Origin: Paecilomyces variotii
Taxonomy: Eukaryota
DNA: 64,000 bases
Reading direction: 5' to 3' (one strand)
Assembly: GCA_004022145.1 (NCBI GenBank)
Contig: RCNU01000022.1
Position numbers and translations under genes: made by a program. Every line of letters begins with the position of its first letter. Position 1 is the first letter of the stretch. Positions 1 to 64,000 of this stretch are shown one piece after another. Under the pieces are notes generated by a model. That model was not told the origin of the DNA, did not search any database, and was given only the letters and a program-made list of their open reading frames with translations.

Positions 1-827
1 TGCATAGCGTTTTCAAAGAACAAAAAGCATGATTCTCTAATGTCATCTGGGTTATGCTACTTTTTTTTTTCCTTTTCTTGTATACTATCTTTTAGCAATG
101 GCGTTTGACAAGGCCTGCTAGCAGGTTATGGGGTTTATTCATATTGCTTTGTACTTATATGTGGACGCAAAAGGATGTGATTCGCTTATTGTTATTTCCC
201 CTTAAATGATTTGCAAATAACTGATTATAAATAACTGCAGAAATTCATAACTAACTAGTAAACTAATAATTTATCCACCGAAGAGCAGTTGCTATATATG
301 TAATTGATTCTTGATATAGTTACATAATGTCTCTTATCCAAGTTCTTAATTAATCGAACAGTATGCTTTTTATTTATTCTGTCTGCATAATTGATTAACC
401 TATAGCCAATCTCCTCTGCGGAAAAGCAAGCACAAAGACACAAAATAGAGCAGTATATCAACACATGGGTATCTACCGTAGCCCCTGTCCAGATACAACG
501 AGGACAAAAGATACATGCTCCCCTTCCTGCGGGAGGTCGTCAATAGCAACGCCCTCGCCTTGGTCCGTCACAGTAGTCAAGATTTTTTTGGTAACACAAG
601 AGAGGATCAAGCCAAGAGAAGAAGAGAAAAAGGAAAGAAAAAAAAAAGAAGGAGAAGAAGAAAAAAACCCTCAATGAACTCCACGCAATGCAAATATGAA
701 TGTCCGTGAAATAGAGAAGTTCTCTGCCCGGGAGATCTTCTAGGGACATGTCCAGAGGAGCTGTAGTCAGTCGAGATGGCGCAAAAGAATATTGAGAAGC
801 GAAAGAGCAGAAATTGCGGTAATGATA

Positions 828-2337
828 TCAAGCCGCCATGGAAAGGCACTCGTCCAGCAAAGAGCCCAGTTGCTCTCTGTCATCTGCGGCACCTCCTTCC
901 CAGTCCCAGCCGGCTTCGTCTATGTCCATCTCATCTATGGGGCTTGGTGGAGACTCAACCTTGTTACCATTAGCGGTTTCCATCAGGATGTCCTGTCTTT
1001 CTGCTTCCAGTTCGTCCTCAACATATCCTCCCATGATTTGATCGATGATCAACGGCATATGGCTGAGCAGTCCACCTCCAAGCTCAAGGGCAATCCTAAG
1101 GTCCTTCACCCCAAGAGGTCTTCTGGCGCTAGCTTCCTTAGCTTCAACCGGCAGCAACCCGGTAGTGGCATCCTTCGCGATCTCACCACGAGTGAATGCC
1201 AGCTCTTCCCGTTCTAGCTGGTGTCGATATCTCCTAGTCATCATGCCGTTAATTGTACCGGACGGGCCATTTGACCGCGTTCGCGCGAACACGCTGGACA
1301 GTACTTCCTTCACAAAAGTTTCCGTCGCAATGGCCATGAATTCGGCACAAGAGAAGCTAGCACCGCTAACGACAGACTCCTCATAACATATGGGAACCAT
1401 ACGGGCGTGGATCGATTCGGCATCGGGGAATTCGCCGATTTCTGATGCCAGTGGCTGCGCATATCGTTTTCTGATCTCGAGTTCCCAATCTGATCGAAAG
1501 ATATGTGGTCAGCAATGCTGCCGTACAGCTGGGAGAGAAGCTATTAGGTCTTACTAGTCTTATTCAATCCACCTGCACTCGCTGGTACTTGTGTCGGCAA
1601 TTTTATTTGCTTCGCCTGGCGATATTCTTCAAGTTCATTCCGCGCCACTTCGCTGGGGTCGGGCTGGGTAGGTATGAACCGTTAGCATCCAGTTCAGTCG
1701 CAGCACAACCAGTAGTCTTCAAGGGTCAGGAATAAGTACCTCCTGGATCGCCTTTATTCTCCGACGGTCTCGAGGGGGTAGCTGCATGACCTCGGTCTTG
1801 AGCCTTTGCTCGGCCGCATCCCCGGAGGCCGGCTTAGACACAACCGTGGGCTTATCATTCGCAGATACCCAGCTGGCGACTCCATGGTCAGGGAGGTCCC
1901 TCGTAAGGTTCCCGATAATTGTGCATATGAAGCTATTGTGGAGGTGTTCGGTCTTCGCATCTGCGCATATTATATGGTCGACACGTGAGGAGAACTCGCT
2001 CTGGTTGAGATGACCTAGATATCAGAGGGTCAGAAACGTGCCAGCAATAACCTGAAGTCTCCAGGGCGATCGCATCTATGATAGGGACTATATCAGAGAG
2101 CCAGTCTTACGTACCTAGAAGGAAAAGGGCTGTCGACTGCTTGTACTCCGCCCAACTGTCCCCGATAGCGGCCTTCAGCTCAGTGTAGACAGGTTCCAGA
2201 TCCAGACGCGGAACAGAGATGAGCGCCTTAGTCGACTTCTGCGTCGTCGAAGCGCCAGTAGCAGTTGCCGGTTTAGCAGACGACGTCGAAGTCGACGCAG
2301 AGTCTGTCCGACTCAAAGCTGCTGGGTCGATCTGCAT
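828..2337 (-). CDS. ADA1: SAGA complex subunit Ada1/Hfi1 (3 exons)
   Basis: ATG at 2337 ([10 protein letters not shown]...[24 protein letters not shown]). Introns ~2114-2015 and ~1553-1490 join to a C-terminal exon with 'PICYEES...[17 protein letters not shown]', typical of fungal SAGA-Tad1 proteins. TGA at 828-830. Confidence 0.85.
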
Positions 2338-2719
2338 GGTCGTTGCGAACTCGTTATGACGCGACGGGCTGCGCGAAGCCGAAAAGAGGATCACTAGGAC
2401 ACATCAAGTGCGCGCTGGGATGAACAGTGGTCTCGCGGGCGGAGTGGACAAACGCGAGGATGGAAATGGTCGTGGTCGCGAAGCCATCGATGGATGGAGG
2501 TTGCATCTCATGTTCGTCGTCGTCCTCCCGCCGATCCAAAAGCAGACGCACGAGGGCGCCCTTCACAGCGTCTCGCTCGCTTTCGGAAGCGATCCCTGGG
2601 AGCACCACGACACAGAACGAATTATCTCGTGTTAATTCTCTACAATATTCACAAGTTGAACTGATATTACAAACTTCCAGCGCTATATTTTACAGTGTGC
2701 TTCCAAGGCCGATTTGGAA

Positions 2720-5700
2720 CTACTGAAGCCTAACTACATCCTCATCTAACGTGCCAAACAGCTTCCCAATGTCATCCATAATGCCCATAATCTGTGTACA
2801 AAGCTGTCCAGTGACCAGGGCTATCAAGGTTAGCTTTTGCACCTCGATCAAATTATAGGGCTCTAATGTTGTAACCTACCATAGGCGTAGAGTAGCGCGT
2901 AGTCTTCATCCGTTGTCAATTGAGAGACACGGCTATCCTGGCGATAGTGGAAGATGGACGACAGTAATCGATCTCTGGCGTGTTCAATATTTGGGAGAAC
3001 ATCACTCAAGGGATATTCAAGCTTCATGGACGACGCCAAAACTACGGCTTGTCAACATTTCGACTTCACAAGCTAGATATAGATAGTTTGTACAACTTAC
3101 CGGACAATAGATGGCTGATGCGGGCGGTTAATTGCGACCTCTCTTCCATAGTATAATGAAGAAGGGCAATTTCTCCTTCCGAAGCCTGGCGATTCTTCAC
3201 GATCTCCAGATTCATGGCGTGAAATGCATCCACCATACTCCTTGTGCGGCGGAGAATGCTCGTGTAGAGAGCATCGTTGAATGAGCTCTTGAGCTCAAAT
3301 TCAGCGCGGGCAGACGCCTGGAGACCTTCGAGATGAGACATGAAGCGTGCAACTTGAAGCTTCTCTCGGTCATTCATGTATTCGACTGTCTCTTTCCCTT
3401 GAACCATCGTCGACAAGGGGTCGCGTTTCCAGATCACGCTCATGCGAAGCCAGAGCAGACTTAAGCCATCTTTCAATTTCTTTCGAGCACTAATGGGCCA
3501 GAGCAACCGAGTAAACATAATACCCCAGATACAGCCGGATAAGACTGCCACAACCCGATGAAGCGTGATTTCTGTGATGACTGGGTGGGCGCCTCCCTCG
3601 TCCTGGTCACCCTTGCTGTCGTCCTGCGAGAGTGAGTATGCATATAGCACACAGAGGTTGTATGTGAGCATGATGAACCGCCCCATAGGGCCCTGGCCCT
3701 TCACAAGGATTATATAGGCAGTCCACATAGCCATCATCCAACCCAGAAAGGCCAGGAAGAACACATTCCCGGCAGTGACGTACCAAGACCCGATTGCACA
3801 AACTGCTCCCAAAGAAGTTCCCAGGAATCGAGCATATCCAGTGGTATTTGATGCACCGATGGTCATCGAACAAACAAGCATGTACGATAGCAGGCCCCAT
3901 TCCCCTCGCCAGTGGGAGTAAAAAGGCCGTGTAGCACTTAGGAAAGATGGCAGCGCATATAACGCTGCACCAGCACCGACCTTGATAGCAAATTTAGTAT
4001 CATCGCGCCTGAATGCGCTAAGCGATCTCCAGATACGATAGGCGAGTCTTTCTTTCAGGCGATCTGCCTTTGAATTGGACTGGGCTCCCTTCGGCTTTCC
4101 ACGGTGAATAGAGATCATATTGGATATGTCCTTTGCTCCCGACGCAGAGATCCGGAGTCCTTGAGAAAGGCATCAGTTGAAAGTCATCGACTACAGGAAT
4201 GTACATTTGTGATCGCTTACCAGCGTCTGCATCGTTGCTATTTCCCGTCCTCCAACGCCAGAACTTCAGCCAGTTCCAAGACCGTCCATTTGGTCTCTCC
4301 TCAAATTCGAGCTGAAGCTCATCTAATATTGCCATTAGATCCTTGAGCTGCTCTCCGAAGTCAAGAAGCGAAAAACTGAAGTGCCCACAGCTTGCGGCTA
4401 CTTCTTCGATGTCCGCTTCTACTTCGAGGGATCTAGTTCTCATGATTTCTTTCTGTTTATAGACGGACTTCAGAGCCTCTTCTCTGGAGGTTCGATAGAG
4501 ACTAAGGGCACGATCTAGGCTGATTCTGAATTTACTGTTGACGACGACCCTGTGTTCAGGAGTAGGGCCAAAGGGCAACTCTTCCAGAATTTCCTTCAAG
4601 GTGAAAGCAAGAGATCGCTATACATAGGTCAGTAATCTAGCATCATGTACAAGCGGGAAAGTCAAATACCATGGAGGGCCCGAGATGTGTGATGAATAAT
4701 TCAAATATATCTTCAGGTGATTTTAGAATGGCCTGAGAAGCCATATCTGGAGTCGTGATTGCTTGTCGCTCCTCTGATCCCTCATGCAAGGACGGCGAGA
4801 GTATCGGCTGATGCTCATGGTAGGGTGTCCCGAATGGGGAGGAACCGATTCTTGGAGACGATCGCCCTTCGAGAAGATGTTCGCCATAGGCAACTCGACT
4901 CTGCTTGAGCAACTCGAATTGCAGTGCAGCGGCGCTTCGCAGTCCACCCATATTCTGCGTTGTATTCTGCACCCAACGGACGAGTCTTTTCTCAAGACGA
5001 TATTCCTTCTCTGTGCCTACCACATAGTGTTCCAGTTTTGCTTCTTTCACCAGTTTGTCGAGCATGCCATAGGCCTTCTTATTACGCCCTGAGGCATTGG
5101 TAAACTCTGCTCCTTGGAGCTCTTCCTCTGACCCGCGAAGGAAGCTCTCCGTAATTAGCCCTAACATGGTGGCAAGCGTATCGGTCATTGTGACTAGGTT
5201 TGAACGGAGCTGCTTACGTGCAGATATAGGGAAAATAAGGAATGACACTGTCATAGTAGCAATTACACCCATAATGACCATCTTGAGAACCTGGAATATC
5301 TTAGCGAAAGACAGGTCACCTTTCTGTACGGCGCCTTCTTTCGTCAAGACTGTGATGATGGCAAGAGATGCCAGCGAACAGGCAACATTGACCAAAGGAT
5401 CACCAAGCCTCAGTTTTGTCCAACCGATAAAACCCAGACCGCCGCCGCAAAATATGATGAGCACCAGTGCATGACCAAGAGGAAGTAAGTCGAGGGTGTC
5501 CTCGAAGAACATGGCCACGCACATACTCGTGAGAGAAATGAACGCAGCATAGAGGAAAGCAAGGAAGGCACATATCAGAGCCTTGAACATGCTTCCCATT
5601 GACCGCGCAGGATGGAAGTAGACCGTAATCGTAGCCACAACATGTTTCCCATCTTGGTGGCCGAGAAACGCGGCGATCGCTGGTATAAAAGTTGCCAGAG

Positions 5701-6086
5701 ATCCCAGTAAATATGCCACACTGCATTTGAACACCCCTTTTCCTGCATCCGAAATGGCAAACCGATAGGCTCGCTCCCCGAGATGGTATGCATTGCCGTA
5801 TATCCTCGATGTAGTCCCGCCGCGGTCTATAGGCGCTTCGCCGGCGGGCAAGAGCGGTGTCCGCTCATCTTCGCCATCGTCCGTCGAGGAACCAGATTTT
5901 CGTAGGTTAACGAGCCCTTTTAGACGTTGACCTGTATGAGGCAATATGAAGGTGGCATTCCGCAGCTACAGTACACCGCAATATAGTCAGTTATTATCGT
6001 GTAACAAGCTCGGAGATGCTGGGTGAACTGCTTACCTTACGTCGGAAGGAACTAATATGATACGAGGGCACCGGCGGCGATGCCAT
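2720..6086 (-). CDS. FUSC/aromatic-acid-exporter-like (ALMT/BRE4-type) multi-pass membrane protein, multi-exon
   Basis: ORFs 4643-5944, 4018-4599 and 3066-4118 join through GT-AG introns. There are two hydrophobic TM blocks, the second with 'FAIKVGAGA...WRGEWGLLSYMLV...GASNTTG' (FUSC_2-like). ATG at 6086; last exon LVTGQL...VVRLQ* ends at 2720. Confidence 0.8.
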
Positions 6087-6533
6087 GTTTTGACAGCTAT
6101 CGCCGGTCTTCGTCTGCGATATCAAAGCATGTTTGTGTTTGGTGCTGTGAATGTTGTGGTTCTCGTCCACGCGAGCTCTGCTCTTGCGGAGTAGCTTCTT
6201 AGGAGCTAGTTAACTAGTTAATCGAGTCGGTCACTTTTTGCTGGGTTGTTGCCACGACCTCCGCCCTGCGCACACGCCATTGTATGTAGCTTATGCTGTC
6301 TGCTCTATAGACACAGAGGATCTTGATAACGCGCATGAAGTTTATGTAACACTCAGGTTAGTTCTTCAGGAACTGTACTGTTCTGTTCTTACTGATTGAA
6401 TTCTATATTTGTCTTGAATAGAGTCATAAGGTTTGGGGGCTGCAGCACATACATGCCCAGATAGTGATTTCGTACATAGAAGATAGCACCCATATGGAGA
6501 CAATGGTTCTAGCGTGAGACCTAGAAAACACCT

Positions 6534-8488
6534 TTACTCCAAGCCCTCCACATTCCATACCTTTACCGTTGCGTCAGCACCTGCAGAGGCTATCTTGCGA
6601 CCTCCTTCGATCCAGGATACACCGTTAACTCCTTCCTTATGGGCATTGGAAACCTGCAGCCAATCTCCGGGCTTTGCTAAGCTCCAGACAAAGATGTTTG
6701 TATCAAGTGCGCCACTTGCAATATGAGTCCCGGCCTTGTTCCAGGCCAGAGAAGTGATACGCGCTGTGTGAGCCGTCCAGCGGTCCGTCACCAGACTACC
6801 ATCAGCAACTTTGAAGACAAGCACGCGACCACGAGAATCACCAACAGCTAGAAGGGATCCATCAGGTGAGAATGCTAGGACTGATATCGGGTTTCGTGAC
6901 GCCTTAATATCAGTCTTTGGAGTGAGACCAGAGCTGGAAACGGTGGCGATCTGAATCGAAGAATCTTCTGTTCCAAGGGCGGCGGTAGTTCCGTGAGCTG
7001 CCACAGCTGTCAGAGGAGACTTTGAAGCGAAATCGCCTGATTTCTTTCCATCCTGGAAAATCTCGACTCCTTCAGAGTTGGCGACCAGCACTGTTGAGTC
7101 TCCAACGGCAATACCCTTCGGCTGGCCTGATAGCTTCGATGAGCTGCCAGTGTACGTCTTAGCGGAGATATCAATGGACCTGATTGTGTCGTCCCAGCCG
7201 ACACTGTAGACCCTTCCACTTCCCTCTGAAGTGGGCGCCAGGCCACATACATAGCTTCCATGGCTGGCACCGTCCACTTCATCCGCAGTTCCTGTGGCGA
7301 CGTCCCAGCTGCAAACCCTTCCTTCGAAACTTCCAGTCCAGAGAGTTTCCTTGTCGCTGTCACCGCCGAAATGGGTCAAGGATGTGATATTCTTCTGGTG
7401 ACCGTGGAGGACTTGTCTCGGCTTCTCGCTGCCCTCGACGAGGTAATTGAGATCTCCGCTCAGAGAAAGACTGATAATGAGTCCGTCGCTTCGGCCCTGG
7501 GGCCAAACGACACCGACTTGCTGGTCCCGAACATTCGAGGATCCTTCTTCGCCAATAGACCAGGTTTGGATAGCCTTTCCAGCTTCCACATCCCAGATCT
7601 TGACGGTCCGGTCAGCACTAGCTGTGACGAATTTCCGGGAGTCACTAGCCCATGAGACTCCAAAGATGCTGCCCTTGTGTTCTCCTTCGCCAATCTGGCC
7701 CTTGGCTTCTCCGGTCTTGCCATCATACAGCCAGATTCTCCGGTCACCACCGACACTAACAAGTGTAGAGCCATCCGGACTGAAACCAACACCATAGATA
7801 TAGTTTATATGGTTGTCCTTCAAACTGGTGTTGAATTTGAAGGGAGCGCCATGGTAGAAAACAAGCGTCTTGTCGTCTCCTGCTGCGGCTGCTCGTAACG
7901 GACGCTGTTGTCTAATCGAGACGGAGTTGATTGCTTGCGTATGACCGGCAATTTCACCAACGCTGTTTCCACTATCGGCTGTTATACAATGTCCATATCT
8001 CTGCTTGCCGTCCCCGACTGCGATGATGCGCTGCGAGTCTCCGTCCCAAGCCAGATCGTTGATGCGCCCGCTGGTAATGAAGTACTCTCCCTTCGTGAGA
8101 CCGTCACCCAAGCAGTCCCAGACTCTTACAGTACCTGCAGCGTCTCCACTAGCAACATAGGCTCCAGAAGGAGAGAACCGTGCGACTGTGGTCAGCGCCT
8201 TGTGGTCTGTATACTGCTTTGCGACGGTGGGGTTGTCGATGGAGCGGAGGAAGATCGATTTGCCCGACTTTCAGGGTTGTTAGTACAATTGTTTCTACGT
8301 CGTATGATGCCTTCAGTATGAGCAAAAAACGTACCGCGTATGAAAGGCGCTCTCCTTTTGCATCGGAAGCAAGCTGCGTGGGCTGACCCCTCGTTGTTGA
8401 GGGGCTCGCCGCCCAGATGGACTCTGGTACAATCAGCCTTAATGTTGCATGTCTGTCACGAAGAGACCATACCATTCGTTATGGACAT
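6534..8488 (-). CDS. AIP1: WD40 actin-interacting protein 1 (AIP1/WDR1)
   Basis: 16-nt first exon (MSITN), then 'ESIWAASPSTTRGQP'. Repeated WD motifs, 'FYHGAPFKF' and 'WTAHTARIT'. Confidence 0.92.
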
Positions 8489-8961
8489 GTCTATAGTATC
8501 TGGCAGAAATCAGATATCGAAGAAGAGTCTCTCAAAAGAGACGATATGAACAGTATTCAGATGATGCGAGGTAAATCGAAACAGTTGCCTTAGCTACGTG
8601 GAGCTATCTGCCGTGCGGAGGTGGGGTTCGGTGACATCGTCAACACTACCACAGGCAACATTCGAAACAACGACGTGTTTTGAAGACAACGCTCTGTTCT
8701 AAGTAGATCGGTAACAAGACAGTTCCACATCCGACGAAAAGCAATAGGAATAGGTGAAAGAAAACATGAAAAGGGAAAAGAGCAGACTTAGAAAGTAGAG
8801 CAATTGCAGCTACGCTAGGAGCTTAACCATGCGTCCCATCTCTAAGGTACAGGTTTGAATACGCCGTTTAAAATGTAATAATATACATCGCCTGGAAGCC
8901 CATCCGTGACGAGTTTGGCTCATGTCATGTACGCCGACTCGACCATAACGTAAAACGTCTC

Positions 8962-9706
8962 TCACGCAATGCTGCCCGAATCCATCCTGGCCTTTGCTTC
9001 CGCCGCCAGGATCTCGGGGTGCCTGTGAACACTGGGCATGAGACCGAGCCCAATAGATCTGCGAATTGCCTTGGCGATCTTTCGTTGGTTAACCGGCCGG
9101 AGACCAGTTTGGCTGGAGTGCTTGATACGGCCCATCGATGTCATGTACTCGGACATGATGGAGAAGTTCTATCGCCGAAAAACATGAAGTTAGCTTTCTC
9201 GTCATGATTTCCTCTGGCGAGAAGCGAGTGTACGCACCTTGTAGTGGTCGAGAGGGTTCATGTTCAGAGCATCAAATGCATCTGTGGAGGGACTGTAACG
9301 CTTCCTCCACTTCTTCATCTCGACGGGACTCAGATCATGAGGCGCATAGATATCACCAGCCTTCCATTCTCGGGTCTGAAATCGCTCCAAAACTCTGCTT
9401 TCTCCCTGAGATTTCTGGTCTTCAAGGAACTTCTGGCGGTTCGGCAGTCGACGGCGCGCGAGGTTTCTGACGTCTGACGCTATAAGTCAGTCACTGTTCT
9501 AGGATTTCAGACAATAAAAATCATTGATTTGATGATCACCAGGCAGACAAGTACTTACTCTGTCCATGAGCATTCGGGGAGCGTTGTGACGTGAAAGTGC
9601 TCGTAGACACTGTGGAAGAGGTCGAGTTCCATCGGCAACCCGACAAGGCTTTAGTGCTCATATGAGCAGCCCGGGACAAGGGCGATGAAAAGATATTGAG
9701 AGACAT
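8962..9706 (-). CDS. RSM18: Mitochondrial small-subunit ribosomal protein S18 (3 exons)
   Basis: S18 motif 'SEYMTSMGRIKHSSQTGLRPVNQRKIAKAIRRSIGLGLMP'. Ser/Arg-rich presequence-like N-terminus from ATG 9706. Confidence 0.88.
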
Positions 9707-10063
9707 CTTCAATGGAGTTGGCGGCTTGTGTTGAAGAAAGGCGCATCAACTGCCGAGAAGATGTCCGCAACTTTTCCAGCGGACTTCCGTACTTTACTTT
9801 AGCGCCAAGAAGCGGTCGCGCTTCTCCAGCCGCGGAGAGCCAGAACTCCCGGTTTACTACTCTTGCAATGCAAGCTTCTTCCTAGTTCTGCGACCTCTGC
9901 TCTCTTCGCCTCGATCTTCATGTGGTCTCTGATGCCAATTGTTTGCCGATGACACAGTGATCCTTCGAACAATTACTATACTCGAGCTGTGCTTCGATTC
10001 GGAGAAGCATTATCATTTTGAGGGCGTTAATTTTACGACAACCTCGCAGACTATGCGCGCAAC

Positions 10064-12554
10064 ATGCAGTCCCACCTGACCAAGAATGTATTTCGCGCGA
10101 TCTTGAATAATGAGCCTATCCATTTTTCACAGTGCCATGGGCGAAGAGGCCTTCCTCCGCTTTTGTCTTCGTTGCGTGGAAGAAGACTGGCCCTTCGCTC
10201 CCCGCACTATCTACAACGACGAACTCTTTTCGCCTTCAACTTCCCTCCACCCCCTACTGAACAGCAATCGTCGACAAAGCCTCTATCTCCAGAGACGGGC
10301 TTGAAGGCTATGAGAGATCTTTCCAAGTCGTTGGCAGACAAAAGCAGACCTCCGACAAACGATATTCTAGCAAAGGCCTTCCGAGATTTTTTCTCTTCTC
10401 ACGTCGATACGCCTGGTGTCATCACCGATTTTCACGCGAGACTACTTATAGTTACGTGGAAGCACCTGAAGGCACAACAGGAAGAGCTAGAGCCGGACGA
10501 GTATGGGGCAGTCTTTTCCACGGAAAATCTCGAAAATGTTCTATTTGTCCTCTCCGAGGCACAATGCCTTGAGGAGTCCCGGGATGCAGTGCAGAAAGTA
10601 GCACGCTTTGCTTTCCTAGAGCTTTGTTCCGATCGAGGTTTTGGTCCCAACAACGTCAACCAGCAACCACTACTTGCGTATATAAATCTCTTGTGCTCCT
10701 ATGGGAATCCTGAGGAAGCGCGGCATGTGGTAGAGAAATTCTGGAACCAACTCCGAGAATGTAAGCCTTCTCCATGGCTCACAGTGATGAGGGGATTTGC
10801 AATGAAGGGCGACAGACGCCAACTTCGGAGGATTACAGAGGAGCTTGAGAAGCAGGGCACCAAGTTCGACCGGGAATCCCATGAGCATCTGACCTTGGTT
10901 CTCATTGAGCAAGACCTTCTCAATGCAGTCAAGTCGATCTATGACTGCCCAATTTCTGGAAACCTTGAGCCCACAATTGCTACAAAGAAAGCTGTGATCA
11001 AGTATGCAATCCTTAGGTCAGAGTCTGAGTGGGCTACACACGTTTTCCAATCTCTTCCTCAAGAGCTTACTCCTGAGACACGAGATATCATCTTGCTTTG
11101 GGAGGCTGCGAAAGGGGGGAAGGCGGCTGAATTGTCAGCGAAAATGAAGGTCATTGCCGCGGAGAACCCCGAACTACAGACATCGCTCACTATCTCGACT
11201 GTCAATGATCTAGTCGAGCTCGCTAATGGCAAAGAGGATCCCGCGTTGGCACTTGACTTTCTTTCGCTGGCATCCCAATGGGGCCTCCAGCCAAATACGC
11301 AGACACATATGCTACATCTAGAGTCACGAGTCCAAGCCGGTGACGTGGATGGGATTCTAGGATGCTTGGATAAGATCGAAGACATCCAATCTGTAGCGTT
11401 GTCCTACGTGCCATTGATAAACAGAGTGGTCACTGCTCTTTGCTTGTCTCAGCCCTCGGATACCTTGTTCGACCAGATTCTATCTCTCCTCGACCCTCTC
11501 GTGGAGAATAATATTCGCTTTGAAGCGGCGACTGTCGCTGCCTTATCTCACATGTTGCTCCTCCGACGTGATTGGAACGCACTTTCTGAACTTCTCCGCC
11601 CGCGTCTTGGTTCCTATGATACGGAGGAAAGGAGCACGATCAGGAAATCTTTCACTACGTTCATCTTGGACCCCAATCTCAAGAGCGAGGACGCATGGGA
11701 AGCGTATGGCATCCTGAAGCTCGCGTTCCCAGAGACAGGCGTCGCTACTCGAACCGACATCATGACTTCCTTCTTCAAGCGGAATCGCAGTGACCTGGCG
11801 TGTATGGTCTTCGGCCATATGCGTCAAGCAGACAAGCTATCGCAACGCCCCAAACCAGACACGTACGCTAGATGCTTCCAAGGCCTGTCTCGAGCCGCAG
11901 ACAAAGAGAACCTTGAGCTGGTACATAACATGTTGAAGCTTGACCTTGAAGTTGATATCAACACGAGAATCCTAAATGGATTGATGCTCGCGTATGCATC
12001 CTGCGGAAACCCCGAAAAGAGCATGGAGATATTCCGCGACATTCTACAATCAGACGAAGGACCCAACCACAAGACCATCACGATCTTCTTCAAAGCATGC
12101 GAGAACCATCACAACGGAGCTCAGGAAGCTTTCAAAATGATGGAAAAGACGAAACTGCTAGAGATAGCCGTCGACCGTCGGATGTACCATGCGTATATCG
12201 AAGCCCTAGCCGCGCAGTGCGAATTTGACCATGCAGTCCAGGCCGTGGACAAGATGGAATCCCAAATAGGCCATCCTCCCACTCGCAATACGTAAGTTAT
12301 CACCTTATCCCGCCCATTGTCCTGTGTCAGCAAAACAAAAAAAAAAAAAAAAAAGAGGGAGAGAGAGGATTAACATAAATCCCAGCATCGGCCTCTTCTA
12401 CAACGCCATACCATACAAATATTGGAAAGATCAAGTCGAACAATGGGCAAAAACAACTTATCCTGATCTATGGTCTCAGCTCGAAGAACTACCTCGCACG
12501 GAGCATGAAGAAGGACCGAAATTCGACGCCATCAGAAACGATATCGCTCTCTAG
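10064..12554 (+). CDS. cia84: Mitochondrial PPR-repeat protein, probable complex I intermediate-associated protein 84
   Basis: 743-aa exon with PPR-like helices ('ILNGLMLAYASCGNPEKSMEIF'). Intron 12292-12385 (GTAAGT...CAG) joins a terminal exon 'IGLFYNA...W...YPDLW'. Arg-rich presequence-like start. Confidence 0.78.
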
Positions 12555-13162
12555 GAGCGTTGTCGTTCTAAAAGAAGGAAAGAAAAAAAAAAGGGATCAA
12601 AAGGAATCTGGGGGAATGCATTTATCATGATGTGCTTTGATACGTGGATATGGATGTGGATATGGATATGGATTTTACTACTAGGTAATTAGTATGTATA
12701 TATATATATAGGATCAGAGACAGAAACAGTGCCTGCCACTACGAAAGGCATGCTATGAAATATTTTATCTAGTTCAAGAATCATGTTTTGTCTTATCATT
12801 TAACATATTGTGGATCTAATCTACTTACAACACTGTACATAGGACAGCTATTTTTTTTTTTTTTTTAAGCATCTACGTCTTAAGTTTTCAAAGGCACCTT
12901 TCTACTACTATTGCTGTTATGTAATTCTTCTCCGAATACATTATATCTTCAGGCTAGTTAAGTAACTATCGTGCCTTACAGAATATTTGTTTAATATGCA
13001 TATGGGATTACAGAACATTCTTTCGTTTCCCTTTTCTTCTTTTCTTAGTCACAATATCTGTTGCGTCCTTCTCAAAGCAACAGACAGACAGGTTCATAAA
13101 ATAAAAACACGTCTCAGGGAAATCAACCAGCTCATCTCATATAATGGAGCCATGCAACTAAA

Positions 13163-16100
13163 TTACTCTCCGACTTTGGCGGTCCTTTTGCTCATACTAT
13201 GAATAATTACGGTTAGTATATTTGATGTGTACCTGGATAGATAGGTAGAAAGAAAGAAAGGGGCGACGACTTACAATTCGAAGAAAGCGAACTGGCTAGG
13301 ACTGCTGCCGTACTCGTAGACAAAGCGACTTGCGATGTAACTGCCGAAGATAGCACGTAGGTAGCTATCAGGCACCTTGTTTTCATCACGTTAGCGTAAT
13401 CGGTTATTGCAGCGACAAAGATTAGTATGCTACACTTACCCTCTCCATGATTGTGTCAAGGCCTATCTTGTCGAGGAGGAGTCTAGGTAGAGCGTCTTTG
13501 AGAACCGATCTACGCAGTTCCAGATCATCCCAGAGCTTTGTCTTCTGAAGCTCTTCGTCAAGGGTGGTAATGGCGACACTGAGCTTGTCACTGAGGACAC
13601 TGCGCGGCATACCGGTCTGTTCCTGCTCACGCCAGATAGCCTCGAATTCAAGGGTTGCGTTTCTTTTGATGATCTCCTGGACCTCTTTGACGTACTCCTT
13701 GTAGAATTCTGGGATTGTGCCATCTTCACGGACGCACATGTTCTCTACGAAGCCTTTATCATCAAAGGAGAGAGATGCAAGAACTTCAAGGGACGAGGAT
13801 GTAACACCTCCCTTGTTGGCAGACGCATCTTTGAATACAATGCAGCCCGCCTTTTCCAGCCGGAGCTTGCTGTCTTGGGTGATGAAAAGGTTCGCTCCTT
13901 CGACAATATATGGGATGCATGTTTTGCCATCGACGATGAGCTTTCCGACAGATGAAAGATCGATAGACTCTGGTCTTCCACCGCAAGGAACAAACATGTC
14001 GTATTTGTGATCCCTGCGCAGATGGAAGGTATTACGGAAGACCATGCCGTTGTTGACTATCTCACCACTGGGCAGCTTGACATTGCTCTCGTCGACGAGG
14101 ACCCGGTATCCGTTAGGTGAGAGTTTGGAGGTATCAAACTCTGATATGGTGACTCTCTTCTTGGCGAGTCTCACCAGCTCCTCGTGGTCAATTCCCTCGG
14201 GGTCCACGAGTACACCAGAGCCATCGACGATTGCAATATACTTCTCGTTTCCAAGGAGGATCTCGTTCGACCCAAGATCGCCGTCCGGACCACCCGTCTG
14301 CAGTTTCCTCACCGTCGACGGGTCGATGCCCAGCTTACGGTAGATTCCAAGCACGTATTGGCGCACGGACAAGGTAGTCATGCCGTAAGCGTCGTGAGGA
14401 ATACCACCAAGCTTGGGACTCTTTCCGGTAAAGAATGACTTCCACCAAGACGCGCCTCTCTTTCTCGCGTGTTCAGTGGCCCAGTCCACCAGCTCAGCCG
14501 TATTCTCATCAGGGCCCATGAATAGGATCTCATCCTTGCCATACAGATCGACGATAGGATCCTTGATTCCCGGGCTAGTCGGTGGAAGCAAGAGGTCCAT
14601 GATACTGTCGATGTACTTCTCGAAAGCGACCCGGGCCTTGTCCTGATGGTTCACGTCAAGCAGGATGACACCCTTCGCACCGCCTTCGGGGATATCCTTG
14701 TTTTTCCGCTGTTGGGTGTTCGCCAGGTTGTAATTCTCGTCGAACAAAGAGCGAGCATTGATGCTGTAGGCTTCCTTGTTACGGCTCTTGACGATACGGA
14801 TACCTCCACGAGCTATGTCACGGAATCGAAGGTGGAAAGCCCGGAACTCAGAGCTGATGACGAGGAACATGCCATAAAGACGTTGCGGGTATTCATGCTC
14901 AGGAAGGAAATCAGGGTTAAGTCGGAAACTAAGAGCAACCTTCGTAGGAGTGTAGAAATTCGTCTTCAGGACCGAAGCGTTGAAGACACGGAAGGCCGTC
15001 ATGACCATCTCGTCATGCTCGTTCAATGCAGTTTTCGAGATGAGTTCCTTGAGTTGCGCGTCATCCAAAACCTCGTCAACCTGAAGACGGAGGTAACTCA
15101 ATGTTGGTAGGAAATCATCGTGTCCCGGACCGCCAGTTTGCACATAATGCGTATTGGCAAAGTCTAGATACAGCTTGTGGACGAGCTCGGGATACTTGTT
15201 GATAATATCGAAGATATAGTCCGAGGTGAAAGTTTCAGTGCGAAGTCTGCGCTTTATCTTCGCCAGCAGTTCAGCGTGAACGCTGTTATTCGGGTCCAGC
15301 ACAGCTGTCAGCGAGGTGTATTCCGAACCAAGACGGTTCAAGAACTGCTGGACGAAAACCCAGCTACAATGAGCGTAGATGGTCTCCTGCAAGCTGAGAC
15401 GTCCGCTGGCAAAGTGACCCTGGAACCTGTTCTGTGGGATACAGTACAACAGCGAGATTTCCTTCATGATCTGATGGATAGCAGCCTCGATGGGAGGATA
15501 CCTCTGAGAAATCTCAGGGTTGTCCAGGGGGCGCAGATAAAGAGATAGCACCGTGATGCCATTGGAGAAGTTCTCCAGATACTTCCTCGAGCTCGTCAGG
15601 CGGTAGTAATGGTAAAGATCAGACAGCGCACTGAACATGCCTATGGCAGAGCCCTGACGGTATGCGATGACCAGTCTCTTTTCCCGACTGCCTTCGATTT
15701 CGAACATTTCAATCACTGGACCAGCTCGATTCACAGCATTGCTGATGATCTCCTGGTAGACTGCCTTGGTGTTGGCCGTGGCCTTTTGCAGGAACCGCCT
15801 CTCACCGATGATTTCAATGTTAGTCTCGTCAGGCGACGGGTTTGGATTGCTAAACTGGCACTTGTATACGAAGTAGCAGCGCAGTTGCTGTTCCTTGTCG
15901 CCCGGAAGCGGGCTCGAGGAGCGGAAAGTCTCGACACGGTAGCTGTTGTCATGGGTGGAGTTATCGATGTATTTCTCGTCTATCCTCTTTTCATACTGCG
16001 GTCCGTCAAAGGTCGAAACACCAGGCTTGCTGGTGTCGATGTACACCGCGTGGTCTTCTGCTTCCTTATCCAATCTAATTTCCAGCTGCTTGTCATCGCG

Positions 16101-16694
16101 AGCGTACGCCGCAACCTTTGCTGCGTACAGGGAAAGGATCTGCGTGACGATGGAATCGACCGTCTCCGTTTGGAAGTACATGTCGTCAATGCCTAACATA
16201 TTGTAGAACCAGGTAGTCTCTGATACGACGAAATCGCTAGGGAAGAATCCCTTCTCTTCCAGCTTGTCCATGACTACGCTTGATGATCAGATCACATTGT
16301 CGAACAAGGAGCTGCACAGATCGCTGCAAACTGGGACTATCTCACCTTGTTCCATCTGCTTCTGCTTGCCCTCGAACTTGGCAGCAATATATCCGGGATC
16401 CTCCTCTGATAAGATCCTGTAAGGACCGCCTCCAGGGATCCCCAAATGCGTAGGCTGGGGCGAGGGCTGACGCTGCTGAGAGCGCAGCGCGGCATTTTCG
16501 AGGACCTTGTTCTGAGGATATCTCTGGAATCCTATAGGCGTGCCAGTCCCTGAAGCCCCGTTCTCACCATTGGAAAACAGCTTTGGGCCAGACGGGTTCG
16601 AAAGACTGCTGCTGTTGAGGCCCCGGTCTGCGAGGTCTCCAGACGCAGAGACATCCTGCGAGAGACGACCGGCCGGACGAGTGGGAGAAGACAT
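13163..16694 (-). CDS. gdhB: NAD-specific glutamate dehydrogenase (large ~1100-aa type; 4 exons)
   Basis: 'RFRDIARGGIR', 'KNKDIPEGGAKG', 'GPDENTA', 'TGGPDGDLGSN', 'DASANKGGVTSSS'. Terminal exons VPDSYLRAIFGS... and MSKRTAKVGE*. Confidence 0.96.
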
Positions 16695-18831
16695 GACGGA
16701 TCACTGTTTTTGTTTTTGGTGAGATCCGTCTAGATAGAGAGGAGAGTTTCTTTTTCTTTTCTCTCTCTCTTTTCTTTTCTTTCAAACAAACAACAGACAC
16801 TCTGTTATCTGCAAGGGTTCGTTGGAAGCGGTCAGCGGGATAACGAGTCTCCTCGCGCGAGGGGCATGAGATGTCAAGACAACACAACAAAGAAGCGCAC
16901 ACTCCCCATAAAAGGCGAGAGCTAGCTAACTAGCGAGGATAGTCAATCAAGGGATACGTGCCTCAATCAGACAGGGAGGACGAAGGCTTAAATATGAACC
17001 AGGTTGGACTGTAATACTAATAATAAATTGGATTAATTAATCCATTGCACGTTACGCCGACCGGACCGGGTTGACGTTTTTCTAGTTCGCCAGGGGCAAA
17101 AGGGCACGTCATTTTGCAAGTTCATTATTATTGGGAGCTGCAGAAGAGCGGCAAAATAACCAGTCTGCTCCAGCGGGATCATTCTGGTTCCAATCGCATT
17201 GTTGTCTTGTTCGTGTCTTCCTCTGCTAGTTACACTTACTTACTAGACTAACTAACTATCTCTATCTATCTTTAGACACTTTAGACAACCCCAGCCGGCC
17301 AGCAGCGGCCAGGCGCGGCCAACCCGGTCCGCACGGGGCTGGATCGATCATTGAAATGATCGGTGACCAGCCGTCGAGGAAGCTACTTATCGCTAGTCTA
17401 ACCCTGGAAAAGAAGCCCATCGCGGGGTACTAGTAACCAGAAAAATGGAACAAGAAGAACAAGAAGAGGCACACCCACGCTGTTCCTGGCTGATCTCTAT
17501 CTGAAAGTAATACAGTAATACATACCACCGCCTACAACCGGAAGAATCCAGCCGCAAACATGGCACAATATCAAACCCGCAATACTAACTATGGTTACTT
17601 AACAAGGGTCAAGTGACGACCGCAGCTAATTACTCTCCCATTCCAACCGATTATCACAGAGTATGTACCATAATATGTAACTGCGTCTTTTTTTCCCCCC
17701 CTTGGTCTTTCTCACCTCTAGACTACTAACTAACGACCATATGACATGACAAGAAAGAATTCGCGCTTCTTCTCGGATGTGCCCCGCCCTGGGCCCGTTC
17801 GATCCTGGAGAATTCGGAGTATCAAATGCCCCAGACGGGAAACCATTCAAGTAATATACCCCGCTTACTCTTCTGCTTATAACGTAAGAGCCCGTTTCCA
17901 TGAGTCAACGATTTCCTTCTCGCTGGCCAACAAGGTCGCTTGGAGAGACAGAGAGAGAGAAAAGGGCGTTTTTCTTGTTGCTGTTGCACGCACGCAATTT
18001 GCTCGCAGTAATTCCTTTCCGGTCCTGTTGGGGATAGAGCGGTGTAGAGGGCAGGTCGACGTTCTCATAAAAATAAGAATAATAGAGTATTGTTATGATT
18101 AACTATTATTATTACTATTATGCATCGTGCTCTATGGTATGTACTTACATCAGAGACCTTTCTAGCCGCTTCTAGATAAATGCTCAGGAACCTACCGTAG
18201 CGGGTCCACTATGTTGTTCACACGACGAGAGAAAAGAAAGACATCCGAGCGTCAAAGTAATAATACTTAGATAGGGGCTCGGCTTGAGCCGGGGCTACAT
18301 CGAATTGAATAATGCAGTCAGAAGTGTCGATTGGATAAACGATTCCTCCGTTTTTGTTTTCTGAAATAACTCATTCTTGTAACTCGTCTTTCTTGCAAAG
18401 AAGAAGAAAAAAAAAACCCCCCCGCAAAGAAAAAAGGAATCCAAACTAGTCTTTAAGATAATATGTCTAAGAACCGCGGATTAAAACTACATATACGGTT
18501 AATCAGGCCCAAAAAAAAAAAAAAAAACACAGCGCTGGTAAGGATCCTCGAGTAGACTACGTACTACGTAGTCTAGACCAGATTAACTATCGATTTGAAC
18601 ACATACCATATATCTATCTCTGTAGCGTCATATGACCAGGTCCTCAATAACTAGCCCATTCTCTTCTTTCTTTTTTTTTTTTCTTTTCCAGATAACTAGT
18701 TAATTACCTACTTGGTCAGTTACCAAATTTTGTCTACATGCTTAGATACTGATCACGGCCTCCTTCCCCGGATTCCGTCAGATGCATAACTATACCGGAA
18801 TTCAAAGCTAACTATCCTTTCCTTTTATTAT

Positions 18832-18867
18832 GGACGGTATAAATTCTAGGACAGTATAAATTCTAGG
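18832..18867. repeat. 17-bp-period tandem duplication GGAC(G/A)GTATAAATTCTA
   Basis: GTATAAATTCTAGG occurs at 18837-18850 and 18854-18867. Confidence 0.8.
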
Positions 18868-19347
18868 TTTCTATATTCGCGATGTTGATTAGAAGTTCTT
18901 TCTTTTCTTTTTGTCTATTTGAGAAGAAGATTAATGTAACTACACCTGGTGACAGATACATATTCGCACGCTGGTAAGGTAGTATGTCTAGCCGCCTCTT
19001 TCTGTTTTTTCGATCATGAGGCACTTCCCAGAGGTGGATGGCAGTTTACGAAGAAAGACTTGGGGGTCTGTGTCCTTTCTAAAATAGAATTTTCATTGCC
19101 TGTCATCACCGCTCAAAGACGTCCAATCCGGTAAGCGACCCATCTATATAAGAGATATGCATCATGCATAAAAAACGAAGAACAACAGGGGGTATAAAGA
19201 AGTGATAACTCGAGACAGCAAAACATAGAATCTTCAACGCGTGAGCACCATTACGTGACGCCATAATCATTCCAGCCATAATTGCAAATTCATAAAAAAA
19301 AAAAAAAAACAAGAAGGAATATTCGTGTTGCCTCGGTTTCCGGTGGG

Positions 19348-20945
19348 TTACTCGCCCGTCCCCGAGGTCGTCCAGCGTTTGGCCCGTGGACGGTCGCCAA
19401 TCCAATTCTTGATCACGCAAGGATCGTGCACTGTGCCTTGACAGACCTTCCGTCTGTTGAGGTTCTTGAATCGGGGACCCAGTGGGCCATTGACGTAGTG
19501 GTATTGTCCAGCAAACCGGTATTGCCTCTTGTCACCCAGAGGATAGAACTTATCGCCCCAGTGGCCGTTGAAATAAAACCACTCCGTTGGAGAAGCGGGG
19601 TTTTGGACGGACGCGCGGAGGGTGTCGCTCAGATAATCGTACGTGTAAGTGTGCGAGTTCAGCACCGGATCCCAGAGTGGGCCCCGATCCGTCTCGTCAT
19701 GGAGGAGTCCCCACGGCAGAATATATTCGTGTATCCCCGGCGTGGCATACATCGCATGGGTGCCAACGGCAGAGTATATCACAGGCTAGGTTGCACCGTC
19801 AGTGCTTTGGTTCATTCGAGCTTCCGGCTAGGATGGCAACTCACCCGTTTCCCGATCTTCTCGACCGCCTCATAGCTGTATGCCTCACCGGCAGAGTGTG
19901 CGCTGAAGAACAACGCCTTCGGCTTGCCATTGTGAAACCGCACGAGACAATGCTCCCAGTCACCTACGTGGTTACCGAAGCGCACGTTCAGAACCACATT
20001 CCCCAGATTGAAACTGTAGAAGTAAAACCAGAAGGCATCGATGATGCCGTGTCCCTTGTCTACGACGATCAGAACGGCAGGGGCATCACTTCGTCCGCCG
20101 TTATGGCCTTCATCGCGGATTCTCTTCCCGCCATAGCGTTTTCTCAGTTCATCGCGAAACTCTTCACCTTCGGGCGTATCTACCGGTACTGGTCCAGTCT
20201 CTTCTTGCAATGGGCTTTCATCACCGGAATCGTACCACTTCGTCCTTTCGTCATAGGTATCCCCCGGAATAGTGCCGTCCACTCTGCCATCCCAATCGGC
20301 CCAGGGTTCTTCCGGGTCTGAGTCACCTGGATCGGGGATATTCTTCTCTCCTTCCAGCCAGTCCGGTCGATCTTCAACATTATCGTTACTGGTTAAGAAA
20401 ACATGTCTTCCTTCCTGGAATTGATTCAATTGGTCCAGATTGCGTAATGTGGGATGGTCCCACGGGGACTGAATTGGCGTATAGTTCAGCATGGGGGTGA
20501 TATGGTATAGATGCTCTGCAATGTCGCCAGGCCAGAATTGCTCTTTGGAAAACAAATGCACCAGAGGCGCGTATTCGAAAACATAGTCGGGGATCTCCCG
20601 CAGGACCCGGTCATCGTCCGACCATTGCGCGGAGAAATTGGCAGCTGGACCCCATGCAGAACGCCAGGGTGCGTTGTCATCGTCCACAGGCTCCTGCAGG
20701 CCTGCTTTCCTATGTCCAAACCGGGGCCGGACTGGGCGTAGGTGCGCTGTACCGCAGAGTCCTAGCCAGCGGCAGGCTTTGCGGTCCACCCACGAATGGG
20801 AGCTCGCGATCCATCGCGGCTCGTCGTAGTCTTCTTCGTACCATATGAACGCAGACGGATTGACAGCTCTGTAGAGACTGTTGATCGATACGTAAGCTAT
20901 CAGGGACGACAAGACAGCAATGGCAGCCCAGGACTTGCGCGTCAT
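19348..20945 (-). CDS. Vps62-family protein (2 exons)
   Basis: 'YAPLVHLFSKEQFWP', 'FWFYFYSFNLG...FGNHVGDWEH', 'YSAVGTHAMYATPG', 'GPLGPRFKNL'. Intron ~19844-19786. First in-frame ATG at 20945 precedes a hydrophobic segment; the start is uncertain. Confidence 0.85.
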
Positions 20946-22082
20946 CTGCTGGAAGAGCGAGAGATCCCGCGGATCCCCCGACTCGACAAGATCGTTGGGA
21001 CCAGACGAGAGCGCGGTCGGGGTTGTCTGCTGGTGGACATATACTGTTTGTCGAGTGCGGCCGGGCAGGTCGTCAGGGGAATTGGACGGTGCGGTCGCAG
21101 GCGAGAGAACGATCGACTGGTCCGTTGGGGGTGGTCCTAGATGGCCGTGGTGTAGCAACGCAGTGGTGGTGGGATGTATCGCGAACGGCGGAGTGAAAAG
21201 CGGTGTCTGGCCGCCATGACGGAGTTGCAGGGACACTGTTATAAGAAAAAAGAAGGACGAGAGGTTTCCAGTTAGCCGGGGGCCCAGAACATGCTTCAGA
21301 TCCAGCACGTCTCCTCGTGAGCAGCAAAAAAGTCAACAGTACAGATAATACAAGACAAGAGGCGACAAGGCTTAGTGGGGTGGATCAGGACAGGGGAGAA
21401 AAGAGCGGATAAGCCTGACAATCCGGGCCAGTGAGATGGTTAGGCCGGGAGGGAGCGGATGGCATCATGATGAGCACCCAAAAGCATCTGACGGCCTAGA
21501 CGGATGCATCCTCGAACTAAAACTTCTATCAAGCTGTTGGGCTTGACTCATCGAGAGCTTTCCGCGAGCAGCCGGAGAAGGTGAACGTTCCGGATGAGAT
21601 GGGGGGAACACGGATGTTACCGTTTTTCTCTGCCACCGGGAGGAATGGACAGACAGACAGATACAGATAGATAGACAGATAGACAGACACACAATATGCA
21701 CAGAGAAAAAGGGACTAGAGCAGTCACGACTTACTGGGTGCAGAATAATGCAGATACGGAGGATGGTACAGATACAGATACAGAACTGTCCATACATCAG
21801 TGGGAGAGTGTCGAGCTTCTTCGGGCACTTGGAGATGGTCGACGGCCTGACCCGGGACCGGCACGGCGAGAGAGAAGAGGGGTAAAACCGGGGGAGTTGG
21901 ACTGGAGTTTCAGTATCTACTCTAGTCCATCTAGTAGTGTCTATGGTATTATGGTATTATTATGGTACTACCATATGGTACTCTACGGCATAGATACGTA
22001 CCATACGTATGTGGTAGTATAGGACAGGGTACAGAGTAGTAGTTAGGCAGTAGTAGTAGTATAGTCCGATGTATGTACCAGT

Positions 22083-22093
22083 AAGTAGTAGTA

Positions 22094-22126
<33 letters not shown>
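22083..22126. repeat. (TAG)n/(TAA)n microsatellite
   Basis: agtagtagtag followed by about ten taa units in intergenic DNA. Confidence 0.85.
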
Positions 22127-22128
<2 letters not shown>

Positions 22129-23028
22129 CTATCTACCGTATGAATTCAGTCGTCATAACCTACCTAAGGTACTTACTGCCTACCTAGGTAGTAACTATCT
22201 CGAACTACTCTAGGCTTAAAGAGTTCTTCCACTACGTCAACCACCGCAACTCCGAGGCGGAACCGGGAACCGGTTGGCGCGCGGGACGGCAGCGGGCGGC
22301 CTCCACTGATGTTATGGATCATGGTAGAGTAGAATATGGTAGAGTTGCTGGAGTATCTAGTAGTATTATTATTCAGGTAAGTTGATGATTAAATAAGTCA
22401 ACTAGTAACTCGTTATTCACAGATTATCGTTCATCCATCAGCCCCATGATCATGACGATGCGCCCGCTGACCAACTGCAATTCGCCGTCAAGGTATTATT
22501 CGGATAGTCCGGGTAGATAGATAGAAGATAGAACTAACTATGACCTGGTAGGTTTATGACCAGACTGACTGACAGCATTAGGTATGGTATTATGTATTAT
22601 TACTCGACTTTTTCCAGGTCCGGGAGCGGTCCTTTTTTTTTTCTTTTTCTGTTGGTAAAATATCTTCTGGCTTCGACCGGCATCGACCCCACCGATCGGC
22701 CCTAGACTCGCTTTGATAATAATAATATCATGCTGATGCAACGGCAGCGGACTGTCTTCTCTCACAAGTTGACAACCCTATGGTAGACTACTCTCTAATC
22801 GATACTCTGATCATACTCTAGATATGGTAGACTAACTAACTAAATCACCAACTATCCAACCAACCAACCAACGGGCTGCCCCGTTCCGAACTCCGACGGA
22901 CCGCTATCTTTCCCTTTTCTTCTTTTCTTGCCCTTCCCTTTCTTTCTCTTTTTAATGATCGCCTGGATCATCCCGGGTGCGCCGGCAGTGATAGCCCAAC
23001 CGGTCCTGCCAACACATCTCGACCGCCA

Positions 23029-24051
23029 ATGCAAGCCGATCCCCGCGAGCTTGTGGTGGATCCGGCCCTAGCTGGCCCCGACCACGACTCCGACGACGAG
23101 TATGAATACGAGTATGACCAGTCCGAGACAGAGGCAGGTTTTTTTCTGGTTCTCTCCGCTTCTCCAGCGGACGATCACTAATGCGCACTCCAGACCTTCT
23201 ATCTGAATCTCGATCTCACCACCTGTAATGGCGTGTTACGGCCCCCAAGACGCAGGCAGGAGCCTGCTACTGCCGCTGCCACTATCGCGTCCTCTGCATC
23301 CTCGCCCTTCTCGACCGCTCTTGATGCAGGCTCGTCGTTCCTAGATAGTCAGAATGACCCTGCTACGGACGCAGGCGACGATATGTCGTCACAAAACCGG
23401 CTTCAGTTACTCGATTTAGCGGGCACCAACCCTATCGTATCTTACCAGAACCAGGTCTTCAGCTGCTCCTGGACAGACATGATTGGTACAGAACTACTTT
23501 TCACAGCGCCGGAGCCCCAGACAGAGCCGTCAGAGCTCACATTCGTCAAACAAGAGAAGGAGTTTGATCTTCTCGCTGTAAATTCTGTCAAACTCGTTGG
23601 TCAGAAAGCAACCCTTGTGACCAGCAGTGGTATGAAGGCTGCACAGAGCGTGAGCGCAGACCACTCTGCGGTTACACAGGCACCTGAACTCCAGCAGCAA
23701 CGACCAAGAACGATTATCCCGAAGACAGCCCGACAAACGGACCAGGCAATCTTTCTAGAACGGCTCATGAATGCCAAGCAAGCAAAGAATGAAAAGGACA
23801 TCGTCCGCACCGTCTTCGGCACAAGACGAGGTCCCAGTTTTGATAGCAGGTTGCAAGGCTGGGCAAGAACAGAAGAGCGGATGGCAGAGATTCAAAACCT
23901 CAACCGTGCCATGCTGCAGGGAGACATGAATGCGATGATGTCTCTGGAGCAGATCTACAGCCAGATTGACAACGGTAACAATAACAACAACAATCATGAC
24001 AATAGTAATAATGATGCCGTTGCAGAGGACAGCAATAATGCGAGACTTTAG
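23029..24051 (+). CDS. TFIIIC subunit-6 (Tfc7-like) domain protein; GC-AG intron 23134-23193
   Basis: Acidic 'DDEYEYEYDQSETE' spliced to 'TFYLNLDLT', followed by 'LQLLDLAGTNPIVSYQNQVFSCSWTDMIGTELLF', resembling the TFIIIC_sub6 domain. Confidence 0.72.
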
Positions 24052-25225
24052 GCTTAGACCGGAGCCCGTCACTATTATTGTCACTGTTGTCACTATTCCT
24101 TTCTCTGTGCATTGAAATACCCCGGGTGAATTTGGTATGACTTCTTTTGATTCAATCTTCTCTCATAATTCATTCTAAATACAATCATACTACCAACAGC
24201 CTTATGTTTATATGTTTATTCCTCGCAGAGCGAGATCCAATGCGCCTCTGGCGGAGGTGCCGTGGACACTAATTTTAAAGTTACGGCACCATGCACGACA
24301 ACATGCCTATGGAAATAATATGGTAATATGGCACTACTTGCGGCAATCCCCACGGAAGCATCGGATCTGACTATCACCTCCAGGGAAGAAGGCGGTGGCT
24401 GAGTTTTCCCTTTTGAAGTAATTTACAAGGGCTGTCTACTTCTAGTGGCGGTTCCCCCCAGTAAGTACCATAGTCAGGGCGTCAAATGGGATCGAGTCCT
24501 CTTGTCTACTACTCCGTACTCCCAATCAGCTAAGCAGCCTTGCTCGGAGGAGTTAAACTGTAGGGCTGAGTGATGTGCTTTGCTGAGCCGCAACCTCCCT
24601 GTACTGTAACATGTGTGTAGTTTCCCGTTCCTCTGTGACATACATGGCACGTTTATCAGATCGTTCGGGTGCTGATGACGTTCGTTGCTATTAGTGTCAG
24701 GGTGAGTACTATAGAATGGCTTCATTCTATCAGATTTCCCTTTGATTGAGAGGCCCTGTTAAGACCAGGATATAAAAGGGCAGCACCCCTACATACTGCC
24801 ATCTCTTTTTATCTAACTTATGTCTTGAATTTCGAGATATTGACATCATCGGATAGGCCGGGTTTTTGTACAGAATTTTCTGTCGGTTTGCTCTGGAATC
24901 CGTTCGTAGATTCAAGATCTGTTTAATATCGTCTAGATATTTCTCGATGGGATTAATATCTCCAAAGATGAGTAGAATCGGTAGCTGAAGTGCCCATCAG
25001 TAATGCAGTGCTTCGTCGGTATCTGAAGTAACTAATAAATAGATAACTAGTTAGTTAATTATGCACGCTAGCACTGCTGATTAAGTAATACTAAGGCTTT
25101 ATTTAGTTACTGCAAACTAGTTAAACCAATCAGTTAAAATAGTTCAATTAACTTAACATAGATAAGTACGGAGTAGATAGTCTAACTAAGACTTTTGACG
25201 TTGGCAGTGGCTGGTCTGGAGCTCA

Positions 25226-25233
25226 TCACGTGA
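25226..25233. promoter_or_regulatory. TCACGTGA E-box (Cbf1-type bHLH site) upstream of MED14
   Basis: Exact palindrome about 250 bp upstream of ATG 25480. The same motif occurs at 40059 and 44755. Confidence 0.45.
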
Positions 25234-25479
25234 GAGCGGACGTCTTCACTGCCCGGTCGATATCCCCATCCGCCCTGGAAACTTCGACGGCGATCCACGA
25301 CCGCAGCGTCGTGAGGCTCGAAGAACGCTTCGCATTATTATGCCGATAGAGAGTCCTCTCGGTTCGACCTACACAATCGCCCCGTCATCGACAAAACGAT
25401 CGACAGTCCACGATCTGCGAGGTGGTTGTGGTTAGAGGGGCCATATGCGTGAGATGACGAGTGCTGCTGCGCATCAGAT

Positions 25480-28400
25480 ATGCCTGGTATCATTATGGAC
25501 GATGCCAATGCTAGTGGGTCTAGGCTGGGACTGAACCCATCGAATCGCCAGAATGGCATCACGAACTCATCAACGGACAACGGAGTGAAGGGCGGCGACC
25601 GTGGCGATTCGAAAGATGTGTCGTATGACAGAGACGGCGGCGTATTCAATAGCAATAACCACGATGGCGTGAAATCGCAGAGGGAGTCAACATCGGGGTC
25701 GGCGAGCATGCGCGTTCCGGAACTACCACATATTACGCAAGGCTTCTTCCCTTATGCGCAGCTGGTCAACCGAGCAGTGCAGCAATGCTGGAACGACCTG
25801 GTCGATGTGATGAATGAGCTCGCCGAGACGCAAGTACCTTCCCAGAATCTGGAACCGCAGTCTTCTCTCGTCAATGGCAAGACGGCCGGAAACCAGAGCG
25901 CGGAGAATGTACACAAGAAGATGCGCCTGTTGGAGTTTGCGCAGGCCAAGAGGGCTGAATTCATCAAGCTCCTCGTCCTGTCGCAATGGGGTCGACGGGC
26001 GGCGGAGGTCAGCAAGTTGATTGATATTCAGAACTTTATCAGGACCCGGCATATGGCTTACAGTGGCGCGCTTCAGCGTGTCGGTGATATGAAAAGGGAT
26101 CTTGTGCAAGCTCAAGTCGCCAACCCAGACCTGAAGACTGCAGCCGAAGTCTTGTCAAAGGGGAAGGTTGCAGCATTACCGGATGTGAGTGTTACGTGGG
26201 AGCTTTTTTTTCTCTACAGTCATACTAATTCTGATTCTTTAGCTGGGATACAAGCCGCCTAAGCCTCTGAATGCCAAGAAGATGCTCAAGACACTGCAGA
26301 AAATAAACAGAGCTATTAGCACGAGGCTGGTACTCCACGATACTGTACCAAGTGCCTTCCGGACCTATCACGTTCATGACGGCAGGGTGACGTTCTTCGT
26401 TAAAGGAGAATTCGAGATTGATCTGTCTATCGCGGAACAGAACCATTCGTCTCAGTTCTTCTTCATCGATCTACGTTTCCTCTACTCTCCTTCTTCGCCA
26501 ATTCCAAAGGGGCGGTTTTTCAGCGAGCTGGACCTCAAGATCAATGACATTCTTCTGCAAAGCAGTTTGACAGGCTGTTTTAACTTCGTTCACAATTTGG
26601 TGTTAACAAACCAGATCAATATCCTGTTCAGACAAGCCTTGAATCTAGCGCGTGGTGGCTGGTCGGATGCCCTGCATGTCGAATTGCTACATCGAACGCT
26701 GATCGTCCAATATTGGGCCCTGAAATCTGGTCCTCGAAACTGGCTTGAGATTGGTGTCAAAACTGGGCGTCATAAATCCGGTTCGAACAATGCCACTATC
26801 CCTGGCATTTCACATCTAGACTTGCGCTGGATGCGCGATGGGAAGGAGGTCGACCACTCCCGCATCCAGTTCAATAAAGAGGTTCTGTCCATGGAAAATA
26901 TCCTTCGGAGTGCCATCGCGTTACATTCTTCTCACCTGCTTCAATCGGCTTACTCTAAGCTGGAAGAAGGTCATCTGTACTCATCTGGGACACTCGCTTT
27001 GAAAGTGGATATGTCCGACGAAGAACCAGGTAATTGCTGCCTTACGGTTCAACTCACGAAGTCTCGGTACCTCCGCGTGTCGGTGGAACCGATCTCTGGA
27101 ACAATCACACTTTCTACAAGTCCCACGATCTTGATCCGTCAGGAAGTCGATCGCAATGGAGACAAGTCCCCGGTCGAGGATATAGTCACCCGCGTTTCGC
27201 GCCTTCGCTGCATTGCTGCTATGGAGGAGGTGGAATCACACGCCAGGATGATGGGTTGGGACACCGTCAATCCTCGTAGCGTGAAACTCGACATCCGGCG
27301 AACATTCCCATCCAATGTTCTCCGATTTTCTCTCTTCTCACACCCTCTCTGGGAGCGAAATTGGATCGCCGCAGCGACTAGTAGCATGGACGGTGACCAC
27401 TGGTGGATACTTCAGCTGAAGTCTGCCCCTTCGACTTCTACGCGACCAGCTGTGGGTGCGGGACTTCCTGTCCTGCAATCGGTGCAGAACGTGACTGAAA
27501 AGCTCGGCCAAAGACAAAATCGGCTGGATTATGCGTCTTTCGCGAATCTAGAGCATTCTCTGGCGGGACTACTTGCTCTCTATGCGAATGCTCGTTACCT
27601 GGAAGATCTGGACTGCGTGCACTCATTCCCACAAGCACGGAATCTACAACTGGAACATGGACCGCGGGTGCCCGATTTGTTTATTCGTTTCGAGCCCTCA
27701 AGGCTCCCTGCTGGCGTCCAGATATCGTGCCCTACAGGGCTAAGGAAGTCCCGTTTCTTGAAGGAGACGGTCTGTCTCTCCTTCCAAGGAATCGACAGTC
27801 AGACTAAGCGTGTGATCATTGTAGCTCACGGACAATTCACGGCTCCAATGCGGACCGTATGGGCTCTGGCCTCGAACTCAGATAACTCAGTGGCTTTCCA
27901 GCGGAAAGGCCGCGGCTTTGCCATGCGCTTCCTCGTTACAGCTGGTAACTCGATGATTGGGCCTTTGTTCGATCGTCTGCAGAGACTCGAGTGCGTTCTC
28001 TCGATACTCGAAGCCCTCGACCGTAAAAACATCCGGACACGGTCCATGTCTCTTTCCCGCCTTGACTTTACCTACGGAGCCCAGCAGGATCTCCATGCCA
28101 GCATTCGCATCAAGGGCCCAGAATCGTCGCAGTCGCTATATGACAAGGGCACCGTCGATCTCCAACCGAAAACCGCACCTCTCCGTTTACAGTTGGAGAT
28201 CAACTTCGATCAGTCGAACCCCCACCGCCGTATCTCACACTCTCTCTCATCAGTCCTCAATGACAACGGCGCAGTGTCCGGTGTCAATCACATGGCCAAT
28301 CTCCTCACGCTCACGATCCCTCTACTACAAGCGCTAGACCGCATCACCTGCGGGGCTTCACGAGATCCACCATCGAAGGTCTTCGTGACTGCGCGGGACG

Positions 28401-28831
28401 CCAAGGTTTATCAGATCTACTATCCTCATCACCGCTATCGATTCCTTATCACGGTTGGTCAACATCGAGACCGCATCGCCTGGATATTAAGAGACGCCCG
28501 CACGGCGCAGGAGAAATCGAATCCTGGGCAACTTGAATCCAAGTTACGGGAACGAATATACAACTCCCAGGGTGAAGGCTGGAAGGGTCTCGGCACCGGC
28601 GCAGTCGCCGACGTTCAGAAGGTCGGAAACCTTCTGTCAGAGCTCGACACTTGCTTCACTAGTAGCGCGAACGATGCAGGTGTCAAAGGACCACAAACGA
28701 CCACCACCCAAACAGGAACGGACCAACGAGAAGCCGCTAATGGCCAACATGCTCCAACGGCAGAATCTACCAAACCTGTCGAAGTGAAGTCGGAATCGAA
28801 GAAAGACCACGATGTGATCATGATCGATTGA
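25480..28831 (+). CDS. MED14: Mediator subunit 14 (Rgr1), 2 exons
   Basis: 'ELPHITQGFFP', 'KKMRLLEFAQAKRAEFIKLLVL', 'ANPDLKTAAEVL', 'YHVHDGRVTF'. Intron 26185-26242. Confidence 0.93.
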
Positions 28832-29628
28832 TTAGTTAGTTTAGATCTATTCATTCCATGGTGGTATTTCCGCCCCCCGCCCCCAAAACCTCTTTTTTTC
28901 CCCCCTTCTTTTTCCTTTTAACGACCATGTATTATCCTATCCGTTCTTGCTGGAGGGAGACGATATTATTATTATTATTATTATTATTCCCCCGACGTTA
29001 TATTTTCCCGGGAGGTCCAAGTCACGGAAATAGCTACACATAGCATAACTAGCATAGTCTAGTTGACTATAAATAAATAAAATCGAAAATCAACTGATTG
29101 AGCAATAACTACTAGCTGACATGACAAATAACGGAGTAACTAACTAACTAGTGAATTTAACATTTACTACAGGGATCTATACCGGTGGTAAAAAGTAAAA
29201 AATAAAAAGCTATCATCAAATCGTAGTCTAATCTAGGATAAAGTAGTATACATACCCTGTACACCTTTTTTTTTTTTTTCGTCCTTCCTTTTCGTTTTCT
29301 TGCACATGCATGACAGTTGGTTGACCACATGATATGTACAGTATATTTACATACAACTAACAAGCGGACCAAGGTGGAAGTTATCCGCATGTTGGTAATG
29401 AAGATCTACTCCCCACGTGCGTTTGTATACTTAAGCTACTGAATGGAACGAGATCGCTCAGGAAGGAAAAAAAAAGGTCAATTAGCCACAACATCGTCGT
29501 ATCATATCATATTAATATCATATCAATATCATATAATTTGCCTTGCCGCCATTAATAACCAAAGATATGTTAACTGTGTATGTATATTTGTATGTATACA
29601 CGTATGCGTGAGGAGGGGGGGGAGATTC

Positions 29629-31941
29629 TCAGTAGCGACGCTCTCGGACTTTTCCTCGGTTTCGGGATAGGTCATATTCGATCCATCGGGCGAGGCCCTT
29701 GCTACCTTCGGGGACTAATGGACCGGGGTTCATAACATGACAGCCCTCGTAAGTGATGGAGAAGGGCGGCGCCTCGGCGTCTGCGAGTATACATGCTGTG
29801 GGCAAAGGGTATAGATGCAATGATGATCCGTAATCCCACAAGACAGGTCGCGAGGTTAGTGGGAATGGAGATATGTTTCCTTGATCTAGGACGGTCTTGA
29901 CGAGTTTTCGGGCAGCCAGCGTCGCAGCAGATGGGACATCGTCTCTTTTTCGTGAATTCTCATTCGGGTCGTCGTTGGTCTCAGAGATTTCTGGCTGTCT
30001 CTCACCAGAGTCATCTGTCATCTCGATATCAGGCTGCTGGGAGGTTCCGGAAATCACAGAACTTCGTCTCAACCGTCCGGTGATGTCGTCTCGGAATACA
30101 ACAATCTCGTGCACCGGACCGAAGATGGACAGTCGTGCTGGATTAGTTGTCCAAACTGCTTCACCGCGAGGCTCTTTCGAATGGGATGCATCTGCATCGT
30201 TATTCGCCGTCGCGAATGCACGCTTTATTCTGGTAGTAAACATGTCAGGAATCCCATCTCGCGGGATAGTGGTGGCGGCGCCAGTAGAAAATGCAGACGC
30301 CCAGGGGTCATTATCGCCCGGGACGAAGACGAACGTCGAATGGCGCAGCAGAGACGGAAATTCTGACAAGACCGTAGCAAGCGAATCGAAATATTCCTTG
30401 TATTCGATACTGCCGCCTCGTCCGCCCCCATTGATCACTGCGTGTTTGACAAAATTCCCAATCATGAAGAACACAAGCGGAAGCTCTTCGGTTGGTAAGG
30501 TGTTATAGATATTGAGGGCTTCCCTCAATGCTTCCAATGTTTTTACATTATCGAGGTTCAGCTCACTCATAACAACCATCATTCGTCGAGTGGAATGTTG
30601 TCCATCTTCATTTTCGCGTCGTAGACATTGTCTTTCGATTCTTCTCATGCGCTGCCCCTGTGCACGCTCACTGCCAACTCCGAGAAAGTCGACCCAGCCG
30701 AATCCTCCAGCAGTCACGTCTTTCTGAGCTTTGCGAAGATTCATCCCCAACGTAAGTTCCCTTCGTTCGCATGGCGGAGCACCAATTGAGATGCCGACAA
30801 ATTTGCCTCCTATCGCGCCGCCAACTCCCGTATTACCCCCCAGGGTTGAGCCCCGGACACTTTCTTCTTCCTCGTAGATACCATCTACCAGGACGATCAT
30901 CCCCGGTGCAAACCACGCACTATCCTCCGGCACAGTGCGTGCATGAGTCAAGTCCAACGCAATGCTTCCTGTCAAGTCGGTGATAGATAGGTCTCCCGAA
31001 GGAGAGATAGAAAGAAGACCCAGCACCAGATGAGAGGTTCCGCTCCTTCCCAGAAGATTCGCAATAAGTGTTAACTTGTAAGATTGCTGGCCAACCGTCC
31101 TCGATGACGACCCTCGCGGCCATGGATCGTCTGAAGCTCCCCGCAGGGATGACTGGAAGGATTCGTTGCGAAGTAATCGTTGGTAAATAAGATTGTATCG
31201 ATCGCGAAACAAGGATGTCTTTCGTGACGGCGGCGGGAATAGCGAAGGCTTCCATGTGGGCGTCTCAAAATGCTTCTTGCTAACGTTATATGTGAAGCGA
31301 GGTTGGTCAAAGGCCCCAATGACTTTAATCCACCGTCTCGTATCGCCCATCTCGTTTTCATCATCAATACTTTCATCAGCTGCGCCTGAGGATGTACGAA
31401 TCCCTCCTTGTATAGCGCCGCCGCTCGTAGTATCAGTAGAACCGCGTCGGATTGAAGGGTGCCTGTCTTGCGCAGTAGCCTTAGTGTGTACAATCCTCCC
31501 AGCACTCATACTGCTTTCGAGCGTCTGCAATATGGTCTTAAGGGATGCACCATTGCCCTCTTCGACAATCACGCTGCCGCCAGCTCTCTTCCATTGTTTC
31601 GCAACTTCGTCCAAGACCCGTTCCGCCAGTCCTTCTTCGCGCCATCCTGACCCACAGTTCTTGCCGATAAAAGTAGCCAGAGCCTGCAGAGCGGAGGACG
31701 ATATCGTTAAATTATGTTTCCTGGTAATGGCTCGAAATGCCACCGGTCTTAGAGTGGCAGGAGGAAGTAGAATTGGTAGCACTGAGGCCTTAGAAGCAAT
31801 GTTGTTCGGCTTCCCTTTGCGGATCGGATGAACTGGAGTCCCAAATGCAGGTGATGATGAAGGAATTGGGTCGGAAGGTATGAATCTCGATTTAGCCACT
31901 GACATTTTGGGCGTTTCAGCTGATTCTGAGTGTTCGTTCAT
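29629..31941 (-). CDS. DPB2: DNA polymerase epsilon subunit B
   Basis: 'LPILLPPATLRPVAFR', 'FRDRYNLIYQRLLRN', 'FVFVPGDNDPW', 'TTNPARL', 'LYPLPT', 'MNPG'. First in-frame ATG at 31941. Confidence 0.93.
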   Translation of the reverse strand: MNEHSESAETPKMSVAKSRFIPSDPIPSSSPAFGTPVHPIRKGKPNNIASKASVLPILLPPATLRPVAFRAITRKHNLTISSSALQALATFIGKNCGSGWREEGLAERVLDEVAKQWKRAGGSVIVEEGNGASLKTILQTLESSMSAGRIVHTKATAQDRHPSIRRGSTDTTSGGAIQGGIRTSSGAADESIDDENEMGDTRRWIKVIGAFDQPRFTYNVSKKHFETPTWKPSLFPPPSRKTSLFRDRYNLIYQRLLRNESFQSSLRGASDDPWPRGSSSRTVGQQSYKLTLIANLLGRSGTSHLVLGLLSISPSGDLSITDLTGSIALDLTHARTVPEDSAWFAPGMIVLVDGIYEEEESVRGSTLGGNTGVGGAIGGKFVGISIGAPPCERRELTLGMNLRKAQKDVTAGGFGWVDFLGVGSERAQGQRMRRIERQCLRRENEDGQHSTRRMMVVMSELNLDNVKTLEALREALNIYNTLPTEELPLVFFMIGNFVKHAVINGGGRGGSIEYKEYFDSLATVLSEFPSLLRHSTFVFVPGDNDPWASAFSTGAATTIPRDGIPDMFTTRIKRAFATANNDADASHSKEPRGEAVWTTNPARLSIFGPVHEIVVFRDDITGRLRRSSVISGTSQQPDIEMTDDSGERQPEISETNDDPNENSRKRDDVPSAATLAARKLVKTVLDQGNISPFPLTSRPVLWDYGSSLHLYPLPTACILADAEAPPFSITYEGCHVMNPGPLVPEGSKGLARWIEYDLSRNRGKVRERRY

Positions 31942-32128
31942 TTCTTCGAGATTGATCAGGCGGGGAAGTGTAGATGTTTCTCTGTGTACTTGGCGGGGAC
32001 AGTAGGAAGATCCATGTGGATATAGAGACAATCCTGTAACTAGAAGATGAAATAGACAGTAGCCACGATGATGTTCTGTTCCATCCAAGTATGCGGACAA
32101 TAATGTCGACTATGGCATTAGAGCCCAA

Positions 32129-32173
32129 ACGCGTACTTAGAAGGGCGGGCAGTTCGCGTCCGGCAGACGCGCC
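32129..32173. promoter_or_regulatory. MCB-like (ACGCGT/CGCG) cluster in the DPB2/NASP divergent promoter
   Basis: ACGCGT at 32129-32134, TCGCGT at ~32154 and ACGCG at ~32167. Confidence 0.6.
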
Positions 32174-32360
32174 CGCGACTTAAGCATTTCCATTAAAGAT
32201 AAATGGTTATCTTAGCGCAACATCCACTTCCTCCTCAACGCCACTACCTTCTGCACTCTCCTGCATCTCAATCGCAGAGATCCTCCGCGCTACTTGGCCT
32301 TGAGCTAAGCGCGATCTTCATACTTCTGACATCTTCATACCTCTGACCTACCTGCCCACC

Positions 32361-33768
32361 ATGGCCGAAACCAATGACGTCGAGCATGTTGCGGAGGAGA
32401 CAAAGCAAGAGGAGACGCCCGAACAGCTACGAGCGCAGCTGGCAAATCTCACGGAACGCGCCAATGCGCGCGAAGCCTTGAAAGACTATAATACAGCAGC
32501 TGAACTGTATTCGCAAGCTATGGAGATACAGGCGCAACTGAATGGAGAGATGTCACCTGAGAACGCTGACCTGCTCTACGCTTATGGAAAGTCGTTGTAC
32601 AATGTCGCCGTGAGCAAAAGCGACGTCCTCGGAACTAAGGTCGCCGGCAAAGCAGCAGATTCCGAACCTGCTCCTGCACAACCGTCGAATAAATCCGGAT
32701 CGAAGAGCACTGGCCAGGGAGCTACACAGAAGGGCGCTACTGGTGAAACAGGTCAAACGAAAACAGAAGAGAACCGGCCCTACTTCCAGTTCACGGGAGA
32801 CGAGAACTTCGATGTCTCAGACTCGGAGGAAGGGGAGGATGCGGAGAACGAGGGCCCCGATGAAGAGGAAGATGATTTCGCAAACGCTTTCGAGGTGCTC
32901 GACCTGGCCCGTGTCCTCGTATTGCGAAAGCTTGAAGATGTGGAAAATAAGGACAGCAGTAGTGGCAAAGCGGCCGATATGCCTCCTGAGGTGAAGACCC
33001 TTAAGGAACGACTCAGCGACATACATGATTTGCAAGCGGAGATCTCCCTCGAGGCGGAAAGATTCGCGGACGCTGTTTCTGATCTTCGAGCTGCCCTTGA
33101 GCTGAAGGAGTCACTCTTCCCATTTGAAGACCCTACCGTCGCCGAATGTCATTACAAACTTTCCCTTGCTTTGGAGTTTGATTCCGTCCACAAAGCCGAA
33201 GACGGAACCGTAAGTGAAGATCAGTCCGGCGCCGACACCGAGAAGAGAGAAGAGGCTATCAAGCATATGGAAAAGGCCATTGAAAGCTGCAAAGTGCGAA
33301 TGGCAAAGGAACAAAGCAAACTCGACAATGGAGAGGTGACAGATGAGGATAAGGTGGCTGCAGCAAAGCGCAAAATAGGCAACGTGAAGGAGATTGTGGC
33401 GGATATGGAACAACGCGTAAGTTCAGCTAGAAAACTGGTCTCTCAATTCTTGAATAGCTGTGATTTGATTGCTAAGATATGGGCAGCTACTTGATCTCCG
33501 GCGTGGGCCAGTTTCTGCTGCACAGAACGACGATCTAAATCCCTTGAATGGGCTTCTTGGGCAGATCCTTGGACAGGCGCCTGAGCAGCAGAAGGCCAAG
33601 CTTGAGGAGGCTGTGAAGAACGCCAACGATCTCTCGTCGTTTGTGAAAAAGAAGAAGCAACCCGCTCCTGCTCCTGCTCCTGCTGCTACTGGTGAGAAGA
33701 GATCCGTCGATGCGGACGGTGAGCAACCTTCGAAGCGAGCGAAGGTTGAGGAGAGCACAGAGGAGTAA
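32361..33768 (+). CDS. NASP/Sim3/Hif1-family histone chaperone (SHNi-TPR), 2 exons
   Basis: TPRs 'ADLLYAYGKSLY', an acidic insert, 'DFANAFEVLDLAR', 'AEISLEAERF', 'AECHYKLSLALE', and a C-terminal basic NLS-like segment. Intron 33417-33486. Confidence 0.88.
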
Positions 33769-34097
33769 TCTCAGAGAGAGAGAGAAAAGAAATAAATGAC
33801 CGTACCTACGGAACAGTGATACCCACAAAAAAAGAAAAGGGATAGGCTGAGTTAAATGCATGGTATCTTTTTTTCATTATCGTGATTTCGCATCATGTGT
33901 ATCATTAGACTGCGCTTGAATGACAGGCAGTTTCTGCTTCGCTTAATTGACAGAGTATATTCCCAGATTAGATCCTGCCTGGTATTGCAATTGCAGGATT
34001 TAAATTCAAAAGAAGAAACACCTCACCCCAAATCCAATAAATCCGAATTCACCAGCCGATGTACGAGATTTGTTCTCCAAGTAGGTAAAGAAACTAC

Positions 34098-34880
34098 TTA
34101 GCCAGCGCCATACATCGTAGATCGTCTGTCAAACTTGCGGCTTCTTCTGCGTGTTGCTAAACCAGGGCTCCAGACCCCAGCAAACAAGTCCTCGCACTCA
34201 TCTTCGTCTTGGCTATCAAATTCCACATTATCATGCAGACTCTCATCATCATCATCATCATCGTCTCGGGCCTTTCCCGGACTGTCGACGTCGAGGTCGT
34301 TATTCGCACATCCATCCCACCGCGAAGTTGTAACAATCCGCTGTGTCTCTAAAATGAACTTGCCGACCTTATATCTCTGGCTCTCCTCTTCCGCAGCCAC
34401 GTATTTCCAGCCTAAGATACTGCCGCAGAGAAGACAACTGATATCACTAACCGTATGAGCACCGGTTACCAGCTGTCGCGGAACAGGCTTATGCGTGACC
34501 GTATTGGGGAGAGATGCTGTCGGCGAAGACGATGAAGTCATGGATATAGCCGTCGTGACGGAATCAGCAGAGACGAGATATGCGCGCCCATGCCGGCCCG
34601 TGAAGCCTTTACTGATGATCTGAGACGTGAGGCAGAGATCGGCTGCGCATCGAGCACATTGGATATATGAGATATGGCCATCGAGGTACCTGGTGCTGGT
34701 GCTGGTGCTGGTGCTGTTATGATTATGATTATTCCGGTAGTTGGTATTAGGACCCTCGATTTTGTCCGCTTGGCTGTTCGGCCGTCGTTGTTTATTACCA
34801 AAAGGTGCGGATGGGAGGAGAAAGGTAGGAAATATGGATGATGATGATGATGATGAGTTTCTCTTTTTACCTGGCGGCAT
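34098..34880 (-). CDS. Yippee-family zinc-binding protein
   Basis: 'CARC...ISKGFTGRHGRAYL' and 'TGAHTVSDISCLLCGSILGWKYVAAEEESQRYKVGKFILE'. Confidence 0.9.
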   Translation of the reverse strand: MPPGKKRNSSSSSSSIFPTFLLPSAPFGNKQRRPNSQADKIEGPNTNYRNNHNHNSTSTSTSTRYLDGHISYIQCARCAADLCLTSQIISKGFTGRHGRAYLVSADSVTTAISMTSSSSPTASLPNTVTHKPVPRQLVTGAHTVSDISCLLCGSILGWKYVAAEEESQRYKVGKFILETQRIVTTSRWDGCANNDLDVDSPGKARDDDDDDDESLHDNVEFDSQDEDECEDLFAGVWSPGLATRRRSRKFDRRSTMYGAG

Positions 34881-35449
34881 TGGTAATATATGCTCAGTAG
34901 TTATATTTCTGGACCAGTAAATAATAATAAAAAAGGATTACAGCTCTTGACGAACCGAGAAGAAGTCATCTAGTTGTCGGCTCCCCATCCTCCAGGGATC
35001 TCGCGGGGTCATATGAGAAGTTCCTAGTTACCTAGTACACCTTAGTTAAGTATGTATGTACCCAATGCCAAGCCACTCGGCCATCACTGCGATCGTCGCC
35101 TCTCCGGATGTAGACGAGTTACAATAGGATGATACATGCTGGTTGCTAGAGCATTCGTTTAGTCCAGGCAGAGCTCATCCTCGCTGCCCAAGGAGGAAAT
35201 ATCACCGGGTGACTTTCAAGACATGCTCCTAGATCAGTCGGTTACGAGGCCGTCTCATGCGCAACATATTCATCCGTATTGTTACATACACGTCCTGCAA
35301 TGAACAAAGAAAAGAACCTAGAAAAAAAAAAAAGGAATGAAGAACACAAAGTACTGATAGTGTTGATTGAACATATCGAGTGCTATGCTATAATGGCGTC
35401 AATACCAGATGGGATAAGAAGCAGCGGTCTGTATCGGCAGCTGCCAACT

Positions 35450-36389
35450 CTAGACTTCCGCAACCAAGAAAATCCACCTAGAGCTCACAGAGGGTTCTGC
35501 GCTGTCTAGAGCAAGTGTCTGCTCCAAAGTTGTTAGGTTGAACCCGCACCAGCCCAGGTCCCTGACTGTGTCGAACTCAGCTGTAACCACTGAGCGACTA
35601 ACGCATGCAACTATCTGACTGCAATCAAAGCCAGGCATGCTTGCCAGCTCAAAAAGAGCCATTAATCTAGACACGAACAGTTAGCCTCGTTTTGCGTGAA
35701 TTGGACGACACCGATCAGCGTTGATATTGAGAAAGAAAGAACATACCCAGATTTCAATCCGTAGCCCAGCGCGTTGCCTTCGAAGAACACGAAGAGCGTT
35801 CTTGGATTGTTCCGTGTCACAAAGCCCCGATAGATATCATCGGACGCATAATTCCACACTTCGAGCCATCTCTGGATTTGGTTGTGGCTCGCTCTGGACT
35901 GGTTGGACCGAGAGACCCGATCATACGCATCCATCTCTAGTGACGCTCGTCTCGCACGACTCCTCTCACCAAGGAAAATCGCCGACAGCTTGTCACAGAA
36001 GAGCCTCTCACACTCTTCCGAGATAGTATGCGCTGCCTCCCCTCTTTGCTCTGGCCATTTGTTATTTGACCAGGAGCTCTCGGTGCCGGACACGACCGGA
36101 CAGCTAAGGGGAGGGCTTATTGGAGGCATTTTAGACCCCGAGGCGACCTCAGGGATACCACTGTGCTCCTGTCGGTAACAATGACATGATCAGTCTCATC
36201 CCATTGAAAGAAATTGGCTGGGATTCTCGTATCCTTACCGGCCCCGCTCGTAGTGCAGTAATGGAATCCGCGGACGACCGCCGAAGAATTCACGGTGTAG
36301 CAGCTGGCGAGAACACTGGCTTCGGCCATGGTCGCCGCAAAGCGCTGCTGTCGTTGATTAATACTACTACTACTGGGTTCTCGAGCCAT
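35450..36389 (-). CDS. OAZ1: Ornithine decarboxylase antizyme; 2 introns plus a +1 programmed ribosomal frameshift
   Basis: ORF1 36389-36239 plus 36168-36152 (56 codons, ...GFHYCTTSGAGAQWYP) ends in CCC-TGA. The +1 frame continues EVASGSKMPP...EECERLFCDKL...WLEVWNY...YRGFV...LFVFF...LKSG, then intron 35746-35667, then LMALFELA...FDCSQIVACVSRS...RDLGWCGF...SRWIFLVAEV*. Confidence 0.92.
36149..36154 (-). other. +1 ribosomal frameshift site CCC-UGA
   Basis: Spliced mRNA reads GGA GCA CAG TGG TAT CCC TGA G. Skipping one T gives GAG GTC GCC... in frame with ORF 35662-36129. Confidence 0.9.
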
Positions 36390-37183
36390 ATTCGTAGTGA
36401 TAACGATGTAACGGATGAGACAATTGACTTGGACGCGAGTTCGGTTGACGATTTGTGCGGTCGGTTGCAGGGAGGCTGGATGACGGACTTTTCAGAAGAC
36501 AATTACACTGAGGTTCTGATGAACCCGTGAGGATGATTGCGATATCCGAGTGATAGTGGTAAGTTAGTCGGTTTAAGGACTCGAATCTTCGAAGCGGTCG
36601 GTCGATGGGGCTGACAGATTAAGTATTCACCGCCCCGAGCTTGGCGTTTTTGCCTCAGGCCACACACGCCACCGAGCTATTCCGAGGTGATAGATCCGGA
36701 TCGTCAGATAGTATTAATAGTTAATAATAGTTATTGCATTGCAAGTCGACTTCTGCACTAATTCAACGTGAGTTGGGTCTCAGCGAAAGAGCTGACATCG
36801 GTGATATACTAGCTTCTTCATTCTACGGAAATATAATGTCCAAGGACCAATAACACGGTGGAAATATACAGAGAAGTCATGATGGATTGATGATATTTCA
36901 CCTCTTCCTATCGCTCGTAATAACAGATCCTGCACCATGCAGACGACTCAACCATATTCCGTCTGAAAAAAACAAAAGAAACAATGAAGCCCGTCAAGAT
37001 AGAGCTCTATGCAGAAATCACCCATGACATCTACAGACACAAATGTGCAAATCACACAGCGATCATGTACATGTACGTCCCGACGCTCGAAATCAAAAGA
37101 ATCATGCAGCCGAGACCGATCGAAGGATAATAAAAGGTCGCAACCAAACCAACTCCGATATGCGCTCCAAGAACGGCATCACT

Positions 37184-39276
37184 TCACAGCTCTCGATAAT
37201 CGCTTGGTCGCACTCTTCGCTGCCTTGCCTGGTGCCGGTGAGGGTTGACGGGTTGGCGGAAATACGCGTTATCCTCCTCGCGAGAGAAGGGAGCACCAAA
37301 TGCAGTTCGCTGCTGATTAGTGAAGGCGTCCATCCCCATTCCTTGTGGGAAAGTTGACTGAGGCGGCATCTGGTTTCCCATCTGTCCCATGGCTTCCATA
37401 CCCATTGGGCCGCCGCCCATTCCGTTGTACATGTTCGGCCCAAAAGGGTGATTTGGCATAGGAGCATTCATGTTGCCGTTATACATCCGGTTTTGTTGAG
37501 ACATAAAGTTCATGCCGTTCATCTGATTCCATCCCGCATCCATGTTACCCATATAGCCGCTTCCACCTGGGAACATCATCGGGTTCATGAAGCCCATAGC
37601 TGCTGGCATAAAACCATTCTCAGGGGCGAAGGGCATTGCCGCCATGCCCTGGGGTGGCATAAACCCAGCACCACCGAAAGAGGCCTGCTCAAATGGCAAC
37701 TGAGGGAAGGCATTCATGGGATTATTTGACTGGGACTCTGTTTTGTCAACCAGTGCCTTGGGATCTTCCGATTTCTGTTTCTTCATGGGTACCGAGTCCG
37801 TGCGCGGTGAACCATCCTGCTTGCCAGGTTCATCCTCAGCAGGTCTCTTCTTTGCCTGGGCTGATGTAGGACCATTTGACAAACTTGGGGACGACGTTTG
37901 TTTCGCCTGAGGAGACTTAGAGGGTTCTTTCTCTGACTGTTCATGCGGTTGCGCGTCGCGCGCAGATTGTTGCTTTTCTTTTTCTTTCTCTTTTTTCTCT
38001 GCCTTTTCGGCTTCGTACGATTTGATCTTTGCGACGGCATCCTCGTCAACAGAAAGATTATCAAGCAGCACGCCCTCTGAAGAACATCCAGGACACACAA
38101 AGTCACTCTCAATCAAAGCATTTGTGATACAGTCATTGCAATACGTCTTCCCGCAACACGGGGTTTTTGTTGGTTCTAAGAACATCCGCTTATCAATCGG
38201 GCATTCCAGACCCCTAGCCTGCAGTTCTCTGCTGCCCTCCGCAGCGGCTGCTTCGGCGGCTGCAGCTGCCGAAGCCTTCGCCTTTTCCTGATACAATTCC
38301 CAGGCAGCTTTGTCAGGCTGAGCAATCACAAAGTCTCCGTCAGCGTTCACCATGACCCCGGAGCTCTTTATCTCCTCATTAGAACCATCCAGAGCGAGAG
38401 AATCCGGCTTCTCAACTTTCGTCTGGAGGGAACGAGGGATACCAGTAGATCGTTTGACCCTATACCTCCCATCAAACTTAGGATCATTATTTGTAGGGCA
38501 AGCTTGGATCCAATGTCCTTGAAACAGCGTGTTAGTCATAGCAGTAGATAAGTGTCCCATGGAGGAACCTACCTTTTTCTCTACATCGGTAACAGAGATA
38601 TCCTGGAGGCGGAGGATGGTCGGGAACATTCACTGGCTTCCCTCTACCGCGCCCAAAGGCGACAGGTGTGGCACTAGGATTCGACATATGTCAGCACGGC
38701 TATCCAAGGATATCGGTATCTATCTATTGCAACTTACTTGGCCATTTCTTGTTGTTGCTCTTTCCATTGATTTGCTTGAAGGTTGAAAAGTGCCTTGATC
38801 TTCTCCTCCTCTGTCTGGGCGTTATCAAGCTCCGACACACCATTGCTGGTTATGTTACCAGTCCCGCTGGCAGTACGGCTCGAGGACGAGATATCAGTAC
38901 GAGCAGAACTGCGCGCATTGACTGGCATTTTCCCGGAAACATAACGTGCTGCACCGCCTTTTCCAGGCCTCGCTGCGGGCAACCTGCGAGCTATGACAGA
39001 CGTAGAACGTGGTATGATTGTTGTGTCATCATCGTATTCTGTTCACGGCTTGGTCAGCATCGTTGTCGGGAAAAGAGGGTAGCAGGGCTTCTGTAAAAAC
39101 CTACCTTCTCCCGTATCCTCATTATAAATGGATAATTCGAAATCTGTTCCATCACCTAGTCTATTCTGACTGATGATTTCCCGTTTTAATTCGAACACGG
39201 AGATACCGGTGCCATCAAAGGTTACCCTCGAGGGCTCTCTCTGGGACTTGAACTTGAAGTGGACGGAAGATGACAT
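37184..39276 (-). CDS. MPE1: Cleavage/polyadenylation factor Mpe1/RBBP6 (DWNN, zinc knuckle, RING-like), 4 exons
   Basis: 'MSSSVHFKFKSQ...FDGTGISVFELKREII', 'CYRCREKGHWIQACPTN', 'RSTGIPRS', 'CPIDKRMFLEP..TPCC...YC..CI...CP.C'. Confidence 0.92.
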
Positions 39277-40537
39277 GTTTTCAATTTAGCAGCCAGATGC
39301 AGACGGTTCTAGGGCAACTAGGGACACGGGTTGAATACAAAGATACAAGCAGCAACGAAAAGTGTAAATCACAGCACACGGTGAAAAGCGAACACCACCA
39401 CAGAATAACGCTATAGCTCGATTGGAGATGTTATTGCACAGCAGCTCCGCTATAGGGTTTAGGAACAATGGATATCAGAAGACTGTAATCCAGATTCTAT
39501 GGGGAACGGTGGTCGAACTCATCAATCTGAGAAAAAGAAATTCTTCAAATGCTGGCCGGTAGGTCCTCAAGAACTCTGAGTACAAAAATGAGGTCTTGTG
39601 TACATAAACTGGTGTGCTTGTCGCAGAAAACTTTGAAGTGAGGCACGAGAGGCCTTTCACAGATTTTGCAGTCCAGCCACAGCGATTCAAGATGTCCCTG
39701 TCCAACACCACAGGACCTATCTCTAACCTTCTCTAATACCGTGTCGCGGATCAAAGGGGCAAGGAAAGTTGGACGGATGTGAAGATTCGCTCAGAGTAGA
39801 AAGACTGTTCAGAGATCACCTAGCTAAGCTGGAAAGTGCAGCTGATGAGGGGACAGAGAAGTGAGCACGGGCAATCGTAATATTAGTAGACCTCGACCAG
39901 AGAGGTCACGGCGAGAGTCTGACTTGACCTTGAGAAGTCGGTGAAAGTAGAGAAAAGAAAGGAGTGGACGACAGAAGAAGTTGCTGCTAACACTGCAGCT
40001 GTGATAATTGTGAATGATGGGCAGGTGGCAACAGGCGCCCAGATACTGGTGTTCATTGTCACGTGATATCTATATTACATAATGACACTGATCGTCTAGA
40101 GTTACCTAGTTAGTTAACTACCTAGTTAACCAACTAGTTTAACTGTCTGCTGTACAAAACAAGAGATCAGACTCATTGTCTGGAATGGATTACGACGGTT
40201 TTTATCAATCAGTATAAATCATTTAGTACTAGTGTATTGATAGTTTGAAGTAAGGGCTCAAATCGTCAGTATGTGCTATATGCTTAGATTCTCTAGTATT
40301 CGAGAAATTAAACCATGTGCCGGTTTCATCATGTGTCTTTCTATTTACAACTGTTTTCTAAGAATATTAACAGTATCTCCAACGTCTAATAGATTTTGTG
40401 CTTCGTAATTTCGTCTAGGATTGAGCCCCGGGGGTACAATCTGCCCAGAAATAAGCTGAAGAATCGGGTTTCCAACGCCTATTAGAAGAACCCGTTGGCG
40501 CGCTATTGGAAAGGCTATGTCGAGAGTATTCCGACGT

Positions 40538-42326
40538 TCAGATCGCTGACTCGAAATGGCGAACAAGGAACCCTTTTTCCTCGAGGTAGTCCTTAACTTC
40601 AGCTACCGTATACTCACCGCGGTGGAACTAGTTGTATCTAGTCAGAATAGCTTGACCATAAAATGGATATTTCATGCTTACCATTCCTGCTCCGAGTGCG
40701 GCATCTGTGGCAGTGTTCTCGAAAACATCTGCGAAATCCGCGGGTTTTCCAGCGCCACTGGAAGCGATGACTGGAATCTTTATAGCCGCTTTAACATCGT
40801 TGATCAATTCCAGGTCAAAGCCACTTTTGCTTCCATCCTTGTCGATGCTATTGAGGAGGATTTCGCCCGCACCCATAGCTTCGACAGCCTTCACCAGCTG
40901 CCAAACATCCATATCGCGTGTTTCTCGACCGCCCTTAATAGTACACTGGTACCAGCAATACTCCTGACCGGCAGCATTCGGATACGCCGTTTTGATGGTG
41001 TGGTGTGGTGTATCCTCCGGTTTGCTCACGTAAACGCGCTTGGGATCGACACTCACCACCACGGCCTGCTTACCGTAGGCTCCTGAAATTGTCTCTATAG
41101 CAGTCTTTCCGGACAACTTCTCCCCAGCAGCATAGTACTCCTCTGCCGCAATCACGGCCTCAGAGCCAATGCTGACCTTATCAGCGCCAGACTTAAAGTA
41201 CATTTTCGCAACATCTAATGCGGAAACTGTTGTCCCATCCGTATCGACTGTATCTCTGATTCCGCCACCGATCGTTAGCGGAACAAAGACCGATTCAGAA
41301 GTGCGTCTTAGGATTTCCAGCATGGGAGTATCTGCAAGTGGACAGTTTCTGAATGAGGTGATGTTTAGAAATGTGACTTCGTCGGCACCCTGCTCGTAAT
41401 ACTTTTTGGCCATGTCAACCGGCTTTCCCAGGTTTCGTACCTGTCCACCGGCATCGACTCCACTCTTCTCTCGTACGTCGTACTGGTCGCCCTTTGTGAC
41501 CACAAGATCACCAGCATCATTTGCGCGGACGTCGAGGCAAGCAATCACCCGGCGCGTCAATCCGTCCACATTCTTGGTCTCTTCTTCCCCCAGAGGCTGG
41601 AACTGCTGGCCGTCTAAAAAGGCTTTGATTGTGCGAAGGCCTGCCTGACCACTTTTTTCGGGATGGAACTGCGTGGCGAAGATGTTCCCACGCCCTATAG
41701 CACCGATAAATTCCTCGTCCCCGTATGTAGCTGTAGCCACCGTCCACCCTTGACTTTCCAGAACACCGCGCTGATAGGGTGCTGCATAGGAGTGTACATA
41801 ATAGTACTTGCTGCTGGGCTTCAAGCCGTAAAAGCTCTGGGGCGTCGACTCCGCAGGGCTCGTGTTTTTCGCCGAATTCCAACCAATATGTGGGACACTC
41901 TTGTCGCGGTCGTCGAACTTCTGCATCCGCATCGGTATCAACCCTAGGCCGGGGACGCTTGGGTCTTCCTCTGATCCGGCAAAAAGCGCCTGCAGACCCA
42001 CGCAGATACCCATGAAAGGTTTGCCCGACTCAATATGCCGCTGAATCGGTGCCAGGTAGCCACCCTCAGAGAGTTGGGACAGACAGTGTCCGAAATGGCC
42101 TACCCCTGGCAAAATGAGTTTCTATAGTACACATCAGTATCGTCGCATTAGCCCCCTAGAAGTCACATCCCTCGAGGGGAATGGCGATAATTTGTGTGAA
42201 TACCTCTGCATTTTCAACCTCACTGGGTGACTTTATCCATTCCACTTGGTAACCGACTTTTTCGATCGCATTCACCAAAGAGCGGACATTCCCCGCGACG
42301 TAGTCGAGCAGGTGAACTTTAGGCAT
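40538..42326 (-). CDS. HIS7: Bifunctional imidazole glycerol-phosphate synthase HisH/HisF (3 exons)
   Basis: '[11 protein letters not shown]', 'PGVGHFG', 'GICVGLQ', 'QFHPEKS', 'IACLDVR', 'LLNSIDKDG', 'IASSGAG'. Last exon FHRGEYTV...SAI*. Confidence 0.96.
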
Positions 42327-42511
42327 AGTGAACGATTGTGCCTGGGAAACACGGAGCGTTGTTTCACACAGGATCCGGAACGGATTCGTGCGGCGAACAG
42401 ATCCAGAAAGAGACTAGGTGATTCTAGGAGGGCAGATAAATGAGATTCTGTTCAAAATTTCGGTGGTATCGCTAGCAATGGCAGAATGGGTTGATATAGC
42501 GAAAGCAATGT

Positions 42512-42518
42512 TGAGTCA
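42512..42518. promoter_or_regulatory. CpcA/Gcn4 site (TGACTCA) upstream of HIS7
   Basis: TGAGTCA on the + strand about 190 bp upstream of ATG 42326. Histidine biosynthesis genes are classic cross-pathway-control targets. Confidence 0.65.
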
Positions 42519-43162
42519 TGGCCGACAATTTTTTTCCCCTTCCCGACCCCTCCAAGGATCTTGATAAACTTCGGTTCCCCGCCTCTAGCTTTCCATTAGG
42601 TGGACCTAGCTCTATCATAAATACACAAGACGTAACTAACACTATTATTACTAGTTCTCAGAATATAGTCCAAAATGCGCAACGGCTACGCTAAACACAT
42701 GTAGTCAGTCTTCATGCAATTATTTGATGCTCTTCGTCTATTAGGGTCCGGTACCTGCATCCGGCGGTCTTCAGAAGCAATCTCCACTGCAGATAAGCTT
42801 TTATCCAAGTCATATTTTCGATTTCCTTTCGATTGCTCAACTGAAGCTTGGGTGAATATGGTCTGCTGCTTGAGCTATATGGTGGTAACAGATCGCATTC
42901 CAGATGGGTTGCTTATCGTAAGCTTCCCACGCAGAAGTCTGTCGAGTATCTACCCGGTACACATTTCATGGGTATGAGAATATTTTAGACTAATTGAACT
43001 GTTGGGCCCAGGAAGCACAGGCGTGAAAGCCAAACAATTTTGACTGCTGCTACGTCCCGATTTGGATTGCTGACACGATTATAACAACAGACGCGAGGTG
43101 TTAAGATACTAGCCAGCATAGCCTGGATAATTCAAATTCGGGACATCCCATCCACAAATAAC

Positions 43163-44613
43163 TCAGACGACTGAGCTATGCGGTTCCGATGGCTGAAGAT
43201 AAATGAGTCCATTCCGAGGCTGCCAATCGCTTAGTATCAGTCACATCAGATGCATCTATGTTTCACTTACCGGTGAGAACTTTCTCAGGCGTATGCCTGC
43301 GCTTTCCAAAATTGCTGCGCTCTGAAAGCAGATGAGAAAACTTGCCATTTACAGACAGAAAATACGGTGCCATACCTCTTGGTCCATGTTATAGCTCTGA
43401 GAGTACACAACCTCAGAGATGCCCACTTGGGTGATTTTCACGGTGCAAGTCAGACAGGGGCAGCTAATTTAGTCCTTAGTTTTCTTCAAGACTGGGGGCC
43501 GGGGGGTTATGGAAATATGAGAGGCGTACGTGTCACAGTAGAGTATTGTGCCTTCCCTTATACGCTCCCTGCCCGCTTCCAACAGCGCGTTCTCCTCGGC
43601 GTGGAGGCAGAGACATGTCGAAAGCCCCGTGCCTCCACCGTCGCCACGATTACAACGAGGACCTACGCTCTGTCTCAGCATCATTCGATGAAAGATCCGC
43701 AAGAGGGCGGTACTTAGGACGGAAATAACCTACATCCTCCTTCGTTGCAGTTCTTCAGATGCCTGGGAGTACCATTATACCCCGTACTTATGACACGACG
43801 ATCGCGAACCAAGACACAGCCGACTCGTCTTTTCATGCAATTACTTCTTTGGGCAGCAAGTGATGCCAGCTGCATGAAGTACTGGTCCCAGCTAGGCCTC
43901 AGTCGCTCCTCGTTGGTCAGGTCGAGGTTCCTCAAAGAATCATACAGGTCCTGCAATGATGACGAAGAATTGAACAACCTCAGTTGTGCTCTGTCAGTCA
44001 AGAAAGCTGGCCCCATTTTCCTGTCATATACATGTCGATCGTTCCAAAGGACAAACTTTTCGAGATCCGGAGGATGGATTCCGCGTTTCTGACACCTATA
44101 CCAGGAAAATGAATTAAAAATCACGCACATACCACTGCCTATATTACAGGAGAAAGAGAAATAGTCTAACCTCTCCGTGAATCTCTTCCACCGTAAACTT
44201 ACTGGCGCATCCACTGTTACAAGGAGGAAGAAAGGGCGCTGTAGGAAGCGATCCAGCACAGAGATATCCCTTATGTCCGTTGTGACCCAGCGCTCACGCC
44301 ATCGTCTGGTAACGAATTCCAATACAGCGTCAACAGTTTCGAAAACGAGCTCTGGCGACTGTTTCTCATCTGCTACCTCAGATCCTTGTAGACACGGCCC
44401 ATCATCTTTTTCATCTGCAATCCAGCTGTAATCCTTGCCAACAAGCCTGACCAACTGGAAATTGTGTTCACGAATTAAATATTCCGCAACAGAGTGCTTG
44501 CCAGCACATATCCCTTCATCTTCATCAGCAACTGCAAATGTCGTCTCAATCGTGCACCCGTATAATTCTTGCAAGGATCATAAACACAAACCTCCACATA
44601 TTCCGACAAGCAT
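43163..44613 (-). CDS. DCD1: dCMP deaminase with N-terminal P-loop-like domain (7 exons)
   Basis: 'MLVGICG|GICAGKH', 'RPSWDQYFMQLASLAAQRSNCMKRRVG', 'TGYNGTP', 'CLHAEENA', 'PCLTC'. TGA at 43163-43165. Confidence 0.92.
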
Positions 44614-44694
44614 AGTTGGCGTTGACGAAGGAGGAATTGGCGACCTTCAAAGGTCGAATCCGCTCGAGTATCAAAAGGAACCGAAGAAGATGCG

Positions 44695-44763
44695 ACGCGT
44701 TGCGGGAACCACTTTCACTCGGACCTAGGTAGATACTTAGAGGGTGCTGTCTAGTCACGTGAC
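44695..44763. promoter_or_regulatory. MCB (ACGCGT) and GTCACGTGAC sites upstream of DCD1
   Basis: ACGCGT at 44695-44700 and a 10-bp palindrome at 44754-44763. Confidence 0.5.
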
Positions 44764-44888
44764 AGTAGCCAGCGAATCTGGAGAAGCTTGCATTAATAAT
44801 AATACCACAGCAAAAGGTGGTTTGCGACTGCTAATGGAGCTTATGCATGTCCTAGTAGCCCTATAAAGGATTGCTAGACTCAGAGCTC

Positions 44889-44897
44889 AATAATAAC

Positions 44898-44928
<31 letters not shown>
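44889..44928. repeat. (AAT)n microsatellite
   Basis: aataataacaataataat... run between DCD1 and ATG7. Confidence 0.85.
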
Positions 44929-45474
44929 GAGGTCCCAATAGTTAACCCAAGTTAGCAAAGCTTAATAATGATTGGAGACTTGGCAAGTTACAGTAAGGCA
45001 CGGGCGGGGAGACCCCTCCAAAGCTAAGCATGATGCCGTCTTGAGTATCTAAGCGGACCGCAGGAAGATAAGCAACCTTGCTAACTACCTCTCTCCTCTC
45101 CTTGGCGGTCATCAAATGCAGGCGCAAGTATCTCTCCCTAAATATAACCTTCCAGTTGTCTAGTGCAGGTGAAGAAATCCGCTTTCTACATCTCATCCGT
45201 ACTGCTAGGTATGTATCATCTGCTTATCTCTCTATCACCTGTCTCCCGCTATCAATTGTCATCTGACGATTGTTATTTCCCATCAGAGTCAGCAGAACTG
45301 CTAATACGCCCTGAATCATGTGGCCAAGTGTGTCAAAGGAAACTAATTCAAATTGTGTAATAAGGGAGATACTTTGCTAAAGTTCCGCCCATCTCACGGA
45401 GACCTAAGTTCACTCACTTCCTGCGCCCTTGATACTATGCGAACCCAAAGTACGTCCGCATAGACCTAGGCAAG

Positions 45475-47963
45475 ATGCAGTACACTCCGTTCGCATCGGA
45501 CATAGAGCTTCCCTTCTACACTTCGTTAGCGACTCTCAAAATCAACCATGACAAACTCGATGATTCCCCGCGCAAGTTGCTGGGCCTTTATGAGATCCGC
45601 TCCACGGATACTCCAGACACTTCCTGTCGCATGCAGATCCACGGAAACGCCCTTACTAGCGATCAGTATGTGACTTTTAAATACACCTCTCTACAAGTAA
45701 AGCAAGGCAGAATTCATTACGGGTGCTGACTGATATGACGCCTCAGTGCCCCAGTAGGTTACTATAGAGCCGAGGGTATGATCAAGAACGTCAACACAAT
45801 CGAAGAGTACAGAAATTCGGATAAAGCGTCGATTCTTCAGCAAGCTGCAAGGACGGTCAGTCGCCAGATTATCTTCGATAGAGAAGAGCTAACTCTCTCT
45901 AGATCTGGGATGCGATCAATGATGGCACCATTTATTCCTGTCCTTCTTTGCTATCCTCATTTGTGGTTCTGTCATTTGCGGACCTCAAGAAATACAAGTT
46001 CCATTACTGGTTCGCATTTCCCGCAATACATTCGTCTCCTCCTTGGGTCCCTGTAGCGAGTGATACCCCCACGACGACAGGAAACAATGCGGGAACCAGG
46101 GAAGCCACAAGCTTGACAGGTCTTGAAAGCTCGGCTCTAGTCGATGCTGTGCAGACTTGGCGTTACGGAGTCGATACTCGCCAGCATGGATTCTTCCTGG
46201 CTAAGAAGAACAGGAATCCTTCTCAACAAGTCGAGGCGAAGGGTGAAGACAATGAAAACAGTGAGCTGCCACCGGAAACAGCCGGTACATCTGCGGATAA
46301 CGTCGGATTTTCTTGGGAAATCGCCTCACTCGCGACCTTCGAAAAAGGATTTTTCAAGGACACCAACCCCGACGACTGCTATGTTTGCTTTGCGGACCCT
46401 TCCAATTATGACACCGCTCCTGGCTGGATGTTGAGAAATCTCCTGATTCTCGTGAGGCAACGATGGGGGCTGGCTAGAGTCCAGATCCTAAGGTACCGTG
46501 ATGTTCAGTCAAAGCGTGATCAGGGCCGCAGTATTATAATGAAGTTGGCGTTGGAGTCAACACCAACAGCAAACATTGATCCTATCCCCGAGGATGCCCT
46601 TCCAAAAGTGACTGGTTGGGAACGCAACCCTTCCGGGAAACTAATGGGGCGTGTTGTAAATTTGACGGAATATATGGATCCCCATAGGTAACTTGAAGCC
46701 TCAAACATCCTCGTCGCCGGAGCTAACGATGGACCTCAAAATAGACTGGCTGATCAGTCGGTTGATCTCAACCTGAAGCTGATGAAATGGCGCATATCCC
46801 CTAATCTTGACCTTGAGAGGATAAAACACACAAAGTGTCTCCTACTTGGAGCGGGTACATTGGGGAGCTACGTCGCCCGTAATCTGCTGGTAGGTGGCGG
46901 TTGTTGATGTTTCGATGCCTTAGGAGTGCTGATTATGTTCTTTTAACAGGGATGGGGTGTACGAAAGATCACATTCGTGGATAGCGGAACTGTTTCCTTC
47001 TCCAATCCGGTCCGACAACCCCTTTTCAATTTCCAAGACTGTATAGGAGGTGGAGTCCAGAAGGCCCTTCGTGCGTCTCAGGCGTTGTCGGAGATATACC
47101 CAGGTGTCGATTCGACCGGATATGCACTCACAGTCCCCATGGCTGGCCATCCGATGACTGATAGTCCCAAATCCCGCAGCGATTTTGAGCTGCTTCAAAA
47201 ACTCTTCGATGAACATGACGCCATATTCCTACTTATGGACACTCGCGAATCTCGCTGGCTGCCCACGGTAATGGGGAAGGCAGCAGGCAAGATTGTGATG
47301 AACGCAGCCTTGGGCTTCGATACGTATGTGGTTATGCGACATGGCGTTAAAACAGACTCAGATTCGAGCCCAGGGCTCGGTTGTTATTTCTGTAACGACG
47401 TGGTCGCGCCTGCAGATGTAAGTGAATTGGACAAAGAATTCTCAGCATCTTGTACTTACTATAGCTACTATTGTAGTCTGTCAGAGATCAGACACTCGAC
47501 CAACAGTGCACTGTAACTCGTCCCGGAGTAGCAGCTATAGCGTCTGCTCTAGCGGTCGAGCTACTGGTCTCCATCCTCCAACATCCGAAAGGTGCAGCTG
47601 CCCCGGCTGCTCAAGAAGAAAAGGAAAGCGAACATCCTCTTGGTCTGGTTCCCCACCAAATCAGAGGTTTCTTGTCAAATTTCTCGAACATTTCCGTTGT
47701 GGGCAGGAATTACGACTGTTGCAGTGCATGTTCAGATAATATAGTCGAAGCATACAAGGCAAACGGTTGGGAGTTTGTTAAGCGGGCTTTGAACGAGAAA
47801 GGATATGTGGACGAGATAAGCGGTTTAAAGGAGGTTCGAGACGCCCCCCCCCCCTTTTTGCTCACTTCTGGTACTGACAAGTCGCAAGGTTCAGCGGCAG
47901 GCTGAAGCGGCCGCGGACGACGTCGAATGGGACGATGATGGCGAGGAGTTAGAGATCGTCTGA
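45475..47963 (+). CDS. ATG7: Autophagy E1-like enzyme Atg7 (multi-exon)
   Basis: '[16 protein letters not shown]', 'PGWMLRN', '[11 protein letters not shown]', 'LLGAGTLG', '[11 protein letters not shown]', 'DTRESRWLP', '[11 protein letters not shown]', '[12 protein letters not shown]'. Confidence 0.96.
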
Positions 47964-48022
47964 ATTATAGACGCGAACTAGTTCAATAGGGACTAGATCT
48001 CGTCTTGAATGCCGTGACGGCC

Positions 48023-49301
48023 CTAAAATGAAGAGGCTTGGTCATCACCAGCGCCATGAGGAAATACCGATGTCTGCAAAGCGTCATTCTTTCTCCCGAG
48101 CCCAATTAGATAGGCCTCCTTTGATTCCTGAGAACGACATATGTAAGCCATGTTGTCCACAATCTCAGAAAGCCAGTGGCTGGCCCTTTTTGGAGACGTA
48201 CACTGCGGGAAGATTCTGGTTTCAGCCTGTGGACCTTCTCGAACAGGGCTCGCAATTGTTTTTCCAAGGCCTTGTCTTCAGCTCCTTGGTAGAACTTGCA
48301 TACAAAATGACCGCCGCTTTTGAGCACGTTGAAACTGAATTGTAATGCAGCTCGACAAAGGTCCTATTCGCGCATGGTTACCAATCTCACCATAGCTCTT
48401 TATGTGTAATGAGTGCTTACCATACTTCCAGCATGGTCCCTGAAAGCCACACCAGTTGTATTCATCATCCTGCGATAAGGTTCACTTAGACTTCTTTTCC
48501 AAAAACCAGTAGTTTGATCCCAGGGAGCACACATGTCGCTTAAAACCACATCCACAGTTTTATCAGACCCACCACCAACAGCATCGGTACTCTCACCGCT
48601 GCTCTGTGACAGGACTTTCCTCCCACGGTCGATATATCCATCTGCCACTGGACCTGAATCGCAGGAAACCTCAGTATCGATATTTGTAGTCGGTGAGTAT
48701 GGTCGGCCTCGGTTCGGATCACGTAAAAAGTCTCGGATATATGACTGTATTGCCGGAGATAGAAAATTGCCTTGCACAGTAGAGACACCCTTCGGGGGTT
48801 GCGCGGGGATTATGTCGACACCGAGAACTCGACCGTTCGGCTGAGTGCGGCTCACAGCGACCTAGATAAGGGTACAGGTGTTAGAAAGTAATATCAAGCA
48901 GTCGGAATACAAGAACTAACCTGAGACCAGGAGCCAGGAGCATAGCCCTTGGTTATCTTTATTAGACCACATGTGATACTACTACATTACTTTCAGTAGA
49001 GAGTTCATACCAGATCGACCACAGTCTGGCCGCTTCGGAAAATGCGATATTTATCATCTATCTGTAACTTGCTATTATTATTCCCATTTTTTCGGACTGT
49101 CAAGAATGACGGTTGACGTACCTGTAAAAGCTTGAAGGCCGCTCGACTTTTGAGTCCTTGAACAGCAGCTTCACGCGTGAAACGGTCCTTTAACTGGCGA
49201 GCCTGCCATCTTTTTGAAGATGAATGGCGTCTTGAGAATATCGCGAAGCATGATGTAGAGACAACGGGGATAGCCCTCAATGGGCACAAAATAATTGACA
49301 T
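48023..49301 (-). CDS. MRM2: Mitochondrial rRNA 2'-O-methyltransferase (RrmJ/FtsJ family), multi-exon
   Basis: 'KSRAAFKLLQ', 'VVDL|GYAPGSWSQ|VA', 'VDVVLSDM', 'GGHFVCKFYQG', 'KPESSRSESKEAYLIG'. TAG at 48023-48025. Confidence 0.9.
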
Positions 49302-49734
49302 ATTCAGCAGCTAATAGGAAAATGCCTTGAAATTTGAACAATGCAATAATTGATATGCAGTAGCTAAGTACTAAGCACATCCGATGGATTGACCAGGACT
49401 GAAGCTCGGTCTTTTAGATTATCACCAATAGGGAACAGCATAGAAGCGGGCGGTGAACAAGAAGTGCCGCTACAAAAACACGTTCGCTCCCCACCCAATG
49501 GCACTATTATTACTCGAGATCGGATTCTATGCAGTTTGAGTCTGTCATATTGCCCTTGTTTTATCATACCTAGTGCGGCCCTTTTCTTTTCCTTTTCGTT
49601 TTTAGGTAGCATACAAGTAGACGCTGCATTTTCTTCCGGGATGATTTGACTGAAGAACACCGAGCCTCTATACATAATCTAAATGTCCGTGAACTCCGGG
49701 AAACAGTGGCATTATGATAATCAGAATGGGTCGT

Positions 49735-51538
49735 TCAATGCAGATCATCCATGATGTCTTCGTCAATATCGCCGCCCCCTCGCGAGATGAGAGTCGGTCC
49801 TTCCTTAGCCGAATCCTCCTTCCTTCGCAGGTTTCTCCGTAAATTATCCAAGTACTCCCTGCTCAATTCGAGCCGACTCTCTGTCTCGTCGATCTGGGTC
49901 ACCAGGGCCTTAAGCCGTTTCCGTTCCAGACTTAGCTGTTCACTGATCTTTGCCTCTGAAGAAGTGTCCGAGTTGTGCGCATCGATGCTGAAACGGAGCA
50001 TCGTGGGATCTGAGGGGTCGCTTGAATGGAGTAAAGTAGCACTGAGAGTTCGTGACATAATGAGAGACGCTACGAAGGCTTCTGTCTCTCTGATATCGCT
50101 TGGCTCTGGTGAAGTGCGGCGTGCTACATCGCCAATCGTCAACGCAGCAAAAGTGGTCCCAAGCTTGAGGATAGAAAACTTGCGTAAAGCAGGCACTAGT
50201 TGAAGAACAAGACCTGTGTTATTGTCCTGTTCAGCCATGAAGTTAGATATCTATATACGACAGAAGATAAGAGAATCAAGAATATAGAAACTCACCATAT
50301 GCCATACGGTCTGGCCAATATCGATCTCTCCTTTCAATCGGTTAAGATCGCCACTTTTAAAGGCATCAGCGAGGGCGTCATAAGGTCGAGCCAGTGCTCT
50401 ATATGTCTTTGCAGCATGGGGAGCAGTAACAGAGGGCAGAGAAATGGCCTGATAATTGTTGTTAGTTACAACATTTAACAGAGATAGGCAAAGATCTAAA
50501 CGAACCGTTCCCTTCTCTAGCAGGCTCACTATGACCCATTTTTTGTACGCTTCCACCATTACCATGCTAACTGTGCCAACACTAGGCGCAGATATTACCA
50601 GATTCAGAAAGTGGAGAGCCCTCCCCCATTTCTTCAATCCGATATATATCATGCTGCAGTACAAGAAGTACTCCAGGTAATCCCTGTATGTGAGCTTTGC
50701 GGTGAGACCTGAAGCGTAAGTGATGTACGTCGCCAAAGAGTCCTGATCTTGCAACTCGGCAGACAAGGCCTGCTGGTAGACTCTTTTAAATGCTGGGTGC
50801 GAGGGAGCTGGAAAATGGCATATATCTTTGTCGATAACGGGGCGAGCCGCAGCATACGCTTTTCCTCGGAGACATAACCGGCTCAGAATTACGTGATTGG
50901 AGGTGAACGTCGAACCTGATGGATCCAAGCGAAGGATGGCATCCCTGATAGGAACAATTGCTAAAACAGGCTTGGAGGGGGTTAGATTCCACTTCTAGAC
51001 GCGGAGGATTTGCATTAATACTTATGTCTCACCTTAGAAACTGCCTCTGCAGCTTTTACCACGAGTTCGAGTAGTCTCCTCCATTCCTGGCCAGTATATC
51101 TGACCTGAACCGGGTCAAAAACCCTCAAGAATTGCAACGCTTTGAGCCACAAGATTCCACCGGGCCGTACATCCTGTGGGACGGATTCCTTCGTTGTGCT
51201 CTGAGCAGCGTGAACTTGAAAGTGGAATATGAGTAGGAACGAGATTGAGTGTACAGAAGGATCTAGGGCCTGTAAATGACATTAGCATCGCGCACACAAA
51301 CTATTGCAGCTGCAAGGGTAGATAATCATGCCACAAGGCTCTCCTTATTGTCGCCAAAAAGGGAGATACTCACATCTAATAAACCACCAACTTCAGGATC
51401 AGAAAGTCCTTTATTGAGTAATGATTGTTTCAGATACGCAATGAGGTCACGAATTTGCTTGTCATATTCGTCGGTGATGCCTTGCGTCGTTTGCGGCTGC
51501 GGGGAGAATGAGAGGATACGGGGCAGAAGATCTGCCAT
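49735..51538 (-). CDS. CSN3: COP9 signalosome subunit 3 (multi-exon)
   Basis: 'AILRLDPSGSTFTSNH', 'YFLYCSMIYIGLKKW', 'MVEAYKKWVIVSLL', and a PCI-like C-terminal region 'LKLGTTFAALTI'. Confidence 0.82.
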
Positions 51539-52299
51539 ATCGGTTGTAGGTCGAGGGGAACAAGATGATATCTAGTTCGGCTTCCTTATGGCCTTATGCG
51601 AGAAGCAGATCGGAAATTTCGAGAGCTTGAGAGGTGAGGCGAGTAGCTCGTGTGTGGCTGCCCCGGTAGCTGCCTGTGACGGACTAACAAAGAGGTGCAC
51701 GGAGGAAACAGTAAAGGGACATACAGTACAGCCGAATCGATAAATTTGCTGCAGTGCCTGACGTCTGATATAATCAAGTTATATGTCGTCGATGGGTTCT
51801 CGATTCAAGTAATCCAGAATCACAGCTTGTCATAGATATGATCTGCCAGCGGAGCGGGGAACCGTTGGAGATGCGACTCGGAGGTACTTAGAGAGCTCTC
51901 ACCGCTTTAGGCAAATACCTACCACTAAATAGCCAAGTATTTTTTCAACCTACAAAGAAGATGGTGAGAATGTACAATAATAGCATTACAAGATAGAATC
52001 AATAAATTCCAGAGATTTATTACTGGCCTCGATTGTTTGGTACGACAACATGTCTACCCGGATACCTACTGGGAAGAATTCAAATGGAGACGACGCGACT
52101 TTAGCGCCAGGCTTTAGAACTCCTACCGCCAGTGGACTCCGCCCCCGCGACTGCTATTCATATCAAGAAATATACTAGTCCTAAACAGCAGTGCTGTCGT
52201 GATACTGTTTCCATTCTTCGAGTTGTGTCCAGGAAGACTTTCTTTCCGGTGTTCCTCCTCTTGGCTCTGAATTGCGGGACTTACTTGCCCCTCTTCTAT

Positions 52300-52306
52300 T
52301 GACTCA
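52300..52306. promoter_or_regulatory. CpcA/Gcn4 site TGACTCA upstream of PRO2
   Basis: Exact TGACTCA about 100 bp before ATG 52406 of an amino-acid biosynthesis gene. Confidence 0.6.
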
Positions 52307-52405
52307 CCGTACCCAGCGTTAGTAAAGATTTTTCTACCCCTCTTATACAACGAGACTCCGCTAACAACCAGCTCAATACGTCTTTCAGTTAACTCGCGGG
52401 ATAAA

Positions 52406-53920
52406 ATGTCATTGACTGAGGCCTCAGCAATTGAGGTCGCCAAGACCGCCTCAGTCGCTGCACGCGGCCTGGCTACGTTGTCGAATGCTTCGCGCAATGA
52501 AGCATTAACCACAATACACGCCGCTCTCAGTGACAATAAAGATGCAGTTCTTCAAGCGAATGCGAAAGACATGGAAATAGCGACTCGTGCGGTAGAAAAT
52601 GGCGACCTTAGCCACAGTGTGTTGAAGAGACTTGATCTGAGAAGACCAGGCAAATATGAAGATATGCTTGCTGGTATTCTCAATGTACGAGATCTCCCTG
52701 ATCCAGGTGCGCGCAAGATGTCCCCATGCGACTGTGGCTCCATTCAAGACAATATTTCTCGACCTTTTACTAAAACTCATCTCAAGTGGGCAAGGTCTCG
52801 ATGCGGACTCTCTTAGATGACGGTCTTACTCTGGAGAAGGTCAGCTGCCCCATAGGAGTCCTATTGATCATCTTCGAAGCCCGTCCGGAGGTCATTGCCA
52901 ACATAGCTGCGCTTGCTATAAAATCAGGAAATGCTGCGATTCTAAAAGGTTGTGCCTAGTGCTACACACTATCAAACTTGTCTCGCTGTTACACTCATTA
53001 ACAGGACTATAGGCGGCAAAGAGTCCACCGAGTCGTTCGTTGCTATTTCGAATATCATTTCCGAAGCTATATCCAAGACGGAAGTCCCAAATTCTTCAAT
53101 TCAACTAGTGAAGACACGGGATGCAGTCTCTTCGTTGTTAGCGCAAGATTCGTTCATCGATCTCGTTGTACCCCGAGGATCCAACGACCTTGTGCGCCAC
53201 GTGAAGGAAAACACCAAGATTCCTGTGCTGGGCCATGCAGATGGTCTCTGCTCGATATACCTCCACGCAGACGCCGATTTAGCTACCGCTGTCAAGGTCA
53301 TTGTCGACGCAAAGACGGACTATCCTGCTGCTTGTAATGCCGTGGAGACTCTGCTTGTACACCCGGAAGCATTGGAGACTATTCTTCCAGCTGTTGCGGA
53401 AAGCCTCATCGCCAAGGGCGTATCTCTTCGTTGCGACGAGCAATCCAAAGCTGCATTGGAGAAAAAGCTATCGTCAACTCAGGCACAGTCACTCAAAGCG
53501 TCTACAGACAGCGATTATGACACGGAATTCTTAGACCTCATACTTGCTGTCAAGACACTACCCCCGACACCTTCTCCAGTTGCGGCCGTGCAGGCGGCCG
53601 TTTCGCATATCAATACGCACTCATCGAAGCACACAGAGGCTATCCTCACAAGATCGAGAGAGCTGGCCGAGTTGTTTCTCAGAGAGGTGGATAGCGCAGG
53701 AGTTTACTGGAACGCTTCCACTCGCTTTGCGGATGGCATGAGGTACGGCTTCGGAACTGAAGTCGGCATAAGTACGAACAAAATCCACAGCAGGGGTCCC
53801 GTTGGATTAGACGGCCTCACTATCTACAAATATCTGCTAAGGGGAGATGGTCATGTCGCTGGCGACTATTTTGAGGGGGAAGGGGGCAAAAAATGGAAGC
53901 ATCAGAGTCTTCCCATTTAG
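52406..53920 (+). CDS. PRO2: Gamma-glutamyl phosphate reductase (3 exons)
   Basis: '[13 protein letters not shown]', '[14 protein letters not shown]', 'PRGS', '[12 protein letters not shown]', '[29 protein letters not shown]'. Confidence 0.96.
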
Positions 53921-54246
53921 TGATGGCCAATAAAGCCGTCCTCGTGTACTCAAACCATAGACAATCCCGAATACTATTTGCGATACTCAATTTCGGTAGC
54001 AATAGAATCTCCTTCCCAGCTTCAATGGAAAATCGTAGATGCAATCAGATAAATTTCTTTCTTTTTTGGTTGAGAACCTAGTCGTTCACGGCGCTGGCTG
54101 CGGGTTTTAACGCATCAGGCTCTGGAAATAAAAAGGCACAAAGCTTTGTCCGTCCTGAGATCACATTTCGTTCGTTTAAGTCTAGCAATCCATCCGTACC
54201 GAAAGCCTCAAGGCCAATGATAACACATTCATACGAACAACCCCAT

Positions 54247-55049
54247 CTAGACCTTGAAACCACGAGACCTTCTGCGACCACGAGCCCGCTCGAACTTGCG
54301 GCCCTTGCTCTCAACGTACGGCTTCTGCAAAAAGGACAGAAGGGTCAGCAACCATAACCAACATCTCGCTGTACTAATAGTTTTCGAATCGCTTACCTTG
54401 CCACTGTGGGGACCGAAGCCGAAGTGCTTAACAGCCTCACGGGCGTTCTTGGGTCCACGGAGGAGCAGAGTGTTGGCACCAGTGGGAGCACGGAGAGCAA
54501 GCTGGTCCAGAGTCAAAGTCTCACCACCAGCCTTCTCGATTCTGGCGCGAGCGGTGGCAGTGAAACGGAGAGCAGCAACCGACAGCTTGGGAACGGTAAG
54601 GAGACGGTTGTCGTCAGTGACGGTTCCGATCACAACAACAGTCTTGCCCTTGTGCGGCTCGGTAATGTTGGAAACCAGACGCGAAAGAGAGACAGGGGGA
54701 CGGTTGATCCGGGACATGAAAAGGCGGCGGAGCACGACCTTGTTGAAGTTGGCGTCGGTACGACCTAATCCAGCGCTTTTTATCAGCATTTTCTGCAATT
54801 TTCACCGATTATTTCTGAACGACAATCGCAAGAGACGGCATACGGGCAAGGAAGCGGTACAGCTTCACCAAGAGCTGGAGGTAGACATTGTCGCTCTTGG
54901 GTGCCTTGCGGTGGGTGCTGCGCACATGGTGACGGTCCAAGTCGATACCTATACAAGGAGAATACGTCTGTCAGTCGCCATTCAAAATATCATAGATCAA
55001 GGATCCCATCAAATGAGACGGTTTTCAACGCTGCGTATCACTCACCCAT
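54247..55049 (-). CDS. RPL18: 60S ribosomal protein L18 (eL18), 4 exons
   Basis: ATGG|intron|[19 protein letters not shown]..., '[12 protein letters not shown]', '[12 protein letters not shown]', '[25 protein letters not shown]'. Confidence 0.97.
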
Positions 55050-55909
55050 GGCTGCTGCTTCTGACTCGGTGACCTCGAAGTTGCCTACCTATCGACCGTA
55101 TGCGGAACGAAGCTGTTGAAGATTTCGGTCTACGATTTTCAGATAGACGGTGTTGTGTGGGTTTAGCCCTACGCTAGTACGAATATGCCGGGTGTGGGTC
55201 CTGTCTGCAGAGCGGGTTGAACACCTCCGGCTATCAGCTAATGAGGTATCACCTGCTCTAGGGCAGCCCTCGTCCTCGTCCTATTTTAGGTTCCGTCGCA
55301 TCTCGAAATTCTCGACGTTTTGCTATACTAGAATTGCAATTGGAATAAGCATCTATACATTTTCTAGGCGTAGTTACTGTCCAGTGCAAGAGTGTTATGT
55401 GTATGGCATCGACAATAAATCTTGATATCCCCGTGTGCAAACCCAGCCATCCTTGGGGGATTAATCTCTTCAAAAACAGAGAGGATTTGTCGACTAAAAC
55501 AGCACCGAGATCTTACTGCGAGCATCTTGTAGGCGTTTAAGCAGGGTGCGCTTCGATTGAGGGCCTCGGTTGTCACAGTCCAAAGCCGGGGGATTGGTTC
55601 CACTTGTCTTTCTCGGCGTGGTTCATTGACAAGATGCCGTCCTTCTAATAATAGGGAGCCTAGCGGGATGTCTGTCCTCCGATCCTGTACGCAGCTAATC
55701 ATACAGATTGAATTATTCTGAAGCGAAAGTGGTCTATGTAGTCATGTAACATAAATGCCCTCTTCTGAACGGGAACTAGACGGCGACCCGCATATCTATA
55801 CAAGACTGGAAAAAACAAGCTTTGGCAAAAGAAAACCTGAAGAGTCAAAGGGACACAGGTATCAACACTGAAAATATATGGCTAGAACAGATGGTCCTTT
55901 GTGAGGGCA

Positions 55910-57290
55910 TCAATTATTGTCCCCGAGGCTGACGAGGAAATCTCGTGTCAGCTCGAAGCTCAGCCAACTACTTGCCATGCTGGGTGCTACTTTGAGCAGA
56001 TTAGGGACAATGCCCTTATATAGACCTCGGAGGCCTTCTTCAGCCACTATGAGCCTCACCGCGTCCCAGATGGATGAGTACTGATAACCCATCCCAGACA
56101 TGGTATTTATCTGGAAACGGCGCCGCAAAACATCACTGTACTCATGAATCAGACAGGGAGCCAAGGAAGTAAGATGACAAAATACCTACAATGGATACGT
56201 GCAAGTCTGAGCAACTGCTCCTGAAATTGCACCAGCTAGGAGTTTACGGTACGGACTGGGGTTCTTGTCGCCTTCGGGAGTCAGGTATTCTCGCACTGAC
56301 TCGTACGTCATAAAATTGAGGCCCACCTGAGAAAGCGTTAGCTGCACAAACACACGCGCGCTCTTTTATTCTGTGATAGGGATTTCACTCACATATGGGG
56401 CAACTCCAGCAACTGTCGGAATGATACCTCTATACAAAGCAAGAAATCCGCCCTCCATTTTATACATCCGAACCATAGTTTCGAACATACCAGGTAACTT
56501 CTCGCCAGACCGCTTACCAAGAGCAGCGAAAGAAGCTGATTGAATCGAAAGTCTTGTTCGGACTATATCCAGTGGATAAGTAAACGTTACTGACGTGATC
56601 CCGGCAATACCCCCGCAGACGAGACGACGGATTGGTGTCAGTTCGGCTCCAGGGGACGGTTCAAAAAACTAAGGGGAAAATCAGTATCATATGGACGCAA
56701 CGTACATCTCACCAAATCGGAATCCAGTTACTGCCATGCGGGCAAGATCGGCGAGGATCGTTGTCCCCAAATGGACGGTTATTCATATAGAGACTGAGGG
56801 TCCCTACTTACCTTCTTGTAGAAGTTGTAGCTGCCAAACTGCACCGCAGAATAGGGGATTATACGGATGCAGTTGGTCCCATTACCTCGCATAAATCCCC
56901 TCCATCCCTCCTCACGACCCATCTTGACCAGGGCTCTCCATACGGACAATTTGTATTCCTCCCTTCCGGCACTTTGTACCTGGTACAATATCTTTAGGCG
57001 CTCTAGAGGGGAAACGATTGTTCTCGATACGGCACCGGCCACTCCACCACCTATGAAGGCGGCAGTAACAGGCTCAGCAAGCCCGTTTCTAATTGCCTCC
57101 AAGGAAGAATTGTTCCTAGGCAGGGTTTCCTGAGGCGGGTGAGCAGGTGATGTCGATTCTAAAAGTTTATGAGCTGGAAGAGCGTTTCTAAGAGACTTAC
57201 CTCCCCTGGACCAGATGGTGTTGATGAGACGGGTGAGAGCTCATTGATTGGAGCTCCGGACCTCGGAGGCTCTTGACGGTCCAAACTCAT
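55910..57290 (-). CDS. Mitochondrial carrier (SLC25), resembling the YPR011C/CoA-adenine-nucleotide subgroup, 5 exons
   Basis: Three carrier signatures: 'SPLERLKIL', 'YPLDIVRTRL', 'YP.DVLRRRFQ'. Also 'GFMRGNGTNCIRIIPYSAVQF'. Substrate cannot be determined from sequence. Confidence 0.9.
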
Positions 57291-58373
57291 CTTGATGTGG
57301 ATTGAAGGATGGGCGAAAGGACCGCTTCGAGGTGTGAGACCTGGAGGTAGATGCCGTCGGTCCCTAGATAATCGCAAGAGACCCGCGCACTTCGCTCTCG
57401 CTCAGCATTCGACACGTATCGCAGTTAAGAGGATCGTAAACGAAGGCAACAATGTAACTCAGCACTCAAGGGCAGACGATAATGGTATAGAAGGAAACTT
57501 GTCTGAGCTTCGTCCGACGATTCCGTGTCGGCCATAAGGGAGCATTGGTGACCAAGGGAGTCCAAATCCTAGTAGACCATTGCTTGAGAGCCGTAGGGAT
57601 TCAGCCCCTGACCATAACTTCGCAAATAAACCAGGAGTATTATGGATTGGATCCCACAGGATATTCGCAAACAAAGACGAAGCGACGAGTATCTGTTCCA
57701 GGAGAGATTATTTGGCGCCCAGAGGAATCGACGGAGGAGGTCGTAGGGATCCACCAAGGTCTTCCTCGACTTGCATATGACCCCTTCTCTCTTTGGTTCC
57801 GTTCTTTTCAGTAAAGACCGAAAGAGTCTTCCGAATGGATACGAGAGATCTAAAATGAGTGGGTAGATCGAGATAAACAAGCTTGTTGGTCAAACAGACA
57901 GTAATACCAATTCCCTGCGTTGGCTTTCTCGCCCACTCTATCTCCACCTGTACGTCGCGCCCGATGTATTTCTGCCTCAGGCATAAAATAGGGGCCCGAG
58001 ATTTCCCCCTGCGCGTCTTACCTACTTTGCACCACCTGCTGCCAGTCACACGATTGCTTGATGAAACTGCCTATACATGATTGGCCTATTGGGATAATTG
58101 TCTCCAGTCAGTAATAGCAATTGAGGCTAGATACTACTATAATTAACAGTAGCTTAGAGTAGAGCCGCTTAGTTCTAGGACTTCCAGAGTCATATTTAAT
58201 TTTACATCTCTACTAGTAGTACTCTAGTGGCATACAGATATTGAATTATTCCTGCACAATAATAATATTAATTAATAGACAGGTGACTGAGAGGTGCTTT
58301 GCGCATCCCACAGTGCACGAGTCGGGTAATAATAATAATAACCCAAACCACAATGCGAGTGCATCTGAGACGC

Positions 58374-58407
58374 TGACTCATCCAATATTAGTGCCTCAGG
58401 CATAAAA
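58374..58407. promoter_or_regulatory. TGACTCA site plus TGCCTCAGGCA near-palindrome upstream of the SR gene
   Basis: TGACTCA at 58374-58380 and TGCCTCAGGCATAAAA at 58392-58407 (identical copy at 57973-57988). Confidence 0.5.
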
Positions 58408-58587
58408 GTTGCGCTTTGTGTGCTTCTGGGTTGCCGTTGGTCTCTCTACATTGACCGTTCTCGCTTTTTCGATTCTCCAGTTGTCTCGTCAACCTCCACT
58501 CTATTATCACTCAAACTCTTCATCATCATCACCCGTACAAGACAGCTTGTTCTCGCCAATACTGCTTTTCAACTTCGATCGTTTACC

Positions 58588-59690
58588 ATGTCTCGGTCCA
58601 GTGGCACCACTCTTTACGTCACTGGCTTCGGCCACGGCACTCGAGCTCGCGATCTTGCCTACGAATTCGAACGGTACGTCCTATCCGCCGATTCCATGCG
58701 CTAGTCGAACTCCGCGGTCGTTATGCTCCCCTATACCATACTGCTCGAATACTATCCTCGCTCGATCCTGATGGTCTCATTCGAAACTATCTATCCCTTC
58801 GTCTCCACAGCTATTCGTCCGCTTAGACAACGGCCTTTTGATCTTTATCGGCCGGTAACAAGCACGCAAAGCCCTTTCTCCTACTTGCTACCAGAGCGCG
58901 TCGAATCGATTCCATGGCCTGTTTTTTTTTATTATCAGATTCTATCGCGCATCTTAACCATCTCGCCAATATTTGCATCCTTCTTGTTGTCTAACATACA
59001 CTCGACAGGTACGGTCGCCTTGTGCGATGTGATATTCCTGCTCCCCGTACTGCATCGAGCCGGCTGTAAGTCTCTTGATACTGGCCTCGTGAGTAACTGG
59101 CTCTAATAGTTCAGGTTTGCTTTTGTGGAATACGAAAGTCGTCGTGATGCAGACGATGCGTATCACGAGATGCACAACAAGCGTATCGGCCGTGACGACT
59201 TGCTGAAGATAGAGGTACGGGATTGCAGCTTCAATACCCAGATTACAGCAGCTAAATAAACGCCAGTGGGCTCGTACTCCTCCATCTGCTTCGTGGCGAT
59301 TTGACTCGGGTCGCGACCGCCCAAGCCGACGTGACCGTACCCCTCCTCGTCGTGGACGTTCTCCCTCTCCTCGCCGTGGGCGTGATTACTCCCCTCGCAA
59401 AGATGATCGACGCGACCGGGACTATGACCGCCGAGACAGAGATCGGTCCCGCAGTCCCGATGACCGTGACAGAGACCTCAGAGATGACCGCGATAGACGC
59501 GATGACGACCGGGACAGACGCGATGATGACAGGGACAGACGTGAGGATGATCGCGACAATGGAACAAATGGTGATGACAGGAAAGGTGAGAGGTCCTCAA
59601 TTCCCTATTGTCTCCCATCCATACTAACTTGAGACAGTTCCCTTGGATCCACTCACTTCTGCTCATGATGAGCTTGATACTGCTGAGTAG
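58588..59690 (+). CDS. srp1: SR-family pre-mRNA splicing factor (single RRM plus RS/RD tail; Srp1-like), 5 exons
   Basis: RNP2 'TLYVTGF', 'FERYGRLVRCDIP', RNP1 'FAFVEY', 'IEWART', then RSPS/RDD repeats. Introns 58674-59008, ~59066-59114, ~59215-59266 and ~59586-59637. Confidence 0.88.
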
Positions 59691-60707
59691 GTCGATCTGC
59701 GAACTCGACGATACTCGTACTGGATTACCATCTCATTTCCTTCCTGTCAAATGGCCAATTACACATACAGCTCTGCTGTTCTGACGGGTCATATCGGTTA
59801 CGAATCGCCGTGCGGAGAAAAGACCAAAAGGAACTCTCTCACAATCGCCGAAGAGCGGTCACGCAACCAAGTCACCGTGCTAATCGTCCCGTCATTGTCC
59901 CCTCTCCTTTGAATCTGTTTTTTACCATTAAGTTTGGAGCAAGCGGTGAGAGCTTATCTTGAAAACTGCCGTTTCATCATATTGGTCCGCTATGGTATTT
60001 ATCTGGTCAGCAGCTCGAATTCCCTCCGGACCCACCTCGAGCGAGCGGTTTCCTTACCTACTGCGACCTTACGTCGTCATTAGCTCTCGTCGATTAAAAG
60101 TCAACGTCCGTTTCGCGTACTCGCAAATTAAATCCCCCATTCGAAGATATCACCTACCCCCGGCTCGTCCGTCCTGTCGAACTCCGATTCAATCTGCATG
60201 ATATCTACACCCTGATTGTAACTTCTAGCCGGTAGTTAAAAGTACTTGTCCTTGTACCTAAGCTCACGTAAGATTCCTGGTCAATATTGTCTGCAAATGA
60301 TGATATTGTAACCTCGGGAATAGATAGCTATTGCTGTCTAGATTATTGCATACATTTTCCCGTGCCTTACGGTACCATACATGTACATCCGTTAGACCTT
60401 TCCATCTCACGGAGTATCAGTCCTGAGTCCTGGCCGAAATCCCATACACGCGTGTAGGTGAAAGAAGCTGTTACGCTGTGCGGCCAAAGCACCAGACGTT
60501 TCATGCAATCAAGTTGTAATACTCTGGTATATCAAATAAATTGAGAAGGAAACTCCAACATGATCCATTACTAAGAGCACATATATTGTGTATCAAACAG
60601 AGCAACAAACAGAGTTAGATAGACTGCTGCGGTCAGTCAGTCGAGCATATATTACTTTCATTAGAATAACCGATATATGCCAGACAGAACCACGCATACA
60701 GAAGGAG

Positions 60708-62358
60708 TTACAGCCTTCTTCTGTCACGTTTCAGTGGTGAAAATCCCGTTGAAGGTCCCAAGGTCCCATCTATGTCGGGTCCCATACCAGAGCTGCTGTG
60801 ATTTTTTGAGGGACCAGGGACAAGGGTCCGTTTTTCTCCAATAGCGCTTTTCCAGACATTCCTCTTCTCCTGCACATCTTCTTCTTCTTCGTCGAACAGA
60901 GTTGCACCTCGGTGCGCACCAAGCAGCTTGCGCTTTCTAGGTTTTATTTGCTTTGGCATGGATGTTTCATTGGATGAAACATGGGCATCTGAAGGTTGTG
61001 CGGCTACACTACCACCACGGTTATTAGCTGATCTCGCATTCTGAGTTGCGTTCGTTGCGTTCGAAACTGGTCTCTGGCGCTCCATACCGGAGCGCTTCTT
61101 AGCACCAGACGCTTTACGAGCAGGCTTGTGGATGCTGCTAGCATCATTGTCTGTATCAGGCATATCCTCATCCCCATTATCCATGTCGCTTGCGAGCCTC
61201 CTACTCGTCTCGTTCGCAGAATCCGGCGAGTCCGGGGAGTCAGGAGGAGCCCCGGTACGACTGAGGAAAGGAGTAATAGAGAATGCGGATTTATATCCAG
61301 GGAGCGCCGTGGGCTTGTTGGTGTTGCGCGACATATGGACACCGCCGGGAGTATCAATTGTCATTGTATCGAAATTGGAACTGCCTTGTTGCCGAGTATT
61401 TCCATTGGATCGTAGGGGAGCCTCGTTCATATCCTCGTCTTTGGTAAAAGAGCCACGCTGCTGTAGTTCATCCTGAGCAACTTTTAATTTCTCCTTTGTC
61501 GTGCGTAGCTTCTTTCGTAGGGCTTCCAGTTTGGTTTCAAGAGCCGTTTCTTCGTTTTTCCGATCAATGGCCTGCTTCTTAATTTCTTCTTCGAGCTGCT
61601 GTCTCGCACTAGATTCCTTGGCAACTTCATTTCGTAGTTCCTTTATATTCATACTTAATTTGGTTATTTCTTCAGCTGTTCCGCCATTATCCCCGGCCCG
61701 TGTGCGCTCGGCTGCGCGTCTTTCATTCTTTAGCTGAGACTCTAAGGACTTCAGTTGTTGTTCGAGGGACAGTTTTTCTGAAAGCAATGTCTCGTGTGAG
61801 GCACTTCGCGCCCTAAGACGCTCGAGTTCTGGTCGCAGGCTCGACAGCTCCTTCACCATACGCTTATTTTCTTCTGCCAGTCGTTTCGATTCGTGCGAGG
61901 TATCACTGGATGAGGCAATCTTTCGTGGTTTAAACCATCAACGCGACATTCATGCAGGGTAGGGCAATTTGTGCTTACTTTCAAACGTTCGATCTCCTCA
62001 CACTCGGCTCGCAGAGCACTTTGTAAACGCGTAATTTCGTTGAAAGCATCATTGAGGGTTTCATGTAGATTCGTTTCAGCTTGCAGCGCAGCAGTAGTAC
62101 TGGCGTCTGCGATTTCCAACTGGCTTCGCAGCCCATCGTTATCGGCTTCCAGAAGCACTTGTTCAACGCGTAGCGTCCGAAGACTGTCGTTAGCGATAAG
62201 CTGCTTTGTCAAAGCGAGTGATTTCTCAAAGGTTAGTTCAAGCTGCGCTGTCCTTAGAGACACCTGACACTGTATAAGCAACAAGCAACTGTTATGATGC
62301 TGAATATGCGGCATACCTCATTAGTGATAGCATCTGGATACTCAATAGCATGTGCCAT
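60708..62358 (-). CDS. Uncharacterised coiled-coil protein (3 exons)
   Basis: ATG at 62358 and two GT-AG introns join ORFs 61853-62314 and 60708-61859. Long heptad-rich N-half, then a disordered tail with 'FSITPFL', 'KPRKRKLLG' and 'FSPLKRDRR'. Confidence 0.7.
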
Positions 62359-62835
62359 AGTGGCGGGGTAAGACCCAATGAATAAAAAAATGATTATTGC
62401 AGCGACATAGGCTGCTAATACTTGTGATTTAGCAAACCTTGTTTAGCATATATGCAATAGAGTACAAGATTCAATTACTCTGGTAGTTCTTGAAATGTCA
62501 CGGGTAAACAAAATCCCCGGATTTTCTACAGTAGTGTAACCTAGAGAGACTAGGTACGCACATCGGATACCAGATCGGATAGGGAAAAGAAAGAGAAATT
62601 TTAGAGGGTGCTCTATCAAACTTGATTGAGTTTATTTCCTGAATAATAGAAAATAATTTGAATTAGCCATCTGAGGACTTCTATCTTAGGACCCTGAGTC
62701 CGCAAATCATAAGCCTTCCGTGCACGGTTGCCCCAGGCCTTAGGTATTTATCCTCGCGACATTTGGACATTATTCAACCTCGCGAACCGGCATCCCTCGT
62801 CTTTAGATTACTGCATAAGAAGCGCAACGGCAGCG

Positions 62836-64000
62836 ATGGCATCCAAACGCAGGAGCATCGATGGAATTCTAGCTTCATCAGCGTCGGGAACAAGCTTACT
62901 CGTTCTAATCCAAATATTTTCCAAGGGTGTGACATTTGCCGCAAATCAAGTTCTCTTACGAAACATCTCCCCAACGACATTGGGGATATCAATGCACCTC
63001 GATCTGTACTCGGTTACCGCACTGTACTTTTCTAGAGAGAGCATCAGAATTGCGATACAGAGACAACCACCAGATGATCTCACCACCAAAGAAGCGGTTT
63101 CCGTCTCAGATAACGGTCAAGCTTCGGAGCTGAAGCATCAAGCTCGAGATGCAGATGCCGCGTTAGCGTCCAAAAACAGGGCTTCCCAAGTCATTGTGAA
63201 TATGTCTTATGTGTGTCTGGGACTTGGGTTTCCACTTGTCTACTTGCTTGCTACCAGCTATCTCCATGTTGCGCAAAACGAAGTCACGGAATGCCCTTTC
63301 TTTGGAGAGAGTCTCCTTATTATGGGACTTGCTTCACTGCTAGAGCTTGCCACAGAGCCTTTCTTTGCCGTGGTACAGCAACGTATGCTCTACAGAACGC
63401 GGGCGTTAGTTGAAATGATAGCAGCTATCATCAAAAGTCTTCTAACATGTGCCGTTGCTGTCTGGGCCTCTCATGTTGGGCGGGAGGTTGGAGTCTTGCC
63501 AATGGCCCTGGGATATTTAGGCTACTCTCTTGCCCTCATGTCGAGCTATCTTGTTACAATGCTTCCAGTCTCTCGCCAGGAAAACTTCTCCTTCTGTCTC
63601 GTTCCTGTGGATTCAAGGTATGTCCCTTACTACTGCTTTCTTCCAATAAACTCAGGTGGTTGACTCCGAAGTGATGGAACGCATTATCTGGCAAGCCGAT
63701 TTTCACAGCCCCTGGTGTCACTGGGGGCTAGTGCCTTCTTTCAATCTGTTGTAAAGCACATACTCACCCAAGGTGATTCCATGATCCTTGCGGCAATGTC
63801 CAGTCTGGAAGATCAAGGAGTATATACGTTTGCATCTAATTACGGTGGTTTGATTGCGCGCATAATCTTTCAGCCCGTCGAAGATAGCAGTCGCAATCTA
63901 TTTTCCAAACTTCTGGCTTTTGGGAACAATTCAAAACCGGATCCTGAAGCCCTGGCAGCGGCTAAAGCCCATTTAATTGATATTATCCACGTATACTGGA
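62836..64000 (+). CDS. RFT1: Oligosaccharide translocation protein RFT1 (partial, runs off the window end)
   Basis: 'LIQIFSKGVTFAANQVLLR', 'LYFSRESIRIAIQR', 'LELATEPFF'. After intron 63619-63671: 'QSVVKHILTQGD...QGVYTFASNYGGLIARIIFQPVE'. Confidence 0.93.

What the first reader, a model, noticed from the sequence alone, without database searches (positions are those of the whole stretch)
35450..36389. Hidden antizyme gene needing splicing plus a +1 ribosomal frameshift (CCC-UGA)
Seen: the ORF track splits this locus into three pieces. Removing intron 36238-36169 (GTAAGG...CTGAT...CAG) gives a 56-codon ORF1 ending ...TGG TAT CCC TGA only 17 nt past the splice junction. The +1 frame (GAG GTC GCC...) runs into the antizyme-like domain, completed after intron 35746-35667. 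Known: ODC antizymes are decoded by polyamine-stimulated +1 frameshifting at the ORF1 stop. Inference: this is the polyamine-sensing recoding system of this fungus, and gene predictors would probably mis-start it at ATG 36129. The mechanism is established, not new.
Basis: partly seen in the sequence, partly recalled or inferred. Interest (0 to 1): 0.8.

Follow-up and report, generated by a model that had tools for sequence, protein, structure and literature searches.

The report
Fungal antizyme gene with +1 frameshift
This is the ordinary polyamine-sensing antizyme gene of the mould Paecilomyces variotii, read through two introns and a +1 ribosomal frameshift at CCC-UGA, a mechanism already described for its relatives, although public gene models of this species hide the frameshift behind a false intron.

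Summary
On the minus strand, ATG 36389 opens a 56-codon ORF1. Intron 36238-36169 is removed and ORF1 then ends TGG TAT CCC TGA (stop 36151-36149). The +1 frame runs on into an ODC_AZ domain (PF02100) that is completed after intron 35746-35667, with its stop at 35452-35450.

Spliced transcript contigs from two studies show both introns removed. They show no indel or extra splice at the shift site. The three coding pieces are colinear with the curated Aspergillus nidulans antizyme, which reads ...QWYPEV... across the same junction.

ORF1, the position of intron 1 and the shift cassette are conserved in dozens of related metagenome loci. The clade-specific 3' stem-loop and the 27-nt conserved element described in 2007 sit at the published distances.

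They splice out the shift site with a false 55-nt intron.

One possibly new point is a conserved local hairpin whose 5' arm is the shift site itself. Evidence for it is suggestive and covariation is weak.

The parts
35322..36538 (-). Minimum extent of the antizyme mRNA
   Evidence: Spliced contigs X5 (35322-36531) and X1 (to 36538; about 196 nt of it run on below 35300).
36390..36538 (-). 5' leader, at least 149 nt, without any ATG
   Evidence: the only ATGs before the shift site in the spliced mRNA are those at 36389 and 36329, both in the ORF1 frame, and 36129 in the ORF2 frame.
36239..36389 (-). Exon 1 coding part: ORF1 codons 1-50 plus the first base of codon 51
   Evidence: It aligns to residues 2-38 of the curated A. 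nidulans antizyme (54% identity, E 8e-12).
36169..36238 (-). Intron 1, 70 nt, GT..AG, phase 1 inside a Gly codon
   Evidence: Joint in contigs X1 and X5. The same acceptor position (AG|GNGC, 17 nt before the stop) is seen in genomic relatives.
35747..36168 (-). Exon 2: the last 5 2/3 codons of ORF1, the shift site, and the N-terminal two thirds of ORF2
   Evidence: covered without any difference by X1 and X5.
36149..36154 (-). Shift site CCC TGA. T 36151 is the base passed over in the +1 shift
   Evidence: The cassette TGG TAT CCC TGA GGTC is conserved in close relatives.
36136..36154 (-). Local hairpin: 5' arm is the shift site plus GG (36154-36147), loop 36146-36144, 3' arm 36143-36136. 8 bp including one G-U
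   Evidence: Fold: -13.6 kcal/mol, z -2.9, 0 of 200 shuffles as good. A similar hairpin of 7 bp or more is found in 21 of 23 CCC/TCC cassettes. Covariation is weak.
36106..36114 (-). 5' arm of the long-range 3' stem-loop, starting 34 nt after the ORF1 stop
   Evidence: It fits the published spacer of 31-41 nt (PMC1874602 section 10).
36036..36044 (-). 3' arm of the long-range stem-loop (9 bp, 61-nt loop)
   Evidence: It ends exactly 16 nt before the conserved element, as published. Compensatory changes are seen in relatives.
35993..36019 (-). 27-nt conserved element encoding EECERLFCD
   Evidence: It is described as conserved in this fungal branch in PMC1874602 section 10.
35667..35746 (-). 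Intron 2, 80 nt, GT..AG, phase 2 inside a Gly codon
   Evidence: Joint in X1 and X5, and weakly in X6. The Pfam profile break falls at position 45.
35450..35666 (-). Exon 3 coding part with stop TAG 35452-35450: C-terminal part of the ODC_AZ domain
   Evidence: 59% identical to residues 178-246 of the A. nidulans antizyme.
36104..36158 (-). False 55-nt 'intron' of the public P. variotii gene models, which deletes the shift site
   Evidence: reproduces P0004 exactly with this intron. No such joint exists in contigs X1 and X5.
36127..36129 (-). ATG in the ORF2 frame, 20 nt after the ORF1 stop. It is not conserved
   Evidence: In alignment A1 only the window row has Met at this column.

Best explanation
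This locus is the ornithine decarboxylase antizyme gene of Paecilomyces variotii (Eurotiales).

How it is read:
- The mRNA has three exons. Ribosomes start at ATG 36389 and translate the conserved 56-codon ORF1.
- They reach CCC in the P site with UGA in the A site. A fraction of them move +1, passing over T 36151, instead of terminating.
- That fraction is expected to rise with polyamine concentration. Shifted ribosomes continue in ORF2 and make a 262-aa antizyme with an ODC_AZ domain.
- By homology, the protein binds ODC monomers and sends them to degradation, which closes a negative feedback loop on polyamine synthesis.

The cassette carries the stimulators described for this fungal branch:
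- a conserved ORF1 C-terminal peptide and nucleotide block;
- a long-range stem-loop starting 34 nt after the stop;
- a 27-nt conserved element 16 nt after that stem.

Shown here: gene structure, splicing, retention of the shift site in the mature transcript, domain identity, and conservation. Inferred from the family: that the shift occurs, its polyamine dependence, and ODC binding.
For: - Pfam ODC_AZ is above the gathering score on both ORF2 pieces, which abut in the profile at the intron.
- Both introns are removed in contigs X1 and X5 of two studies. Exon 2 is identical to the window, so the stop and the frame offset are in the mRNA.
- ORF1 is 56 codons, the product is 262 aa with no internal stop, and there is no ATG in the leader.
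- The pieces are colinear with the curated A. nidulans antizyme P0085, which reads through the same junction. P. brasiliensis P0093 does the same.
- Shift cassette in relatives: 52 loci have a contiguous cassette, giving 38 distinct cassettes with the window's own row included. P-site codons are CCC 17, GTT 14, TCC 6, GGG 1.
- The ORF1 peptide is conserved, with most variation at third codon positions (entropy 1.01 against 0.71 and 0.73). First-Met-to-stop length is 56 codons in L005, L009, L011 and the window.
- The long-range stem and the conserved element sit at the published distances, and relatives show compensatory changes.
- The literature lists CCC-UGA for the Aspergillus clade (PMC1874602 passages).
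Against: - There is no direct evidence of frameshifting in this organism. No ribosome profiling, peptide data or reporter assay was available.
- X1 and X5 are called RNA only by guess. One contig of a recorded RNA library keeps intron 1, and X7 is unspliced.
- The UCCCU motif 3 nt after the stop, noted for many antizymes, is imperfect here (UCGCC).
- No whole genome is held, so the presence of the ODC target gene and of a single antizyme copy was not checked.
- No solved structure matches exon 3 by sequence.
Confidence: 0.93

Rival explanations
1. ORF2 is made without frameshifting. ORF1 acts as an upstream ORF, and ribosomes reinitiate or scan leakily to ATG 36129 in the ORF2 frame.
For: An ATG lies in the ORF2 frame 20 nt after the ORF1 stop. 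It is the third ATG of the mRNA.
Against: - Met at that column is found only in the window row of alignment A1.
- The stretch between the shift site and that ATG (EVASGSK) is conserved in the ORF2 frame across Penicillium, Aspergillus, Monascus and Talaromyces.
- Curated antizymes read through the junction.
- Both upstream ATGs have A at -3 and G at +4.
Confidence: 0.04
2. The public gene model is right: a 55-nt intron (36158-36104) fuses ORF1 and ORF2 in frame, so no recoding is needed.
For: The segment has GT..AG ends, and removing it restores the frame. It reproduces the deposited 224-aa protein. All six named P. variotii and P. lecythidis cluster mates are models of this cluster.
Against: - Contigs X1 and X5 cover 35747-36167 without any joint there.
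- The supposed intron holds the most conserved nucleotides of the locus and the conserved ORF2 residues EVxSGSK..SPP.
- PMC1874602 (section 7 passages) describes exactly this kind of annotation artefact in fungal genomes.
Confidence: 0.02
3. The frame break is an assembly error or a pseudogene lesion.
For: None beyond the bare fact of a frame break.
Against: - The sequence is the same in contigs from independent runs. Three runs hold all sampled words, and X1 and X5 show no difference.
- The same +1 arrangement recurs in dozens of related loci.
Confidence: 0.01

Closest known systems
Aspergillus (Emericella) nidulans ornithine decarboxylase antizyme, curated 246-aa frameshift product
   Same: The ORF1 end and junction (...QWYP|EV.SGSK), the CCC-type shift codon clade, the ODC_AZ domain and the EECERLFCD block are the same. 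Identity is 54-59% over the three window pieces, which are colinear with one residue missing at each intron.
   Different: The window's ORF1 is longer at the N terminus: 56 codons, while the curated record starts at the position of window residue 15. Ala replaces Pro two residues after the junction, so the UCCCU-like motif is imperfect.
Pezizomycotina antizyme frameshift cassette of Ivanov and Atkins 2007 (PMC1874602: CCC-UGA clade, Figure 4A stem-loop, module F)
   Same: CCC-UGA shift site. The stem-loop starts 34 nt after the stop (published range 31-41) with a 61-nt loop (published 18-130). The conserved 27-nt element starts exactly 16 nt after the stem. There is extensive 5' conservation.
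   Different: P. variotii is not named in the passages I read. The local hairpin over the shift site is not mentioned in the main text I searched. The supplements could not be seen.
Mammalian antizyme 1 (UCC-UGA with 3' pseudoknot)
   Same: Two overlapping ORFs, a +1 shift at the ORF1 stop, an ODC_AZ domain, and a Trp two codons before the shift codon.
   Different: The P-site codon is CCC, not UCC. There is no Rfam hit to any RNA family in 35300-36600, so no vertebrate-type pseudoknot. The stimulators are of the fungal type.
Agaricomycete antizymes with a nascent-peptide stimulator (PMC4505036; peptide quoted in PMC1874602 section 13)
   Same: The ORF1 C-terminal peptide is conserved at the amino-acid level. 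It has a similar Y-x-T-T..G.G..W pattern.
   Different: The shift codon there is UUU. The role of the peptide has been tested only in Agaricomycete cassettes, not in this clade.

Membership tests
ODC antizyme (Pfam ODC_AZ, PF02100) | Domain match above the curated gathering score | tested here: met
   39.1 and 67.3 bits against a cut-off of 24.2, covering profile positions 1-44 and 46-114 of 114.
ODC antizyme, recoded gene | A short ORF1 followed by a longer ORF2 in the +1 frame that holds the domain and lacks a conserved start of its own | tested here: met
   The only ORF2-frame ATG near the site (36129) is not conserved.
ODC antizyme, recoded gene | The shift site is the last sense codon of ORF1 plus a UGA stop, of a type recorded for the clade | tested here: met
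   CCC TGA at 36154-36149. CCC-UGA is recorded for the Aspergillus/Thermomyces/Paracoccidioides clade (PMC1874602 passages).
ODC antizyme, recoded gene | ORF1, stop and frame offset are conserved in related genomes | tested here: met
   52 loci with a contiguous cassette. ORF1 is 53-63 codons in most intron-less contigs.
ODC antizyme, recoded gene | The shift site is present in the mature mRNA, not spliced out or edited | tested here: met
   contigs X1 and X5 are spliced at both true introns and identical to the window across exon 2. Caveat: these are contigs, and the RNA label is a guess.
Pezizomycotina antizyme cassette (PMC1874602, Figure 4A group) | A stem-loop starting 31-41 nt after the stop, and a conserved element exactly 16 nt after the stem | tested here: met
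   text; spacer 34, 9 bp, loop 61, with compensatory changes in relatives; present in both the MFE and centroid folds.
ODC antizyme | Frameshifting stimulated by polyamines | not testable with these tools
   Needs reporter assays or ribosome profiling with and without spermidine.
ODC antizyme | Binds ODC and promotes its degradation | not testable with these tools
   No whole genome is held, so the ODC gene was not located and no complex was predicted.
Vertebrate-type antizyme frameshift pseudoknot (Rfam) | Match to an Rfam covariance model | tested here: not met
   0 matches at E up to 1 in 35300-36600. This is expected for fungi and is not a defining feature of the protein family.

The most novel reading that the evidence does not exclude
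In Pezizomycotina antizyme mRNAs with a CCC-UGA or UCC-UGA shift site, the shift codon, the stop and the next two G's form the 5' arm of a conserved local hairpin. In the window this is 36154-36136.

What the hairpin looks like across relatives:
- The 3' arm is kept complementary although loop length varies from 3 to about 12 nt and the intervening codons differ.
- The Ser codon in the 3' arm is always UCA or UCG.
- The hairpin is absent from the GUU-UGA clade.

A helix that the ribosome must melt just before it reaches the shift site, and that polyamines would stabilise, could be an unrecognised part of the polyamine sensor or of the pausing signal. I did not find it in the main text of the 2007 survey or in the other papers searched. 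The supplements were closed.
Probability: 0.3. Interest if true: 0.55.

Novelty: new member of a known kind. Interest (0 to 1): 0.25.

Why it matters
As biology this is ordinary. It is one more orthologue of a well-studied recoded gene, with a shift site already recorded for its order.

Its practical value is for annotation. All six named records of this protein cluster in Paecilomyces are 'hypothetical protein' models, and one P. lecythidis record also carries a UniRef antizyme name. The exact-match 224-aa record deletes the conserved shift cassette with a false intron. Many relatives are modelled in the ORF2 frame or fused to the neighbouring Yippee gene. Correct models would need a ribosomal-slippage annotation.

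The set of about 50 cassettes gathered here also gives material for testing a possible shift-site hairpin, and shows two P-site codons (GGG, GCC) outside the published table.

Tried and rejected
- I translated exon 2 from 36148 instead of 36150. The frame was wrong and full of stops, so the result is uninformative. supersede it.
- no whole genome is held for the window, so the ODC gene and the antizyme copy number could not be checked.
- Rfam found no match in 35300-36600.
- no solved structure matches exon 3 by sequence at E up to 1.
- the scan holds no earlier notes for this genome.
- the formal pair count on the 6 core pairs of the local hairpin gave 93.8% paired cells but no significant covariation. 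Only 1 pair had changes on both sides (3 cells), 91 of 500 shuffles did as well, and the covariation score was reached by 104 of 500. The hairpin therefore rests on conserved complementarity across variable loops, not on covariation.
- a loose regex over all 80 loci also picked up chance sites (TTT_TAG, CGT_TGA, GTA_TAA, GAC_TAA, CAT_TGA), which I set aside. It missed 17 loci.
- L068 was dropped as a false site.
- I rejected the ATG 36129 start, the 55-nt intron and the pseudogene reading (see rival explanations).
- No complex prediction or structure prediction was run. The family assignment did not need them.

Full report
**Observation.**
- ATG 36389 opens an ORF whose first 50 codons lie in exon 1.
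- A GTAAGG donor at 36238 and a CAG acceptor ending at 36169 bound a 70-nt intron.
- After splicing, ORF1 continues for 17 nt and ends TGG TAT CCC TGA, with the stop at 36151-36149. ORF1 is exactly 56 codons.
- Reading CCCT as one step gives ...AQWYPEVASGSK... and an open frame up to a GTATGT donor at 35746.
- After an 80-nt intron (35746-35667) the frame continues to TAG 35452-35450.
- The complete product is 262 aa with no internal stop.

**Identity.** Pfam places the ORF2 part of exon 2 on ODC_AZ (PF02100) profile positions 1-44 (E 7.8e-10). It places exon 3 on positions 46-114 (E 1.3e-18). Both are above the gathering score, and the break falls exactly at intron 2.
- The nearest database protein, 100% identical over 85% of the query, is a 'hypothetical protein' of Paecilomyces variotii. 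The other hits are Penicillium, Aspergillus, Monascus and Talaromyces proteins carrying PF02100 (70 of 76 candidates at E up to 1e-3).
- A search among longer proteins (22 of 219 candidates) brought up the curated A. nidulans antizyme (P0085, 246 aa) and the P. brasiliensis antizyme (P0093). Both read ...QWYPEVPSG... across the junction.
- The window's three pieces align colinearly to P0085. Exon 1 residues 15-50 align to 2-38, exon 2 to 40-176 and exon 3 to 178-246. One residue is missing at each intron, as expected for split Gly codons.

**Transcripts.** Of 21 listed runs, 20 hold the stretch. I laid four runs from four studies.
- Contigs X1 (1285 nt) and X5 (1060 nt) each skip 35667-35746 and 36168/9-36237/8. 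These are GT..AG on the minus strand. Both contigs match the window without a single difference or gap across exon 2.
- The shift site, the stop and the frame offset are therefore in the mature transcript. There is no joint that would fuse the ORFs.
- Limits: X1 and X5 are labelled RNA only by guess, although a form lacking both introns is hard to explain otherwise. X6, a recorded RNA library of a food sample, supports the 80-nt joint only with a 27-nt side. X6 also holds one contig (35863-36404) that keeps intron 1. X7 is a 20-kb unspliced contig and looks like DNA. Contigs cannot give levels or ends.
- The leader reaches at least 36538 and contains no ATG. The two ATGs before the shift site (36389, 36329) are both in the ORF1 frame and both have A at -3 and G at +4.

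**Conservation.** A scan of metagenome contigs with alignment A1 gave 154 confirmed relatives, of which 80 loci were kept.
- Close relatives carry the same cassette, (C/T)AG|GAGCACAG TGG TAT CCC TGA GGTC. The intron acceptor is at the same place in genomic contigs, and exon 1 is directly joined in short, evidently spliced contigs.
- 52 loci have a contiguous shift site and ORF2 up to the EECER motif. L068 was dropped as a false site. With the window's own row included, these give 38 distinct cassettes. Their P-site codons are CCC 17, GTT 14, TCC 6 and GGG 1.
- A looser pass over all 80 loci gave CCC_TGA 24, GTT_TGA 19, TCC_TGA 17, GGG_TGA 2 and GCC_TGA 1. It also gave a few chance sites, and missed 17 loci.
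- In intron-less contigs, ORF1 runs 53-63 codons from the first Met in most cases. It is 56 codons in L005, L009, L011 and the window.
- The last 30 or so ORF1 residues follow a clear consensus..LASCY.VD......GFHY(S/C)TTGAGGA.W(Y/C/F)(P/S). Variation is higher at third codon positions: entropy 1.01 against 0.71 and 0.73 over 32 distinct sequences. This points to selection on the ORF1 peptide.

**Known stimulators.** Ivanov and Atkins 2007 (PMC1874602) is the reference. I read section 10 parts 2-3, section 13, and passages of sections 7, 9, 12 and 16.
- For this fungal branch they describe a stem-loop starting 31-41 nt after the ORF1 stop, with a loop of 18-130 nt.
- They also describe a conserved element that starts exactly 16 nt after the stem and encodes EECER(L/F)FC(D/E).
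- In the window the 5' arm is 36114-36106 (spacer 34 nt) and the 3' arm is 36044-36036 (9 bp, loop 61 nt). The 27-nt element is 36019-35993, 16 nt after the stem.
- The stem appears in both the MFE and the centroid fold of exon 2.
- Relatives show compensatory changes, for example CCTCCTCTT/AAGAGGAGG in L001 and CCTCTCCC/GGGAGAGG in L007.
- The same paper lists CCC-UGA for the clade with Aspergillus, Thermomyces, Paracoccidioides and Ajellomyces, and separately for Botryotinia/Sclerotinia and Pneumocystis. A later review calls CCC_UGA a small minority among antizyme sites (PMC5009743, passages).
- Rfam has no match in the region, as expected for a cassette without the vertebrate pseudoknot.

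**Mechanism.**
- Shown: the gene structure, the splicing, the presence of the site in the transcript, the domain, and conservation of all the parts.
- Inferred from the family: with CCC in the P site and UGA in the A site, slow termination lets a fraction of ribosomes move +1. On CCC U the prolyl-tRNA could re-pair with CCU. Polyamines raise that fraction. The product binds ODC.
- None of these steps could be tested here.

**Rivals.**
- A start at ATG 36129 is unlikely. That Met is unique to the window row in A1, and the seven residues between the shift site and it are conserved in the ORF2 frame.
- The deposited P. variotii model is reproduced exactly by starting at ATG 36329 and removing an extra 55-nt GT..AG segment, 36158-36104. 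That segment contains the shift site and the best conserved nucleotides. It is not skipped in X1 or X5.
- All six named members of that protein cluster, from P. variotii and P. lecythidis, are 'hypothetical protein' models. One P. lecythidis record also has a UniRef antizyme name.
- This is the artefact that Ivanov and Atkins described for fungal genomes, a frameshift site 'edited out' during annotation.
- Other relatives are modelled in the ORF2 frame upstream of the site (...PEHSGIPEV...), read into intron 1 (P0080), or are fused with the neighbouring Yippee gene.

**A possibly new detail.** The shift site plus the next two G's (36154-36147) is complementary to 36143-36136.
- This gives an 8-bp hairpin with a 3-nt loop: -13.6 kcal/mol, z -2.9, and 0 of 200 shuffles as good.
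- Among 23 distinct CCC/TCC cassettes, 21 have a stem of 7 bp or more anchored at the P-site codon. Loops range from 3 to about 12 nt, in at least seven different arrangements. The 14 GTT cassettes reach at most 5 bp.
- An offset control finds such stems at offset 0 in 17 of 23 and at offset +1 in 16 of 23. At most other offsets the count is 0-4, and offsets -1 and -2 give 9 and 6 as extensions of the same helix.
- MFE z is below -2 in 17 of 23 CCC/TCC cassettes and in 0 of 14 GTT cassettes.
- Against it: the six core pairs are nearly invariant, so the formal covariation test is not significant. Cells are 93.8% paired, only one pair changes on both sides (C-G to U-A in 3 cells), and 91 of 500 shuffles do as well. 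The cassettes are also phylogenetically related.
- The 3' arm also encodes a conserved Ser-Gly of ORF2. However, the Ser codon is UCA or UCG in all 23 cassettes.
- With CCC in the P site the 3' arm lies inside or at the mouth of the mRNA channel. The helix must therefore be melted before the shift, and any role would be in the approach to the site.
- I found no mention of it. The words hairpin, sequester and palindrom are absent from the main text of PMC1874602. Four full-text searches gave nothing relevant. Supplements are closed, and the alignments there may already show it.

**Surroundings.**
- Downstream on the same strand lies a Yippee/Mis18 ORF (34101-34937).
- Further off are an SHNi-TPR protein (32304-33491, + strand) and a DNA polymerase epsilon subunit B (29632-32109, - strand).
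- Upstream is a 481-aa ORF without a Pfam match (37187-38629).

**Verdict.** This is an orthologue of a known recoded gene, with a known shift site and known stimulators. Its interest is low except for annotation and for the untested hairpin.

Noticed in passing
window 36136-36154 (- strand); also L001, L004-L007, L012, L014, L015, L022-L024, L026, L027, L029, L047, L053, L055, L059, L060, L071, L073: A local hairpin whose 5' arm is the shift codon, the stop and GG. It is kept complementary across loops of 3 to about 12 nt in CCC/TCC cassettes and is absent in GTT cassettes. Covariation is not significant.
   Followed up: yes
window 36104-36158 (- strand): Public P. variotii gene models (224 aa, 'hypothetical protein') start at ATG 36329 and remove the frameshift site with a false 55-nt GT..AG intron. 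The transcript contigs do not show this joint.
   Followed up: yes
L025:1724-1765 and L028 (GGG TGA); L080 (GCC TGA): Antizyme cassettes whose P-site codons, GGG and GCC, are not among the seven listed in Table 1 of PMC1874602. Proteins P0006, P0015 and P0060 read ...GMPEV..., which would also fit GCC-UGA, but that was seen only at protein level.
   Followed up: partly
window 34101-34937 (- strand); proteins P0074, P0089, P0090, P0094, P0095: A Yippee/Mis18 gene lies just downstream of the antizyme gene. In several Penicillium, Aspergillus, Talaromyces and Arachnomyces records the two are fused into one model carrying PF02100 and PF03226. This suggests conserved synteny and read-through gene models.
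   Followed up: partly
L071:617-658, L073:333-374: In these relatives the intron acceptor sits directly before the TGG codon, 6 nt before the shift codon, instead of 17 nt before the stop. The intron position has therefore moved within the conserved cassette.
   Followed up: no
window 36130-36169, run X6 record 14: A 151-nt contig from a food metatranscriptome matches only the 40-nt cassette. Beyond 36169 it continues with letters whose reverse complement, read by eye, encodes a GFHYCTT-like ORF1 end. It is probably a spliced antizyme transcript of another mould with the same exon junction.
   Followed up: no
window 35321-35331 and 36451, 36500: Strain differences in X6 and X7: a 14-nt AG-rich insertion and a 1-nt deletion next to the T-run in the 3' UTR, and small insertions in the 5' leader. 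There are none in the shift cassette.
   Followed up: no
window 37187-38629 (- strand): A 481-aa open frame upstream of the antizyme gene has no Pfam match at E up to 0.001.
   Followed up: no
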